Positions 1 to 64,000 of a DNA stretch of 64,000 nucleotides are shown piece after piece. Position 1 is the first letter of the stretch; each line of letters starts with the position of its first letter. The position numbers were made by a program, and so were the translations under genes. Source of the DNA: Trueperaceae bacterium (GTDB taxonomy: Bacteria > Deinococcota > Deinococci > Deinococcales > Trueperaceae); assembly GCA_034520945.1 (NCBI GenBank), contig JAXHNB010000010.1, positions 128,001 through 192,000 on the forward strand. The letters run 5' to 3'. The notes beneath the pieces were generated by a model. It was given only the letters and a program-made list of their open reading frames with translations. It had not been told where the DNA came from and made no database searches.

Positions 1-89
1 ATCGGAGCGCGGCGAACCGCAGGTCGTCCGGCGCGTTCGATGGGCGCGTCATGCGCCGCGGCGGGCGGAGCGCGGGCGGCCGGCGCCCT

Positions 90-1151
90 TCACGCCAGCC
101 ACGTGTCCAGGTGGGCCGCGACGAACGCGTCGTCGTGCAGCTCCGGGTACTGGCGGTAGACGCGGTCGATCTCCTCCTTCTGGCCGGGCGAAAGGCCCTC
201 GTCGGGGTCCAGGCACCACACCCCTTCGAGAAGCCCCTGACGGCGCAGCACCTCGTGCACGCCCGCGATCACGCCGTGAAACCCGTTGGCCGCGTCGAAC
301 ACCGCCGCGTTCACGTCGGTCCAGGCGGCGTTGCGGCGCAGCAGGTCCGCCGGCACGCTATCGCCGTCACGAACGGCGCGGATCTCCTCCATCAACGCCA
401 CGGCCGACCGGGTCCACACCGCCCATTGCCCCAGCAGCCCGCCGACGATGCGCTTGTCGATCGTGCCGCCCTCTACGGGGATCCGGAACGGCGTCAGCAG
501 GTCGGCCACGATGTTGTCGTCGTTGCCGGTGTAGAGCGCGATCTCGTCGCGGCGGCTGGAGGCGCACACCGCCCGGACCACGTCCAGCGTGCGGTAGCGG
601 TCGAACGGTGCGATCTTGATCGCCAGCACGCCGGGGATCTCGGCGAACGCCCGCCAGAATGCGTAGCTGAGCACGCGTCCGCCGACGGCGGTCTGCAGGT
701 AGAAGCCGACCAGGGGGATCACCTCGGCCACCGCCCGCGCGTGCACCAATAGGTCGTCCTCGGACCACTCATTCAGCCCGCCGAAACTCAGCAACCCCAG
801 GTCGTAGCCGAGGTCGGCGGCCAGCTCGGCTTCGCGCACCGCCTGGTCCGTCGCGCCGCGGACACCGGCGATCTTCAGGAACGTCCGGTCGCCGGCCGCC
901 TGGTCGGCGGTCTCGGCGGCCAGGCGCAGGACCGGCTCGAACAGGCCGACGGCGGGGTCGCGGATGGCGAACTGCGTGGTGTGCACGCCCACGGCGACGC
1001 CGCCCGCCCCCGCGGCGACGTAGTAGCGGGTCAGCGCCCGCTGCCGGCGTTCGTCCAGGCGCCGCTGCGCGGTCAACGCCAGAGGATGGGCGGGGATGAG
1101 CGTGCCCTCGTCGAGCAGCGCACGCTTGTCGGCTGAAAGCGTACGGGCCAC
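90..1151 (-). CDS. DHDPS/NAL-like class I aldolase-family protein
   Basis: 353 aa. Has GVHTTQF (GxxT/E-type loop), GFYLQ, IKIAPF Schiff-base Lys and LYTGNDD. Start abuts the stop of the upstream epimerase. Confidence 0.85.
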   Translation of the reverse strand: MARTLSADKRALLDEGTLIPAHPLALTAQRRLDERRQRALTRYYVAAGAGGVAVGVHTTQFAIRDPAVGLFEPVLRLAAETADQAAGDRTFLKIAGVRGATDQAVREAELAADLGYDLGLLSFGGLNEWSEDDLLVHARAVAEVIPLVGFYLQTAVGGRVLSYAFWRAFAEIPGVLAIKIAPFDRYRTLDVVRAVCASSRRDEIALYTGNDDNIVADLLTPFRIPVEGGTIDKRIVGGLLGQWAVWTRSAVALMEEIRAVRDGDSVPADLLRRNAAWTDVNAAVFDAANGFHGVIAGVHEVLRRQGLLEGVWCLDPDEGLSPGQKEEIDRVYRQYPELHDDAFVAAHLDTWLA

Positions 1152-2177
1152 CTAGAACGCCCCCGTGCGCTCTTGAAAGTGCGTGGGCTTGTCCAGCGTC
1201 TCGCCGCCGTGGCGCACCCAGGCCGCCACCCAGTCGATCATGCGTCCCAGCGTCACCTTGGGGTAGCCGAACGCCTGGTGGCACTTCGTGGCGTTGTTCA
1301 GCAGGGCGGTCTCTTGTTCCTCGTGCACGAAGCTCGGTTCCACCCCGAAGCGCGCGCCGAACGCCTCCGCCAACCAGCGGACCGACGTCATTTCGGGGCC
1401 GGTCAGGTTCAGGACGAACGGCGGGACGTCACAGTGCAGCAGCGAGCGGAGGGCGACCTCGTTGGCGTCCCCCTGCCAAATCACGTTCACGTGGCCCATC
1501 CGCAGGTCCACCGGCTGCCCGTTGGCGACGGCGCGGGCGACGTCCAGCAGCACGCCGTAGCGCAGCTCGTTGGCGTAGTTCAGGCGCAGCAGGGCGACGG
1601 GGGTGCCGTCTCGTTCGGCGAAGTGCTCGAAGATCCGTTCGCGGCCGAGGACGGACTGGGCGTACTCACCTACGGGGCCAGTCGGGTCGTGCTCGGTGGG
1701 ACCGCCGCGCGTGAGGGGGGTGAGGGGGTACACGTTTCCGCTGGAGAAGGCGACGATGCGCGCGCCGCGAAACCGTTCCGCCACCCGGCCGGGCAGGTAG
1801 GCGTTCATCGCCCAGGTGAGGTGCTCGCGCCCGACGGTGCCGAACTTCATGGCCGCCATGTAGATCAGGTTCGGAACGTCCGGCAGGTCGCGCAGTTGGG
1901 CCTCGTCCAACAGGTCCGCGCGGACCGTGTCCACGCCCGCGGCCTGCAGCCTCGCCTCCACCTGGCCGCTCGAGAAGCGCGACACGGCGACGACCCGCGC
2001 CTCGGAGCCCGCCTGGCGCAAGGCGTTCTTCGCCAGCATCGCCAGGCTGGGCCCCATCTTGCCGGCCGCGCCCAGCACCATGACGTCGCCCTCCACGCGC
2101 GCCATGTCCTCGACGAGCTCGGGCGAGGGCTCGGCCAGGACGGACTCCAGCTGCTCAGTCGTCAGGATGTCGTGCAT
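1152..2177 (-). CDS. NAD-dependent epimerase/dehydratase (extended SDR)
   Basis: GAAGKMG Rossmann motif, FSSGNVY, YAQS. Start moved to the ATG of MHDILTT, which follows a GGAGG RBS. Confidence 0.85.
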   Translation of the reverse strand: MHDILTTEQLESVLAEPSPELVEDMARVEGDVMVLGAAGKMGPSLAMLAKNALRQAGSEARVVAVSRFSSGQVEARLQAAGVDTVRADLLDEAQLRDLPDVPNLIYMAAMKFGTVGREHLTWAMNAYLPGRVAERFRGARIVAFSSGNVYPLTPLTRGGPTEHDPTGPVGEYAQSVLGRERIFEHFAERDGTPVALLRLNYANELRYGVLLDVARAVANGQPVDLRMGHVNVIWQGDANEVALRSLLHCDVPPFVLNLTGPEMTSVRWLAEAFGARFGVEPSFVHEEQETALLNNATKCHQAFGYPKVTLGRMIDWVAAWVRHGGETLDKPTHFQERTGAF

Positions 2178-2250
2178 GGGCTGCCTCCACGGGTGCTGGG
2201 CTCGGCACGCCAGCATCCGGGCGGCCGCGTCGGTCGTGCGTGTGGGCGGC

Positions 2251-3093
2251 TCAGGCGCGCCATGCCAAGGCCTCCTCGAGGCCCTGCAGATAGCCGATGG
2301 CGCGCGCCGCCGTGGTGGGGCCGTCCGGCTCGTACACGAACGGTTCCACGCTGACCGCGCCCGCGTAGTGGTGCCGCCTCAGGGCGTCCAGGACGCCTGC
2401 GAACGGATCGTCCCCCTGGCCGGGGCCGTGCCGGTTCTGATCGTTGAGGTGAACGTGCCGGATCATGCCGGCGGGCAGCCACCGGTCCAGCAACGCCTCG
2501 ACGGGCGTGTCGGGTTCGCTGATGCGGGCGGCGCGGCAGTCGACCATGGTGCGCACGGCGGGGCTGTCGATTTCGTCCACCAGCTCGGCCGCCTCCGCGA
2601 CGGTGTTGATGAATCGTGTCTCTCGGGTGGACAGCGGCTCGATGCAGTAGGTGACGCCGGCGGCCTCGGCGTGCGGCGCGATGGTCGCGAAGGCCTCGCG
2701 GCCACGGGCGGCGTCGCCTTCGGGGTCGGACGGGTCCAGGGCGCGCTGCTTCGGCGATCCGTGCACCAGCACGCGTCCCCCCAGGCCGGCGCACAGGTCG
2801 ATCAGGCCGCGCATCACGTCGAGGGTCCGCTGCCGGATCGCGGGGTCGGCCGTGGTGATGGAGAGCCCCTCGGGCGCCGTGAGCAGCCAATGCAGGCTCA
2901 CCACGCCGATGCCGGCGTCGGCGGCGTCGCGCCGGACGCGTTCCACCGTGGCGTCGGGCAGGCGGTGCGGCTCGTCGCCGAGGGTGAACGGGGCGATCTC
3001 GAGGCCGTCGTAGCCCAGCGAGGCGGCCAGGTCGCACTGCGCGGCGAACTCCAGGTCGCGCAGCACTTCATTGCAAAGTAGGCGTTCGATCAC
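2251..3093 (-). CDS. Sugar phosphate isomerase/epimerase (xylose isomerase-like TIM barrel)
   Basis: GYDGLEIAPF, CIEPL, MVD, HVHLND and SVEPF metal-ligand pattern. Confidence 0.85.
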   Translation of the reverse strand: MIERLLCNEVLRDLEFAAQCDLAASLGYDGLEIAPFTLGDEPHRLPDATVERVRRDAADAGIGVVSLHWLLTAPEGLSITTADPAIRQRTLDVMRGLIDLCAGLGGRVLVHGSPKQRALDPSDPEGDAARGREAFATIAPHAEAAGVTYCIEPLSTRETRFINTVAEAAELVDEIDSPAVRTMVDCRAARISEPDTPVEALLDRWLPAGMIRHVHLNDQNRHGPGQGDDPFAGVLDALRRHHYAGAVSVEPFVYEPDGPTTAARAIGYLQGLEEALAWRA

Positions 3094-3168
3094 GAGCTCC
3101 TTTCGGTAGGGGCACGGCAGGGTGGCAGACAGGCGCCCTTCAACGTTCCCGGTCCGACGACGAAGGCG

Positions 3169-4692
3169 TCAGCCGTCACCCTTCCCTTCTTCCTTGCTGC
3201 CGAACAGCTTGGCCCAAAGGCGGCCGATCCACGGCATGCCCAGCAGGAAGGTCACCAGGATGCTGCCCCACAGCGCGATGCTGATGGGGCGGGTGAAGAA
3301 CGGCTCCAGCGAGCCGCCCGAGAGCACCAGGCCGCGCCGCAGGTTCTCGTCCAGGATGGGACCCAGCACGACGCCCAGGATCAGCGGCGCCATCGGGAAG
3401 CCGCGCTCGCGCAGCACGAAGCCGAGGATGCCGAACAGCAGCATCACCCAGATGTCGAAGGTGCGGCTGGCGATCGCGAACGCGCCGACGGTGCACAGGA
3501 CGAAGATGATCGGCATCAGCTTGTTGCGGGGGGCGCGCAGCACCAGCAGCAGCGGCTTGGTCAGCAACAGCCCGAACAACAGCGTCGCCAGGCTGGCGAA
3601 CATGACCATGGCCGTCACCTCGTACACGAAGCTGGGCGACTCGATCATGATCAGCGGGCCGGGCCGGATGCCGTGAATGAACAGCGCCGCCAGCAGCACC
3701 GCGGCGGGGGCGGATCCGGGCACCGCCAGGGTGAGCACCGGGATCAGCGCGCCCGGCACGGCCGCGTTGTTGCCGGCCTCGGCGCTCATCAGGCCTTCGA
3801 TCGATCCCTTGCCGTACTTCTCCTTCTCCTTGCTGCTGCTGCGGGCCAGCGCGTAGGACACCCAGGCGCCCATGTCCTCGCCCACGCCGGGGATCAGCCC
3901 CATCAGGGTGCCGGTCACGCCGGAGCGGATGATGGTCTTCCAGTGCTGCAGCACCTCGCGAATGCGCGGGATCACGGAGTCGGCCGCGTCCTTGACGACC
4001 TCGTACGCGGGGTTCTTCATCACCATCAGGATCTCGGCGAACCCGAACAGGCCGACCAGCACCGGCAGCAGGTCGAAGCCGCCCGCCAGGTTGGTGTCGC
4101 CGTAGGCGAAGCGCGCGTAGGCGTAGACCGTTTCCTGCCCCACCATCGCCACCAGCAGCCCCAGGAACCCCGCGATCCAGCCCTTGAGCGGATCGTCGAG
4201 GGCGGTCAAGCGGCCGGAGATCACCACCCCGAACACCGCCAGCCAGAAGAACTCGAACGACTGGAACCGCAGCGCCGCTTCGGCCAGCAGGGGGGCGATG
4301 GTGGCCAGCAGGACCATGCCGATGAGCGAACCCAGCACGGAGCCCGAGGTGGCGATGCCCATCGCCCGTCCGGCCTTGCCCTGCCGGGCCAAGGGGAAGC
4401 CGTCCAACGCCGTGGCGGCATTCGCTGGCGTTCCCGGGATGTTGAGCAGGATGGCGCTGCGGCTGCCGCCGTAGATGGCGCCGACGTACATGCAGATCAA
4501 GATCAGGATCGCGTCGTTGGTGGGCAGCCCGAACGTCAGGGTGGTCAAGAGCGCCACCCCCAGCGTGGCGGTCAGGCCGGGCAGCATCCCGACGCTGATA
4601 CCGAGCAGCGTGGCCCACAACACGTTGAAGATAGACTCGAAGCCGAGAAAGCTGACGACGGCTGCAGCGAAATAGCCTAGTCCCTCGAACAC
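3169..4692 (-). CDS. tctA: Tripartite tricarboxylate transporter large permease, TctA family
   Basis: GMLPGL, YGGSRSAILLNIPGTP, EAGNNAA and GIRPGP motifs; 507 aa, hydrophobic. Confidence 0.93.
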   Translation of the reverse strand: MFEGLGYFAAAVVSFLGFESIFNVLWATLLGISVGMLPGLTATLGVALLTTLTFGLPTNDAILILICMYVGAIYGGSRSAILLNIPGTPANAATALDGFPLARQGKAGRAMGIATSGSVLGSLIGMVLLATIAPLLAEAALRFQSFEFFWLAVFGVVISGRLTALDDPLKGWIAGFLGLLVAMVGQETVYAYARFAYGDTNLAGGFDLLPVLVGLFGFAEILMVMKNPAYEVVKDAADSVIPRIREVLQHWKTIIRSGVTGTLMGLIPGVGEDMGAWVSYALARSSSKEKEKYGKGSIEGLMSAEAGNNAAVPGALIPVLTLAVPGSAPAAVLLAALFIHGIRPGPLIMIESPSFVYEVTAMVMFASLATLLFGLLLTKPLLLVLRAPRNKLMPIIFVLCTVGAFAIASRTFDIWVMLLFGILGFVLRERGFPMAPLILGVVLGPILDENLRRGLVLSGGSLEPFFTRPISIALWGSILVTFLLGMPWIGRLWAKLFGSKEEGKGDG

Positions 4693-4710
4693 GGGTGCAC
4701 GACTCCTGCG

Positions 4711-5214
4711 CTAGGGAAGGTTGACGAGGAAGATCTCCTCGAACACGAATGCCACGCCGAAGGCGACGGGGAGCGCCACGGCGACCGCGACGGCCAAGCG
4801 CCGCAGCCGAACGCCGAGGGGGTCGCCGGCCTGCCAGTCGAACGCGGCGACGGCTACGAACACGAACACGAACGTGGCCAGCCAGAACGGCATCCGGCCG
4901 ACCAGCCCGCCGGCGTACCCGACGCTCAAGGCGAGCATGAGCAGAAGGCGGCGGGCGCCTTCGCCCGTGCCGCCTTCCTGCTCACCTGCCGGGCCGGCGT
5001 CGTCTCGGAGCGCCCCCTGCCGAAGGGAGCGCACCAGCATCACCAGCCCGAACGCTGCGATCACGAGGCCGAGGAGGCCGGGGACCAGGCCCGGCGCGGT
5101 GGCCAGGCTGCCGCCGATTTGTTCGAAGCGTGGCATGCGCCACGATTCGACGGTGACGGCGACGCCGAACGCGGTCAGCACCAGTGAGGTGACGAAGTCG
5201 GTCTTGGCGTTCAC
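4711..5214 (-). CDS. tctB: Tripartite tricarboxylate transporter small permease, TctB family
   Basis: About 4 TM segments, C-terminal FEEIFLVNLP; lies between tctC and tctA. Confidence 0.88.
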   Translation of the reverse strand: MNAKTDFVTSLVLTAFGVAVTVESWRMPRFEQIGGSLATAPGLVPGLLGLVIAAFGLVMLVRSLRQGALRDDAGPAGEQEGGTGEGARRLLLMLALSVGYAGGLVGRMPFWLATFVFVFVAVAAFDWQAGDPLGVRLRRLAVAVAVALPVAFGVAFVFEEIFLVNLP

Positions 5215-5268
5215 TGTTGCCTACACGTCCTCCTGCACGTACGTCCCTCGGCCTCGGCGCTCAGGGCG

Positions 5269-6288
5269 TCACTCCGGGCGCGGGATGCCGACTTCGCTAG
5301 GCTCGATGGGGGCCTTGTCCCCGTCGTACAGCGTCCAGGCCTGATGCTGGATGCTGGGCCATGCCTTCTCTGCGGCCTCTTCGCCGTAGATGGGCGTGAA
5401 CAGCGCGCCGCGCTCCTGGGCGTAGCTCTGCAGCGCCTCGGAGTTCACGATGACGTCCTCCCACACCTGGTTCATGGTCTCGACGACCTCGTCGGGGATG
5501 CCGACGGGCGCCCAGATGCCGAAGTAGTTCATCGGGATCGACATGTCGGGCAGCCACTGCGTGATCGGGGGGATCTCGCCGTAGCCCTCGATGGTGAGCG
5601 GCTGGTCGCTGTACGCCGCCAAGGGGCGGATTCGGTCGGCGCGGATCATTTCGGCCTGTTCGACGGCCAGCTGGGTGGTGACCTCGGCCTCGCCGGAGAC
5701 GGTCGCGATCACGGCCGGGTTGCCGCCGTCGTAGGAGACGTGGTTGTACTCGACGCCGGTGGCCTGCGCGATGTTCTCCATCACGGTGTGCCCGGCGGAG
5801 GACAGGCCGGCCGTGGCGACGGACACCTCGCCGGGGTTGGCTTCCATCGCGTCCAGCAGGTCCTGGAAGTCCTCGTAGGGCGTGCCCGGGTTCACGCCGA
5901 CGACGCCGGTGTTGGCGACGTCGAAGTAGAGGTGCCAGTCGTCGATGCTGGTGTTCAACATGTCCAGCACAGGGTAGGTCCCGAGGTCGCGCACGGCGCC
6001 GGCGGCCCAGGTGTAGCCGTCGCGGTCGGCCTCCCAGGCGTTGGTGGTGCCGATCGAGCCGCTGGCGCCGGGTTGGTTGACGACCACGACGCTGGTACCG
6101 AGGGCGCCTTCGAGTTCGGACGCCACGATGCGGGTCACCTGGTCGGTCGAGCCGCCGGCGGCCCAGGGCACGATGATGTTGATCGGTCGGGTCGGCTCCC
6201 AGGGGTAGTCGTTCTGGGCGAGGGCAGCGCCGGACACCAGTCCGACCGCCACCATGAGTGCGAATGCCGTCTTGATCAGTCGTTGCAC
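5269..6288 (-). CDS. tctC: Tripartite tricarboxylate transporter substrate-binding protein (TctC/Bug)
   Basis: Signal peptide ending ALA-Q, IVPWAAGGSTD, VVNQPGASG, YDGGNPA. GTG start after an AAGGAG RBS. Confidence 0.92.
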   Translation of the reverse strand: MQRLIKTAFALMVAVGLVSGAALAQNDYPWEPTRPINIIVPWAAGGSTDQVTRIVASELEGALGTSVVVVNQPGASGSIGTTNAWEADRDGYTWAAGAVRDLGTYPVLDMLNTSIDDWHLYFDVANTGVVGVNPGTPYEDFQDLLDAMEANPGEVSVATAGLSSAGHTVMENIAQATGVEYNHVSYDGGNPAVIATVSGEAEVTTQLAVEQAEMIRADRIRPLAAYSDQPLTIEGYGEIPPITQWLPDMSIPMNYFGIWAPVGIPDEVVETMNQVWEDVIVNSEALQSYAQERGALFTPIYGEEAAEKAWPSIQHQAWTLYDGDKAPIEPSEVGIPRPE

Positions 6289-6347
6289 GTGGGTCTCCTT
6301 CTTGCCTCTCGGCAGATGGGAATGGCTCGGCGTTTCTCCGTCCAAGC

Positions 6348-6359
6348 GTTAACGTTCAC
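6348..6359. promoter_or_regulatory. Putative LacI-family operator
   Basis: Near-palindrome GTTAACGTTCAC with AACGTT core, about 60 bp upstream of tctC. Confidence 0.4.
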
Positions 6360-6739
6360 GCGTCGCGCGCGGTCCAGCACTGATCCAGGCGCATCGCCTC
6401 CCTTCCCGGTCGCTCGCTACGTGCCACGAAGGTAGCATCCGAACGTGCTCGCACGTCGATCCGCGGGGATCGCTTCCGTACAAGACAACAAGAGGGAAGT
6501 CGTGAACGACCGGGACGACTTCGTATCGTCGCCGCTCGAACCTTCTGCCACGCTTCCGTTCTTGAGGAGCGAAGATATCACGGCGGGATCGGGCGGTCAA
6601 CGCACCCGCACGCCCGCGCGACACGTGGGATCGGTTGCCGTCACCGGGGCGCAGGGATCGAGCTCGAAGCCGGCGCGCCGTCGCGAATTCGGCTCTGCGG
6701 GTTCGAGGCGCCTCGAAAACGACCTTGGAACGTCCGGGG

Positions 6740-7087
6740 TCAGGGACCGTCGCTGCCCAGCACCTCTCCGCGGTGCACGATGCCGGCCACGCGGGGGACG
6801 TCGAGCAGGAACACGATGCCCTTGCCGGGCTCGTCCAGCTTGCCGGCCTTCACCATCGCGTTCAGCACCGAATCGGCCACGGCGTTGGACACCAACACCA
6901 GCAGGACGTCCTTTTCCGGTTCGATCGGCAGGCCGAACAGCTTTTGACCTTCGTGCACGCCGGTGCCGCGTCCGGGCACGATGGTCGCGCCCTCCGAGCC
7001 GGCCTTCTTGGCGGCCTCGACCAACGGACCGTAGCGGCCTTGCGGCACGATGGCGACGAGCAGCTTGAAACGGGCAGCGTCAGACAT
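6740..7087 (-). CDS. PII-like (GlnB family) regulator
   Basis: GATIVPGRGTG and PGKGIVF motifs; 115 aa; downstream of the DUF1538 pair. Confidence 0.85.
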   Translation of the reverse strand: MSDAARFKLLVAIVPQGRYGPLVEAAKKAGSEGATIVPGRGTGVHEGQKLFGLPIEPEKDVLLVLVSNAVADSVLNAMVKAGKLDEPGKGIVFLLDVPRVAGIVHRGEVLGSDGP

Positions 7088-7802
7088 GGTTGTCCCTCCG
7101 GCGGAGTGCGAGGCTCAGCGCGAGCATGGTGATGATCGGCCCGAGGGCGATGATGCCCACCACCCCGAACCCGAGCGACCCGACGTCCTGGCCCCACAGG
7201 CCCATCGCCATGCCGGTGGTGAGCGGCAGTACGAAGTTCACGGCGACCGGGCCGGTGGCGACGGCCCCCGCGTCGAAGGCGGCCGGTACCAGGTCGCGGG
7301 GCGCCAGCAGGGTGAGCACGATCACCAGCGCATAGCCCGGCGTCAGCACCGCGGTCAGCGGCAGGCCCGCCGTGATCCGCACCACGGCGACCGCGATCGC
7401 AAGGCCGACGCCGAGGGCGATCGCCGCCGTGACCACGCGCCTGCGCATCGAGCCGGCGGAGACGTCCTCGATCTCCAGCGCCAGGATCCGCACGGCCGGC
7501 TCTGCCAGCGCCACGGCCGTGCCCAGAATGAAGGCGAACCCCACCACGCTGAGCAGCGGCGCGTCGACCAGGCGTTCGCCGATCGCGACGCCCATGGGGA
7601 TCAGGCTCATCTTCGCCCCTACGATGAACAGGAAGAAGCCGACCATCGCCATTGCGATGCCGGTGATTACGGCTCGGGGGTTTCGTACGCCGCTGCGCAG
7701 CACCACGAACTGGAAGAAGGCGATCAGGACCAGGACCGGCACGGTGGCCTCGATCACTTCGATTCCGGCGTCCAGCACGATGTGCGCGATGTCGGTGGTC
7801 AT
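7080..7802 (-). CDS. DUF1538-family membrane protein
   Basis: AEPA, AFDAGAVATGP and GFG..ALGP motifs. Confidence 0.85.
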   Translation of the reverse strand: MTTDIAHIVLDAGIEVIEATVPVLVLIAFFQFVVLRSGVRNPRAVITGIAMAMVGFFLFIVGAKMSLIPMGVAIGERLVDAPLLSVVGFAFILGTAVALAEPAVRILALEIEDVSAGSMRRRVVTAAIALGVGLAIAVAVVRITAGLPLTAVLTPGYALVIVLTLLAPRDLVPAAFDAGAVATGPVAVNFVLPLTTGMAMGLWGQDVGSLGFGVVGIIALGPIITMLALSLALRRRDNHV

Positions 7803-8503
7803 CCGCTCCCTCCGAACATGCCCCAGAGGAGGACCATGAGCACGGGGCCGATCGATGCGATGGCCATCAGGCCGAAGCTGGACCCCATGCGGCTCCGCCC
7901 GCCCAGCACCGCGGACACGCCGACGCCCAGGGCGATCAGGAACGGCACCGTCATCGGCCCGGTCGTCACCGCGCCCAGATCGAAGGCCTGCGTGACGACG
8001 TCGTCGCGGGCGAACCAGCTGAGCGCCACCACGAGCACGTAGCCGGGCACGAGGAAATACGCGATCGGGATCGCGAACGCGTTTCGGATCAGCGCCAGCA
8101 CCGAGAACAGGCCCAGACCCGCGGCCGCCGCAGCGATCAACGCGCCGCGGTTCACGGCGTCACCGACGGATTCCTGCAGTTGAAAGGTCAGCAGGCGCAC
8201 GTCCGGTTCGGCGACGGTCAGCACGATGCCGAGCAGGAACCCGAACACCAGCAACAGCGTGAACGCGCGGCGTTGGATGAAGGCCGAGCCGATCCCTTCG
8301 CCCAGGGGGAGCAGCCCGAGCTTGGCCCCCTGCAGGAACAGCACGAAGCCGGTGACGGTGCAGACCAGTCCGACCAGGACCTGGGCGAATTCGGCCGCCG
8401 GCATGCGAAGCACGAAGACCTGCGCCGCGATCATGAACGCGATCGCGGGCGCCAAAGAGACGGAGGTTTCGATCAGTTCGCGCCGGAGGTCGCCGAAGCT
8501 CAT
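7799..8503 (-). CDS. DUF1538-family membrane protein
   Basis: AEPDV, AFDLGAVTTGPMTVPF and FGL..ASIGP motifs. Confidence 0.87.
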   Translation of the reverse strand: MSFGDLRRELIETSVSLAPAIAFMIAAQVFVLRMPAAEFAQVLVGLVCTVTGFVLFLQGAKLGLLPLGEGIGSAFIQRRAFTLLLVFGFLLGIVLTVAEPDVRLLTFQLQESVGDAVNRGALIAAAAAGLGLFSVLALIRNAFAIPIAYFLVPGYVLVVALSWFARDDVVTQAFDLGAVTTGPMTVPFLIALGVGVSAVLGGRSRMGSSFGLMAIASIGPVLMVLLWGMFGGSG

Positions 8504-8680
8504 GCCGGACGCGCGTAGCCACGCGTCGGCGGTCGCCGTCCGGCGTCACGCACCGCCTGCCGTCCAGGTGCCACACGCAGTCGCTCCGCGTGACCCGTTG
8601 GAGTCTGCATACGCCTCCCCTCGCGCTACATTCTAGCGTGCGAGGGGCCGACGCGATCGACGTACGTCAGCGCCGCGACG

Positions 8681-8896
8681 TCAGGCGTCGCGCCGTACGT
8701 TGCGGCCGGTACGAACCCCGAACAGGGTGTATAGGGGACAGAACCCCGCCGCCGCCGTGACGAGAAGCACCGCCCCGACGATGCCGATGGCCCAACTCCA
8801 TCCCAGCGGCACCACGCCCACGAGCGCCACTACGAGCGCAATGGCCCCCAGAAGGGCACGGATTCCTCGGTCCAGGCCAGCCATGTTTCGCGTCAT
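8681..8896 (-). CDS. DUF2892/YgaP-like small membrane protein
   Basis: 71 aa; NM..DR..R start, two TM segments, GFCPLY.LFG; AAGGAGG RBS. Confidence 0.85.
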   Translation of the reverse strand: MTRNMAGLDRGIRALLGAIALVVALVGVVPLGWSWAIGIVGAVLLVTAAAGFCPLYTLFGVRTGRNVRRDA

Positions 8897-9017
8897 GGGT
8901 GTCCTCCTTCGAGGTCGACGATAGAACGCACACGCACGCCTCGTAAGGGCCAAAAGGCCTTGTCGAGCGGGGAGGCGTGGGGGGTACGCAGCGTCCGCGC
9001 CCAGGACGTATAGCCCC

Positions 9018-9046
9018 TTGCCACCCCACCGGGGGTGGGTTAACCT
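9018..9046 (+). promoter_or_regulatory. copA promoter with G/C-tract inverted repeat (CsoR-like operator)
   Basis: TTGCCA-17 nt-TAACCT, with CCCACC-GGG-GGTGGG in the spacer. Confidence 0.6.
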
Positions 9047-9110
9047 CACAGCACGACGGACGGGACGGCACGCCCCACGACGGGGCCGCCGGAGTCCCCT
9101 GGGAGGTCAA

Positions 9111-11612
<2,502 letters not shown>

Positions 11613-11619
11613 GGGGCCG

Positions 11620-11794
11620 CCTCGAGCCACGCCTGCGCGCGGCGGATGAAGCGCACCCGTTCCGCTGCAGCCGCGGGAAAGGTGCGGTACCCACGGGCGC
11701 TGCGCTGGGCCTGCAACGCCCCGCGTTCCTTTCAATAGCGCAACGTCTTGACGCTCTCGCCGGTTTCGCGTGCACGCTGTCCGATCGGCTTCAT
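11620..11794 (-). pseudogene. MerR-family regulator remnant (nonsense mutation, truncated)
   Basis: Manual translation MKPIGQRARETGESVKTLRY*KERGALQAQRSARGYRTFPAAAAERVRFIRRAQA matches a MerR wHTH. In-frame TGA at 11732-11734; no metal-binding C-terminus. Confidence 0.85.
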
Positions 11795-11892
11795 GGGCGC
11801 ATTGCGCCACCGTTGCTGGCCTCCTGCAGTGCGCGGGCCAGCGTCCGCCGGCTGGGCCATCCGCGCAGGTACAGGAGCTCGACCTGGATCAT
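11791..11892 (-). pseudogene. Remnant of a small thioredoxin-like metal-resistance-associated protein
   Basis: 33-aa MIQVELLYLRGWPSRRTLARALQEA... resembles 'IELLYFDGCP' N-termini, with the Cys replaced by Trp. Its stop overlaps the merR start (ATGA). Confidence 0.55.
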
Positions 11893-11898
11893 GCCGCG

Positions 11899-11929
11899 AG
11901 GCTACGGCTCCCCCGCGGGGGAGCGTCGA
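11899..11929 (-). promoter_or_regulatory. MerR-type promoter/operator
   Basis: TCGACG-19 nt-TAGCCT with the perfect 18-bp palindrome GCTCCCCCGCGGGGGAGC (11907-11924); ATG 6 nt after the -10. Confidence 0.7.
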
Positions 11930-11947
11930 GCGCCCGTGGCCCAGCGG

Positions 11948-12553
11948 TCAGTCCGCCCAGCCGTCCAAGTGCGCGTGATCGTTGATGGACACGAAGGTGA
12001 CGCCGCGTGCCTCGAAGCGCAGGCGCGAGATGCTGGTGTTCCTGGGCGCGATGCGCCACGCGCCGTCCTTGGGGTGCCCGAGGATGCCGTACAGGGCGCT
12101 CACGATGGCGCCGCCGTGGCTGAACGCCGCGAAACGGCCCTGCTCGGGCAGGTCGTGCAGGAAGGCACGCACCCGCCCGGCAAGATCGCCGAACGACTCG
12201 CCACCTGGAACGCGCCGCGCGACCGGATCCTCGCGCCAGTGCCGGGCCTGCGCGGCCAGCTCGTCGCTCAGGGCGTCCCAGCGCTGGCCTTCCAGCACGC
12301 CGTACGACAGCTCCCGGAGGCGCGCGTCGCACCGGATCGCCGCGCCCGGCAGCGCGGTCTCTGCGGTCACGCGGGCGCGCTCGAGGTCGGACGCGAACAC
12401 CTCGTCGAACGTCACCGATCCCAGGCGGCACGCCAACGACCGGGCCTGTGCCAACCCCGTCGCGTTCAGCGGCACGTCGGACGCGCCCTGGATCCGCCCG
12501 TTCAGGTTCCAGTCGGTCTCGCCGTGCCGAATCAACCACACCTCTCGCACCAT
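11948..12553 (-). CDS. Histidine phosphatase (phosphoglycerate mutase family)
   Basis: LIRHGETDWN, SDLERA, RLRE, GGES, SHGG. Confidence 0.93.
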   Translation of the reverse strand: MVREVWLIRHGETDWNLNGRIQGASDVPLNATGLAQARSLACRLGSVTFDEVFASDLERARVTAETALPGAAIRCDARLRELSYGVLEGQRWDALSDELAAQARHWREDPVARRVPGGESFGDLAGRVRAFLHDLPEQGRFAAFSHGGAIVSALYGILGHPKDGAWRIAPRNTSISRLRFEARGVTFVSINDHAHLDGWAD

Positions 12554-12719
12554 CGCTCCCGCGTGCAGCCCTGGCCCGCGACTGCGGCGGCATCCTACCG
12601 CACCCCCGCCGGGGCGCGCGGCCCGATCGGGGCCCGGTCAAGCCGCTTACATGATCGAGCTTGTCAGCTTCTTAGGGTGGGCGCATGTCTCGTCGTTCCC
12701 CGTCCCCCGCGACGCCGCC

Positions 12720-13553
12720 ATGAGCGGCGCCCCCGACCTCCGCGTGTTCGTGTCGGCCCAGGAGGCCCGCGCCCTGGCCGAGGCCGAGCCGGTCCAGTTC
12801 GTCGACGCCCGCAGCCCCCGCGCCTACCGCGAGGAACACCTGCCCGGCGCGATCAACCTGGCCGCTCGCGAGCTGAACCCCACCGAGGACGGGGTCCGGA
12901 CCCTCGTCACGGCGGAACGGTTGGCCGAGCGGCTCGCGGACCTCGGCCTCGGCGCGACCCCCGTGATCGTGTACGCCGCCGCGGGCGGCGCGGACGCCGC
13001 GCACGTGTGGTGGACGCTGGACGCCTTCGGCCATCGCGCCGTCCACCTCTTGGACGGCGGGATGCGGGCCTGGCGCGGGGCCAACCTGCCCGTCGAGGAC
13101 GGGACGCCGGCGGCGGCGCCGGAGGGACCACGCTTCGAGCCTCGTCTCGACGACGCCCGGCGCATCGAACTGCCCGAACTCCGGGACCGCCTGGAAGACG
13201 AGGATCTGCGGATCCTGGACACGCGCTCGTGGGACGAGTTCACCGGCTCGATGGTCGCGGCGCGACGCGGCGGCCACGTGCCCGGCGCCGAGCACCTCGA
13301 TTGGGAGGACCTGCTGGACCCCGAGGGCCGGCTGCGGCCCCGTGACGCACTCCAGCGCGCCCTGCGGCGCTACCTGGAGGCACCGGAGGTGGCGGTGTAC
13401 TGCCAGAGCGGCGTCCGCGCTGCGCACACCTGCGGCGTGCTGCGGGAGCTCGGCCACGCCGGCGCGCGGCTGTACCTGGGGTCGTGGGGCGAGTGGGGCA
13501 ACCGCTCCGACACGCCCGTCGTCACCGAAACCCCCGAGGAGGTGGGATCGTGA
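12720..13553 (+). CDS. Tandem-domain sulfurtransferase (rhodanese, SseA-like), cytoplasmic
   Basis: HLPGAIN, LLDGG, GGHVPGA, active-site YCQSGVRA, LYLGSWGEW. Confidence 0.92.
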   Translation: MSGAPDLRVFVSAQEARALAEAEPVQFVDARSPRAYREEHLPGAINLAARELNPTEDGVRTLVTAERLAERLADLGLGATPVIVYAAAGGADAAHVWWTLDAFGHRAVHLLDGGMRAWRGANLPVEDGTPAAAPEGPRFEPRLDDARRIELPELRDRLEDEDLRILDTRSWDEFTGSMVAARRGGHVPGAEHLDWEDLLDPEGRLRPRDALQRALRRYLEAPEVAVYCQSGVRAAHTCGVLRELGHAGARLYLGSWGEWGNRSDTPVVTETPEEVGS

Positions 13554-14740
13554 ATCGTCGCGAGTTCTTGAAGGTGTCCGCCGCCGGCGTGGCCTTGGCC
13601 AGTGTCGGCCCGTTGGGCCACGTCTGGGCGCAGGGCCAGGACGGTCGCCGCGACCTGATCGTGGTGTCCAACGGCGGCGACGCCGACACCGAACCGAGCG
13701 TCAGTTTGATCGACCCCGAGACCTTGCAGGTGCTGGCGACCCTTCCCCTTGCGGACGGGTTCTCGCTCCCAGCCACGCGGTGGCACTTCGCACGCGACGA
13801 AATCTGGACGGGCGGCCCCAACGACGCGGTCAGCGTCTACCGCCTCTCCAGCGGCGGCAAGGTCACCGAGCTGGTCACCGGCTCCAGCCAGAACTACACC
13901 GAGATCACGCCGGACGGCCGCTTCGTGATCGACGCGGCGCGCTTCGAGGATCGGTACCTCAAGATCGTCGCCGACCCCAATGATCCCGAGTATGGCCGCC
14001 CGGCCGCGCAGTTCGACACCTACGACGGCGCCAGCCCCTGCGACATGACCATGACCCGCGACGGCCGCTACGCCTACGTGCCCGACCGGGGCGGCGACAC
14101 CCTGTCGGTGCTGCGCATCGACCCGTTCGAGCGCATCGCCGTGATCCCCATGGAGTCGTTCACGGGCGCGCCGCTGGAGCCGTACATGGCGACGGTGTCG
14201 CCCGATGGGCACTACCTGCTGGTCGAGAACGCCAAGGTGGAGGGCGGCTCGGAGACCGGAAGCGAGTCGGTGTTCGACCTGTCCGACCCCGAAAACCCCG
14301 TCGAGGTCGCCCGTCTCACGCCCGAGGATGGGCTCGGCGTGGGGCCCATCACCAGCGAGTTCACCCCGGACGGCCGCTACGGCATCGTCATCTGCCGCGA
14401 CTCCTCGGAACTGTCGATCATCGAGCTAAAGACGGCGTCGGTGGTGCAGAGCGTGACCTTCCCCGAAGGGTCGAACCCGATCACCGGCACGTTCGCCTAC
14501 CGGCCGTCGGCCGAGACGTTCTTCGTCCCGCTGCCGGGCCGTGACGCGGTGGCGGCGGTGACGCTCCCCGACTTCCAGGTCGCCACTCTGATCCCGGTCG
14601 GCGCGCGTCCCGTCGGCGTGGTGTACCTGGAGGCGTCCGTGCCCGAGCGTAGCGAGGCGGGGCACCTCTTGGGCGTGGCGTTGGCGTCGGGCCGCACCTT
14701 CCCCGCGGGCTGCCCCGACCGTTGCTGCGGACCGGTGTGA
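13550..14740 (+). CDS. Tat-exported YncE/YVTN-like beta-propeller protein with Cys-rich C-terminus
   Basis: NRREFLK twin-Arg signal; repeated TPDGR/SPDGH blades; tail GCPDRCCGPV; GTGA overlap with the upstream gene. Confidence 0.8.
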   Translation: MNRREFLKVSAAGVALASVGPLGHVWAQGQDGRRDLIVVSNGGDADTEPSVSLIDPETLQVLATLPLADGFSLPATRWHFARDEIWTGGPNDAVSVYRLSSGGKVTELVTGSSQNYTEITPDGRFVIDAARFEDRYLKIVADPNDPEYGRPAAQFDTYDGASPCDMTMTRDGRYAYVPDRGGDTLSVLRIDPFERIAVIPMESFTGAPLEPYMATVSPDGHYLLVENAKVEGGSETGSESVFDLSDPENPVEVARLTPEDGLGVGPITSEFTPDGRYGIVICRDSSELSIIELKTASVVQSVTFPEGSNPITGTFAYRPSAETFFVPLPGRDAVAAVTLPDFQVATLIPVGARPVGVVYLEASVPERSEAGHLLGVALASGRTFPAGCPDRCCGPV

Positions 14741-15660
14741 GCACGGCCGGCGCGTCCCGCCGCGGCGCCGTGGCGCGGGGCGTCGAAGCGGTCCTGGCGG
14801 CGGCGTTGCTGGCGGCGGCCGGCCTGGGCCTGTACAGCGTGAACCGCCCCCTGCCGAACGCCGACGCGCTGCTGACCGACAGCGTGCCGGCGGGCGCCGT
14901 CGTGGTGGACGCCCGCGGCTCGCTGGCGTACCGCCAGGGACACCTGCCCGGCGCGCGCTCGGTGTGGTCGCGGTCGTTGCTCTCGTTCGACGGGGCGGTG
15001 CCCGGGATGCTGGCCGCGCCTGAGGCCCTGGCCGAGGAACTCCGTGCGGCCGGTCTGACGCCGAACGACCGGGTGGTCGTGTATGACGACGGCGACGGGC
15101 GCGATGCGCCGCTGGTGCTGTTGGTGTTGCGCGCCTTCGGCCTGGACGCGCGCCTCCTGGACGGCGGGCTGGAGGGCTGGCGCGCTGCGGGGGGTGCGCC
15201 CCAGAGCGGCGGGCCCGGAGAGGTGACGCCCAGCGACGCCCCCTTCACCTTCGACACGCAGCTGGTGGTGTCTGGCGATGAGGCGGCCGAGCACCTGGCC
15301 GACGACGCCATCGCGCCGGTCGACGTGCGCGCCGCGGGCGCGTACGGCGCCGAACACCTGGAAGGCGCCATACGGTTGGACGCCGAGGCCCTGCTTCCGG
15401 ACGGGTCGTTGCCACGCTTCTCCACGCTGGACGCGCAACTCCGGCAGGTCCGCCTGACCCGCGACACGCACCCGCTGATCTACGGCGCCGACGTGCGCCA
15501 GGCGGCGCGCGCGTGGCTGACCCTCGCCGCGTATGGGACCGAGCACCTGCACGTCTACCGCGGTCCCTTCGAGGGCCTGGCGCAGGCCGGCCTGCCCCTG
15601 TCCCGAACCGCGGCCGCCCAGGCGACCAGCACCCGGTCCAGCAGCGTATGTTGGCGCTGA
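14737..15660 (+). CDS. Membrane-anchored tandem rhodanese-like protein lacking canonical catalytic Cys
   Basis: N-terminal hydrophobic helix; GHLPGA, LLDGG, HLEGA. Active loops read YDDGDG and YGADVR. The only Cys is in the C-terminal SSVCWR. Confidence 0.8.
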   Translation: MSTAGASRRGAVARGVEAVLAAALLAAAGLGLYSVNRPLPNADALLTDSVPAGAVVVDARGSLAYRQGHLPGARSVWSRSLLSFDGAVPGMLAAPEALAEELRAAGLTPNDRVVVYDDGDGRDAPLVLLVLRAFGLDARLLDGGLEGWRAAGGAPQSGGPGEVTPSDAPFTFDTQLVVSGDEAAEHLADDAIAPVDVRAAGAYGAEHLEGAIRLDAEALLPDGSLPRFSTLDAQLRQVRLTRDTHPLIYGADVRQAARAWLTLAAYGTEHLHVYRGPFEGLAQAGLPLSRTAAAQATSTRSSSVCWR

Positions 15661-15733
15661 CGCTGGCACGGACCAGCGTCGGACGGCCTACGCCGGTGCG
15701 CGACCGGCCGTCCCTGTCGGGCGGGCGCGGCCG

Positions 15734-16759
15734 ATGCTGAGCGTGCTGGCCTCGGGCCTGGCGGTGGGGCTGGCGTTCGGCTACGCCCTGCAGCGCGGCC
15801 GCTTCTGCACCAACACCGGTTTCCGCGACGCGCTGTTGATCAACGACGGCACGTTGTTGCGGGCCTGGGCGTTGGCGGTGGTGGTGCAGCTGCTGGGCGT
15901 GACGGCATTGTCCGGCGCGGGCCTGCTGCCCGTGTCGGTGCCGCCGTTCTGGTGGGCCGCCAACGTGCTGGGCGGCGTCACGTTCGGTGTCGGCATGGTG
16001 CTGGCCGGCGGCTGCTCCAGCGGGACCTGCTACCGCGTCGGCGAGGGGCTGGCCGGGTCGCTGGTCGCGCTGATCGCGTTCGGCGTCGGGATCGTGGTGA
16101 TGGCGCGCGGCGCGCTGGCGCCGCTGCAGGACGCACTGCAAGGCTACGAGATCGGCGCCGAGGGCGGCTCGTTGACGGTGGCCAACCTGCTGGGCGTCTC
16201 GCCATGGGTGGTGGTGGTGCCGGTGACGATCGGCGCCGCCGTCTGGTTCTGGCGGGCCGGGGCCAGCCGCTACCGCAGCGGCGGCTGGGATTGGCGTGCC
16301 GCCGGCGCGTCCCTGGGCCTGATCGGCATCGCCGCCTGGTTGGCGTCCAGCGGCACGGGCCGCCCCTTCGGGCTGTCCATGACCGGCCCGCTACGGAGCT
16401 GGTTCGAGGGCCTGTTCGCGGGGGACCTGGTGGTGGACTGGGGCAGCATGCTGATCGTGGGCCTGCTGCTGGGCTCGTTCCTGTCCGCCTGGTCCAACGG
16501 CGAGCTCCGCTGGCGCGTCCCCAAGGGTGGGCGGCTGTTGCAGTCCGGCGTCGGTGGGCTGGCGATGGGGTTCGGCGCGCAACTGGCGGGCGGCTGCACC
16601 ATCGGGCACAGCCTCACCGGCCTGTCGGTGTTGTCGGTCGGCAGCATCGTCACCACCCTGGGCATCGTGGCCGGCGCGTGGGGCATGGCGACCTGGCTGT
16701 TCGTACTGCCCGCCCGCCGCATGCAGCGCGAGATGGCCGCGCCGGCCGCGACCGACTGA
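15734..16759 (+). CDS. yeeE: YeeE/YedE-family sulfur-compound (thiosulfate) transporter
   Basis: QRGRFC, GMVLAGGCSSG and LAGGCTIGH motifs; multi-TM. Confidence 0.92.
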   Translation: MLSVLASGLAVGLAFGYALQRGRFCTNTGFRDALLINDGTLLRAWALAVVVQLLGVTALSGAGLLPVSVPPFWWAANVLGGVTFGVGMVLAGGCSSGTCYRVGEGLAGSLVALIAFGVGIVVMARGALAPLQDALQGYEIGAEGGSLTVANLLGVSPWVVVVPVTIGAAVWFWRAGASRYRSGGWDWRAAGASLGLIGIAAWLASSGTGRPFGLSMTGPLRSWFEGLFAGDLVVDWGSMLIVGLLLGSFLSAWSNGELRWRVPKGGRLLQSGVGGLAMGFGAQLAGGCTIGHSLTGLSVLSVGSIVTTLGIVAGAWGMATWLFVLPARRMQREMAAPAATD

Positions 16760-16842
16760 CCCCGGCCCGTTGGCGTCACGACCGTGCGCAACGTGCGCGC
16801 ATCGCCGGCGGTCACGACCGTGCACCCCGACGAGGAGGCTTC

Positions 16843-17073
16843 ATGTCCGACACCACCACGCTCGACGTCCGCGGCGAGATCTGCCCCTACCCCCTGTTCG
16901 AAACCAAGAAGGAGCTCGAAGCGCTCCCCTCCGGCGCGACGCTGGAGGTGCTGATCGACTACCCCCTGGCGTTGGACAACGTGACGCGCTGGGCGGAGAG
17001 CGCCGGCCACGAGGTGACCCGCGTCGAGGAGCTCGGCGCCTCGGAGTGGCGGATCGTGCTGACGCGCGCATGA
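16843..17073 (+). CDS. TusA/YeeD-family sulfur carrier
   Basis: 76 aa, LDVRGEICPYP; GAGGAGG RBS. Confidence 0.92.
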   Translation: MSDTTTLDVRGEICPYPLFETKKELEALPSGATLEVLIDYPLALDNVTRWAESAGHEVTRVEELGASEWRIVLTRA

Positions 17074-17123
17074 CGCCTCGGGCCGGCGCTCGTCTCCCGG
17101 CGCTCGTCCCCAGGCGCGGCGAC

Positions 17124-18128
17124 TCACCCGGCGAACAGGTCGTCGCCGGTGATCGCCTTCGCCTTGCGGGCGTACGCCGTAGGGCGCTTGTGGAAGAAGT
17201 CGACGTGCTTGGCGGCGTGCAGCTCCTCCTCGAACCACAGGCACGCCCCGACCGCCTCCGGGTCGGGATTCCACATCGGCGCCGAGCCGACCGCCTCCAG
17301 GGCCGCGTCGAAGCGGTGCTGCAGGAACGCCTCGATCGTCGACACGGGCAGGAACGCCAATTCGCCCTCCGCGAAGATCCACGCCAGGATGGCGCGCTCC
17401 GCGTCGAAGCCCTGCCGGCATGCCTGGCGCACCTCTGCCTCGAAGGTGGCGTCGAACCAGTGGGGGCGTTCCTCGCGCAGGAGACGGATCAGTTGGTAGC
17501 CGAACAGGCCGTGAATCTGCTCCTCGGCGCTGGTGGCGTCGACCACGTTGGCGACGCCCTTGAACAGGTTCCGCTCGCGCTGGAACGCCTTCATGATCAA
17601 AAACTGCCCGAACAGGCTGACGTGCTCCACGAACGCGCTGAAGGTCAGCAGCGTCCGCGCGAAGGCGCGGCCATCGCGCTCCTCGTCGCCGGTCGGGCGG
17701 GTGGCGAGGGCGTTCTCTAGGAAGGCCAGGCGCGTCCGCATGGCGGGCACGCGGTCCAGGCCGGCGAAGGCGTCTTCCAGGCCGAGGAGGCGCAGCAGGT
17801 GCGCGTAGGCGTCCTGGTGCCGCACTTCGGACTCGGCGAAGGTGTAGCCGACGGCGCCCACTTCGGGTTTGGGGTAGCGCTTCATCAGGTCGCCCCAGAA
17901 CGTCTTGACCGCCACCTCCACCTGCGCGATGGCCAACATGGTGCGGGTGATGGCGGTTCGTTCCGGCGCGGAGACGCGGGCATGGAAGTCCTGCACGTCG
18001 CCTTCGAGATTGAACTCGGTGTGCAGCCAGTAGGCGTGCCTGATGGCGTCCCGGTACGGCAACAGTTCCGGGTACTCGACCGGCCGCAGTTGGACGCGTC
18101 GTTCCAGCAGCGATCGGGCGGCCGGCAT
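17124..18128 (-). CDS. nrdB: Ribonucleotide reductase beta subunit (class Id/NrdBi-like)
   Basis: AQVEVAVK, ESEVRHQDAY, FVEHVSLF, EEQIH, DFFHKRPTAY. Confidence 0.93.
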   Translation of the reverse strand: MPAARSLLERRVQLRPVEYPELLPYRDAIRHAYWLHTEFNLEGDVQDFHARVSAPERTAITRTMLAIAQVEVAVKTFWGDLMKRYPKPEVGAVGYTFAESEVRHQDAYAHLLRLLGLEDAFAGLDRVPAMRTRLAFLENALATRPTGDEERDGRAFARTLLTFSAFVEHVSLFGQFLIMKAFQRERNLFKGVANVVDATSAEEQIHGLFGYQLIRLLREERPHWFDATFEAEVRQACRQGFDAERAILAWIFAEGELAFLPVSTIEAFLQHRFDAALEAVGSAPMWNPDPEAVGACLWFEEELHAAKHVDFFHKRPTAYARKAKAITGDDLFAG

Positions 18129-19834
18129 CACGCCTCGCACGCGGAGCAGGTCAGCAGCTCGCGACTGAATTCCTGCGCCGCATTGAGCGAGTGCTGGTAG
18201 TACAACGTCTTCACGCCCCGTTCCCACGCCTCCAGGTGCAGGGCGTTCAGGTCGCGCGCCGGCGTGGCCGGATGCACCATCAGATTCAGCGACTGGCTCT
18301 GATCCAGGTGCTCCTGCCGCTGGGCGGCCTGCACGATCAGGTCCAGCTGGCTCACCTCGCCGAAGGTGGCGAAGACGCGCTTCTCCTCGTCGCTGAGGAC
18401 GTCCAGCTGCTGCACGCTGCCGCCGTGATGCAGGACGTCGCGCCACACCTTCGGCGTGTCGGCGCCCCGCTCCGCCAGGGTCTCCTGCAGGGCGGGATTG
18501 CGGAAGGTGGTGACCGACTTGGCGAGGTCGCGGACGTGGTAGTTGGAGCGGAACGGCTCGATGGATGGCGACACCTGGCCCATGATGAACGAGCTCGACG
18601 TGGTCGGGGCGACCGCCGTCAGGGTGGCGTTGCGACGGCCGTAGCCCTCCAGCAGCGCCGGCTCGCCGTAGCGGCGGGCCAGCTCGGCGGAGGCCTCCTC
18701 GGCCGCCGCGCGCAGGGTGCGAAACGCCTCGCGGTTCATCGCGGCGGCGGGGAGGCTCCCCAGCGGGATGCGGTGCGCCTGCAGGTAGCTGTGCCAGCCC
18801 AACACCCCGATGCCCAGGGCGCGGTGACGCTGCGCGAAGCGCCGGGCGCGCGCCAGGTGCGGCACCGAGGCGGACCGCTCGATGAACTCGCTCATCACCG
18901 CGTCCAGGAAGTAGGTGAGCAGCTGGACGGCGTCGGTGTCCTTCCACTCGTCGTAGTGGGCGAGGTTCATGCTGGACAGGTCGCACACGAACGACTCGTC
19001 CTCCTGGACGGGCAGCATGATCTCGCTGCACAGGTTGCTGGAGCGGATCTCCAGGCCGCGGTCGCGGTACACGTCGGGCGCGCCGCGCGCCGCGTTGCCG
19101 GCGAACAGGACGTAGGGCATGCCCACCTCGCTGCGGCACTGCAGGACCCGCGCCCAGGTGGCCCGCTTGTCCGGATCGCCGTCCCGCATGGCTCGAAGCC
19201 AGTCGTCGGGCACCACCACGCCGAAGAACAGGTTCTGGATGGGGTGCCCGTCGCTGCGGATCCGAAGGAACTCCTCGACGTCCGGATGGTCGATCGGCAG
19301 GTACGCCGCGAACGATCCCCGGCGGGTGGCGCCCTGCTTGGTGACGTCGATGAGCGCGTCGAACAGGCGCATGAAGGTGACGGCCCCTTCGGAGCAGCCG
19401 TTGTCGCGGATGGGTGCGCCGCGCCCGCGCAGGTCGCCGAAGTAGGCGCTGGTGCCTCCGCCGTACTTGCTCATCATGCCCACCTCGGCGGCGGTGCCCA
19501 GGATGCCGTCCATGCTGTCCGGCACGTAGGACCCGAAGCAGGAGATCGGCAGGCCGCGCCGCAACCCGAAGTTGGCCCAGATCGGCGAAGCCAGCGAGTA
19601 CCAGCCGCGCGCCAGGTAGTCGTAGAACCGCTCCGCGAAGCGGTCCATGCCGGGCAGCAGCGCTTCGGCGCGCTGGGCGATCTGCCATAGGCGCGCTTCG
19701 GGCGTGACGCCGGGCAGCAGGTAGCCGCGTTGCAGGAAGGTGCGGGCGTCGGCGTTCAGCCAGGCGAACGGGGGACGATCGGCGTGCTGCGGAACGCGTG
19801 ACGGCGCGTGGCTGCGTGCACGTGCGGAATACAT
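18128..19834 (-). CDS. nrdA: Ribonucleotide reductase alpha subunit, no ATP cone
   Basis: PISCF, SNLCSEI, VCDLSS, APTTSSS, KTLYY, C-terminal CSACEA; 568 aa. Confidence 0.95.
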   Translation of the reverse strand: MYSARARSHAPSRVPQHADRPPFAWLNADARTFLQRGYLLPGVTPEARLWQIAQRAEALLPGMDRFAERFYDYLARGWYSLASPIWANFGLRRGLPISCFGSYVPDSMDGILGTAAEVGMMSKYGGGTSAYFGDLRGRGAPIRDNGCSEGAVTFMRLFDALIDVTKQGATRRGSFAAYLPIDHPDVEEFLRIRSDGHPIQNLFFGVVVPDDWLRAMRDGDPDKRATWARVLQCRSEVGMPYVLFAGNAARGAPDVYRDRGLEIRSSNLCSEIMLPVQEDESFVCDLSSMNLAHYDEWKDTDAVQLLTYFLDAVMSEFIERSASVPHLARARRFAQRHRALGIGVLGWHSYLQAHRIPLGSLPAAAMNREAFRTLRAAAEEASAELARRYGEPALLEGYGRRNATLTAVAPTTSSSFIMGQVSPSIEPFRSNYHVRDLAKSVTTFRNPALQETLAERGADTPKVWRDVLHHGGSVQQLDVLSDEEKRVFATFGEVSQLDLIVQAAQRQEHLDQSQSLNLMVHPATPARDLNALHLEAWERGVKTLYYQHSLNAAQEFSRELLTCSACEA

Positions 19835-19879
19835 CGGTCACCACCTTCTGCCCTTCGACCGAGGGCGCGAGGAGCGGAA

Positions 19880-20005
19880 CCGTGCAGCGGGTACTCGGGC
19901 TCGACGCCAGGTGGCGCCTTACCGTTGCGGGACAGCGCCGGATTCGCACCGGCTTCCCCCGTCGTCCGTCGCGGACGCCCCTCCCTGCCAGGAGGGCGGC
20001 ACGGT
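19880..20005 (-). ncRNA. Cobalamin riboswitch
   Basis: Minus strand reads GGGAAGCCGGTGCGAATCCGGCGCTGTCCCGCAACGGTAA...GAGCCCGAGTACC (B12 box); in the 5' leader of nrdA. Confidence 0.93.
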
Positions 20006-20008
20006 CGT

Positions 20009-20055
20009 GACCTACCCCTAGTAGGTCTTGGGCGTGAGCCTACAACATATGGGGG
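20009..20055. promoter_or_regulatory. Tandem NrdR-box-like sites
   Basis: gacCTAccccTAGtag (20009) and ctaCAAcATaTgGggg (20040) fit acaCwAtATaTwGtgt and start 31 bp apart, upstream of nrdAB. Confidence 0.6.
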
Positions 20056-20091
20056 GCGTGGGGGCAACCCGTGACCGGTCGGCCGCGAGTA

Positions 20092-22329
20092 TCAATGGAA
20101 GTCGATCCGCTGGTTTGTGCCGGTGATGCGCCAGTAGCCGCCGACGGTGCTCGTCAGCGGGCCCGTGTGGCGGCCCGACCAACTTCCGACCTCGCCGAAC
20201 GTCATGTCCGCTGCCTGCAGCAGTACCCCGTCGGGGTCGGACCGGTCGGGCCGCTCGTCGGAGAGACTCCATGCGGTGCCCTGGGCGCGTTCGAGGACGT
20301 TGTTTCCTGGATCGCCGGGCGTGCCGAAGTCCAGCATGGCCGGTTCGTCGCGGATCTGGACGTTGTCGGCGAGGTTCGCCCGGAAGTCGCTGCCGCGCAC
20401 GCGGAGCTCACCGCCGTCCGCTGCGTAGGCCAGGCCGTTGTTCGCGTTGTCCCGTACGGTGACGCCCTCCAGGGTCAGGTCGCCGTCCGTGACGTAGAAG
20501 CCGTTGTGATTCTCGGCGTAGGTTCCGCCTTCGACCTGCACGTCCGCGCTGGTGCTCACGTAGGCGCCGGCGCCGGGATCGGGCGCGCCGCGTGAGGTGA
20601 CGTTCCGGAACGTGGCCGCGGCGGCGCCGGTCACGACGAGATTGTCCTGGCCGTTGTCGCGTACGGTGGCGCCGTCCACGATCAGGTCGCTGGGGCCGCC
20701 GGCGAAGATGCCCGCCCGGTCGGTGAACTGCGCGGGGTTGGCCTGGCCGTTCTCCGCGTATCGGCCGCCGCTCACCTCGAGTTGTCCCTCGTGGGCGCGC
20801 GCGCCCGAGAACCCGTTCTGCTCGACCGTGGCGTCGATCAGCACCACCTGGGAGTCATCACTTCCGTCCAGCAACACGCCGTGCTCGCTGCTGTCGCGAA
20901 TGGTGGCGTCCCGAACGCGAACGGCCGCATCCTCGACGAGGACGCCGGTCCCGTTGCCGACCAGTCGGCTCCCACTACGTACGGCCACGGGCGTGTCGTC
21001 GTCGGGGGCCAGCCAGGCGTGCACGCCGACGTCGTTGTTCTCGAGCGTCACGTTCGCCAGCGTGAAGCCGGCCGCCATCGCGCGAACGCCCGCGCCGTAG
21101 GCACGGACGGTGGTGGAATCGATGCGGTGCTCGCGCCCGATCATCGAGAACCCGTTGCCGCTTCCGTCGCCTACGGCCAGGCTGTCGCGCACCACCAAGG
21201 TGCCGCCGGGCACCGGGAGGAATCCGGCCGCGTCGCCGGTCGAGGCGCACGGCGCCGCCCCGTCGCAGCGGACGCGGGTGAGGTAGCCCGCGGTGTCGCC
21301 GTCCGGTAGGTGCAGCCCGCGCCCCGAGGTTTCGAGGGTGAGGTCCTGGAGGAACAGCTTCAGCGTCCCCTCGGCGTCGTTCGGTCGTTCCAAGCTGAGC
21401 ACGTCGCTTCTGCCGGCGTCCAGCACCACCCCGTCGCGGCTCTCCCCTTCCACGAACAGGGAGCGCCGCACCGTATAGTCGTACGGCTCGCTGTCGTACC
21501 GCCCGTCGAACAAAAAGACCTGCCCCACGTCCTGCGTGTCGGCCACCTCGAGGGCGCGCTCCACGGTGGCGACCGGCGCCTCGCGCGTGCCGGGGTCGCC
21601 GTCGTCCCCCTCGGGGCTCACGTAGACGGTGTTGCTGGGCGTGCCGGGATCGGCGCTCACCGTGACGCGGTCGCTGGCGGTTTCCTCGCCGTCCGACACC
21701 GTCACCTGCAGGGTGTAGGCGCCGCTGTCCTCCGGCGTGAAGGTCGGGGTGGGCGTATCGCCGCCGTTCAGGTCGGGCGCGTCGCCGGGCGCGGTGACGA
21801 AGCTCCAGGCGAAGTTGAGGTCGTCGCCGTCCGGGTCGCTCGAGCCGGTCGCGTCCAACGTCACGGACTCCCCCACGGTGACGTCCCGGTCCGTGCCCGC
21901 GTCGGCGTTCGGCGGCTGGTTCGGGTCGGAATCGTCCTGGGAGGCGGTGATCTCCGTGGTGGCCCGGTCCTCGGCGTCCCCATCGGAGACGCGCACGCGC
22001 ACCGTATAGCCCCCGGCCACGTCGGGCGTGAGTTCGGTCGTGGTGCCGCCCGCCGCGGACAGCGAGGCAGTGCTGGCCGCGGGCGCGTCCGTGAGGTCCC
22101 AGGCGAACGTCAGCCCGTCTCCGTCGGGGTCGGTGGAGCCGCTGGCGTCCAGCGTCACGGTGTCGCCGACCGTCGCGGCCTGGTCCGGGCCGAGGCGGGC
22201 CTCTGGAGGGCGATTGCCACCGTTCGATCCACCCGAGCCGCCGCATGCGGCCACGAGCACCAGGATGGAGGCTACGGCGCCGATCCATCCGGCGTGCCGC
22301 ACGCCGACGACGCCATCGCCGCGCGTCAT
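20092..22329 (-). CDS. Lipoprotein with two PKD/Ig-like domains and a right-handed beta-helix domain
   Basis: Lipobox VAAC; duplicated TLDASGSTDPDGD / TLDATGSSDPDGD; YVSPEGDD..PGT; N/G-rich parallel beta-helix repeats. Confidence 0.8.
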   Translation of the reverse strand: MTRGDGVVGVRHAGWIGAVASILVLVAACGGSGGSNGGNRPPEARLGPDQAATVGDTVTLDASGSTDPDGDGLTFAWDLTDAPAASTASLSAAGGTTTELTPDVAGGYTVRVRVSDGDAEDRATTEITASQDDSDPNQPPNADAGTDRDVTVGESVTLDATGSSDPDGDDLNFAWSFVTAPGDAPDLNGGDTPTPTFTPEDSGAYTLQVTVSDGEETASDRVTVSADPGTPSNTVYVSPEGDDGDPGTREAPVATVERALEVADTQDVGQVFLFDGRYDSEPYDYTVRRSLFVEGESRDGVVLDAGRSDVLSLERPNDAEGTLKLFLQDLTLETSGRGLHLPDGDTAGYLTRVRCDGAAPCASTGDAAGFLPVPGGTLVVRDSLAVGDGSGNGFSMIGREHRIDSTTVRAYGAGVRAMAAGFTLANVTLENNDVGVHAWLAPDDDTPVAVRSGSRLVGNGTGVLVEDAAVRVRDATIRDSSEHGVLLDGSDDSQVVLIDATVEQNGFSGARAHEGQLEVSGGRYAENGQANPAQFTDRAGIFAGGPSDLIVDGATVRDNGQDNLVVTGAAAATFRNVTSRGAPDPGAGAYVSTSADVQVEGGTYAENHNGFYVTDGDLTLEGVTVRDNANNGLAYAADGGELRVRGSDFRANLADNVQIRDEPAMLDFGTPGDPGNNVLERAQGTAWSLSDERPDRSDPDGVLLQAADMTFGEVGSWSGRHTGPLTSTVGGYWRITGTNQRIDFH

Positions 22330-24395
22330 TGCCCGAGCCCCTGGACCGCGGTTTCCACGGCGGCGCTGGCGCTGTCCGCCGTTTCACCTTCGGCGCGGAC
22401 ACGCAGGTCCAGGGCGTGGAAGCCGCTTCCGATCGCGACGTCGTTGCAGCTCAGCTCGAGCGTCGCCTGCCGTCCCGTGCCGAAGTCGACCGTGCCGGCG
22501 CCGAGGTCGTAGCTCCAGATCAGGTCGCTATCGTCCACGCTGGCGCTGGCCTGCGCCTCTACCTCGATGCGGTGGCACGGGTCGGTGGTGGGGAGCAGGT
22601 CGTACCTCCTGCCCTCGTTCGGCTCGCGGATCGTGACGACGGGATCGGCGTTCGGGTCGAACGGGCCGACCTCCACGGTCGTGGTGTCTTGCGCCGTCGC
22701 GCCGTGCTGGTCCTGATAGCTCAGCGTGACGGTCTTGCTGCCCTGCGCGGTGAACGAGGCGAGGATGCCGGCCCCGGAACCGCCGAGGCCGTCCTCCAGG
22801 TCCCAGACCAAGCGGTCGAGGTTCACCTGCGTTCCCTCCGGGTCTTCGCAGGTGGGATCGGTCGCGGTCCCGCGGAACGCAGCGTCGTTGCCTTCGCCGA
22901 CGCGATCGGGCGCTTCGACGATGGTCACCTCGGGCGCGGCGTTGGTGATGGTCACCGTCACCTGGGCGCTGGCGGTCGCGCCCTGCGCGTCGGTCGCCGT
23001 GGCGGTGACGGTGTGGTCGCCGGGGCATAGGTCGTTCACGGTGAACGTCGCGCCGCTGCCGCTCGGGTCGCGCCCCTCGACCCGCCACGACACGCTCGGG
23101 TCCCCTTCCGCGTCGCTGGCGTCGGCCTCGAAGGCGATGTCGGTCGCTTCGGGGAAGGTTTCGCCGTCGGACGGGTCGACGATGGCGATGTCGGGCGCGT
23201 TGTTGTCGGCGCAGGCGATCTCTTCGCGCAGCTCGGCGAAGACCTCGTCGTAGCTGGCCAGTTGCACGTCGATGACGGGCACGCTCACCTGATAGCCGTA
23301 GCTGGCGTTCAGTCCGCCGTAGACGCACCAGAGCGGGAAGCCGCGGGTCTGCGCCTCGGCGTCCAGGAAGGCGCGCCCGGTGATGGTTCCCGCCGCGCCC
23401 TGTTCGCCGTACAGCCCCACGGCGACGCGCGAACCGGCCGCGACCCGGGCCTCTGCGCTGGCTTCGAAGGTGGGCACGTCGTGGGTGAAGGAGCTGTGGG
23501 TTTCGTTGATGCCGCTCCAACCGTCCGAGCGTCGGTATCGACCCCCGACCTGCAGCGATGCGCTTTGCGCGACCCGGGTGGTCACCTCCGCCGTGAGCGT
23601 GCCGTCGAACTGCAGGAAGAAGGTCAGGTCGGCGGCGATGACGACGGGCACGGGCCCGATCAGGAACTCGATGCTGGCGATGTTGAGGGTCTTGAGTTCC
23701 TTCTCGGCCGAACGGTCGATCGTGCCCTCGGCCGAGAGCGTCAGGTCGATCTCTTCCTCGAGGGCGGCGGCCGCCTCGAAGCGCCGAACCCAGGTCTTGG
23801 GCTTCAGGGGTTGGGACTTGTCGATGCTCAGCTCGAAGATGAGCTCGGCGGCCGCGTCCACTTCGCCGTCGACACGCACCTGCGCGTCTTCGACGGAGAC
23901 GAGCACCTCGGACATGTCGAGTCCGAACGGCTTGTCGCCCTGTTGCGCGACGAATTGGGCGCCGCCCACGTGGCTCTGCGTGTTGGCGACATCGTCGGCT
24001 TCGAGCTGTCGGCGGAACTCGATGTCGGCGTGGTCGATCGCCTGCGTCAGGGTGGCCTGCTCGGTCTGGAGCACGACCTCGCCGCTTCCCTGCGCGTCGA
24101 TGTCGGTCACCGTTCGCAGGAAGCCGTCCGGCGCAGCGCCTTCGACGATCCCGGCCACCAGGACGTCCTCCTCTTGGAGCGAGGCCAGCACGTCCGTCTC
24201 GCGGGCGAAGCGCAGCGTCCCGTCGGCCTCCACGGCCGTGAGGGCGTCCGCGGTGTCGTCGTCCACGATCTTGGTGGTGTCCGGCACCACCACCTCTTGC
24301 TCGTCGGGCCCACTCCCGCCGGTGCCGCAAGCAGCCAGTAGTATCAGGGGAAGGACGGAGGTGACGATCGGCAGCCAACGTCGCGCGTGGTGCAT
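22326..24395 (-). CDS. Lipoprotein of unknown function with C-terminal PKD/Ig-like repeats
   Basis: Lipobox LAAC; paralog of 30962-32743; TATATDAQG repeats. Confidence 0.78.
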   Translation of the reverse strand: MHHARRWLPIVTSVLPLILLAACGTGGSGPDEQEVVVPDTTKIVDDDTADALTAVEADGTLRFARETDVLASLQEEDVLVAGIVEGAAPDGFLRTVTDIDAQGSGEVVLQTEQATLTQAIDHADIEFRRQLEADDVANTQSHVGGAQFVAQQGDKPFGLDMSEVLVSVEDAQVRVDGEVDAAAELIFELSIDKSQPLKPKTWVRRFEAAAALEEEIDLTLSAEGTIDRSAEKELKTLNIASIEFLIGPVPVVIAADLTFFLQFDGTLTAEVTTRVAQSASLQVGGRYRRSDGWSGINETHSSFTHDVPTFEASAEARVAAGSRVAVGLYGEQGAAGTITGRAFLDAEAQTRGFPLWCVYGGLNASYGYQVSVPVIDVQLASYDEVFAELREEIACADNNAPDIAIVDPSDGETFPEATDIAFEADASDAEGDPSVSWRVEGRDPSGSGATFTVNDLCPGDHTVTATATDAQGATASAQVTVTITNAAPEVTIVEAPDRVGEGNDAAFRGTATDPTCEDPEGTQVNLDRLVWDLEDGLGGSGAGILASFTAQGSKTVTLSYQDQHGATAQDTTTVEVGPFDPNADPVVTIREPNEGRRYDLLPTTDPCHRIEVEAQASASVDDSDLIWSYDLGAGTVDFGTGRQATLELSCNDVAIGSGFHALDLRVRAEGETADSASAAVETAVQGLGQ

Positions 24396-24564
24396 GGGCG
24401 CTTCCTTCCTTCTTCGGCGTTGCAGCGTTGCGTGTGCGCATGGCTTCGCCTGCCCCTCGTGCTCAGGCGAGGGACCCTCGGCGCATCGCGCACATCTACG
24501 TAGCCCGCCACCGTGTCACATGAGAACGAAACGTGTCAAACGCGACCGAGGTGCGATGACGCGG

Positions 24565-26883
24565 TCATTGCCCTGGCCGAAACGGCCCCGCCGCCAGCAC
24601 GTCCGGCACGCGGTCGGCCGGTACGGGCGGGCTCAGCAGGTAGCCCTGCGCTTCGTGCGCGCCCTCCCGCACCAGGGTCTTCCACGTCTCCAGGTCCTCG
24701 ACGCCTTCCGCCACCACGCGCAGCCCGAGCGCACGGCCGAGCACCGCGACGGTGCGCACGATGGCAAGGTCACGCGCGGCGCTCTCGGCAGATTCGGCGC
24801 GAAGTCCACGCACGAAGGCGCGGTCGATCTTCAGGGTGTCCAGCGGGAGCACGCGCAGGTGCGACAGGGTGCCGTGACCGCGGCCGAACCCGGCCAGGGC
24901 CACGCGGACGCCGGCGCGGCGGAGGTCGGCCAACCGCGCAGCGCGCGACGCGACGTCCGTCAGGGCGGCCCGTTCCAGCACCTCCAACTCCAGCGCCTCG
25001 GGGGGAAGGCGAGCCCCGTGCAGGATCTCCTCGATCTCGCGTACCAGATTCGCTCGTTCCAAATGGCGGGCGGCGATGGTGACGGCCACGCGCACGCCTG
25101 GCGCGCCACCTTCGCGCCAGCCCCGGGCTTCGCGGGCCGCCATCTCCAGGGCGCGGTCCTCGAGGGGCCGCAGAAGATGGGCGCGGTCGGCGACGTCGAG
25201 GAACGCTTCGGGCGTGAGCAGGCCCCGTTCGGGGTGCCGCCAGCGAAGCATCGCCTGAAGGAGCACGATGCGTCCCGTGGCCATGTCGACGCGCGGTTGG
25301 TAGTGCAGCTCGAACTCGTTTCGGTCCAGGGCGCGCCGGAGCGCCTCCTCGAGCGTCAACGACGCGCGCCGCGCCATCTCCATGGGAGGTGTGAACGTCC
25401 GCACGTCGCCCTTGCTCTGCGTCTTGGCCTCGTACATCGCCATGTCGGAGCGGCGCAGCAGGTCCTCCGCGCTGTGGCCGTCCTGGGGGGCACGACTGAT
25501 GCCGATGCTGGCGCCGATGTGAAGCTGGTGCGTACCGGATTGGACGGGCGCGTCGAGCGCCGCCAGGATCCCATCGGCACGTTCCTGGGCGTCGCCCGCC
25601 GTCGGGCCCGTGAGCATGACCGTGAACTCGTCGCCGCCGAGACGGGCCACCAGGCCGTCCTCGCCGATCACGCCCGTCAGGCGCTGTGCGACCGCGCGCA
25701 GCACGTCGTCGCCCGCGCGGTGCCCCAACGAGTCGTTGATCGGCTTCAGGTCGTCCAGGTCGACGAAGAGGACGGCGACGCGCGTGTCGCGAGGCGCGGA
25801 GGCGAGCGTGTCGTCCAGCGCTTCGACGAAGTGTCCGCGGTTGGCGAGGCCCGTCAGCGCGTCGTGGTAGGCGAGCTCGTGCAACTCGGCCTCCAGCGCG
25901 AAGCGCCGGAACAGCGTCGCCGCGTGCGCCCCGAAGATGCGGGCCATTTCGGTCGCTTCGCCACTGAACGCGCGGTGCGAGCTGAAGGAGTCCAACGTCA
26001 GCACCGCCGTGGGCACGCCGTCGATCACGATGGGGATCGCCAGGACGCAGCGGATCTCCTCGGTGCGGCCGACCGTTCGTAGGATCTCACCATGGACGAC
26101 GGTCGCCGGCGGCGGGGGCAACGGACCCTCGATGATGGCGGGGCGCACCTCCTTGTGCAACCTGCCGAATCCTGCGTTCTTGGGCGGGAAGCGCACCACC
26201 CGCAAGGCGTCCAGGTCGTACCCGACCGCCGCGACGAAGTCGAACATCCCATCCGCACTGCGCATCATCAAGGAGCCGGCTTCAGCACCATCGATCACGG
26301 CGACCGCACGCTCCAGCATGTGCTGGTAGAACGCCTCCGGGTCGCGGGTGGCCAGCCCCTGTTCGACGAGCTCCATCACGCTCCTGCGGAACTCCGTCAT
26401 GCGGGCCAGGTGACGTTCGCGCTCGCGGAGCGCTTCGCTCTGCAACACCAACGCGTGCACGTCGATGATGGTGCCGATGTGCCCCAGGTAGGTGCCGCCC
26501 GCGTCGAACCGGGGGCGCCCGCTGTCGTTCACCCAGCGGTGGGACCCGTCGCGGTGCAAGAGGCGGTAGTCGTACTTGAAGGCGCGTTGATCGTCGATGG
26601 CGCTCTGGTACTGCGCCCGGATCGCTTCGACGTCGTCGGGGTGCAGCACGTCGGTCCAGTCGCCGTGCAGGCTGTCGTGCCGGCTTTGGCCCGTCGACTC
26701 GTACCAGGCGCGGCTGAAGTAGGTCATGCGGCCGTCCGGCGCGGACAGCCACAGCACCGCAGGTGCGGCATCGGCGACGTCCGCGAAGTGACGTTCGCGT
26801 GCCGAAAGGTTCGTCTGGTGGCCGTCGCGGCGATCGCCGGACGGGTCGCTCCCCTCGCCTTCGTGCTCGTCGTCGAATGCCAT
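24565..26883 (-). CDS. PAS-GAF-GGDEF-EAL protein (intact GGDEF, degenerate EAL)
   Basis: PAS (HPDD, DGSHRW), GAF, DALTGLANR, RLGGDEF. EAL reads QAM and DDFGTG reads AGFGRG. Alternative start at 26940. Confidence 0.9.
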   Translation of the reverse strand: MAFDDEHEGEGSDPSGDRRDGHQTNLSARERHFADVADAAPAVLWLSAPDGRMTYFSRAWYESTGQSRHDSLHGDWTDVLHPDDVEAIRAQYQSAIDDQRAFKYDYRLLHRDGSHRWVNDSGRPRFDAGGTYLGHIGTIIDVHALVLQSEALRERERHLARMTEFRRSVMELVEQGLATRDPEAFYQHMLERAVAVIDGAEAGSLMMRSADGMFDFVAAVGYDLDALRVVRFPPKNAGFGRLHKEVRPAIIEGPLPPPPATVVHGEILRTVGRTEEIRCVLAIPIVIDGVPTAVLTLDSFSSHRAFSGEATEMARIFGAHAATLFRRFALEAELHELAYHDALTGLANRGHFVEALDDTLASAPRDTRVAVLFVDLDDLKPINDSLGHRAGDDVLRAVAQRLTGVIGEDGLVARLGGDEFTVMLTGPTAGDAQERADGILAALDAPVQSGTHQLHIGASIGISRAPQDGHSAEDLLRRSDMAMYEAKTQSKGDVRTFTPPMEMARRASLTLEEALRRALDRNEFELHYQPRVDMATGRIVLLQAMLRWRHPERGLLTPEAFLDVADRAHLLRPLEDRALEMAAREARGWREGGAPGVRVAVTIAARHLERANLVREIEEILHGARLPPEALELEVLERAALTDVASRAARLADLRRAGVRVALAGFGRGHGTLSHLRVLPLDTLKIDRAFVRGLRAESAESAARDLAIVRTVAVLGRALGLRVVAEGVEDLETWKTLVREGAHEAQGYLLSPPVPADRVPDVLAAGPFRPGQ

Positions 26884-26998
26884 GGCGTACCCCACCCTGT
26901 TCACATCCTCACGGTTGGACGTCTCAGCCCTACCGTTCATGGTGCCAGGGTATCCATTGGCCGCAACGGGGATCTTACTTCTGGCGAGGGGGCGTGGG

Positions 26999-28054
26999 TC
27001 AGTAGCGGCGAGCTGGGTCGTACACGTTGCGGAGGGGACGGCCGTCGAGGTAGCGCGTCAGGTTGTCGCAGAACAGCTCGACCAAGCGATCGTTCTCCTT
27101 GCGCGACGTGCTGGCCGAGTGCGGAAACAGGATCACGTTGTCCAGCGTCCACAACGGATGGTTGGACGGGAGGGGCTCCTGCGGCGCGACGTCCAGGACC
27201 GCGCCTGCCAAGGGACCTTGCTTCAGCGCATGCAACAGGGCCATCTCCTCGACCACGGCGCCACGACCGATGTTGATCAGCACGCTGCCTTGCTTCATGG
27301 CGCCGAAGGCCGCGGCATCGATCATGCCTTGCGTCTCGGGCGTCAGCGGCGTCGCGACGACGACGTAGTCCGCGCCTTCCAGCATGCGGTGCAGGTCGTG
27401 CGGAGCGTACAGCGCATCGACCCCGAGCACGTGAGGATCGACCTCGTGCGCGTGCCGCTTGGTGGCTGTGACCCGAACGCCGAACGGCCGAACCAGACGG
27501 GCAATTTCCCGCCCGATGCTGCCGAGACCGACGATCGCCAGGGACGACCCTTCGAGGTCGTCGTTGTGGAACCGTTCCCAGACCCGCGCCTCGCGTTGCC
27601 GGCGTGCGCGGGGGTAGTTCTTTGCGAACGCCAGCATCCCGAACAGGACGAACTCGGCCAGGGGCCGTGCGTGCACGCCGGCGGCGGTCGTGAGCGTGGC
27701 GCCCAAACCGTCCAGGCGGTAGCGCTGGACCAGCCCTCCGATGCCGGCACTGCTTAGCTGAATCCAACGAACCGCCTGCGCAGCGCGCATGAACCCTTCG
27801 ACGTCATGATAGTCCACGTCGAACGCGACCTCGGCCGTCGCCAGCATTTCGCGCCAGCAGCGTTGCGCGTCGTCGTCCCGCTGCGGTGGATCGCCGATAT
27901 GGTCGGCCTCGTACCGGGGCGTGGGTAGCAGCTCCGGGTGATGGTGCACCTGCAACCGTGGGGACACCCGCCGGATGCGCTCTACGTGCGATGCGTGCAA
28001 GGGGCTGACGATCGCCACGTCGACACCGTCGCCGGCTGGTCGTTCTCGGCTCAT
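26999..28054 (-). CDS. D-2-hydroxyacid dehydrogenase
   Basis: GLGSIG, PLTPET, INIGRG, LDV..QEP, PHSA. Confidence 0.92.
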   Translation of the reverse strand: MSRERPAGDGVDVAIVSPLHASHVERIRRVSPRLQVHHHPELLPTPRYEADHIGDPPQRDDDAQRCWREMLATAEVAFDVDYHDVEGFMRAAQAVRWIQLSSAGIGGLVQRYRLDGLGATLTTAAGVHARPLAEFVLFGMLAFAKNYPRARRQREARVWERFHNDDLEGSSLAIVGLGSIGREIARLVRPFGVRVTATKRHAHEVDPHVLGVDALYAPHDLHRMLEGADYVVVATPLTPETQGMIDAAAFGAMKQGSVLINIGRGAVVEEMALLHALKQGPLAGAVLDVAPQEPLPSNHPLWTLDNVILFPHSASTSRKENDRLVELFCDNLTRYLDGRPLRNVYDPARRY

Positions 28055-28178
28055 GGAGCCGGCCTCCTCTCGTTCCCGGGCGGAACCGTGGCGGGCCGAC
28101 GCTGGTCAAGGACGACCGTTCCTCCCGTCGCTCGTTGCTTCTTCCCTGCCGTGCGTCGAGGTTGCGCGGTCGATTGGC

Positions 28179-29102
28179 TCACACCGCGCGAACGCCGGCG
28201 TCCAGCGACAGGCCGACGCGCTGTACGGTGCGTTCCAACTCAGCGACGGTGCGCGCGTCGAGCGTCGCGCCGGGCGCACGCACGTGCGCGGAGGCGAACA
28301 CGCCCCGCTTCTGGTAGACGTGCTTACGGAACGCCAGGCCAATGCGGGGCTGAAACTCGTAGCGGATCAAACCCACGTAGCGGTAGAACGTTCGCGTCGC
28401 CCCCTCGTGATCGCCGGCGTCGAACTGCTCGAAGATGCGCACCAGCACTTCGGGAAACGCGAACCCCGTCATGATGCCGACCGCGCCGCGCTCCAGCTCT
28501 TCCAGGAAGTACTGGCCGCCCAGCCCCCCGAACACACCGATGGTCCCTTCGGACGCGTCGAGCACGTCGCTGAGTTTTTGGAGTACGGGGGGATCCTCGA
28601 GCTTGATGTAGGGCGCGAACCCATCACGCGCCAAGCGGCCGATGAGGTGCGGCGACAGCGTGATTCCGAACGAGGCAGGGTAGTCGTGCAGGATCAGCGG
28701 GATGCCTACCGCTTCGGCGACGCGGCGGTAGTGCGCGTACAACGAGGCGTCGCTCTGCGGGGCGATCGGCGCCACGAACACGGCGGCTGCGCCCCGCGCT
28801 TCCGCCTCCTGCGCTTGCTCGATCGCGCCGGCGGTCCCGAAGGCCCGCACGCCGACCCACACCGGGAAGCGGCCGTCTGCGCGCTCGACGACCGTGTCGA
28901 CGACCTGACGGCGCTCTTCGCCCGTGAGCTTGTGCGCTTCGCCCAGAAACCCGAGGATGGCGACGCCGTGGGCGCCGGCCTCGATCTGAAAGTCGATCAG
29001 GCGGCGAAGGCTGGCAAGGTCGAGGGTGCCGTCGTCCTTGAAGGGGGTGGGAAGGATCGGGTTGACGCCCCGCAACGCCGGTTTTTCATGGGCGCCCCTC
29101 AC
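28179..29102 (-). CDS. DHDPS-family aldolase-like protein
   Basis: PILPTPF, GFLGEAHKL, YIKLED, MTGFAFPE; close paralog of 61900-62805. Confidence 0.9.
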   Translation of the reverse strand: MRGAHEKPALRGVNPILPTPFKDDGTLDLASLRRLIDFQIEAGAHGVAILGFLGEAHKLTGEERRQVVDTVVERADGRFPVWVGVRAFGTAGAIEQAQEAEARGAAAVFVAPIAPQSDASLYAHYRRVAEAVGIPLILHDYPASFGITLSPHLIGRLARDGFAPYIKLEDPPVLQKLSDVLDASEGTIGVFGGLGGQYFLEELERGAVGIMTGFAFPEVLVRIFEQFDAGDHEGATRTFYRYVGLIRYEFQPRIGLAFRKHVYQKRGVFASAHVRAPGATLDARTVAELERTVQRVGLSLDAGVRAV

Positions 29103-29149
29103 GAGTGGCGCTTTTCGGTGTGCGCGAAGCGTTCATGCCGTCGGTGGCC

Positions 29150-29180
29150 ATCATACTGCGTAGCGAAACGTTGTTTCATT
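29150..29180 (-). promoter_or_regulatory. Promoter with KdgR/IclR-like operator
   Basis: Minus strand AATGAAAC-AAC-GTTTC palindrome followed by a -10 TATGAT, upstream of the DHDPS-like/dehydrogenase pair. Confidence 0.5.
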
Positions 29181-29267
29181 CTCATCGCTCGGCCAGTATG
29201 ACACGGGGGACATGGTCGGGTCGCGGGCGGAAGGAGACCTGCGCGGCGACCACGGCCGCCGCGCGGA

Positions 29268-29637
29268 CTACGGGGTGCGGGCTCGCTCGGATGTTCCGAT
29301 GCCGTACGCCCGCCACAGCGGCGGAACGACCCCTCGCATGCGCTCCTGCCCTGCGGGGCAGGTGCAGGAGGTCGCCCGCCGTCAACCGGTGGATTTCGCC
29401 TTCAGCGGTGAGGGCAAGTACGCCCCCGACGACCAAGAACGTCGCCTCCTCCCGGGTGTGGTGGTGCGGTACGGGCGGACCCGACGCGCCGGGCGCCACC
29501 TCGAAGGTGCAGATGGACACCGGCGCGCCGTGGTGCGCCTCGAGGTGGAGGCGAATGCGAACCCTGCCGGAGACGAGGACCCTCGCGCGGTCGGCGTGAA
29601 CCACCACGGGCCGGGGCGTGCTGGATGCGTCGCTCAT
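29268..29637 (-). pseudogene. Cupin-domain gene with internal deletion/frameshift
   Basis: PHHHTREEATFLVVGG...GDLLHLPR, after which homology stops. A cupin-like end (QERMRGVVPPLWRAYGI..*) follows in another frame. Confidence 0.65.
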
Positions 29638-29712
29638 GCCTCGAGCGTACGGGGGGTGCGCCGTGATGGCCATGAGGCGACGCGCCACCGTATTGGCATG
29701 ACGCGTCACGCC

Positions 29713-30720
29713 TCAGGTGGGGGCACGCCTGCGCGCTCGTGATGGCGGCGCGCCCGTCCAGCGCGTGTACGCCCGCGTGAAACTGGGCGGGTCGGCGTAG
29801 CCCAGCAGGTAGGCGATCTCGCCCACGGCGAGACGCGCCTCGGCGACGTGGTGGATGCCCCGCTCGCGCCGCACGTCCTCGGTGAGCGATCGAAACGCCC
29901 ATCCGCGCCGGTGCAGCCGCCGCTGCAGCGTGCGCGTACCCATAGCGAGCCGTGCGGCGACGTCGGCCAGGCGCGGCGTGCCCCCCGGCAGGTGCGTGGC
30001 GATCTCGGCGCGCACCACGTCCACGAAATCACGGTCCATGCCGGACCGAAGCCGTGCCACCTCGCGCCGCAACAGGGGCTGAAGGCCGCGGTAGCGACCG
30101 GGCAGGGGTTGGTCCAGCACGTCCCCGGCGTACGCCAGCCGGTTGCGTGGCGCGTCGAAGTGCACGTCGCACCCGAGCGCGTTCACGTAGCGGGCGGGTG
30201 CATCGAACGGCGGTCCCGCGAGCTCGGCTCGGATCGGCCGAGCGCCGTAGCGTCCGGTCATGCGCGCCAAGCCGGTCAACGCGTAGTCCCGTACCTGCTC
30301 TGGAATCGAGCCCCCGTAGCACAGGGCGCCCGCGTCGAGGTCGTAGACGAGGGTGGTGTGCCCACCGCTGACGACCGGGAAGGCGTGCGCGATGGCGGCG
30401 AGCCCCGCCCGCACCGTGTCGGCACTCGCGAACACGTACTCGAGGAGCCCTTGTGCGCCCTCCGGCAGGGCCTCGCCGGCGTGGAGGCCGAGGCCCGGCT
30501 TCGCCCACTGGACCTGCGCGGCCGGCCAGATGCGGGCCGTGGCGCTCAGCGGTATCCGCGCGTCCGGGTCGGCGAGGGCCGCCGCGTCGATGCCGGCCTC
30601 GCGGCGAATGCGGTCGTCGTCCAGACCCAGCGCCGTGAACGCCGATAGGCACGCGCGCAGGGCCAAGCACCACAGGGTCCCGGTCGGTGAACCTGCTCCC
30701 GCGATGCTGGGACGCGGCCG
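29713..30720 (-). CDS. AraC-family regulator (Arabinose_bd_2 + HTH); start codon unresolved
   Basis: DPDARIP, GLGLHAG, RTLQRRL, EIAYLLGY..F.RAY.RWTG.PP. No clear in-frame ATG/GTG near the expected N-terminus. Confidence 0.82.
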   Translation of the reverse strand, partial: RPRPSIAGAGSPTGTLWCLALRACLSAFTALGLDDDRIRREAGIDAAALADPDARIPLSATARIWPAAQVQWAKPGLGLHAGEALPEGAQGLLEYVFASADTVRAGLAAIAHAFPVVSGGHTTLVYDLDAGALCYGGSIPEQVRDYALTGLARMTGRYGARPIRAELAGPPFDAPARYVNALGCDVHFDAPRNRLAYAGDVLDQPLPGRYRGLQPLLRREVARLRSGMDRDFVDVVRAEIATHLPGGTPRLADVAARLAMGTRTLQRRLHRRGWAFRSLTEDVRRERGIHHVAEARLAVGEIAYLLGYADPPSFTRAYTRWTGAPPSRARRRAPT

Positions 30721-30961
30721 GTGTAAAGGCGCCGGGCCTTCCTCGCGTCGGACGGAACGCTCTGCCTTGTTCGCGCAGCAGCATAGCCCGCGCCCCTTGC
30801 GCGGGTCGGCCGCCGGGGCGCTGGTGGCGGCGTGGTCGTGCCTCGGTAACGCCCCCAGTGCTGAGGTGGGGACGGTCGCACGCCATCTCCCGTACGACGA
30901 GCGATCGGTGCTCGTGTGCGACGTTGCCCACTCCCGCGGCGTGCGGAGCCTGGAGGTACGA

Positions 30962-32743
30962 ATGCGCACCATGACCGGCCTGGCGCTGAGCATCGCGGCC
31001 CTCTTCGTGTTGGCCGCGTGTGGTCAGCCGTCGGGTGGCCCACCGGACGAGCAACCGCCCAGTGAGGACGAAGTTCTGATCCCGGACACCACCAAGGTGC
31101 TGGACGCGGAAGCCCGAACCGCCCTCGTCGACGTAGGTGAGGACGGAACCCTGCGTTTCGCGTCCTCCGCCGGTGTGATCGCCGACCTCGAAACGGACGA
31201 CGTCATCGCCAGCGAACCGGCGAACGCCGCCCCCAACGGCCTGTTGCGCAAGGTGGTGAGCGTCCGCGAGGAGGGCGGCCAGACCGTGGTGGAGACCACC
31301 GGCGCCGAGATCCGCGAAGCCATCCATCAGGGCAGCCTCAGTGTCAGCATCGACCTGGACGAAGCCGACCTGGAGGAGTCGCTGGCGCTCCAATCCGGCG
31401 TCCGGGTGCAGGGCCTGCGACACGACCTGGACACCGACTTCGGCACCGACGGGCGGGTACGGGCCACCGGCACGGTCGAGATCGACCCCGTCCTCGACTT
31501 CGACATGGGCATCTCCTGCGACCGCAAGGTGCTCGGCGTCTGCGCCGAGATTCCCGACCTGAACGTGTTGGTCAAACTCGGCGTCGAGGAGTCCGCCGAC
31601 GTCGCGTTGGAGGGGGAGGACGCCACCGACTTCGACGAGGAGTTCCCGATCGCGCTCCACCAGTTCTCGCCCATCACGTTCAGCATCGGGCCGGTGCCCG
31701 TCGTCCTCACCCCCCAGCTGGAGATCTACCTCGGCGCGGAAGGCGAACTGAGCGCCAGCCTCTCGTTCCGGACGACGCAGGAGCTCACGCTGGCCGGGGG
31801 CTTCGAGTTCGACTCGGACGCGGGCTTCCGCAACATCTCGGAGCGCAGCACCGACTTCGAGGTCCGCACCATCGACGTCGAGGCCAGCGCCGAGGCCCGC
31901 GCGTTCGTGGGCGGACGCTACCAGGTGCACCTCTACGGCGTGATCGGCCCGTTCGGGGCGCTGGAGGCCGGCCCCAGCCTCGAGGCCGACCTACAGGGCC
32001 TGCCCGGCAGAGGTGACCTGATCTACGCCTTCGAGGGGTGCCTCACCGGCACGGTCGGCATCAACAGCGTCGACGTGCTGGACCTTCAGTACGACGCCGA
32101 GCTGTTCGACCTCTGCACCACCTTCGCCGAGGAGGCCAACAGCGACCCCAGCGTGACCATCGGGCTGCCCCAGGAAGACAGCGAGATCTTCGACAGCGAG
32201 GAGACCACGCTGCGGGCCAACACCTTCGACAGGGACGACCACGACGTCACCTGCGAGTGGACGTCCAGCCGGGGCGAGGACCCGCTCGCCGGCGTCGGGT
32301 GCGAGGGAACCACCACCTTCTCCAGCCTCGGCACGCGCACCCTGACCGTGACCGCCACCGATCCGTTCGGGGCGACCGACACCGACTCCGTCACGGTGGA
32401 CGTGGAGGCGGCCCCTTTCATCCTGGTGCAGATCGACCAGCCGACCGAGGACGACGACTTCCGGCCCGATGACACGATCACGCTCGAGGGGTCGGCCCAG
32501 GGCGGCACCGAGCCGCACACCCTCGAGTGGTCTGGCGAGATCGAGATGAGCGACGTCCAACAGGTCGACATCGGCACGGGATCCTCGCTCACATGGACGC
32601 CGGAGGACGATCTGGCGTTCGACGACTGCTTCCAGGGCGACGACGGCGGGATCTTCGAACTGACCCTGACCGCGACCGACGCTGAGGGCCGCACGGAAGC
32701 GCGGTCCATCGAGTTCTTCATCGGCCACATCTGCATCGAGTGA
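30962..32743 (+). CDS. Lipoprotein of unknown function with Ig-like repeats
   Basis: Lipobox LAAC; GGAGG RBS; shares PDTTK, DGTLRFA, P.G.LR and IGPVPVV with 22326-24395. Confidence 0.8.
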   Translation: MRTMTGLALSIAALFVLAACGQPSGGPPDEQPPSEDEVLIPDTTKVLDAEARTALVDVGEDGTLRFASSAGVIADLETDDVIASEPANAAPNGLLRKVVSVREEGGQTVVETTGAEIREAIHQGSLSVSIDLDEADLEESLALQSGVRVQGLRHDLDTDFGTDGRVRATGTVEIDPVLDFDMGISCDRKVLGVCAEIPDLNVLVKLGVEESADVALEGEDATDFDEEFPIALHQFSPITFSIGPVPVVLTPQLEIYLGAEGELSASLSFRTTQELTLAGGFEFDSDAGFRNISERSTDFEVRTIDVEASAEARAFVGGRYQVHLYGVIGPFGALEAGPSLEADLQGLPGRGDLIYAFEGCLTGTVGINSVDVLDLQYDAELFDLCTTFAEEANSDPSVTIGLPQEDSEIFDSEETTLRANTFDRDDHDVTCEWTSSRGEDPLAGVGCEGTTTFSSLGTRTLTVTATDPFGATDTDSVTVDVEAAPFILVQIDQPTEDDDFRPDDTITLEGSAQGGTEPHTLEWSGEIEMSDVQQVDIGTGSSLTWTPEDDLAFDDCFQGDDGGIFELTLTATDAEGRTEARSIEFFIGHICIE

Positions 32744-32905
32744 CGGAGGAACCGACGCTCATGCCAACGCGCACGTACGCAATGCCCCGTGACTTACCGG
32801 CGCCAGAAGGGGGGGAACTGGCTCAGGCCCACCGACGTGCCTACGGGGTCTAGACCAAGTCCCACGCGTCCTGACGACCATCCGTCCTTGGAAGGAGGAA
32901 GACCC

Positions 32906-33367
32906 ATGAACGCAATTCGATTCGCCCTACCCGCCCTTCTCGCCCTGTCCCTCGCCGCCTGCGCCCCAGGCGCCTACGACGGCAGTAGCGAGGTTTCGAC
33001 CGATGGCTCCTCGGCCTCCGCCAGCGACGCCCCTCCCCCCTGCCCGGACACCATCTCGATCCGCGACTTCGCCTTCGAGCCGGAGGCGTGCAGCGTGCAG
33101 GCGGGCACGACGCTCACCTTCGTCAACGACGACGGCGCGCCCCACACCGCCACCTCGGACGACGGTGCGGCCACCGCCTTCGACACGGGGACCCTGCAGC
33201 CGGGCGACTCGGCCACGATCACGCTGGACACGGCCGGCACGTCTCCCTACCACTGCGACATCCACCCCTCCATGCAGGCCACCATCGTAGTGGTCGACGG
33301 CGGGGACACCAGCGCCCAGGCAGGCGATGACGGAGACGGCGACGACGACGGCGACTCGGGGTACTGA
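32906..33367 (+). CDS. Plastocyanin/amicyanin-like cupredoxin lipoprotein
   Basis: Lipobox LAAC; FAFEP, N.D..PH, YHCDIHPSM type-1 Cu ligands. Confidence 0.9.
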   Translation: MNAIRFALPALLALSLAACAPGAYDGSSEVSTDGSSASASDAPPPCPDTISIRDFAFEPEACSVQAGTTLTFVNDDGAPHTATSDDGAATAFDTGTLQPGDSATITLDTAGTSPYHCDIHPSMQATIVVVDGGDTSAQAGDDGDGDDDGDSGY

Positions 33368-33424
33368 GCCGGTGGGGCCGCGCGCATGGTCGCGCGTCGC
33401 CCCTGGACCAGGAGGAAGCACGCC

Positions 33425-33799
33425 ATGACGAAGCCGAAAAAGCGCGTCCGCGTCCTTCTGCTCGCCGTACTGCTGGCCGTCGGCCTGAGCGGCTGCCAGC
33501 AGACGCCCCCCGGCGACGGAAACGGCAACGGTGGCGGTTCCTGCAGTGGCGGCAGCACCACCAACCTGGCCGACGACACCAGCGAGGCGCGTGTAAACGC
33601 CCAGGACTACCACCACCTAAGCATGCTCAAGCAGCTGAACGCCGGCGATCACGTCGGTCTGTGCGTGGTGCCGGGCACCGTCCACGTGATGTCCGATGGG
33701 TGCTGCGTCGACCCCCGCAGCGTTCCGGTGGCGGGCTCAACGGCCGCATGGGGACGCCCCCCGTGCGGAGCTCGGCACGGGTGTACGCTTGCGCGGTGA
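33425..33799 (+). CDS. Small Cys-containing lipoprotein, possibly truncated
   Basis: AGGAGG RBS, basic N-terminus, lipobox LSGC, Gly/Asn linker; the 3' part looks less coding-like. Confidence 0.5.
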   Translation: MTKPKKRVRVLLLAVLLAVGLSGCQQTPPGDGNGNGGGSCSGGSTTNLADDTSEARVNAQDYHHLSMLKQLNAGDHVGLCVVPGTVHVMSDGCCVDPRSVPVAGSTAAWGRPPCGARHGCTLAR

Positions 33800-33854
33800 C
33801 GCGCGAACGTTCCGCCGCGACCTTCACGCACGCGCACCGTCCGGGCGGGCCGGC

Positions 33855-35171
33855 ATGAGCACGAACGGCGCCTCGACGCCACCGGGCACCGATACGGACG
33901 GCGCGCCCGCTCGACACAGCCGCCTCGTCGCCCGTTCGCCCGGCTACTACGGCTGGTTCGTCGTCGCGGCCGGCACGCTGGGCGCGATGATGACCACGCC
34001 GGGGCAAACGACCGGCGTGTCCGTGTTCCTGGACCACATCATCGCGGACGTGGGCCTGTCCCGCTCGGGCGTGTCCAGCCTGTACCTGGTCGGCACGCTG
34101 CTGGGCTCGCTGTCGCTGCCGTTCGCCGGTAGGTTCGTCGACCGCAGGGGGCCACGCACGGCGGTGATGGTGTTCGCAGCCGCGTTCGCATTGGCGTGCG
34201 TGTGGATGGGGATCGCCGTGGAGGCCGTGACGCTGTTGATCGGGTTCACGCTGATCCGCGCCCTCGGCCAGGGCGCGCTCACGCTGGTGAGCCAGCACGC
34301 GATCGCGATCTGGTTCGTGCGTAAGCGCGGCATCGCCATCGGCCTGATCGGGGTCGGGACGGCCTTGGCCAGCGCGGTCTTCCCCGTCCTCATCGAGACA
34401 CTGATCGGTTCGTTCGGGTGGCGCGTCTCCTACATGCTGCTCGGGGCCCTCGTCGCCGTCACCATCCTGCCGATCGGCGCGCTGGTGTTCCGGGACCGGC
34501 CCGAAGCGTACGGGCTACGACCGGACGGGGGCGCGCCCGGAACGCCGGACGACGGGGAGGACGCGCCGGCGACGGAGGAGGTGGACTACACGCCGCAGGC
34601 CGCCCGCCGGACCGTGACGTTCTGGTTGTTCGTCACCGGCTTGGCGTTGGCGTCGGGCCTGGGGACAGGCCTGGTGTTCCACCACTTCTCGATCCTGGGC
34701 GAGGGTGGCGTCAGCCGCGCGGACGCGGCATTGGCGTTCGTCTGGTTTGGCGTGGCCTCGGCCAGCAGCAACCTCGGCACCGGCGCGCTGATCCGCAGGG
34801 TGCCGCCCAGGTTCCTGCTGAGCGTGATGCTGGCGATGCTCACCGCCAGTCTGGTGCTGGCCGGCTTCGTGCCTGGGCCGCAGGTGGTGATCGTGTACGG
34901 CCTGCTGCTCGGGGCGCGAACGGGGATGTTCGGTTCACTGGAGGGCAACGTGTTCGCGTACTACTTCGGCCGCCGGGACCTCGGCGCCATCAAGGGCTTC
35001 GCCACCAGCGCGCTGATCGTCGGCTCGGCCGTCGGTCCCCTGATCATGGCTGCGGGCTACGACCTGCTGGGAAGCTACACCGTGACGATGCTCGCGTGCG
35101 CCGTGCCGCCGTTCGCCTTGGCCGTGGTCGCGCCGTTCCTTCGCCTGACCGACGGGACCCGCGTGCGCTGA
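33855..35171 (+). CDS. MFS transporter
   Basis: YYGWFVV, GRFVDRRGPR, WFVRKRG, YFGRRDLG; about 12 TM. Confidence 0.92.
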   Translation: MSTNGASTPPGTDTDGAPARHSRLVARSPGYYGWFVVAAGTLGAMMTTPGQTTGVSVFLDHIIADVGLSRSGVSSLYLVGTLLGSLSLPFAGRFVDRRGPRTAVMVFAAAFALACVWMGIAVEAVTLLIGFTLIRALGQGALTLVSQHAIAIWFVRKRGIAIGLIGVGTALASAVFPVLIETLIGSFGWRVSYMLLGALVAVTILPIGALVFRDRPEAYGLRPDGGAPGTPDDGEDAPATEEVDYTPQAARRTVTFWLFVTGLALASGLGTGLVFHHFSILGEGGVSRADAALAFVWFGVASASSNLGTGALIRRVPPRFLLSVMLAMLTASLVLAGFVPGPQVVIVYGLLLGARTGMFGSLEGNVFAYYFGRRDLGAIKGFATSALIVGSAVGPLIMAAGYDLLGSYTVTMLACAVPPFALAVVAPFLRLTDGTRVR

Positions 35172-35230
35172 ACGCGCGTTGCACGCACCGACCCACGAGG
35201 CGGCACCATCGGGTAGCGTGCTGCGTGACC

Positions 35231-36565
35231 ATGCAAACCGTCGTCCCCCAACCCCGGGAAGCGCGCCAGAGCGTCCATCGCCGCCGCAACGTGTTCGTCG
35301 TCGGCATGGACGAGTACCAACGCACGCGTCTGGCCGGCTTGACCGAAGCCGCCGACTGCCGGTTCCATACGCTGTTGCCCATGAACCGGCTCCGCGGCGT
35401 GACGGATCTTCCGGTCGCCGACCTGATCGACGAGGCGGAACGCCGCTTGGACGAGTTCGGCGACGACGTCGACGCCATCCTCAGCTTCCTCGACTTCCCG
35501 GCCATCGAGATCGCCACCCTGCTGCAGTGGCGGCACGATCTTCGAGGGCCGACGCTGGAGGCGATCCTCCGCTGCAACCACAAGTACTGGAGTCGCCGGT
35601 TGCAGGCCGAGGTCGCCCCGGAGTGCATCCCCCCGTTCGGCTGTTTCGATCCGTTCGACGACGGTGCGTACGGCCGGCTCGACGTGCCGGTGCCGATGTG
35701 GATCAAGCCGCTCAACGGCTGGCGGTCGCACCTGGGGTTCCGCGTGGCCAGTGAAGCGGACTTCCGTGCCGGTTCGGCGGCGATCGCGGCGGAGATGGAC
35801 CGCTTGTCGGAGCCGCTGGAGTACTTCATGGCGCGCGCCGAGATTCCCGACGCGGTGGCGCGCCTCGGTTCGCGGGTCGCCCTGGCCGAGGGCATCATCG
35901 GCGGGGCGCAGTGCACGGTCGAAGGGTACGTGTTCGACGGCGAGCCGCACGCCTACGGCGTGGTCGACTCGATCCGCGAGCCCAACCGCTCCACGTTCCA
36001 GCGCTACCAGTACCCCTCGCGTCTGCCCGAGGAGGTGCGGGACCGCATGGGGGACGTCGCCTGCCGGGTGATGTCTCGGATCGGCTTCGACAACGGCGCG
36101 TTCAACATGGAGTTCTTCTACGACCGCGCGCACGACCAGGTGTGGTTGCTGGAGATCAACCCGCGCCTGTCCCTGTCGCATTGCGAGCTGTTCGAGCGGG
36201 TGGACGGCCTCAGCCATCAGATCGTGGCAGTGGACATCGCGCTGGGTCGCCGGCCGCGGCTCACGCCCGGCCAAGGGGCGTACAAGGCGGCGGCGAAGTG
36301 CTTCATTCGCGCACACGCCGATGCGCGGGTCGAGCGAGTCCCCTCGGCGGAGGAGCTCGCCGCCGTGGAACATGCCGTACCCGGCACCACCATCGAACTG
36401 GACGTCGAACCGGGTATGCGCTTGTCCGACCTGACCGACCAGGACAGCTACTCCTACGAACTGGGCGCCGTCTGGATCGGGGGCGAGGACACGCACGAAC
36501 TGAACGAGAAGTACGATGAGGTGCTGGGGCGGTTGAACCTGCGTTTGAGCGACGACGCGTCGTGA
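35231..36565 (+). CDS. ATP-grasp domain protein (ligase of unknown substrate)
   Basis: C.HKYWSR, WIKP, AEGII.G, FNMEFF, LLEINPR, DQDSYSY. Confidence 0.85.
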   Translation: MQTVVPQPREARQSVHRRRNVFVVGMDEYQRTRLAGLTEAADCRFHTLLPMNRLRGVTDLPVADLIDEAERRLDEFGDDVDAILSFLDFPAIEIATLLQWRHDLRGPTLEAILRCNHKYWSRRLQAEVAPECIPPFGCFDPFDDGAYGRLDVPVPMWIKPLNGWRSHLGFRVASEADFRAGSAAIAAEMDRLSEPLEYFMARAEIPDAVARLGSRVALAEGIIGGAQCTVEGYVFDGEPHAYGVVDSIREPNRSTFQRYQYPSRLPEEVRDRMGDVACRVMSRIGFDNGAFNMEFFYDRAHDQVWLLEINPRLSLSHCELFERVDGLSHQIVAVDIALGRRPRLTPGQGAYKAAAKCFIRAHADARVERVPSAEELAAVEHAVPGTTIELDVEPGMRLSDLTDQDSYSYELGAVWIGGEDTHELNEKYDEVLGRLNLRLSDDAS

Positions 36566-36574
36566 CGTGACGCA

Positions 36575-36611
36575 GCGAAGGGCCCGAGGTTCGAGACCTC
36601 GGGCCCTTCGC
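36575..36611. terminator. Hairpin terminator between convergent genes
   Basis: 16-bp perfect stem GCGAAGGGCCCGAGGT / ACCTCGGGCCCTTCGC. Confidence 0.75.
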
Positions 36612-36652
36612 GTTCGCCGCTGCAGGGGCGTATGCCAGCCGCGTCGGCCGGA

Positions 36653-38012
36653 TCAATCGAACAGGCCCGGGCCGTCCGGCGGGATGCACATGATCATCGT
36701 GTAGTCCAGCCGGCCCCACGCGTCCCCTTCGGGCGATTCGAAGCCGTACTGGTAGCGCGTTCGGGCTTCCAGGCCGTCCACCAGCGCGTTGCCCAACTGG
36801 AGCGATTCGCGTGCGGGGGTGACGCTGAAGTCGGTCAGGAGCCGTCGCGCCAGGTCTTCCTCGCCGGCGTCCAGCAGGTGCTGGACGCTCGGTTCGAGGC
36901 CGACCATGGCATCCGCCGTCTGCGCCTCGAATCCTGCCAGCGTCGCCTGCACGTCGTGCAAGAACTCCTCCGGCCGGGCACAGGTGTAGTACAGCAGCCG
37001 CTTGAACGTCCGCGTCGCGAATTCGCTGGCCTCCTGGTGCTGGTAGTCCTCGGTGAGGAACACCGTGGCGGCGTCCTTGTGCATGTAACGGTGCCAACCG
37101 AATTCGGGGGGAACCTCGTTCGAGCCGATGTAGTACGGCACGAACGGGGTGGTCACGGAGCTGGTCGGCGCCACCCACAACACGCCGAGGTCTCGCGGGA
37201 AGTCGGGCCGCAGGTGTGCGACCTGGTCGCAACCGGTGGAGTCGCCCGACAGCGCGGGCGTACGAACCAGCGCCTGCATCCCTTCCAGCGTCACGGGTGC
37301 CATCTCGCGCACGCGCTCCTCGAAGTCGGCGATGGTGGGTCCGTCGAGGCGGAACAGCGGCTGTTGACGGCCCTGTCCGTTTCCGTACACCGCGTTGACG
37401 TTGAACGGCTCGCCGGCGTCGGGGTCGTACCAGCCTTGCTCCACCGCGAACGAGATCAGGTTGTCGGACCCCATGTAGTCGGGGTGCTCCTGGTAGTTGT
37501 CGGGGATCTCCAGGATGTAGCCGGGGTACGACAGTCGCACGTCGTCGCAGCCGACGCGTTCGGCGACCCACAGGCCTTGGCTGCCGGCCATCTGCTTCAT
37601 GACCCAGCCTTCCTGGGCATCGGCGAAGAAGTGCGAGTTGCCGCCGTAGGTACTGAAGCCGTACTCGTCGATCAGCGAGGCGACGATCTCGACCGCTTCG
37701 CGGGCACTGGTGGCGCGGTCCATGGCGATGCGGGCCAGGTCGCTGTACTGCGGCCCCGTTTGCGGCGTCTCGGTCATGTCGACGAGTTCCTGGCGGGACG
37801 GTGACCAGATATCGCGTCCCGCCACGTGGTGTTCGCTCAGGCCCCGTTCGTCAAGGGAGCCGGAAACCCTTCGTAGTCGGAGTAGTCGCTGCTGATGAAC
37901 TTCGCGGTCTCCTCGACCTGCGGGATCTCGATCGGCTCGCCAGGGATGGCCGCGTCCGCGGTGACGCCCTTTTGGATGGTGGCGTCCGGCGGGTGTTGCG
38001 CGCGCGGCACGG
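36653..38012 (-). pseudogene. C69-family dipeptidase (Ntn hydrolase), frameshifted and N-terminally truncated
   Basis: ORF 37837-38100 (...GFPAPLTNG) joins ORF 36653-37825 (LSEHHVAGRDIWSPSR..AREAV..YGGNSH) across a missing base at about 37843. The N-terminal catalytic Cys segment was not found. Confidence 0.75.
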
Positions 38013-38274
38013 TTCGTGCACGAACGAGGCCCGCAACCTGTCGTGGATCCGATTCAATATCGACGCGTACCGCGGCCCGGTTGGTAGAGCGAAAGCGCAC
38101 CTTGGGCCGAAGAAAACCCTAGAACGAAGGATTGCATCGGCGGCATCCGGAGATCGGCGGTCGGGCCTCCTGGCGCTACCTCCGGGCGCCGCGCCGCGGC
38201 GGCACGGCACGCCTGCGTGGGCCACGCGGGGGCGCGTAAGGATCTCGTGACCCACCCCCGGCTACCGTCCCGTC

Positions 38275-40242
38275 GTGATTTCGCCGCCGTCCCTCGACCC
38301 CATCCCGCGACCCGACGCGAGCGAGGCGCGTTACGCGCTGAAGTGGCGCAAGACGCTCCTCCTCGCCATCCCGTTCGGGGCAGCAGCGTTCCTCGCCGGG
38401 TGGGCCCTGGAGGTCCCCAGCGGCCAAGCCACGACGTTCGACATGGTGGCCTACCCGGTCATGGGGTTCCTGATGCTGGCCCTCGAAGGCCTGCTGGCCC
38501 TCGACCGACGGGCCCTGACCACGGTCGTGATCGGCATTATCGCGGGCGCCAGCACCTTCTTCGTCGCCAAGCTCGGGTGGTTGCTGTTCGGGGGTCACAC
38601 GGACGTCGGCATTCAGGCGCAGTTGACCGAGACGTTCTTCTGGATTCCCGTCGTGTACCTGCTTTCGTTCGTGTTGGCCAAGGTTCGCGCGGGACGCTAC
38701 ATCGTGGTCGCGTTCACGGCAGCCGTCCTCGGCCTCAGCGTGGCGTACGCCCTCCCCCACGCCATGGCGGGCACCTCGTGGGGCGTGACGTACGCGTTGA
38801 TCGAGCTGAACCTGGCGAACACGGTCCTGTTGGCCCTGACCTCCGCCTTCATCAGCTTCAAGGAGGACTACACGCGAACCCAGGCGCGGATGGACGAGGC
38901 GGAACGCTTCGCGTACACGGACTCGCTCACCGGCCTGCCGAACCGGCCGCAGCTGAAGATCGACCTGGAGCATCGCCTCGCCAACGCCCGGGCGCGCGGC
39001 ACCCACCTGGCCGTCCTGTTCCTCGACATCGACGGCTTCAAGGTGATCAACGACACCGTGGGCCACGAGGCGGGCGACGAGCTGTTGCGGCAGTTCGCCG
39101 CGCGCCTGCAGGCCGAAATCCGCCGCGGCGACGTCTTCGCCCGGATCAGCGGCGACGAGTTCGTGGTCCTCCTCGACGACGTCGGCTCGCCCCAGACCGC
39201 CCTGTTCGTGGCGCGCAAGCTGCAGGCCGCGCTGGTCGAACCGTTCACGCTGGACGGTCACGCCCATCACGTCACCGCCAGCATCGGCGCGTGCATTCAC
39301 CCGCACGACGCCGACGATGCGGCGACGTTGCTGCAGCACGCCGACGCCGCGATGTACCGCGTCAAGCGTTCCGGCAAGAACGGCGTGCAGCGCTACCGCG
39401 ACGACTCCGACGCGCAGGTGGAGCGGCAACGGGCGCTGGAACGCGAACTTCGCAAGGCGCTGTCCGCCGGGCAAATCTCGCTGGTGTACCAGCCGTTGCA
39501 CGACCTCGGGACCGGTGCGGTCCGCAAGGTCGAAGCCTTGCTGCGTTGGCACCACCCGCACTGGGGGCACGTGTCGCCCGCAGAGTTCGTACCTATCGCC
39601 GAGCGGAGCGGGCTGATCGTCGGCTTGGGCGAGTGGGTGTTGCGGGAGGCCTGCCGGCAGGCGAAGGCGTGGTCGCGCCAGTCGGGGGAGGATCTCACGG
39701 TGTGCGTCAACGTCTCCCCCATGCAGTTCGCCCATCCCGGCTTCTACCGGACGGTGGAGGCGGCGCTCGAGGAACACGCCCTGATGCCGGAGTGCCTGGA
39801 GCTCGAGCTGACGGAGGGGATCGTCATGCACGGCGTCGAGCACGTTCACGAGACCCTGGACCGCCTGCAGCGCCTGGGCGTCCACATCGCCATCGACGAT
39901 TTCGGCACCGGCTACTCGTCGTTCGCCTACCTGCGCGACATGCCGATCGACACCGTCAAGATCGACCGCAGCTTCGTGCGGGACCTGGGGTCCCCGCTTC
40001 ATGCGCCGCAGTTCGCGTTGGCGTTGGTCGAAGCGATCACGCACCTCGCGTCGCACCTCGACCTGCAGATCGTCGCCGAAGGGGTCGAGACCGACGCCCA
40101 ACGCCGCGTCGTGAGCGACCTGGGTTGCCACCTGGGCCAGGGGTACTACTTCTCCAAGCCGATGCCGCCCCCCGACGTCGAGCCGTACCTGTACCTCTCA
40201 AGCCGCCAAGGAGGCGTGACGGCGGGGCCGCTAGTCAACTGA
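38275..40242 (+). CDS. Membrane-bound GGDEF-EAL protein
   Basis: About 6 N-terminal TM; DSLTGLPNR, ISGDEF, VEALLRW, DDFGTGYSS, AEGVE; leaderless -10 TACCGT. Confidence 0.92.
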   Translation: MISPPSLDPIPRPDASEARYALKWRKTLLLAIPFGAAAFLAGWALEVPSGQATTFDMVAYPVMGFLMLALEGLLALDRRALTTVVIGIIAGASTFFVAKLGWLLFGGHTDVGIQAQLTETFFWIPVVYLLSFVLAKVRAGRYIVVAFTAAVLGLSVAYALPHAMAGTSWGVTYALIELNLANTVLLALTSAFISFKEDYTRTQARMDEAERFAYTDSLTGLPNRPQLKIDLEHRLANARARGTHLAVLFLDIDGFKVINDTVGHEAGDELLRQFAARLQAEIRRGDVFARISGDEFVVLLDDVGSPQTALFVARKLQAALVEPFTLDGHAHHVTASIGACIHPHDADDAATLLQHADAAMYRVKRSGKNGVQRYRDDSDAQVERQRALERELRKALSAGQISLVYQPLHDLGTGAVRKVEALLRWHHPHWGHVSPAEFVPIAERSGLIVGLGEWVLREACRQAKAWSRQSGEDLTVCVNVSPMQFAHPGFYRTVEAALEEHALMPECLELELTEGIVMHGVEHVHETLDRLQRLGVHIAIDDFGTGYSSFAYLRDMPIDTVKIDRSFVRDLGSPLHAPQFALALVEAITHLASHLDLQIVAEGVETDAQRRVVSDLGCHLGQGYYFSKPMPPPDVEPYLYLSSRQGGVTAGPLVN

Positions 40243-41112
40243 CGTCAGCCACAACGTCATCCCGCCTACGCGCCGATCGCCGGCGATGGCCTCGCACGCG
40301 TAGCGGTCGCCCGTCGCCTCGTCCTCTTCGGAGCGAGGCGGTTCGGGGTCCGCCCGGAAGCGCACCGCTTCGCCAGCCCAGGCCAGGTCGCTGGCGCTCA
40401 CCTCGCCGCGCACGACCCGGTACGGCTGGGGTGGGTCGCCGTAGAGCCGTCCCGCCAGGTACGACAGTTGCCCCATGAGGACCGCCACGGGCAGGGCTGG
40501 GTAGCCGCCGAAGTGCCCCGCGCACGCGGAGGCCGGAATCTCCTTCACCACCTGCTCTGCCCCGTCGCCGTCCCGCGTCCAGCAGGACGTCAGCAGCGCT
40601 TCGTACGGGTTCGGCCCGGCCGGCGTCGTCAACGCGCGGTGCCGGAACAGGCGTTGGAACGCCGACTCGGTGAGGATGGTGTATTCGATGCGGAACGAGG
40701 CCAGTGCGGCGTCGGCGGCGGTCGCCGTCACGGACGCCGTGCACGCGCGTTTGCTGGTCTCGAGCAGTTCACTGGAGAACCGCACCGGCGTTCCGTACGG
40801 TGCTTCGTTGGGCTGGTAGCGGCACTCGGCGTGCCGTGCCAGGTAGTAGCGACGCCGGTCGTCGGGCTGCGCGCTGGCCGCGTGACACAGGCCGGTGATG
40901 GCGGCGTGCCGCCCCAGTTCGGCCGCGGGCATGGGCCCGTGCTCGCGAAACGGCGGCGATTCGGCCTGCGCCGTGGCGGAGAGGTAGAGGCCTTCCAGGG
41001 ACAAATCGCGGAGTGCGAAGTACGGCGGTTGCACGCCGATGCGTTGGAGAAGGTCGTGCTGGGCCTGGCGGCGAGATACGTGGGTCGTGGTGCGCTGTCC
41101 GATGTGTGGCAT
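40231..41112 (-). CDS. Putative double hotdog-fold protein
   Basis: C-half GHFGGYPALPVAVL resembles FabA/FabZ GHFPxxPxxPG; N-half AAELGRH helix; leaderless -10 TACGCT. Confidence 0.6.
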   Translation of the reverse strand: MPHIGQRTTTHVSRRQAQHDLLQRIGVQPPYFALRDLSLEGLYLSATAQAESPPFREHGPMPAAELGRHAAITGLCHAASAQPDDRRRYYLARHAECRYQPNEAPYGTPVRFSSELLETSKRACTASVTATAADAALASFRIEYTILTESAFQRLFRHRALTTPAGPNPYEALLTSCWTRDGDGAEQVVKEIPASACAGHFGGYPALPVAVLMGQLSYLAGRLYGDPPQPYRVVRGEVSASDLAWAGEAVRFRADPEPPRSEEDEATGDRYACEAIAGDRRVGGMTLWLTSVD

Positions 41113-41177
41113 GACACAGAGCGTATCCTTGGCGGGTCCGGCGACCCGATGAACATTTCGTGATCAGGGCGCCACGT

Positions 41178-42197
41178 TCATCGTGCCAGCAATGCGTCCA
41201 AGCTCGCCAACGCCCTGCGCAGCGCCCCGGGTCGTTCCAGGTGGACGTCGTGGCCTGCGTCTTCGGCGACGAGGAGCGGTGCGCCGCCGGCCCGCCGCGC
41301 CAGGTCCTCCTGCAGCCGCCGCCAGGTGCGCTCGGCCGCCTCGGCGTCGGGGTGGGAGCCGAACATGTCGTCGCGCCCGTGCCGGAGCACCACCGTGGGA
41401 AGGGCCGCCATGGCGTACGCGTCGGCCTCCCGAAGCGTCCGTTCCACCTCTTCCAGGCGTCCCCGTTCGGCCGCGGTCGCAGCGAAGAAGGCGGGGCGCG
41501 CCAGCTGCGCCCAGTAGGCGTCCAGGGCGTCGGCCGGCAGATCGGGGGCTTCGTGCAGGAGTGGTGCGAACAGGCGCACCAGCCCGAGGTGCGCCAGGAC
41601 CCGCACGCCCCGCCATGCGGACTCCGTGCGGTCCTCCAGCGCCACGATGCCGCCTGGGAGGCGCTCGCGTGCCTCCTCGTGCCTGGCGTCCACCAGCAGC
41701 AACCCCGCCACCCGGTCGGGCCGGCGCTGGGCGTACAGGCGTGCGTAGCTTCCGCCGAATCCGTGGCCGAGCAGCACCACGGTGCCCGCGGTGGGCCCAT
41801 CGCCCGCGGACCCGCCGAGCGCGTGACGCACCACGCGGTCCAGGTCCCGCACAACTGCGTCCGGACGCCCGGCGTCCCGGCGTGGATCGCTCCAGCCGTA
41901 ACCGGGCCGGTCGTAGCTGCACACGCGCCGGTCCTGGGCCAATACGCGCTGGGCGGGCTGCCAGTCGATGGTGCCGCTGCCGCTGCCGGGCACGACCACC
42001 ACGGGCGGCGATCCCGACCCGCGGCACAGGACGTGCACGGCGCGGCCGTCGACCTGCAGCCGCGTGCCCGGCGGCGTATGTCGCGCCGCGTCGCGGGCGC
42101 TGGCGATGCGTTGGTAGACGAAGCCTGCCACCAGCGCCAGCACGATCGTCGCGACGACCGCCAGGCCCACGCCCCGTGCGACGCGCCCGAAGGTCAC
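41178..42197 (-). CDS. Alpha/beta-hydrolase-fold protein with N-terminal TM; nucleophile Ser absent
   Basis: SYDRPGYGWS, GHGFGG (instead of GHSxGG), GLLLVD, AGHDVH. Confidence 0.85.
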   Translation of the reverse strand: MTFGRVARGVGLAVVATIVLALVAGFVYQRIASARDAARHTPPGTRLQVDGRAVHVLCRGSGSPPVVVVPGSGSGTIDWQPAQRVLAQDRRVCSYDRPGYGWSDPRRDAGRPDAVVRDLDRVVRHALGGSAGDGPTAGTVVLLGHGFGGSYARLYAQRRPDRVAGLLLVDARHEEARERLPGGIVALEDRTESAWRGVRVLAHLGLVRLFAPLLHEAPDLPADALDAYWAQLARPAFFAATAAERGRLEEVERTLREADAYAMAALPTVVLRHGRDDMFGSHPDAEAAERTWRRLQEDLARRAGGAPLLVAEDAGHDVHLERPGALRRALASLDALLAR

Positions 42198-42252
42198 CGG
42201 CGACCCGGGAACGAGGGGTCGAGGCGGCTCCGACGCGGCGCGCCATGCTGCG

Positions 42253-42762
42253 TCATGTCAACCCTAGGACGCGGCGCGCCGTGGCGTCGGCCAGCACCAC
42301 GGAGGCGGCGGCCTGCCGCGGCGGGACGGACCAGTAGCGTGCCAAGGCGCGGTTCTTCTGCTCGGGAGAGACCCTACGAAAGCCGTGCTTCTCGTAGAAC
42401 CGGTGCGCCCAGGTGGCGTCGGCCCAGGTGCCGATCAGGACGGGCCGCGTCGTTCCCTCGAGGAGGTGACCGAGCAGCGCGGAGCCGATGCCGCGTCGTT
42501 GCTGGCTGCGCAGCACGTACGCATGCCGGATGAGCGTCACCTCCTGCACCTCCTGGATGCCCATCACGCCCACGACACGTCCGTCCGCGACGTAGGCGAA
42601 GAACCCGACCCCGTCCGCGATCTCCTCCCGGAGTTCGCTGGCGGGCATGTACGGCTCGGTCCAGCACGCGGCCGGGATGACGTGCCGGTACGCTTCGGCC
42701 CCGTCGTTGACGACGTGCACGATGTGATCGACGTCGCGTTCGCTGCAGGGGCGGATCGACAC
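42253..42762 (-). CDS. GNAT-family N-acetyltransferase
   Basis: RHAYV, QRRGIGSALL, FYEKHGF; GTG start after GAGGAG. Confidence 0.88.
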   Translation of the reverse strand: MSIRPCSERDVDHIVHVVNDGAEAYRHVIPAACWTEPYMPASELREEIADGVGFFAYVADGRVVGVMGIQEVQEVTLIRHAYVLRSQQRRGIGSALLGHLLEGTTRPVLIGTWADATWAHRFYEKHGFRRVSPEQKNRALARYWSVPPRQAAASVVLADATARRVLGLT

Positions 42763-42922
42763 GGGTTCTCCTCTCGCGGGACAGTCACTTCCGACGCCTT
42801 GGGCGCGCGGGGCGGGCCGTTCGCAGGAATCGTACCGACCGGCGCAGTCGATGCGTCGTACCATGCGTACCGTACGCTTCGGAAGGAGGCACGTTTTGCC
42901 TTCTCCCCTTCGGGTTGCCGCT

Positions 42923-45113
42923 GTGCCACGTTCCATCTGCATCGTCCTGTCGACCCTCGCATTCGCACTGACGTGGTTCGCGCTCGCCCAGGACGTGATC
43001 ACGGCGGGCGGCGAAACCGACTATGCGCCGTACGAGTCGTACGACGAGGACGGCGATCCCGCCGGTTTCAACGTCGACCTGTTGCGCGCGATCGGCCGCG
43101 AGGTCGGCTTCGCGCTGGGCCCGTGGCAGGAGCAACGCGAGCGGCTTCAGGCCGGCGAGGTGGACGTACTCGGCATGTTCGTGTCCGAAGCACGGCGCAT
43201 CCGTGTCGACTTCGCGGAACCGAACGTGATCGTGTCGCATCGGATCTTCGTCCCGGCAGGCCGGGAAGCCGTCGAGGGCCTCGAGGACCTCGCCGGGCGA
43301 AGCGTGGTCGTGCAGCGCGGTGCGTACAGCCACGAACGGCTGGTGGCTACGAACCTCGAACTCGAACTGATCCTGGTCGATGACGAGCGCACGGGCCTGC
43401 TGCGGTTGGTGCGCGAAGGGCACGATGCGGCCCTGCTGACCGAGCATCGCGCGCGGCGCGTTTTAGAGGACGAAGGCCTGAACGGAGAGGTCGTCTCGGG
43501 CCCGCCCGTACTGCCAACAAAGTACGCCTTTGCCGTGCGCCCCGGCGGCGATGCCCTTCTGGCGCGTATCGACGAGGGTTTGGCGCGCGTCAAAGGCCAG
43601 CGGCGAGTTCGACCGCATCTACGCACGCTGGTTGACGCCCCGCGAGGAGGGCTACGAGCGGCGTCCAACGTGGCTCGTGGCTGGTGGCGGGCTCGCGTTG
43701 GCCCTGTCGGTCGCCGCCTCGTGGGCATGGCGGGCGCGTCGACGCCGCCGCGACGACCGGACCGCGCGCAGCGAGTTTAAGCATTTGCGTCGCCACGACC
43801 CGCTGACGGGGTTGTTGAATCGGCCGGCGTTCGAAGCGGAGCTGGCTCACGCTTCTGGGGCCACGGGTGTTGGCGCCGTATCCGGGCAGGACGCGCTGGC
43901 GACCTTCAACATCGATCAGTTCCGGCTCTTGAACGAGACGTACGGGCACGCGCGGGGCGACCGGGCGCTCCGCGACGTGGCAGGTCTCATTCAGCGATTG
44001 TCGACCCCGACGGACCGCAGTGCTCGGCTGGGCAACGACGAATTCGCCTGGCTGCTACGGGGGACGGACCTTCCCGCGGCTCGAGCGCGTTGCGAGACGC
44101 TTCTCGAACGCATCCGGACGGAGGGGGTCACCGACCTCGGGTCCCACGTGCGGATCACGGCAAGCGTTGGACTCGTCGCCGCGAACGGAGTGCAGGACGC
44201 GTCTACGCTTCTGCAATGTGCCGATGCAGCCACGCTCGCGGCCAAGGCGGACGGGGGCGACCGGGTGCACGAGTGGCAAGAGGACGACACCCGTTTGGCC
44301 GAGCGGCGGGGTGCATTGCGTTGGATCCGCGAGATCCGCGAGGCGCTGGACGAGGACCGGTTCACGGTGTTCGCACAACCGATCGTGGCGAGCGATCCGG
44401 CGGCGAGGTCCGTGCCTGCGGTTGAGGCGCTGATCCGCATGCGGACGCGTGAGGAGGAGATCGTGCCGGCCGGTCGCTTCATGCCGGCCGCCGAACGCTA
44501 CGGGCTGGCCAGCCGCATCGACGACTGGATGGTGAAAGCCGTCCTGGCGTGGCTAACGCCGAATCCAGCGCGGCGCAAGGAGCTGCGGCACGTCCACGTG
44601 AACCTCTCCGGTCGCAGCCTGGGCGACCCCGCCTTCCTCGCAGCCCTGGAGGTGGCGTTGGTCGCGTCCCGCGCGTTGCTTCCCTCGCTGTGCTTCGAGG
44701 TCACGGAGACGGCCCTGATCGAGAACCTGGACACCGCGCGCGACGTGATGACGCGCCTGCACGATCTGGGGTGTCGCTTCGCGCTGGACGACTTCGGGAT
44801 CGGGCATTCGTCCATGCGCTACCTCAAGCGTTTGCCGGTGGACTACCTGAAGATCGACGGCGTGTTCGTGCGGGACATGGCGCGGGACCCCGAGGCCGCG
44901 AAGCTGGTCGGTCAGATCCACCGGCTGGCCCGCACGATGGGTCTCGGCACCATTGCCGAGTTCGTCGAGTCCGACGAGATCCGCAGTCGGCTGCGTGGTT
45001 TGGGGGTTCAGGAGGTGCAGGGCTACGCCGTGGGGAAACCCGCGCCGTTGGACGAGGCGGTGGCGGCGTGCGCCCAGCGCACGCCGACCCGAGGCGCGTT
45101 CAGGCCGCGCTGA
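42923..45113 (+). pseudogene. Periplasmic-binding-domain-GGDEF-EAL protein, frameshifted (possible sequencing error)
   Basis: Signal + PBP domain (DYAPYE, GFNVDL) in ORF 42851. An extra A at 43592-43594 shifts into ORF 43530 (ASGEFDRIY, TM, LGNDEF, VEALIR, DDFGIG). Confidence 0.82.
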
Positions 45114-46248
45114 CGGGGTGTGGATCGTGCACGTCCGCCAGAACGCGTTGCATCCACACGCGCGTCGCGCCGACCGCTGCGCCGCCGGGCCCCACGACAC
45201 GCGCCGGGCGCGTGCGCAGATTGTTGTCCAACAGGGTCGGAAGCCGCCTTCGTGCCTCGTGCTCGATGCGCTTGCGCACCTCCGCGGGCGCACCCGCCAG
45301 CTGGCCGCCCAACACCAGAAGGTTCGGTTGGACCAGGTGCACGAAGGCGGCGATGTGCGCGCCGAGTACGACGCTCATTCGGGCGACCACCTCATCGGCC
45401 GGCCGGTGACCCGCGGCGGCGCCGTCCAACAGGTCTCGCACCGTGACGCTGGGCGCACGGTGGCGTGCCCCGGCCGCTCGGGACAGGCGCGCGTGCACCT
45501 CGGCCAGCCCCTTGGCGGTGAGGAGTTGGGCGGCGTCGGGGTCGTCGACGCCGGGCGTCAGGTCGGAGGCGACGAGGCCGGCGTTGCCGAACGGTCCCAC
45601 GTAGGGGGCGCCGCCCAAAAACATGGCGAACTTGACGCCCTCTTGGAATCCGACGTACGCCGCGGGCCGCGCGACCTCCGCGGGCGTGAACTCGGCGGTG
45701 GCCAGGGCGTCGACATCGTTGACCACGGCGACACGGAGGCCGGTCGCGCCGCGCAGGCGGTCGCACAGGGGCAGGTTGTCCCAGTTTGGGACACGCCCGA
45801 TGGTGAGGATGGTGCCCGTCTCGGGGTCCACGTACCCCGGGGTGGCCACGCCGAGCCCGAGGACGCGGCGTTCGGGCATGCGCGTTCGCAGCCTCTCCAA
45901 GAAGCCGAGCACCTCCCGGTGCACGGCCTCGGGCTCCAGTTCGGCGAGGTCCGACGGTTCGACCGCGTCCAGGACCGTTCCGGTGAGGTCGGTCGCCAGC
46001 AGCCGCATGCCGGGGTGGGCCAGGTGGACGCCCACGAGCGCGTGCGTGGTCTCGTCGATGCCGAAGCGGTTGGCGGGTCGACCGCCGGTGCCTTCGGCCC
46101 GGCCGACCACCCGCACCCAACGCGCGCGCTCCAGGTCGTGCACGGCACGCCGAACCGTGGGCAGGCTGGTTCCCGTGGCGTCACTCAGTTCGGCGAGCGA
46201 GCCGGGGCGATCGAGGAGGTGGGCGAGGATGGCGCGTTGCGTGTCCAT
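45100..46248 (-). CDS. ROK-family transcriptional regulator
   Basis: N-terminal HTH, GGRP, GVATPGYVD, NDV.A.A.AE; divergent from the sugar operon. Confidence 0.9.
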   Translation of the reverse strand: MDTQRAILAHLLDRPGSLAELSDATGTSLPTVRRAVHDLERARWVRVVGRAEGTGGRPANRFGIDETTHALVGVHLAHPGMRLLATDLTGTVLDAVEPSDLAELEPEAVHREVLGFLERLRTRMPERRVLGLGVATPGYVDPETGTILTIGRVPNWDNLPLCDRLRGATGLRVAVVNDVDALATAEFTPAEVARPAAYVGFQEGVKFAMFLGGAPYVGPFGNAGLVASDLTPGVDDPDAAQLLTAKGLAEVHARLSRAAGARHRAPSVTVRDLLDGAAAGHRPADEVVARMSVVLGAHIAAFVHLVQPNLLVLGGQLAGAPAEVRKRIEHEARRRLPTLLDNNLRTRPARVVGPGGAAVGATRVWMQRVLADVHDPHPVSAA

Positions 46249-46338
46249 GGGGGTCCTTGGGGGGTCCGGGGGGCGGCTCGGACGATACTGGATGCGACCG
46301 TGGCGTGGCGCGGGGCGCGCACCCACGTCGCTGCCCCC

Positions 46339-46371
46339 TTGACACCTTTTCGAAAGCATTATACAAAAAGG
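46339..46371 (+). promoter_or_regulatory. Promoter (-35 TTGACA) overlapped by an AT-rich ROK-like operator
   Basis: TTGACA at 46339, then the inverted repeat CCTTTT...AAAAGG (46345-46371) in an otherwise GC-rich context. Confidence 0.65.
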
Positions 46372-46454
46372 CATCCCTAAGTGGCGTGGGCCGTTGCGCC
46401 CATCGCCGAGCACGACCGCCGCTTGCCACCTGACGAGGAGGCGCTCACGACGTC

Positions 46455-47986
46455 ATGATCGCGGGATTCGAAGGTCTGACCCCCCGCTACGGGGACCTGC
46501 ACACCCATTGCGACCTCTCCTACGGCCACGGCAGCCCAGAGGAGGCCCTGGTCAATGCCCGTTTGCAGCTGGACTTCGTGAGCTTGACGGTGCACGGCGC
46601 CTGGCCCGACGTCCCCGCGGACGATCCCGACCTGGCCTACCTCGTCGACTATCACCGCCGCGGCTTCGAACGTGCCCGCGAAGGGTGGGACGCCTACGTG
46701 CGCCTGGTCGAGGCCACCAACGACCCCGGCACGCTGGTCACCTTGCCCAGCTTCGAATGGCACTCCAGGCGCTACGGCGACTACTGCGCCTACTTCCGCG
46801 AGCCGCAGGAGAGCCGCATCATCGACGCGCCCGACCTCCCCGCCCTCAGGGCGGCCGTCCAGGACGCCCCCAGCGGGGCGATGCTGATCCCCCACCACAC
46901 CGGCTATCAGCGCGGCTACCGCGGCATCGACTGGGACGCCTTCCGGGACGACGCGTCCCCCCTCGCGGAGATCGTGTCGTTCCACGGCGCCGCCGAGAGC
47001 TGCGATGGGCCGGTTCCCTACCTGCACGCGATGGGACCCCGCGTGGGGGCGGGCACGGCCCGGCACGGTTGGCGCGCCGGCCACCGCTTCGGCGTGGTCG
47101 GCGGTACCGACCACCACAACGCCGTCCCCGGCGCGTACGGGTTCGGCCGCACCGGGGCGTGGCTGCCGGAGCTGACGCGCGAATCCTTGTGGGACGCGCT
47201 TCGTGCGCGGCGTACCTACGCGCTCACCGGCGACCGCATCGCGGTGGCGTTCACCGTCAACGGAACATTGATGGGCGGCGTGGCGCCCGCCGCCGACGCC
47301 CGCGACGTCGAGGTCGCCGTCCGCGGCGGCCACGGGCTGGAGTACGTCGAGCTCCTGCACGACGAGCGCGTCGTGCACCGCGAGTCGGTCTTGCCCCAGC
47401 CGGCCTTCGCCGGCGGGCCGGCCCGCGTCAAGGTCCACGTCCAGGTCGGTTGGGGCGAACGTGACGAGGCCACCCCGTGGGACGTGCAGCTGCGGGTGCG
47501 CGACGGTCGCTTGGTCGACGTCGAGCCCCGCTTCCGCGGCCCCTTCCCCTCCGGGGCGCCGCCGCTGGACGGCGTCCGCGCCCCGCACGCGCTGGAACGC
47601 CCTGGCGCCGACGCCGTACGCTTCACCACCCGAACCTTCCCGAACCCCTACTCGGCGATCGCCGCCACCGAGGGCGTCTGCCTGGAGATCGACGCCGACG
47701 ACGCCACGGCGTTGGAGGCCGTGGTCAACGGCGAACGCCACGACGTGCCCGCTGCGCGAGCTTGAGCGACGGCGCCCGCAGCGCCCACCTGGCCGGCTTC
47801 GTCTCCCCCGCCATCGCCTTCGGCCGCGCCGTGCCAGCCTCCGAGTTCGCCACCACCTTCCGTTTCCGCCACCACGCGCGCGACGCGGGCGTCGACGCCT
47901 ACCGCGTACGCGTGCGGCAACGCAACGACCAGTGGGCGTGGAGTTCACCCGTTTGGGTGCGCGCCGCCACCTCCGAAGGGGGGTGA
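46455..47986 (+). pseudogene. DUF3604/PHP-like metallohydrolase, frameshifted near the 3' end (possible sequencing error)
   Basis: GDLHTH, FEWH, IPHH, EIVSFHG, GGTDHH, RRTYA.TG. The C-terminal YRVRVRQ..QWAWSSPVWV lies in another frame after about 47750-47763. Confidence 0.8.
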
Positions 47987-48068
47987 GAGGAGGGACCGAC
48001 CACCGTTCACCGACGCCTCGTGCCTAGTCGGCGCCGCCTTGGAGCCGCGCCGCACCGAAGGAGATCCC

Positions 48069-49361
48069 ATGCGTACCACCGTTCGTTTCCTGCTCGTCCT
48101 CAGCCTGGCGTGGGCTACCACCGCCCTCGCACAGGACAGCAGCATCGACTGCGTCACCGACGAAGAAGCCACCATCACCTACCTGGGTGACCCCGTCGGC
48201 AACCTTCCGGAGACCGAAGCAGCCACCATCGCCGCCTTCGAGGAGGCCTGCCCCCACATCGACGTCGAGCGCGTCCCCGGCCCCTCCAGCACCTCGGAGG
48301 TGCTGTCGAACTACCTCACCATGCTGGAGAACGAGAGCGGCGACATCGACGTCATGCGGATCGACGTGATTCAGCCCGGCATTCTCGCGGACAACCTGGT
48401 GGACCTCTCCCCGTACGTCTCGCAGGAGGTGCTCGACCAGCACTTCCCCGGCTACGTTCAGAACAACACCCTCGGCGACGAGTTGGTCGCCATCTCGTTC
48501 CGCCTCGGGGCCGGCATGCTCTACTACCGCACCGACCTGCTCGACGAATACGGCTATGACGGCCCGCCCGAGACCTGGGACGAGCTCGAGGAGATGGCCT
48601 CGACCATTCAGGAAGGCGAGCGCGCCGACGGCAACGACGACTTCTGGGGCTTCGTGTGGCAGGGCAACGACTACGAGGGCCTGACCACCAACGCCCTGGA
48701 GTGGCAGGTCTCCGCCGGGGGCGGCCGCATCGTCAGCGACGCGGGCGAGATCGAGGTCAACAATGCGGCCTTCCGCGACGCGCTCGAGCAGGCCGCCGGC
48801 TGGGTCGGTACCATCAGCCCGCCCGGCGTCACCGGCTACCAGGAAGAGGACGCCCGCGGCGTGTGGCACGCCGGCAACGCGGCCTTCATGCGCAACTGGC
48901 CGTACGCCTACAGCACCACCCTGGACAGCGAAGCGGTCGGCGACGCCTTCGCCGTCACCCACCTGCCCGCCGGCGAGTCTGGCGACTGGGCGACCTCCAT
49001 GGGCGGCTGGAGCATCGCGGTCAACAAGTACAGCGAATACCCCGAGGCGGCCGTGGCCTTCGCCAAGCACTTCGCCTCCTATGAAGAACAGAAGCGCCGC
49101 GCCATCGAGAACTCGATCAACCCCACCATCGCCGCCCTCTACCAGGACGAGGACGTCATCGAAGCGGTGCCGTTCTTCGACGGACTGAACGAGGTGTTCG
49201 CGAACGTCACGCCTCGCCCCTCGACCGTCACCGGCGAGCAATACAACCAGGTGTCCACGCTCTACTCCGGCGCCGTGCACAGCGTGCTGACCGGGGAGCA
49301 GAACGCCGCCACCGCGCTCGAGCTCCTGGAGCTGGACCTCCAGGATCTACTGAACGACTGA
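48069..49361 (+). CDS. Carbohydrate ABC transporter substrate-binding protein (trehalose/maltose-like)
   Basis: Signal peptide, LYYRTDLL, PETWDEL, QG..YEGL, FMRNWPY, GGW. Confidence 0.93.
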   Translation: MRTTVRFLLVLSLAWATTALAQDSSIDCVTDEEATITYLGDPVGNLPETEAATIAAFEEACPHIDVERVPGPSSTSEVLSNYLTMLENESGDIDVMRIDVIQPGILADNLVDLSPYVSQEVLDQHFPGYVQNNTLGDELVAISFRLGAGMLYYRTDLLDEYGYDGPPETWDELEEMASTIQEGERADGNDDFWGFVWQGNDYEGLTTNALEWQVSAGGGRIVSDAGEIEVNNAAFRDALEQAAGWVGTISPPGVTGYQEEDARGVWHAGNAAFMRNWPYAYSTTLDSEAVGDAFAVTHLPAGESGDWATSMGGWSIAVNKYSEYPEAAVAFAKHFASYEEQKRRAIENSINPTIAALYQDEDVIEAVPFFDGLNEVFANVTPRPSTVTGEQYNQVSTLYSGAVHSVLTGEQNAATALELLELDLQDLLND

Positions 49362-49371
49362 GTCCGCTGTA

Positions 49372-49396
49372 GGGGGGGCGGTTTCACCGTCCCCCC
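49372..49396 (+). terminator. Stem-loop after the SBP gene (partial terminator or mRNA stabiliser)
   Basis: GGGGGGCGGT-TTC-ACCGTCCCCC hairpin. Confidence 0.5.
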
Positions 49397-49411
49397 ACCC
49401 GGTTCCCTCCC

Positions 49412-50977
49412 ATGGACCCACGCCGCGACACACGCACGCACCGCCCCGCCACGACCCCCGGTTCGCTGGCGCTGGGCGGTGCCCTCGTCCTTCTGGGCCC
49501 CCTTGCCGTGCTGGTGCTGGTCCTGGCCATCGGCGCCGACCCCGGCGTGCGAGCCGCGTTGGAGGCGGGCGCCGGACCCGAGGCGCCTTCGTTGACGCTC
49601 GCGGTCCTGGACGGCTTCGGCCTGCTCGTGCCGTTGCTGGTCGCGACCCTCGGCGCTCTGACCGTGGGCTTCGGGATTCGTGTCGCCCGCAGGGATGCGG
49701 GCGTGCTGCGCCTCACACGCGACGCCTTCGGCTGGGCAGCGCTGGCCACGGCCGGGCTCAGCCTCGTGCGACTGGTACAGGGGGAACCCCTGCTGCCCGC
49801 GGAGGGGGCGCTGGGGATGCGGCTCATGGGGGGCATCGCCGGTCCCGCCGTCGCGTTCGCGGCCGCGTTCGCCCTGAGGACCGCCCTCGCCCGGGCCTCC
49901 GAAGCGCCCGATCTGCCTTCCGAACCCCTGCCGGCGCGGGAGCGACGCTCCGCGTGGAACCTCCTCCTGCCCGCGCTGCTCATCCTTCTGGTGGTCGCCG
50001 CGCGCCCCCTCGAGGGCACCGTCATCACCAGCCTCACCGACAAGCGTTTCGCCTCGGATCAAGTGACCCAGTTCGTGGGCCTTCAGAACTACCGGGAGCT
50101 GCTCTCGATCCAGTTCGACACCCTCACCTGCCGCGAGGCGGACGATGGCGGCTGCGCGCGCAGCGCGAACGGCAACATCCAATGGGACGTCCTGCCGCGC
50201 GAACGGCTCGTGGAGGGGTACCGCTCCGTATGGACGTGGAACCTCCCCTTCGTCACCCGCTCCGGCGAGGCCTGGACGCTGAGCGCCCTCGACGCCGCCT
50301 GGATCCGCAGCATCTGGGTGACGGTCGTATTCACGATATTTTCCGTATTTTTCGAGCTCGTCCTGGGCCTGTTCATCGCCCTCACCGTGCACTCGGCGTT
50401 CGCGGGACGCGGCCTCATGCGCGCGGTGATGCTGATCCCATGGGCCATCCCGACGGTGGTCGCCGCGCGCCTCTGGGAGGTGATCCTGAAGGACTCGAGT
50501 GCCGGCGTGCTGAACTCGGGCCTGATGACGCTCGGCCTCATCGACCGGCCCCAGGCGTGGCTCACGAACGCGTCGCTGCAACTCCCGTCGGTGATCGCGA
50601 TCGACGTGTGGAAGACGGCACCGTTCATGGCCCTGCTCCTCCTCGCCGGCCTGCAAACGATCCCCCGCGAACTGTACGAGTCGGCGCGCGTGGACGGGGC
50701 CAACCGCGTCCGCGAGTTCTTCGCCATCACCCTGCCCCTGTTGCGTCCCGCCATCGGGGTCGCCCTCATCTTCCGCACCCTGGACGCCCTGCGCGTGTTC
50801 GACCAGTTCCAGGTCCTCTTCGGCCGCTCGAAGCGGAGCGTCTCCACCTACAACTTCGAGGTGTTGATCAACAACCAGGAAGCCGGGTACGCCGCCGCCA
50901 TCGGGGTGCTCATCTTCTTGCTCATCTTTGCCTTCGCCATAGCCTACGTGCGCGTCCTGGGGGTGAATCGTTCATGA
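49412..50977 (+). CDS. Carbohydrate ABC permease (MalF-like, extra N-terminal TM segments)
   Basis: FVGLQNY, IPWAIP, DVWKTAPF, EAA loop ESARVDGA. Confidence 0.92.
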   Translation: MDPRRDTRTHRPATTPGSLALGGALVLLGPLAVLVLVLAIGADPGVRAALEAGAGPEAPSLTLAVLDGFGLLVPLLVATLGALTVGFGIRVARRDAGVLRLTRDAFGWAALATAGLSLVRLVQGEPLLPAEGALGMRLMGGIAGPAVAFAAAFALRTALARASEAPDLPSEPLPARERRSAWNLLLPALLILLVVAARPLEGTVITSLTDKRFASDQVTQFVGLQNYRELLSIQFDTLTCREADDGGCARSANGNIQWDVLPRERLVEGYRSVWTWNLPFVTRSGEAWTLSALDAAWIRSIWVTVVFTIFSVFFELVLGLFIALTVHSAFAGRGLMRAVMLIPWAIPTVVAARLWEVILKDSSAGVLNSGLMTLGLIDRPQAWLTNASLQLPSVIAIDVWKTAPFMALLLLAGLQTIPRELYESARVDGANRVREFFAITLPLLRPAIGVALIFRTLDALRVFDQFQVLFGRSKRSVSTYNFEVLINNQEAGYAAAIGVLIFLLIFAFAIAYVRVLGVNRS

Positions 50978-51822
50978 TCCGCCGGTACCTTCGCGCCCTC
51001 GGCCAGAACCTCGCGCTCTACGTCGGCGTGGCGGTCGTGGCGCTGTACTCGCTGACGCCGTTCGTATGGGCGATCTCCACCTCGCTCAAGCACGAGGACG
51101 AGCTGTTCGGCCGCGCCCGCCTGATCCCGCAGGATCCCACCCTCGATCACTACGTCGCGGTGCTCAGCAACGGTCCGTTCCTGCGCGCCCTGGCCAACTC
51201 CTTCCTGGTGGCCGGCGGGAGCGCGGTGCTGGCGTTGGCGGCCGGCTCGTTCGCCGCCTACGCGCTGGGGCGCCTGCGGTTCCGCGGCAAGACCACCATG
51301 CTGTACGTGGTGCTGGCGATGACGATGTTCCCGCAGATCTCGGTCCTGTCCGGCATGTACGAGAACGTGCGCGAGTTCGGCATCTTCGGCACGCAGTTCG
51401 CCATGCTGTACGCCTATCCCCTGTTCACGCTGCCGTTCGCCGCCTGGGTGCTGACCTCGTTCTTCCGGGGCCTCCCGCGCGAGATCGAGGAGGCCGCCGT
51501 GGTGGACGGCGCCACCACCGCGCAGATCTTCGTGCGGATCCTGCTGCCGCTGACCACCCCCGCCCTGGTCACGACGGGGCTGCTGACCTTCATCGTGTCG
51601 TGGAACGAGTACGTGTTTGCGCTGGCGTTCACGCTGACCAGCCCGGGCGCGCAGACCGTACCCGTCGCCATCGCCCAGTTCACGGGGATCGTGTCGCGCC
51701 AGGAACCGATCGCCGAGATCATGGCCGGCGCGATCATCGTCACCGTGCCGCTGGTGGTGCTGGTCCTGCTGTTCCAGCGCCGCATCGCCGCCGGTCTGAC
51801 CGCCGGCTCCGTGAAAGGATGA
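50974..51822 (+). CDS. Carbohydrate ABC permease (MalG-like)
   Basis: AAYAL.RL.F, EEAAVVDGA, WNEY, GLTAGSVKG. Confidence 0.93.
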   Translation: MIRRYLRALGQNLALYVGVAVVALYSLTPFVWAISTSLKHEDELFGRARLIPQDPTLDHYVAVLSNGPFLRALANSFLVAGGSAVLALAAGSFAAYALGRLRFRGKTTMLYVVLAMTMFPQISVLSGMYENVREFGIFGTQFAMLYAYPLFTLPFAAWVLTSFFRGLPREIEEAAVVDGATTAQIFVRILLPLTTPALVTTGLLTFIVSWNEYVFALAFTLTSPGAQTVPVAIAQFTGIVSRQEPIAEIMAGAIIVTVPLVVLVLLFQRRIAAGLTAGSVKG

Positions 51823-51832
51823 TCCTTCGCGC

Positions 51833-53170
51833 ATGACCCCACCCGACGCCACCCCGCGGCGAGCGAACCTGGTGCTCATCGACGCGCACGACCTGGGCAG
51901 GCACCTGGGCTGCTACGGGCGCGACGCCGTACCCTCGGACGCGCTGGACGGCCTGGCCGCCCGTGGCGTGCGCTTCGCCCAGGCGTGGTGCACCGCACCG
52001 CAGTGCAGCCCCAGCCGCGCCGCGATGTACACCGGCCGCCACGCGCACGACGTCGGCATGCTGGGCCTGGCCCACCCGCCGTTCGACTGGCGCCTGCGGC
52101 CGGGCGCGCGCTACCTGGCCGCCCGCCTGCAGGAGGCGGGCTGGAACACCCATCACGTAGGCATTCAGCACGTCACCCGCGACGAACCGGCGCACATCCG
52201 CGCGCTGGGCTTCGACACGCACGCCGCGTCGCACGCCCCCGCCGGCACGGTCGCGGACGCCGCCGTGGACGTCCTTCGAGACGCCGAGGGGCCGTTCTTC
52301 TTGAACGTCGGCTTCCACGAACCGCACCGCGATGCCCGTGGGCGGTTCGAGGACCACCCGCCGTACGACGAACGCGGCATCGACCGTCCCCCCTACCTGC
52401 CGGATACGCCTGCCGCGCGCGCCGAACTGGCGGGCCTGCAGGGCAGCATCCGCGCCATGGACGCCGGCGTCGGCCGCATCCTCGACGCGCTCGACGCCCG
52501 CGACGACGCGGACGACACCTGGGTGGTGTTCACCACCGACCACGGATTGGCGCTGCCACGCGCGAAGGCGTCGATGTACGACGCCGGCCTGGAGGTGGCG
52601 TTGCTGATGCGCTGGCCGGCGCGCGGCCTGGTCGGGGGGCGCGTCGTGGAGGGGCTGGTCAGCCACGTCGACCTGCTGCCGACGCTGCTGGAGGGCCTCG
52701 GCGTCGACGCCGGCGACGGCCTGCACGGGCGCAGCCTCTGGCCCCTGCTGCGCGGGGAGGTCACGGAGGTGCGCCAGGAGGTATTCGCCGAGAAGACCTT
52801 CCACACCGCCTACGAGCCGCAGCGTGCGGTACGCACCCCCCGCCACAAGCTGATCGCGAACCTGGAGGTCGACATCCTGAACGTGCCCGCCGACACGCTG
52901 CGGGGACCGATCAGCGCCGACATGGTCGACGAGATCGCGGTGGAGCGTCCCCCGTTGGAGCTCTTCGATCTGCAGGACGACCCGCTGGAGCGGCGGAACG
53001 TGGTCGACGACCCCAGGTACGCGTCGGTGCGCGCGGAGCTGACCGAGGCCCTGGTGGGGTGGATGCGACGCACGGGCGATCCTTTGCTGCAGGGTCCCGT
53101 CGCGTCGCCGTTCCATCACGCCGCGCGCCGGGCGCTGGGGCTGCCGGCCGAGCCGGACCCGTACGCGTGA
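51833..53170 (+). CDS. Cys-type sulfatase, no signal peptide
   Basis: HDLG, CSPSRAAMYTGR, EPHR, TTDHG, PRAK, ELFDL..DP.E. Confidence 0.92.
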   Translation: MTPPDATPRRANLVLIDAHDLGRHLGCYGRDAVPSDALDGLAARGVRFAQAWCTAPQCSPSRAAMYTGRHAHDVGMLGLAHPPFDWRLRPGARYLAARLQEAGWNTHHVGIQHVTRDEPAHIRALGFDTHAASHAPAGTVADAAVDVLRDAEGPFFLNVGFHEPHRDARGRFEDHPPYDERGIDRPPYLPDTPAARAELAGLQGSIRAMDAGVGRILDALDARDDADDTWVVFTTDHGLALPRAKASMYDAGLEVALLMRWPARGLVGGRVVEGLVSHVDLLPTLLEGLGVDAGDGLHGRSLWPLLRGEVTEVRQEVFAEKTFHTAYEPQRAVRTPRHKLIANLEVDILNVPADTLRGPISADMVDEIAVERPPLELFDLQDDPLERRNVVDDPRYASVRAELTEALVGWMRRTGDPLLQGPVASPFHHAARRALGLPAEPDPYA

Positions 53171-54115
53171 ACGCCGGCGGGTCCCGCGACGCGCCGGTGC
53201 TGGTGGCCGGCCCGGCCTACTGCGACCTGCTGTTCTCGGGGCTGGACGCCGTACCGGACCTGGGGACGGAACGCTTCGCCCGCGGCTTCGCGGTCCAGGC
53301 GGGCGGGAGCGCCATCACCGCAGTGGCGCTGGCGCGGCTGGGGCGCCCCGTGGCGTTGCTGGCCGACCTCGGCGACGACGCGCTCGGCGAGGCGGTCCTG
53401 CGTGTGCTGGCCGCGGAGGGGGTCGCGACCGCGTGGGTGCGCCGCCGTGCCGGCGACGCCACCCCCGTCACCGCCGTGCTGTCCACGCCCCAGGACCGCG
53501 CCTTCGTGACGCACCTGCCGGACCCCGGCGACGCCCCCGACCTGGCGGGCGCGCTGCGGGCGAGCGGCGCGTCGCACCTGCACGTGGCGGGGTTCCCGTT
53601 CGTGCGCGCACGGCCCGACGCCGCCACGCTCGCGGCGCAGGCCGGTGCGACCACCTCCTTCGACCCCGGCTGGGACGAAGCGGCCCTGGCCGAGCCGGCC
53701 GTACGGGCGCTGGCCGCCGACGTGCGACGTGCTCCTGCCGAACCGCTCGGAGGCGGTCCGCTTGACCGCGCCCGCCGGCGGCGCGGAGCTGGGCCATGAG
53801 CCAAGCACGGAGGAGGCGCTGGCGCGCCTTGCGGCGGGCCGGCGCGGCCGCGTCACGGTGGTGAAGGACGGCCCCGCGGGGGCCGCCGCCACGGACGGCG
53901 TGGACACCGTGCACGTCGCGTCGCCGCCCGTCGACGCCGTCGACCCGACCGGCGCCGGCGACGTGTTCGACGCGGGGTTCCTGGACGCCTGGCTGGACGG
54001 CGCACCGCTGCGCGCCTGCCTGGCGCGCGGCGTCGCCTGCGGCGCCCGCGCCGTCACCGCCGTCGGCGGCGCCACCGCCGCGCCATACCGGGACGAACTG
54101 GAGGTGGACGCGTGA
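53167..54115 (+). pseudogene. PfkB-family carbohydrate kinase, frameshifted (possible sequencing error)
   Basis: AGGSA..AVALARLG and FDPG, then an extra C at about 53717 shifts to DVLLPNRSEA, VKDG and DPTGAGDVF. Confidence 0.85.
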
Positions 54116-55368
54116 AGATCGCGATCATCGGCGGCGGCAGCGCCTACGCGCCCGGCCTGGTGCAGGCGTTCGCGCAGGAGGCCGCCGCCTTCGACGGCGC
54201 CGAGCTGGCGTTGATGGACGTGGCGGAGGACGAGCTGCAGGGGGTCGCCCGGCTGGCCGAACGGCTGGTCGAGGGGACCGGCCTGCGCGTCAGCGCCACG
54301 ACGGACCGCCTCCGCGCCCTCGACGGCGCGGACGTGGTGCTGACCACCTTCCGCCAAGGCGGGCTGGCCGCCCGTCATCACGACGAGGCCGTCCCGCTGC
54401 GCTTCGGCCTGCTGGGCCAGGAGACGATCGGGCCGGGCGGGTTCTTCTTCGCCATGCGAACGCTTCCCGTCGTGCGCCGCATCACCGAGGAGATGGCCCG
54501 CTGGGCACCGGGCGCGACGCTCCTGAACTACGCCAACCCCACGCAGATCGTGGCGGAGGCCGTCACGCGTTACACCGATGTGCGCTGCATCGCCATCTGC
54601 GATCAGAGCGACGACGACCGCGTGCACCTGGCGCACGCCCTCGACCTGGACCCGCACGCCATCGAACTCGAGTCGGTCGGCCTGAATCACGCCACCTGGA
54701 GCACGCGCTTCCGCATCGAGGGCGAGGACGGCGTCGCGCGCCTGGCGCACGAGCACGACCGCATCCAGGCGCGGGGCGACGTCTCGGCCCGCACCAAGCG
54801 CCAGGTCGCCCTGACCCGCCGCTACGGGCGCGTACCGAACGGCTACCTGCCGTACTACCTGTACCGCGAGGAGACGGTCGCGGAGGCGCAGGAAGCATCC
54901 CGCACGCGCGCCCAGGCGATCCTGGAGGAACTGCCGGGGCACTACGCCCACTTTCGCGAGCAGGCCGCCGCGTCGCGGCCGGAGCTGACGCGCGGGCGGG
55001 GCGGCTCGGTGTTCGGCGACTTCGCCGTGCGCGTGCTGCGCGCCCTCGTCACCGGCGAACCCGCTCGCCTGACGTTGAACGTGCCCAACCGGGGTCGGGC
55101 CCTGCCCGACTTCGACGAGGACCGGGTGGTCGAGGTGCCCTGCACCCTCGAGGGGGGCCGCATCACGCCGGCGCCGCAGGCGCCGTTTCCCTTCGAACTA
55201 CGCGGGCTGTTGCGCATGCTGGCCGACTACCAGGCCGCCGCGGCCGACGCCATCTGGGCGGGCGACCCCGATGCGCAGGTGCGCGCGTTGGCGTGCAATC
55301 CCTTGGTGATGGAGCCCGGAACCGCGGAGGCGTTGCTGGCGGCGCGCGAGGCGGCGGAGAGAGAATGA
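54112..55368 (+). CDS. Glycoside hydrolase family 4 (6-phospho-beta-glucosidase-like)
   Basis: KIAIIGGGS, GQETIGPGG, NYANP, ICD, GLNH. Confidence 0.92.
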   Translation: MKIAIIGGGSAYAPGLVQAFAQEAAAFDGAELALMDVAEDELQGVARLAERLVEGTGLRVSATTDRLRALDGADVVLTTFRQGGLAARHHDEAVPLRFGLLGQETIGPGGFFFAMRTLPVVRRITEEMARWAPGATLLNYANPTQIVAEAVTRYTDVRCIAICDQSDDDRVHLAHALDLDPHAIELESVGLNHATWSTRFRIEGEDGVARLAHEHDRIQARGDVSARTKRQVALTRRYGRVPNGYLPYYLYREETVAEAQEASRTRAQAILEELPGHYAHFREQAAASRPELTRGRGGSVFGDFAVRVLRALVTGEPARLTLNVPNRGRALPDFDEDRVVEVPCTLEGGRITPAPQAPFPFELRGLLRMLADYQAAAADAIWAGDPDAQVRALACNPLVMEPGTAEALLAAREAAERE

Positions 55369-55391
55369 GGGCGCCCGAACACGCAAGAGGC

Positions 55392-56618
55392 TCAACCCCG
55401 GCCTCCCGCCATGCGGACCGCCTCCGGTAGGCGCCGCAAGCGCAGCATGCCCCACGCACCGACGAGGGGGCCCAGCGCCAACGGCACGAACGCCCAGCCC
55501 CATCCGGCGACGTCGACCAGGTAGCCCGTGAGCCGAATGCTGGCCAGGGTGAGAAGAAAGCCCATGCTGGTCTGTACCGTTAGGGCCGTGCCCACGTAGC
55601 GTTCGTCGGCGAGTTCCGTGATGGCGCTGCTGTACTGTGCACTGTCGGCAATCACGGCAAATCCCCATACCAGCGCGACCGCCGTCGCGGCTGCTGGCAC
55701 GGCAGCCAGTGCGCCGGTCACGACGGCGCACACACCGGAGGTGGCAAGGCTGACGACGGTCACGATGCTGCGACCGTGGCGATCGGCGAGCCGTCCCGCC
55801 CACAGACTGCTGGCGCCCCCGATCGCGATGACCGCAAAGGCGGCCAGGCGGGCGCTCCACTCCGGCCATCCGGCCTGCTGGTAGACGTGCAGCAGGAACA
55901 GCGGCACCCACGCCCACATGGCGTACAACTCCCACATGTGACCCAGGTACCCGACGTTGGCGAGGCGAACGGACCGGTCCCGGAAGGACGCAGCCAGTTG
56001 CGAGACCCGGAAGGGAGCCCGTGCTCGGAAGGCAGGTCCTTCGCGGACCACCAAGGCGATCAGCAACGCGGCCAGCAAAGCGCTGAGGGAGGCGGCCAGA
56101 AGGACCGTCCGCCACCCCTCGCCCCCCTCCCGTAGAAACGTGGCCCCCAGCAGGTGCGGCGCGGCGGAACCGACGGTGAGGGCCCCCACCAGCATCCCGA
56201 CGCAGAAGCCTCGGTCGTGCGCGCACCAACCGGCCATCAGCTTCATGCCGACCGGGTATACGCCCGCAAGCGCAACCCCAGTCAAAAAGCGGAGGGTCAG
56301 GGCCGCGCCGATGCCGTCGACGAAGAGGGGGATGGCGGCGTTCACGAGAGCGCCGGCCAACGCACTCGCGGCGAACAACCGCACCGGGTCCAGCCGGTCG
56401 GGCAGGTTGGCCACGGCACTCGCGAGCGCACCGACGACGAATCCGAGTTGAACGCTGGCCGTGAGCCAGGCGACCTGCCCCCCGCTCAACGACCAGGCCG
56501 CCTGCAGTTGTGGCGCCACTGCGGCGGCCGAGAACCACAACGCAAGCGCCAACAGTTCAGCGGCGGTAATCGCTGCCAGCGCGACGTTCTTCCGATCGAA
56601 ACGCGATTGGATCGCCAC
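55392..56618 (-). CDS. MFS transporter
   Basis: LWFSAAAV, GVYPVGMK, GYLGHMWELYAMW, ADSAQYS. Confidence 0.9.
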   Translation of the reverse strand: MAIQSRFDRKNVALAAITAAELLALALWFSAAAVAPQLQAAWSLSGGQVAWLTASVQLGFVVGALASAVANLPDRLDPVRLFAASALAGALVNAAIPLFVDGIGAALTLRFLTGVALAGVYPVGMKLMAGWCAHDRGFCVGMLVGALTVGSAAPHLLGATFLREGGEGWRTVLLAASLSALLAALLIALVVREGPAFRARAPFRVSQLAASFRDRSVRLANVGYLGHMWELYAMWAWVPLFLLHVYQQAGWPEWSARLAAFAVIAIGGASSLWAGRLADRHGRSIVTVVSLATSGVCAVVTGALAAVPAAATAVALVWGFAVIADSAQYSSAITELADERYVGTALTVQTSMGFLLTLASIRLTGYLVDVAGWGWAFVPLALGPLVGAWGMLRLRRLPEAVRMAGGRG

Positions 56619-57260
56619 TTTACGTGCCTTTCGAGCTCCCGCGTCATCATGCCATACGTGGCTGCGACCTCGGGATCATCCGTGATCGCGCCCTGGCCAT
56701 CCCTGCGCCAGGCACGCTACCTTGCAGCCGAGGATGCATGCGTGGAGCGGAACCGCCTGTACGACAACGCCGGCAAGGCCCTCAGCGTGAACGGACCGGG
56801 CTGTCCCGCCCACAACGCCACGCGTCGTACGGCGCTGATGAACGACACGGTGGTCGAGTCGCGCATGCCGGTCCTCGGCATCACCGACGGTGCGACGGGC
56901 AACCTGGCGTTCGACCTCCTGCTGGTGGCGCCGGCCGGCATCGTCGACGAGGTCGGCGCGAACGAACGAGCGCTGCGTCGCTGACCCGAGATCGGCACGA
57001 TCCCTATCGGACACGAAGGACGTTCGCCACGCCGTGCGCGGGGCGCTTCCAACGCGCGACCGCGGCGCCGATGCGTGGTCGTGGCTCGGTCGCTGCGTGG
57101 TAACGCCGCGCCTGCCATGGTCGCGTCGACGTGCCGGGGAACGCCTACGGAAGGAGGGGTTTGCTTGGCCCGCGCATGCACGCGGCACGAAGCAGCACAT
57201 CCGAGATGAGCCTCGTCACGTACCCGTCGTGAACCCACGAACGGGAGGAAGGGATCGACC

Positions 57261-57704
57261 ATGCGATCGATCACGATGTTGAAGCGAATCCGTACGCTCA
57301 CTGCCGTCGCCCTGGCAGGCGTCCTCTTCGGCCTGATGGCCAATCAGATGGTGGGCGCCCAATCGTCCGGCGACGAGGAACCGGTGGTGATCGAACCGTT
57401 GACGCAGCACGCTCTCAGCACGGCGGACGGCCGGGAGGCCGTGATGCTCCGCGCCACCTTCGCCCCCGGGGCCGAAATGGCGGCCGAGCCGACCATCGCG
57501 CATCCTGCCGAAGAGTTCGTGTACGTCCTCGAGGGAACGGCCGTCCTCACCCTGCAGGGCGAGGAGCCGGTGCGGTACGAGGCGGGCGAGTCCTGGTACA
57601 ACGAGCTTCGCCAGGCCCATACACTGCGGAACGGCAGCGCCGAGGAACCCATGGTGGTGCTCGCCATTTGGATCGGCGAGGAAGGGGAGCTCATGGGCGA
57701 CTGA
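57261..57704 (+). CDS. Exported cupin-domain protein
   Basis: Signal peptide; HPAEEFVYVLEG and AGESWY....AH. Confidence 0.8.
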   Translation: MRSITMLKRIRTLTAVALAGVLFGLMANQMVGAQSSGDEEPVVIEPLTQHALSTADGREAVMLRATFAPGAEMAAEPTIAHPAEEFVYVLEGTAVLTLQGEEPVRYEAGESWYNELRQAHTLRNGSAEEPMVVLAIWIGEEGELMGD

Positions 57705-57714
57705 ACGCCGTGCC

Positions 57715-57745
57715 GCCCGCGCCGCCGAGCTTCGGCGGCGCGGGC
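57715..57745 (+). terminator. GC-rich hairpin after the cupin gene
   Basis: 14-bp stem GCCCGCGCCGCCGA / TCGGCGGCGCGGGC; no U tract. Confidence 0.5.
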
Positions 57746-57815
57746 GCACCCTGGGACCATCGGGTGAAGGTTTGCCCGGTCGCTCGGCGCCGTCCGTGCG
57801 GTACCGTCGACCGAG

Positions 57816-58661
57816 ATGCCGCCCGACGCTCCCATGAGCACGTCCACCCCGGACCACGCCCGGTCGCTCTTCGTGTTCGACGTGGACGGCACGTTGCTGG
57901 ACGCGCGCCTCCGCATCCCGGCCTCGACCCGGCACGCCGTGCACGAGCTGCTGAAAGGGGGCCACCGCGTGGCGCTGGCGAGCGCCCGACCCCCACGCAG
58001 CATTGCGCAGCTTTCACGGGACCTGTTGGGGAGGGTCGCTGAGATGATCGCCCTCAATGGTGCCTGGGTGAGCGAGGGCGACGCGATGCTCCTCGAGCGG
58101 ACCCTCGCCCCGGACGACGCGCCAGCGATCATCGCCTACGCACGTGCCCAGGAGCTCGAGATCAATCTATTTTCCGCCCGGGAATGGTTCGTCGAACACG
58201 TCGGTCCCGGGATCGAGGCCGAGGCCGAGATCGTGATGTTCGGGCCGATTGTGGTGGATGACCTCTTGGTGTCTTCCCGTCAGGTCACGCACAAGATGCT
58301 GCTGATCGGTGACCCAGAGCGTGTGCGGGACGTCCGCGACTGGGTTCAGGCGCACCTACCGGAGGTTGCGGCCTCACGCTCGAAGCCGAACTACTGCGAA
58401 CTGGTATCGCACGACGCCTCCAAGGCGGACGCCATGACCTTCCTGGCGAAGCGGCTCGGCATCCCGCCCGAGCGCGTCGTGGCGTTCGGCGACGGCGAGA
58501 ACGACCTGCCCATGATTCAACGGGCCGGCATCGGCGTCGCCATGGGGAACGCCATGGACGACGTCAAGAAGGCTGCCGATTTCACCACGACGAGCCACGA
58601 CGAGGACGGCATCGCCCACGCGCTCCGTGCCCTCGGGTACCTTCCCTACGGCGCGCCGTAG
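57816..58661 (+). CDS. Cof-type HAD-IIB phosphatase
   Basis: DVDGTLL, ASAR, NGA, SKA, FGDGENDLPM, AMGNA. Confidence 0.93.
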   Translation: MPPDAPMSTSTPDHARSLFVFDVDGTLLDARLRIPASTRHAVHELLKGGHRVALASARPPRSIAQLSRDLLGRVAEMIALNGAWVSEGDAMLLERTLAPDDAPAIIAYARAQELEINLFSAREWFVEHVGPGIEAEAEIVMFGPIVVDDLLVSSRQVTHKMLLIGDPERVRDVRDWVQAHLPEVAASRSKPNYCELVSHDASKADAMTFLAKRLGIPPERVVAFGDGENDLPMIQRAGIGVAMGNAMDDVKKAADFTTTSHDEDGIAHALRALGYLPYGAP

Positions 58662-58680
58662 GCCACGGGCGCTGGCGAGG

Positions 58681-59748
58681 TCACGCCAGCGTGATCGCCT
58701 CGTCCAGGTACACGTCCTGAATCAGGTTCAGCAGTGCGACGCCTTCGCGCATGGGCCGTTGGAACGCCTTGCGACCGGAGATCAGGCCGCTGCCGCCGGC
58801 GCGCTTGTTCACCACCGCGGTGAACGCGGCGTCGGCAAAGTCGTCCTCGCCGGACGCGCCGCCCGAGTTGATCAAAGGCGCGCGGCCCATGTACCCGTTG
58901 GCCACCTGCCATCGCGCCAACTCGATGGGGTGGTCGGGCACCAGATCGTCGTACATGCGGGGATGGCTCTTCCCGAAGCCGATGGCGGGAAAGCCACCGT
59001 TGTGGGTGGGCAGCTTCTGCTTGATGATGTCGGCCTGGATGGTGACGCCGAGGTGGTTGGCCTGCGCGGTGAGGTCGGCAGCGGTGTGGTGGTCGCGGTC
59101 GTCTTGCTTGAACGCGTCGTTCCGGGTGTAGCACCACAGGATGGTGGCCATGCCCAGTTCATGCGCCTGGGCGAAGGCTTCGGCGATCTCGACGATCTGG
59201 CGTTCCGATTCGTCGCTGCCGAAGTATATGGTGGCGCCGACCGCGACCGCGCCGAGGTTCCAGGCCTCCTCCACCGTGCCGAAGGGGATCTGGTCGTAGC
59301 GGTTCGGGTAGCTCATCAGTTCGTTGTGGTTCAGCTTCACGATGAACGGGATCTTGTGCGCGTAGCGGCGCGCCACCATCCCCAGCACCCCGAAGGTGGA
59401 GGCCACGGCGTTGCATCCGCCCTCGACCGCCAACCGCACGATGTTTTCGGGATCGAAGTACGCCGGGTTGGGCGAGAACGAGGCGCCGCCGGAGTGCTCG
59501 ACCCCCTGGTCGACGGGCAGGATGGACAGGTACCCCGTCCCGGCCAACCGCCCGTGATCGAACAGCGTCTGGAGGCTCCGCAACACGCGCGGGCTACGGT
59601 CGCTGGCCGTCATCACCCGGTCGACGAAGTCCGGTCCCGGGTGGTGCAGGTCCTCCTTGGGAATGCCGGTCGCGCGGTAGCTCAGCAGGTCGTCGGCGCG
59701 GTCGCCGAGCCACCTGTGGACGTCCTGGGTTGCGGTGGGGCTGGTCAT
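58681..59748 (-). CDS. fbaB: Class I fructose-bisphosphate aldolase (DhnA/FbaB type)
   Basis: [41 protein letters not shown]. Confidence 0.95.
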
Positions 59749-59979
59749 GAGCGCTCCTTCCAGCGTTCGGGGTGCGTACGGCCACGCGTGGCATGCCACG
59801 CGGCGCAGCGGGTCCTACCCTCACGCTACACCCGCGCCGCCCGGCCAGGCGAGACGGCGGCGCGCGAACCCCCGGACCGCCCCGCTAGCGAGGCCGGCTC
59901 TGCGCCTGGCGGCGAAGCGCCTTCAATGCATGTGCATGCTCGCCGTCATGGGGTTGGCCTCCTCCTCGGTTCCTGTCCG

Positions 59980-61239
59980 TCACCTCGCATCCAATTCCGT
60001 GAGGGCCTCGGCGAACACTTCGGCGCCGGCGACCATGTCCTGCAGCGATGCTTCCTCGTCGGGGTGATGGCTGACGCCGTCCACGCAGGGGATGAAGATC
60101 ATCCCGACCGGCGCGACGTTCGCCACTTGCATGGCGTCGTGGCCTGCACCGCTGTTCAGGTGCCGGTAGCCGTGGCCACGGGCCTCACAGCCGGCAACCA
60201 AGGCGCGTTGGGCCTCGGGGGCGCAATGCACGGCGGCGGCAGTGCTGCCCTCCTCCACCCGGAGGTTCAGGCCAAGTTCGCCGCAGGCCTTCTCGGCCCA
60301 CGCCATGATCTCTTGCAGGAACGCCACCACGCGCGCCTCGTCCAACGCGCGGGCTTCGAGGGTGAGGCTCACCTCGCCCGGCACGACGTTGGCGCCGCCG
60401 GGTCGCACATTCAGGCGCCCGATCGTCGCCACGAACGGTTCCTGATCCGACCAGATACGTGCACGACGTGATACCCGATCGACCAACCGCGCGGCGCCGA
60501 CCAGCGCGTCGCGGCGGCCGTCCATGGGGCTGGTCCCGGCATGGGCAGCACGTCCGGTGACGTGCACCTGCAGGCGGTGGATCGCCACGATGCCGCCCAC
60601 GACGCCGATCGGCACGTTCTCGCGCTCAAGGACCGGGCCCTGTTCGATGTGCAGCTCCATGAACGCAGCCAACTCGCCTTCGCGTACGAGAGGGCCGGTA
60701 AGGGCACCGGGTTCACCGCCCATTCGGGCAATGCCTTCCGCGAGTGTCTCCCCCGACGCGTTGACGCCGGCCAGCATGGACGAGGTCAGGGTGCCGGCCA
60801 GCGCGCGGCTCCCCACGCACGAGGCACCATAGTCGCTGGGTTCTTCGGACAGGAAGTCGATGACGCGCAGCTCATGGCGAAGCGTCGCGCCCGCTTCGGC
60901 GAGGGCTTGGGCCGCCTCGAGCGCGGTGATCACGCCGGCGATGCCGTCGAAGCGACCGCCGTTCGGGACGGTATCGATGTGCGAGCCCAGCGTCAGGGCG
61001 GGAAGGCCTGCCTCCGCGCCGGGACGCGTGCCGTGGAGGTTCGCGCCGGCGTCCAGCGACGGGGTGAGCCCCGCTTCGCGGAATTCTTGCTCCAACCAGC
61101 TTCGCGCCTCGAGGTAGAGGTCGGTGAATGCGCGGCGCGTATAGGGGCGTTCGGCCTCGGTCAACTCGGTCAGGTGGCGAACACGGCGGTCGATTCGGGT
61201 CGGATCGATGCGGGCATGCTTGGCCGGGATGGCGCTCAT
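59980..61239 (-). CDS. M20 Zn-dependent N-carbamoyl-amino-acid/allantoate amidohydrolase
   Basis: GSHIDTVPNGGRFDG, SEE, ELHIEQGP, HAGT.PM, SGAGHDA, SHHPDE. Confidence 0.93.
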   Translation of the reverse strand: MSAIPAKHARIDPTRIDRRVRHLTELTEAERPYTRRAFTDLYLEARSWLEQEFREAGLTPSLDAGANLHGTRPGAEAGLPALTLGSHIDTVPNGGRFDGIAGVITALEAAQALAEAGATLRHELRVIDFLSEEPSDYGASCVGSRALAGTLTSSMLAGVNASGETLAEGIARMGGEPGALTGPLVREGELAAFMELHIEQGPVLERENVPIGVVGGIVAIHRLQVHVTGRAAHAGTSPMDGRRDALVGAARLVDRVSRRARIWSDQEPFVATIGRLNVRPGGANVVPGEVSLTLEARALDEARVVAFLQEIMAWAEKACGELGLNLRVEEGSTAAAVHCAPEAQRALVAGCEARGHGYRHLNSGAGHDAMQVANVAPVGMIFIPCVDGVSHHPDEEASLQDMVAGAEVFAEALTELDAR

Positions 61240-61898
61240 CGCGTGAGGAGTCCCAACGAGGCGGAGGTTTGCGCCAAGCCGACCGCGGCCTGTGTCGGGT
61301 CGACGACCGGCACCCCGAGTTCGGCCTCCAGCGGCGCGCGGTACTGCGCCATGCCTGCACACCCCAGGACCAGCACGTCCGCACCGCATGCCTCGAGCAA
61401 CTCACGACCGACGGCCAGCATGCGATCGCCCATCGCACTCTCGTCGGCAAGCTCCGCCACGCTGGCGCCGACCGCATGGTCGCCGACCACGCCCTCGGAC
61501 ACGCCCATGGCGCGGTAGGCACGCCAGTGCCGCGGGATGGAGCCGGGAAGGATGGAGATCACGCCGACACGGCTTCCCAGCGCCATCGCCGTGAGGACGC
61601 CGCTCTGGGCAATGCCGAGTACCGGCTTCGCCGTGACCTCGCGGGCAGCGTGCAAGCCGGGGTCGGAAAAGCAGGCGATCACGAACGCGTCGTACCGGTC
61701 GCTCTCCGCCGCGATGCGCTCCGCCAAGGGCCCCGCCACGGCGTCGACGTCGCGTTGCGACTCGATGCCGTACGGGGTGCCTTCCAGGCCGACCACCTCG
61801 ATGGGCCGAGCCGGGCCCGCAAGGCCCTGCACCGCTGTACGAATGCCGTCGGTGACGTCCGTATTGGCGTTCGGGTTGATCACGAGCACATGGGGCAC
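61236..61898 (-). CDS. Asp/Glu/hydantoin racemase family
   Basis: INPN, IACFSDPG, LGCAGM, PVVDP. Confidence 0.92.
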   Translation of the reverse strand: MPHVLVINPNANTDVTDGIRTAVQGLAGPARPIEVVGLEGTPYGIESQRDVDAVAGPLAERIAAESDRYDAFVIACFSDPGLHAAREVTAKPVLGIAQSGVLTAMALGSRVGVISILPGSIPRHWRAYRAMGVSEGVVGDHAVGASVAELADESAMGDRMLAVGRELLEACGADVLVLGCAGMAQYRAPLEAELGVPVVDPTQAAVGLAQTSASLGLLTR

Positions 61899-61899
61899 G

Positions 61900-62805
61900 T
61901 CACACCACCTGGGGTTCCGGTTGGAGCCGCAGACCGACGCGGTGGACGATCGCTTCCAGCTCCGCTTCGGTGCGGGCGTCCAGCGTCATGCCGGGCTTGC
62001 GAACGTGGGTGGTATCGATGATGCCGCGGCGCCGGTAGATGTGTTTGCGGAAGGCCAGTCCGATCTTCGGTTGGAACTCGTAGCGGATCAGCGGGCAGTA
62101 GCGATCGAACAGCTCCGTGGCCCGCGCTTCGTCGCCGCCGGCGAAGGCGCGATGAATGCCGACCAGCACTTCGGGGAATGCGAAGCCCGTCATGATGCCC
62201 TTCGCACCGCGCTGCAGCTCCTCGAGGAAGTACTCGCCGCCGAGGCCCCCGAACACGTCGATGGTGCCGGGCGCGAGTTCGAGGATCCGGCTCAGCTTCT
62301 GGAGAACGGGCGGGTCCTCCAGCTTGATCGCCTGGACGCCCTCCACCTCGTTGCCGAGCCGGGCGACCAGTTCGGCCGACAGCATCGTGCCGAACGAGGC
62401 GGGAAAGTCGTGGATGATGACGGGCACCTGAAGCGCGCCGGCCACGTCTTGATAGAAGTCGAACAACACGTCGTCGTTCTGCACGCCGATCGGCGCGACG
62501 AACACGGCGTCGGCGCCGAGTTCCTGGGCGGCCTTGCCCTGTTCGATGGCGCCGGCCGTGCCGAACGCGCGCACGCCTACCCAAACGTCGATGCGGCGGT
62601 CGGCCTGCTCGACTACGGTCCGCACCACCGCGCGGCGTTCGTCCTCGGCCAGTTTGTGCGCCTCGCCGAGGAAGCCGAGAATGGCGACGCCCTGGACGCC
62701 GGCGGCGACCTGAAAGTCGATCAGGCGGCGTAGGCTGGCCTCGTCGATGCGGCCATGGGCATCGAAGGGTGTGGGGAGAATGGGGTAGACACCTTGTGCG
62801 TTCAT
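61900..62805 (-). CDS. DHDPS-family aldolase-like protein
   Basis: PILPTPF, GFLGEAHKL, IKLED, MTGFAFPE. Confidence 0.9.
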   Translation of the reverse strand: MNAQGVYPILPTPFDAHGRIDEASLRRLIDFQVAAGVQGVAILGFLGEAHKLAEDERRAVVRTVVEQADRRIDVWVGVRAFGTAGAIEQGKAAQELGADAVFVAPIGVQNDDVLFDFYQDVAGALQVPVIIHDFPASFGTMLSAELVARLGNEVEGVQAIKLEDPPVLQKLSRILELAPGTIDVFGGLGGEYFLEELQRGAKGIMTGFAFPEVLVGIHRAFAGGDEARATELFDRYCPLIRYEFQPKIGLAFRKHIYRRRGIIDTTHVRKPGMTLDARTEAELEAIVHRVGLRLQPEPQVV

Positions 62806-62827
62806 GGGGTTCCTCCGGTAGGGGTCA

Positions 62828-63493
62828 TCAATGTGCCACCTTGCGTTCGAGTCGCGACAGGATCCGCACGAACGGCCACAGGAGCAAGAAGTACACCAGG
62901 GCCGCGACCATCAGCGGCGTGGGGTTGTAGACCAGGCCTTGCGCGAGGCGTGCGGTGCGAAGCAGTTCCGGCAACGCGACCACGGATGCGATCGAGGTGG
63001 CCTTGATCAGTTCCAGGGTGTTGGTCGCCAACGGCGGCAGCACGCTACGGATCGCCTGGGGGAGGATGACGAACAGTAGCGTCTGCGGCATGGCGAGCCC
63101 CGTGGAGCGTGCCGCCTCCCATTGGCCGCGGCCGATCGACTCGATCCCGGCGCGGAAGATCTCGCCGTAGTAACTCGAGCCGTTCAGGACCAGTGCAACC
63201 ACGACGGCCAGGAAACTGATCAGTTCGAGTCCCAGGAACGGCAACCCGAAGTAGATCAGGATCAGGAGCACCAGCGGCGGAAACGCCCGCAGCAGATCCA
63301 CGTACACGATCAGCAGCGGGTTTACGAAACGGAAGTGGAACGCGTACAGCGTCGCAATGCCCAATCCCAGCAACGTAGCTGCAGGCACGACGACGGCCAC
63401 CAGCTGGAGCGTCACCCACAGGCCACGCAATAGCAGCGGGTAGGTCTCCAGAAAGACCGGCACGTTGAAAAAGTTCTCTAGGATGGCTTCCAT
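62828..63493 (-). CDS. Polar amino acid ABC permease
   Basis: RAFPPLV, EIFRAGI, GQWEAARSTG, ILPQA, KATS. Confidence 0.93.
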   Translation of the reverse strand: MEAILENFFNVPVFLETYPLLLRGLWVTLQLVAVVVPAATLLGLGIATLYAFHFRFVNPLLIVYVDLLRAFPPLVLLILIYFGLPFLGLELISFLAVVVALVLNGSSYYGEIFRAGIESIGRGQWEAARSTGLAMPQTLLFVILPQAIRSVLPPLATNTLELIKATSIASVVALPELLRTARLAQGLVYNPTPLMVAALVYFLLLWPFVRILSRLERKVAH

Positions 63494-63503
63494 TCACTCC
63501 CCC

Positions 63504-64000
63504 TCAGCGACGCCCGTAGCGATGTTCCACCCAACGGCTGAAGCGCACGAAGGGGGCGAAGAGAACCAGATACAGAATCGCTCCCAGCATCAGCGGCGAG
63601 GGATTGGCGGCGGCGGACTGTGCACTGGTGGCGCGGTTGAGGATCTCTTGGACCGCGATCACCGTAGCGAGCGAGGTCCCTTTGGTGATGGCAATGGTGC
63701 GGTTGGTGAGCGGTGGGATGCCGAGACGAATGGCCTGTGGCAGGACCACGTGGCGCAGGGTTTGGATATAGGTCAGACCCGTGGAGCGGGCCGCCTCCCA
63801 GTGGCCACGAGCCACGGAGGTGATGCCCGCCCAGAAGATCTCTTCGGCAAACGCCATCAGCACGAGGGTCAGGCTCACGGTGGCCGACACGAACGACGAC
63901 ATCGTCAGCCCGGCATAGGGCAGCGCGAAGAAGACGAACACCATGATGACCAGGGGCGGAACGGCACGGAAGAGGTCCACGAAGAATATCAGGAGCCAGT
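63504..64000 (-). CDS. Polar amino acid ABC permease (5' end outside window)
   Basis: RAVPPLV, HWEAARSTG, VLPQA, KGTSL; the frame is open to the window edge. Confidence 0.9.
   Translation of the reverse strand, partial: WLLIFFVDLFRAVPPLVIMVFVFFALPYAGLTMSSFVSATVSLTLVLMAFAEEIFWAGITSVARGHWEAARSTGLTYIQTLRHVVLPQAIRLGIPPLTNRTIAITKGTSLATVIAVQEILNRATSAQSAAANPSPLMLGAILYLVLFAPFVRFSRWVEHRYGRR

Follow-up and report, generated by a model that had tools for sequence, protein, structure and literature searches.

In the YeeE/YeeD (TsuA/TsuB) system, YeeE and YeeD import thiosulfate and the Cys of YeeD becomes modified; the 2024 paper on that system defines only a cytoplasmic partner for the channel (PMC11073785). 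In the solved YeeE the Cys residues pass thiosulfate on through hydrogen bonds and thus non-covalently (PMC11582611, PMC11073785). The model proposed for SoxT1A of Hyphomicrobium denitrificans leads from a periplasmic DsbA-like protein and SoxYZ through the YeeE-like SoxT to Rhd442, TusA, and DsrE3C (PMC11582611), so that the idea of handing sulfur from a thiol protein in the periplasm, by way of a YeeE-like channel, to a rhodanese with TusA in the cytoplasm is not new in principle; the SoxT paper, likewise of 2024, calls for further work on what the transported species is chemically. The YTD cluster of sulfur disproportionators, finally, comprises a yedE-related gene, tusA, and DsrEFH type II (PMC13490349).

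The locus described here, located in a 64,000-nucleotide stretch of Trueperaceae DNA (the window), bears on how sulfur reaches the channels of the YeeE family from outside, in that two candidate partners for the outer side are genetically fixed there as a pair; and since these candidates carry single, mutable Cys residues, the question of sulfur presentation becomes directly testable. With the YeeE/YeeD of E. coli and Spirochaeta thermophila the cluster shares the membrane family, the three Cys, an adjacent TusA-family partner with its Cys, and an apparently assimilatory setting; but unlike TsuAB, for which the available portions of PMC11073785 mention no extracytoplasmic partners, it has a Tat propeller and a catalytically dead rhodanese, both Cys-tailed, fixed upstream. 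As in the SoxT1A model, sulfur would be bound to protein outside the cell, cross through a channel of the YeeE kind, and meet a rhodanese and TusA in the cytoplasm; that system, however, is one of oxidation and signalling, with SoxYZ and a thioredoxin-fold protein, whose place is occupied here by the propeller and a dead tandem rhodanese (PMC11582611). The YTD cluster likewise joins a YedE-family gene to tusA and further sulfur-transfer proteins, which extras, in the available description, are cytoplasmic DsrE-like subunits, with neither a propeller nor an exported rhodanese (PMC13490349); and because no DsrE-family gene occurs within the five-gene set, we rejected its assignment to that cluster. 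In our literature searches we met no account of this gene set, in agreement with an earlier sequence-only reading of the window, which had not recognised the architecture from described systems.

The locus and its channel, carrier, and cytoplasmic rhodanese

According to the sequence and its open reading frames, the whole set lies on the + strand at 12720-17073:

rhd1, 12720..13553, + strand: 277 aa; cytoplasmic tandem-domain rhodanese with the catalytic loop CQSGVR
propeller, 13550..14740, + strand: 396 aa; Tat-signal seven-bladed YVTN/lactonase-type beta-propeller with the tail GCPDRCCGPV
rhd2, 14737..15660, + strand: 307 aa; RR-containing N-terminal helix (putative signal anchor) and tandem rhodanese with Gly at the catalytic-Cys position
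YeeE, 15734..16759, + strand: YeeE/YedE-family membrane channel with 3/3 conserved Cys
TusA, 16843..17073, + strand: TusA-family sulfur carrier with the CPYP motif

The first three genes are coupled through GTGA overlaps at 13550-13553 (rhd1/propeller) and 14737-14740 (propeller/rhd2), with GAGGAGG upstream of the propeller start, and neither of the remaining junctions overlaps, the gaps being 73 nt between rhd2 and yeeE and 83 nt between yeeE and tusA. The sequence-only reading had described this extent, orientation, and coupling correctly; it had also placed the end of the propeller at CPDRCC, which motif is present, but three more residues (GPV) close the protein. Within the window, 1.1 kb upstream, a CopA-type ATPase with two HMA domains is encoded.

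The rhd1 product, already taken for an active rhodanese, has two rhodanese stretches (PF00581, 120.9 bits) and the Cys of the loop CQSGVR, which combination identifies a catalytic rhodanese, and it has no signal peptide; its score against the 3-mercaptopyruvate-sulfurtransferase model (103 bits) lies under the cut-off of 250. This gene is limited to the versions of the cluster in Trueperaceae and Alphaproteobacteria. YeeE belongs to its family (PF04143, Sulf_transp; 251.3 bits versus a cut-off of 27) and aligns with the crystallised Spirochaeta thermophila YeeE 6leo (E 7.5e-51) in such a way that C22, C91, and C293 are all matched within the three Cys motifs that had been recognised from the letters (RGRFC/RGRIC, LAGGCSSG/LAGGCASG, and AGGCTIGH/AGGCNIGH). 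The best NCBIfam matches of YeeE are the TsuA models NF052577 (234.8 versus 400) and NF041049 (179.2 versus 645), neither of whose curated cut-offs is reached, which shortfall rules out an assignment as a TsuA equivalog; the YedE/FdhT model is also matched, at 86.7 bits. The TusA protein, with 84.4 bits for PF01206 and the previously noted Cys of CPYP, falls in the TusA/YeeD family, and its sub-family scores are all under cut-off (TsuB, 44.8 versus 147.5; YedF, 46.2 versus 79; TusA, 20.5 versus 78). The tusA gene comes after yeeE in every complete bacterial locus, and we presume that its product is the cytoplasmic partner of YeeE.

The Cys-tailed propeller and the dead rhodanese

The propeller, whose N-terminus reads VNRREFLK, passes the NCBIfam Tat-signal model TIGR01409 (20.7 bits versus 16.7) and stays under the cut-off of the Pfam TAT_signal model (19.1 against 22.7). 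The scores for the YVTN repeat (TIGR02276, 39 bits; cut-off 27.85) and the lactonase domain (PF10282, 26 bits; cut-off 21.7), together with the AF2 fold, place it in the seven-bladed YVTN/lactonase-type class, which superfamily membership gives it no functional assignment. Foldseek likewise returned generic propeller matches only, the top one being 1l0q, an S-layer YVTN domain (E 3.4e-16, TM 0.65, 18% identity). The model has a pLDDT of 90.1, declining to 75 and 51 in the last two 10-residue blocks. Among 34 sequences, C164—within an internal PCD motif—and the tail residues C388, C392, C393, and G394 are conserved in at least 90%, and the haloarchaeal homologues retain the three tail Cys at a different spacing. 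The tail is as well conserved in stand-alone propellers as in those linked to yeeE, so that its purpose cannot be the feeding of YeeE alone.

The second rhodanese has two rhodanese domains (90.7 bits) and a retained fold (model pLDDT 90.8), but upon alignment with rhd1 the segment IYGADV lies opposite VYCQSG, with Gly in place of the catalytic Cys. That position, in the active-site loop of the C-terminal domain, is occupied by Gly or Ser in all 13 orthologues, and for want of the Cys there we rejected rhd2 as a catalytic rhodanese. The loop itself varies among the orthologues (ADVRQ, ENAAQ, NTGLR, ETGLA, QAAVD). The sole Cys of the protein, C305 of 307 residues, is located, as had been pointed out, at the C-terminus, in the tail SSSVCWR, and is invariant in 13/13; rhd2 tails such as SSVCWR, RSTCW, and FSCTG carry it two or three residues from the end. 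The sequence-only reading had left the conservation of the tail Cys to be checked, and that conservation proved to hold for both proteins. In the model a helix spans residues 8-36, and residues 294-302 and 304-307 have a pLDDT below 50, suggestive of a disordered tail. The N-terminus displays an Arg pair and then a hydrophobic helix, with TRRQLIKRG and TTRRALLRAAAG in other phyla; and because the Tat models matched none of the 13 orthologues, it is from these visible features that we infer export and an anchoring in the membrane with the protein outside.

Rhodaneses of the Sud, PspE, and ExtH type typically keep the catalytic Cys. As an extracytoplasmic rhodanese-domain protein rhd2 would resemble them, but with Gly or Ser at the catalytic position its Cys is found on the tail instead; the ExtH model of selenite/tellurite operons is matched by five of the 13 orthologues, and weakly so (best E 1.8e-21). 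The carrier proteins SoxYZ and DsrC have the arm motifs GGCGG and CxV. The single Cys of rhd2 on a flexible arm, two or three residues from the C-terminus, is like theirs, and the several Cys on the C-terminal arm of DsrC are like the propeller tail; yet the folds (tandem rhodanese and beta-propeller) are unrelated and GGCGG is lacking, so that the likeness is one of analogy and not of membership. We accordingly rejected rhd2 as a SoxYZ carrier, the genome having no match to SoxY (PF13501) and the fold being that of a rhodanese; only the Cys-tipped flexible tail is alike. We know of no earlier case of a rhodanese scaffold that has lost the catalytic Cys and gained a tail Cys.

Complex modelling, which the sequence-only reading had advised, gave for the propeller with rhd2 an ipSAE of 0.60 (median of three runs) versus 0.00 for the best control, which result the tool rates as "weak support": 116 of the 157 solved complexes attain the ipSAE mark, as do 2 of the 215 mismatches, and only 18 of the 157, plus both mismatches that passed, lie at 0.60 or below. 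Each partner had a pLDDT of at least 86, and the runs shared at least 63% of the contacts.

Distribution and gene neighbourhoods

The proposed five-part architecture is real, and its four-gene core, propeller-rhd2-yeeE-tusA, recurs as a block of neighbouring genes in at least five phyla, with members in Trueperaceae, Alphaproteobacteria, Bipolaricaulota, Salinibacter, and Haloferacaceae. The bearers are distantly related halophilic bacteria and archaea. When the search started from the propeller, yeeE was present in 12 of 30 loci, one further locus (L026) ended inside rhd2, and 16 contained the propeller without rhd2, yeeE, or tusA; in five genomes with a stand-alone propeller no PF04143 gene was found (0/5). 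The search starting from rhd2 kept 80 loci, only 10 of them orthologues: the propeller was directly upstream in 10/10, and yeeE plus tusA were present in all eight loci with enough contig. From YeeE, 301 Deinococcota genomes gave six close matches, comprising five intact propeller-rhd2-yeeE-tusA sets and one decayed remnant. The dependence is thus one-way, in that the rhd2 orthologues and close YeeE found here always accompany the propeller, and the propeller also occurs alone. The co-occurrence on which the sequence-only reading had staked its proposal accordingly stands for rhd2, never encountered without yeeE and tusA, but not for the propeller. The synteny across phyla and the conserved tail Cys show that the gene set is more than a chance assembly.

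In the Salinibacter-type loci a CysM-like cysteine synthase and a SAMP1/MoaD-MoeZ fusion lie upstream, and CysG and CysH/CysD-like genes downstream. The Bipolaricaulota locus contains a cysteine synthase and a "SelD-related putative sulfur metabolism protein" (407 bits, cut-off 250), and the Haloferacaceae locus UbaA, a desampylase, and a cysteine-synthase-like gene. Genes for periplasmic thiol reduction also occur close by: a thioredoxin-fold protein follows tusA in L008, L037, and L038, and a full DsbD adjoins tusA in L045. An HMA protein is located upstream in L037. The genome under study (97% complete) has a cysteine synthase, and we found in it no match to NIR_SIR or ATP-sulfurylase. The cluster may explain the inorganic sulfur supply in Trueperaceae that show no sulfite reductase, although, with NIR_SIR in only one of 24 relatives, that reductase is rare family-wide and its absence does not single out the cluster-bearing genomes.

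Proposed mechanism and alternatives

The reading that we favour, to which we would give an even chance, is an extracytoplasmic capture-and-carrier module that feeds YeeE and TusA for sulfur assimilation. The Tat-exported propeller would act first, in the periplasm, where C164 and the tri-Cys tail would let it bind or convert a sulfur compound from outside the cell, for which sulfane (zero-valent) sulfur, e.g., polysulfide, is the likeliest candidate and thiosulfate the next. The rhd2 protein, membrane-anchored and bound to the propeller, would be a carrier rather than an enzyme, whose C305, on a disordered arm of about 15 residues, would take up the sulfur and present it at the outer mouth of YeeE, thus making the arm functionally SoxY-like on another scaffold. 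The three Cys of YeeE would then guide the sulfur through the membrane, TusA would accept it, and rhd1, where present, might distribute it into biosynthesis (cysteine, thiocarboxylate carriers). What we infer in this scheme is that the tails pass sulfur on covalently, what the substrate is, and that the import serves assimilation. Should the propeller be an enzyme, its stand-alone copies would point to a wider periplasmic activity.

In its boldest form, which we put forward tentatively and regard as doubtful, the proposal would amount to a new extracytoplasmic sulfur-carrier system: rhd2 would be a SoxY-like swinging arm paired with a tri-Cys-tailed Tat propeller enzyme, YeeE would have turned from a small-anion channel into an acceptor of protein-bound (persulfide) sulfur, and zero-valent sulfur would be assimilated directly by halophilic bacteria and archaea unable to reduce sulfate. 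Since the relay in the solved YeeE is by hydrogen bonds and not covalent, a protein-to-protein persulfide transfer through YeeE would be without precedent, which weighs against the favoured reading too.

Alternatively, the cluster might be a plain thiosulfate importer in which YeeE and TusA work as in E. coli, the propeller and rhd2 merely bind, concentrate, or gate the substrate in the manner of a binding protein, or stabilise the channel, and the tail Cys serve for disulfides or redox regulation rather than as sulfur carriers. The alignment with the thiosulfate channel 6leo, with all three Cys kept, and the rank of the TsuA models as best matches fit that possibility, as do the adjacent CysM-like genes of the Salinibacter-type loci, given that the E. 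coli relative uses thiosulfate (PMC11073785), and the nearby thioredoxin-fold and DsbD genes, which would suit disulfide management. We nevertheless consider it unlikely: the variable active-site loop of rhd2 speaks against a conserved anion-binding pocket, the tail Cys is the only conserved reactive residue of that protein, the TsuA equivalog cut-offs are missed, and the genome has no sulfite reductase for the sulfite half of thiosulfate.

Quite improbable, in our estimation, is that the propeller works in the periplasm as an enzyme dependent on a metal or an Fe-S cluster, C164 and the CxxxCC tail ligating copper or a cluster inserted before Tat export, in which circumstance it would convert, e.g., an organic thiol or a thiocyanate-like or polythionate compound, YeeE and TusA would recover the sulfur product, and rhd2 would be a docking subunit. 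The Tat signal would fit cofactor insertion in the cytoplasm, but Tat is widely used by halophiles. The four Cys are conserved, stand-alone copies included, and in a Tat substrate they might just as well bind a metal or an Fe-S cofactor, a point that counts against the favoured reading; the intermediate to low confidence of the tail is as expected with a ligand missing; against copper, however, there is no His among the invariant or near-invariant columns, unlike in the known Cu propellers. Two copper propellers, thiocyanate dehydrogenase and N2O reductase, do figure among the many structural neighbours, but the matches are generic in quality, as described above. The CPDxC of the tail resembles the copper motif of Sco, and the CopA-type ATPase and the HMA protein of L037 could be counted on the same side, but copper genes adjoin in only two related Trueperaceae contexts.

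We judge very unlikely the handling of selenium or tellurium, in which selenite or another chalcogen oxyanion would be captured outside and imported through a YedE/YedF-like pair. YedF is the best-scoring model of TusA, YeeE and five rhd2 orthologues match the YedE/FdhT and ExtH models, respectively, and a true SelD (359 bits) is encoded in the genome; but none of those model scores attains its curated cut-off, and higher scores go to the TsuA models. Of 41 relatives, moreover, 13 have SelD, the cluster is missing from 11 of these, and one genome with the propeller (G030) has no SelD, so that the distribution of SelD lends nothing to the selenium or tellurium option entertained in the sequence-only reading. 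The neighbours are cysteine and sulfur-carrier genes and no selenoprotein genes, and the SelD-like neighbour in L024 is of a family named by NCBI as putative sulfur metabolism.

Least credible of all is an import for dissimilatory sulfur oxidation or signalling, as proposed for the SoxT transporters, since, although the layout agrees with that of the SoxT1A model, in which a thiol protein in the periplasm and a rhodanese and TusA in the cytoplasm flank a channel of the YeeE kind (PMC11582611), and a sulfite-oxidase-type molybdoenzyme domain is encoded elsewhere in the genome, SoxY is absent there, no sox, shdr, or dsr genes were found among the neighbours scanned, and those neighbours are biosynthetic. 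Only L008 has a DsrE-like ORF, a weak one (17 bits, under cut-off), at some 5 kb upstream of its cluster.

Gene order and cysteine motifs of the cluster

The window, with a G+C of 70–75% and proteins whose closest relatives are by name Trueperaceae (Deinococcota), carries five genes arranged head to tail on the + strand:

12720-13553, +, rhd1, a tandem rhodanese of 277 aa (Pfam, 120.9 bits)
13550-14740, +, propeller gene, 396 aa, N-terminus VNRREFLK, C-terminus GCPDRCCGPV
14737-15660, +, rhd2, 307 aa with two rhodanese domains (90.7 bits)
15734-16759, +, YeeE (PF04143, 251.3 bits), 73 nt after rhd2
16843-17073, +, TusA with the motif CPYP (84.4 bits), 83 nt after YeeE

The sequence-only reading had described this five-part architecture, and every particular of it—coordinates, overlaps, domains and cysteine motifs—was borne out. 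Rhd1 has CQSGVR as its active-site loop and is devoid of a signal peptide; the propeller start, preceded by GAGGAGG, overlaps the rhd1 stop codon (GTGA), and a GTGA overlap also couples rhd2 to the propeller gene. The propeller clears the NCBIfam Tat-signal model (20.7 bits against a cut-off of 16.7), is matched by the NCBIfam YVTN repeat model at 39 bits, and is confidently modeled as seven-bladed (pLDDT 90.1). YeeE has its three cysteines at positions equivalent to C22, C91, and C293 in the crystallized channel of S. thermophila.

In rhd2, the predicted model begins with a helix bearing RR (residues 8–36) and ends in a disordered tail (residues 294–302 and 304–307, pLDDT <50), which tail holds the only cysteine of the protein, C305, within SSSVCWR. 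We aligned the window rhd2 with 12 orthologues from related loci, taking rhd1 as the comparison. Opposite the catalytic cysteine of rhd1 (VYCQSG), the Trueperaceae, alphaproteobacterial and haloarchaeal proteins have Gly and those of the Bipolaricaulota and the Salinibacter type Ser, the active-site loop of rhd2 not being conserved among the 13. The tail cysteine, whose conservation the earlier reading had left to be checked, is invariant (13/13), at two or three residues from the C-terminus—slightly further in one alphaproteobacterial sequence—in tails such as SSVCWR, SSVCWQ, SSVCFG..., RSTCW, and FSCTG; additional orthologues from metagenomes end in TSSVCWR, SSVCFGAPV..., or SLCWK. The N-termini in other phyla (TRRQLIKRG, or TTRRALLRAAAGAG...AGC) resemble Tat signals; since the curated Tat models matched none of the 13 orthologues, it is from the sequence that we infer the export of rhd2.

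The propeller belongs to a large family, with 406 homologues at E ≤ 0.001 among 8000 candidates scored in a large protein database, and with E ≤ 1e-72 for 97 of the 120 homologues listed; one homologue (P0096) comes from Limnochorda pilosa. Its tail cysteines likewise proved conserved: C388, C392, and C393, together with C164 (motif PCD) and G394, are kept in at least 90% of 34 diverse sequences, among whose invariant or near-invariant columns there is no His; the haloarchaeal propellers keep the three tail cysteines at a different spacing (CPDGHCYCG). The fold is silent on function, since PDB searches with either the structural model (seven-bladed propellers) or the sequence profile gave no lead beyond generic propellers; the solved structures matched are of the YVTN, lactonase, NirN, hydrazine-synthase-beta, NosZ, and thiocyanate-dehydrogenase types. 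Matches in the ESM Atlas were confined to YncE/lactonase clusters.

Distribution of the propeller, rhd2 and YeeE

A search starting from the propeller, with one genome per species, returned 30 loci, in 12 of which yeeE and tusA adjoin the propeller and rhd2 genes.

Linked loci by lineage
Trueperaceae: L007, L008, L009, L018
Alphaproteobacteria: L017
Bipolaricaulota: L024, L027
Salinibacter: L028, L029
Labelled (uncultured) Thermotogae, inside the Salinibacter branch: L030
Haloferacaceae, with yeeE divergent: L031, L033

The Thermotogae label of L030 is probably a binning error, since its propeller groups within the Salinibacter branch and the locus is nearly the same as L028 and L029 in gene order and sequence. 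In two further loci the contig ends inside rhd2 (L026) or inside the propeller (L025). Another 16 of the 30 propellers stand without rhd2, yeeE, and tusA; a Pfam scan of the 137 neighbors of 18 loci devoid of yeeE (these 16, L003 from genome G030, and L025) revealed no sulfur gene common to them, nor any Sulf_transp, TusA, or rhodanese. No YeeE was detectable, by protein query or by PF04143, in five genomes that have the propeller standing alone; the control genomes responded to these searches.

In a quick tree of 37 propellers, from which three partial rows and two duplicates were left out, linked and stand-alone forms are interspersed, the starred branches forcing at least five changes; L025 is marked there as unlinked only because its contig ends. 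One well-supported clade of nine stand-alone Trueperaceae propellers has the tail CPDPCCG. Trueperaceae loci L011–L016, L019, and L020 of the stand-alone clade have in common as neighbors a cupin, a creatininase-family protein, an LVIVD-repeat protein, a PF04185 phosphoesterase, a Lipoprotein_15 protein, and a fumarate-reductase/AprA-like FAD flavoprotein accompanied by a 2x[4Fe-4S] ferredoxin.

Searching from rhd2 gave a different picture. A metagenome scan with an alignment of six closer rhd2 sequences, which query probably misses distant orthologues, kept 80 loci, 10 of them orthologues (at least 42% identity to the window rhd2), including two pairs of near-duplicates and one sequence that covers residues 31–157 only, at a contig end. 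The propeller lies directly upstream in all 10, yeeE and tusA follow in all 8 whose contig goes on, and rhd1 is present in 7 of the 10. The other 70 loci were set aside as ordinary rhodaneses, having none of the cluster neighbors. From the side of YeeE, 301 Deinococcota genomes—several of them the same as in the propeller search—yielded six matches at E ≤ 1e-20, all in Trueperaceae, and five of these belong to an intact propeller–rhd2–yeeE–tusA set. The sixth (L122, G207:C1:1583826-1587089) is a decayed cluster that keeps rhd1, residues 1–120 of the propeller, a yeeE fragment (residues 18–101), and tusA; deletion has removed rhd2 along with the greater part of the propeller and yeeE genes.

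The expectation that both extracytoplasmic proteins co-occur with yeeE and tusA thus stood for rhd2 but only in part for the propeller. The dependence is one-way: rhd2, this YeeE subtype, and TusA all depend on the propeller, which is itself independent of them. For this reason we read the propeller as having the main periplasmic job, and rhd2, YeeE, and TusA as an add-on for import; that stand-alone propellers exist also shows the tri-cysteine tail to have its own role. As a module, the cluster is conserved and has spread horizontally.

A predicted propeller–rhd2 complex and described sulfur relays

When the mature propeller and mature rhd2 were modeled together, the median ipSAE was 0.60 (three runs: 0.60, 0.51, and 0.62), with a partner pLDDT of at least 86 and at least 63% of contacts in common, while the best of three controls scored 0.00. 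Of 157 solved complexes, 116 attained the mark, as did 2 of 215 mismatches, with a score of 0.60 or less in only 18 of the solved complexes and in both passing mismatches; the prediction tool graded the complex as weakly supported. Taking the strict gene linkage as a prior together with this score, we consider it likely that the propeller binds rhd2.

Our literature searches yielded no description of a propeller–rhd2–YeeE–TusA set, in agreement with the earlier reading, which had not recognized the architecture from any described system; supplementary neighborhood tables might nevertheless list one. YeeE requires a partner in the cytoplasm, YeeD, which decomposes thiosulfate and undergoes modification at its Cys (PMC11073785); in the SoxT model, SoxYZ and a DsbA-like or SoxS protein feed SoxT, followed by Rhd442 and TusA, the species carried by SoxT being still unknown per its authors (PMC11582611); and the YTD cluster is outlined as yedE, tusA, and DsrEFH type II (PMC13490349). 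We rate the present cluster as a YeeE/TusA importer, of a known kind, with a new extracytoplasmic front end. A relay across its proteins is plausible and would have good parallels in SoxYZ, DsrC, and the SoxT model, though it is wholly inferred.

Sulfur and selenium genes around the cluster

Outside the Trueperaceae the cluster is surrounded by cysteine-biosynthesis genes:

L028 and L030 (Salinibacter-type), upstream in both: a CysM-like cysteine synthase and a SAMP1/MoaD-MoeZ fusion
L028, downstream: CysG parts and a CysH/CysD-like gene
L030, downstream: a methanethiol-oxidase-like gene (144 bits, below cut-off) and an epimerase-family gene
L024 (Bipolaricaulota): a cysteine synthase and a "SelD-related putative sulfur metabolism protein" (407 bits, cut-off 250)
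L033 (Haloferacaceae): a desampylase, UbaA, a cysteine-synthase-like gene, and a GlpE-like rhodanese

The genome of the window (G000), 97% complete, has no sulfite/nitrite reductase domain (NIR_SIR), ATP sulfurylase, or SoxY, and contains one PAPS-reductase-family gene and one cysteine synthase above cut-off, which content fits the assimilation of already reduced sulfur. Only 1 of the 24 genomes from this family has NIR_SIR, compared with 14 of 16 from other families in the order. The family seems, in general, incapable of assimilatory sulfate or sulfite reduction; the lack of NIR_SIR, being so widespread, is background rather than a correlate of the cluster. A second YeeE-family locus of this genome, in pieces (G000:C6:533645-534658, –), gives three PF04143 matches over separate parts of the model and may represent a split pair of the PmpA/PmpB kind.

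A membrane-anchored thioredoxin-fold protein (ResA/TlpA-like) follows tusA directly in L008, L037, and L038, and in L045 tusA is followed by a full DsbD; such genes, which serve periplasmic thiol reduction, would be expected if the exported cysteines need to be kept reduced, as SoxS and SoxV keep SoxYZ reduced. The same three loci encode a 295-aa multi-pass membrane protein of no matching family—in L008 and L037 it comes behind the thioredoxin-fold gene and is not recognizably CcdA or DsbD—and then, on the opposite strand, a DUF3179 protein. The alphaproteobacterial loci L017 and L040–L043 have upstream a TPR protein and a protein of ~525 aa with a weak di-haem oxidoreductase (DHOR) match, and downstream two DUF2927 proteins; L017 has in addition a PhsA-like molybdopterin oxidoreductase ~4 kb downstream.

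A selenium role for the cluster could be entertained in that TusA matches the YedF model, YeeE the YedE model, and 5 of the 13 rhd2 orthologues the ExtH model, all below cut-offs, and that G000 carries a true SelD; nothing, however, points to it specifically. Against it, SelD occurs in 13 of the 41 relatives, the cluster being absent from 11 of these 13, and the propeller is present in G030, where SelD is missing.

Three further features flank the cluster in the window:

8681-9046, –, small YgaP-like transmembrane protein (PF11127, 68 bits)
9018-11612, +, CopA-type P-type ATPase with two HMA-like metal-binding repeats (a 12-residue sequence, twice)
17124-19949, –, ribonucleotide reductase genes, convergent to tusA

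The YgaP-like gene overlaps the start region of the ATPase gene, and an HMA protein lies upstream of the cluster in L037 too; the long open frame at 17124-19949 (–) overlaps a 568-aa alpha-subunit-like ORF (18128-19834).
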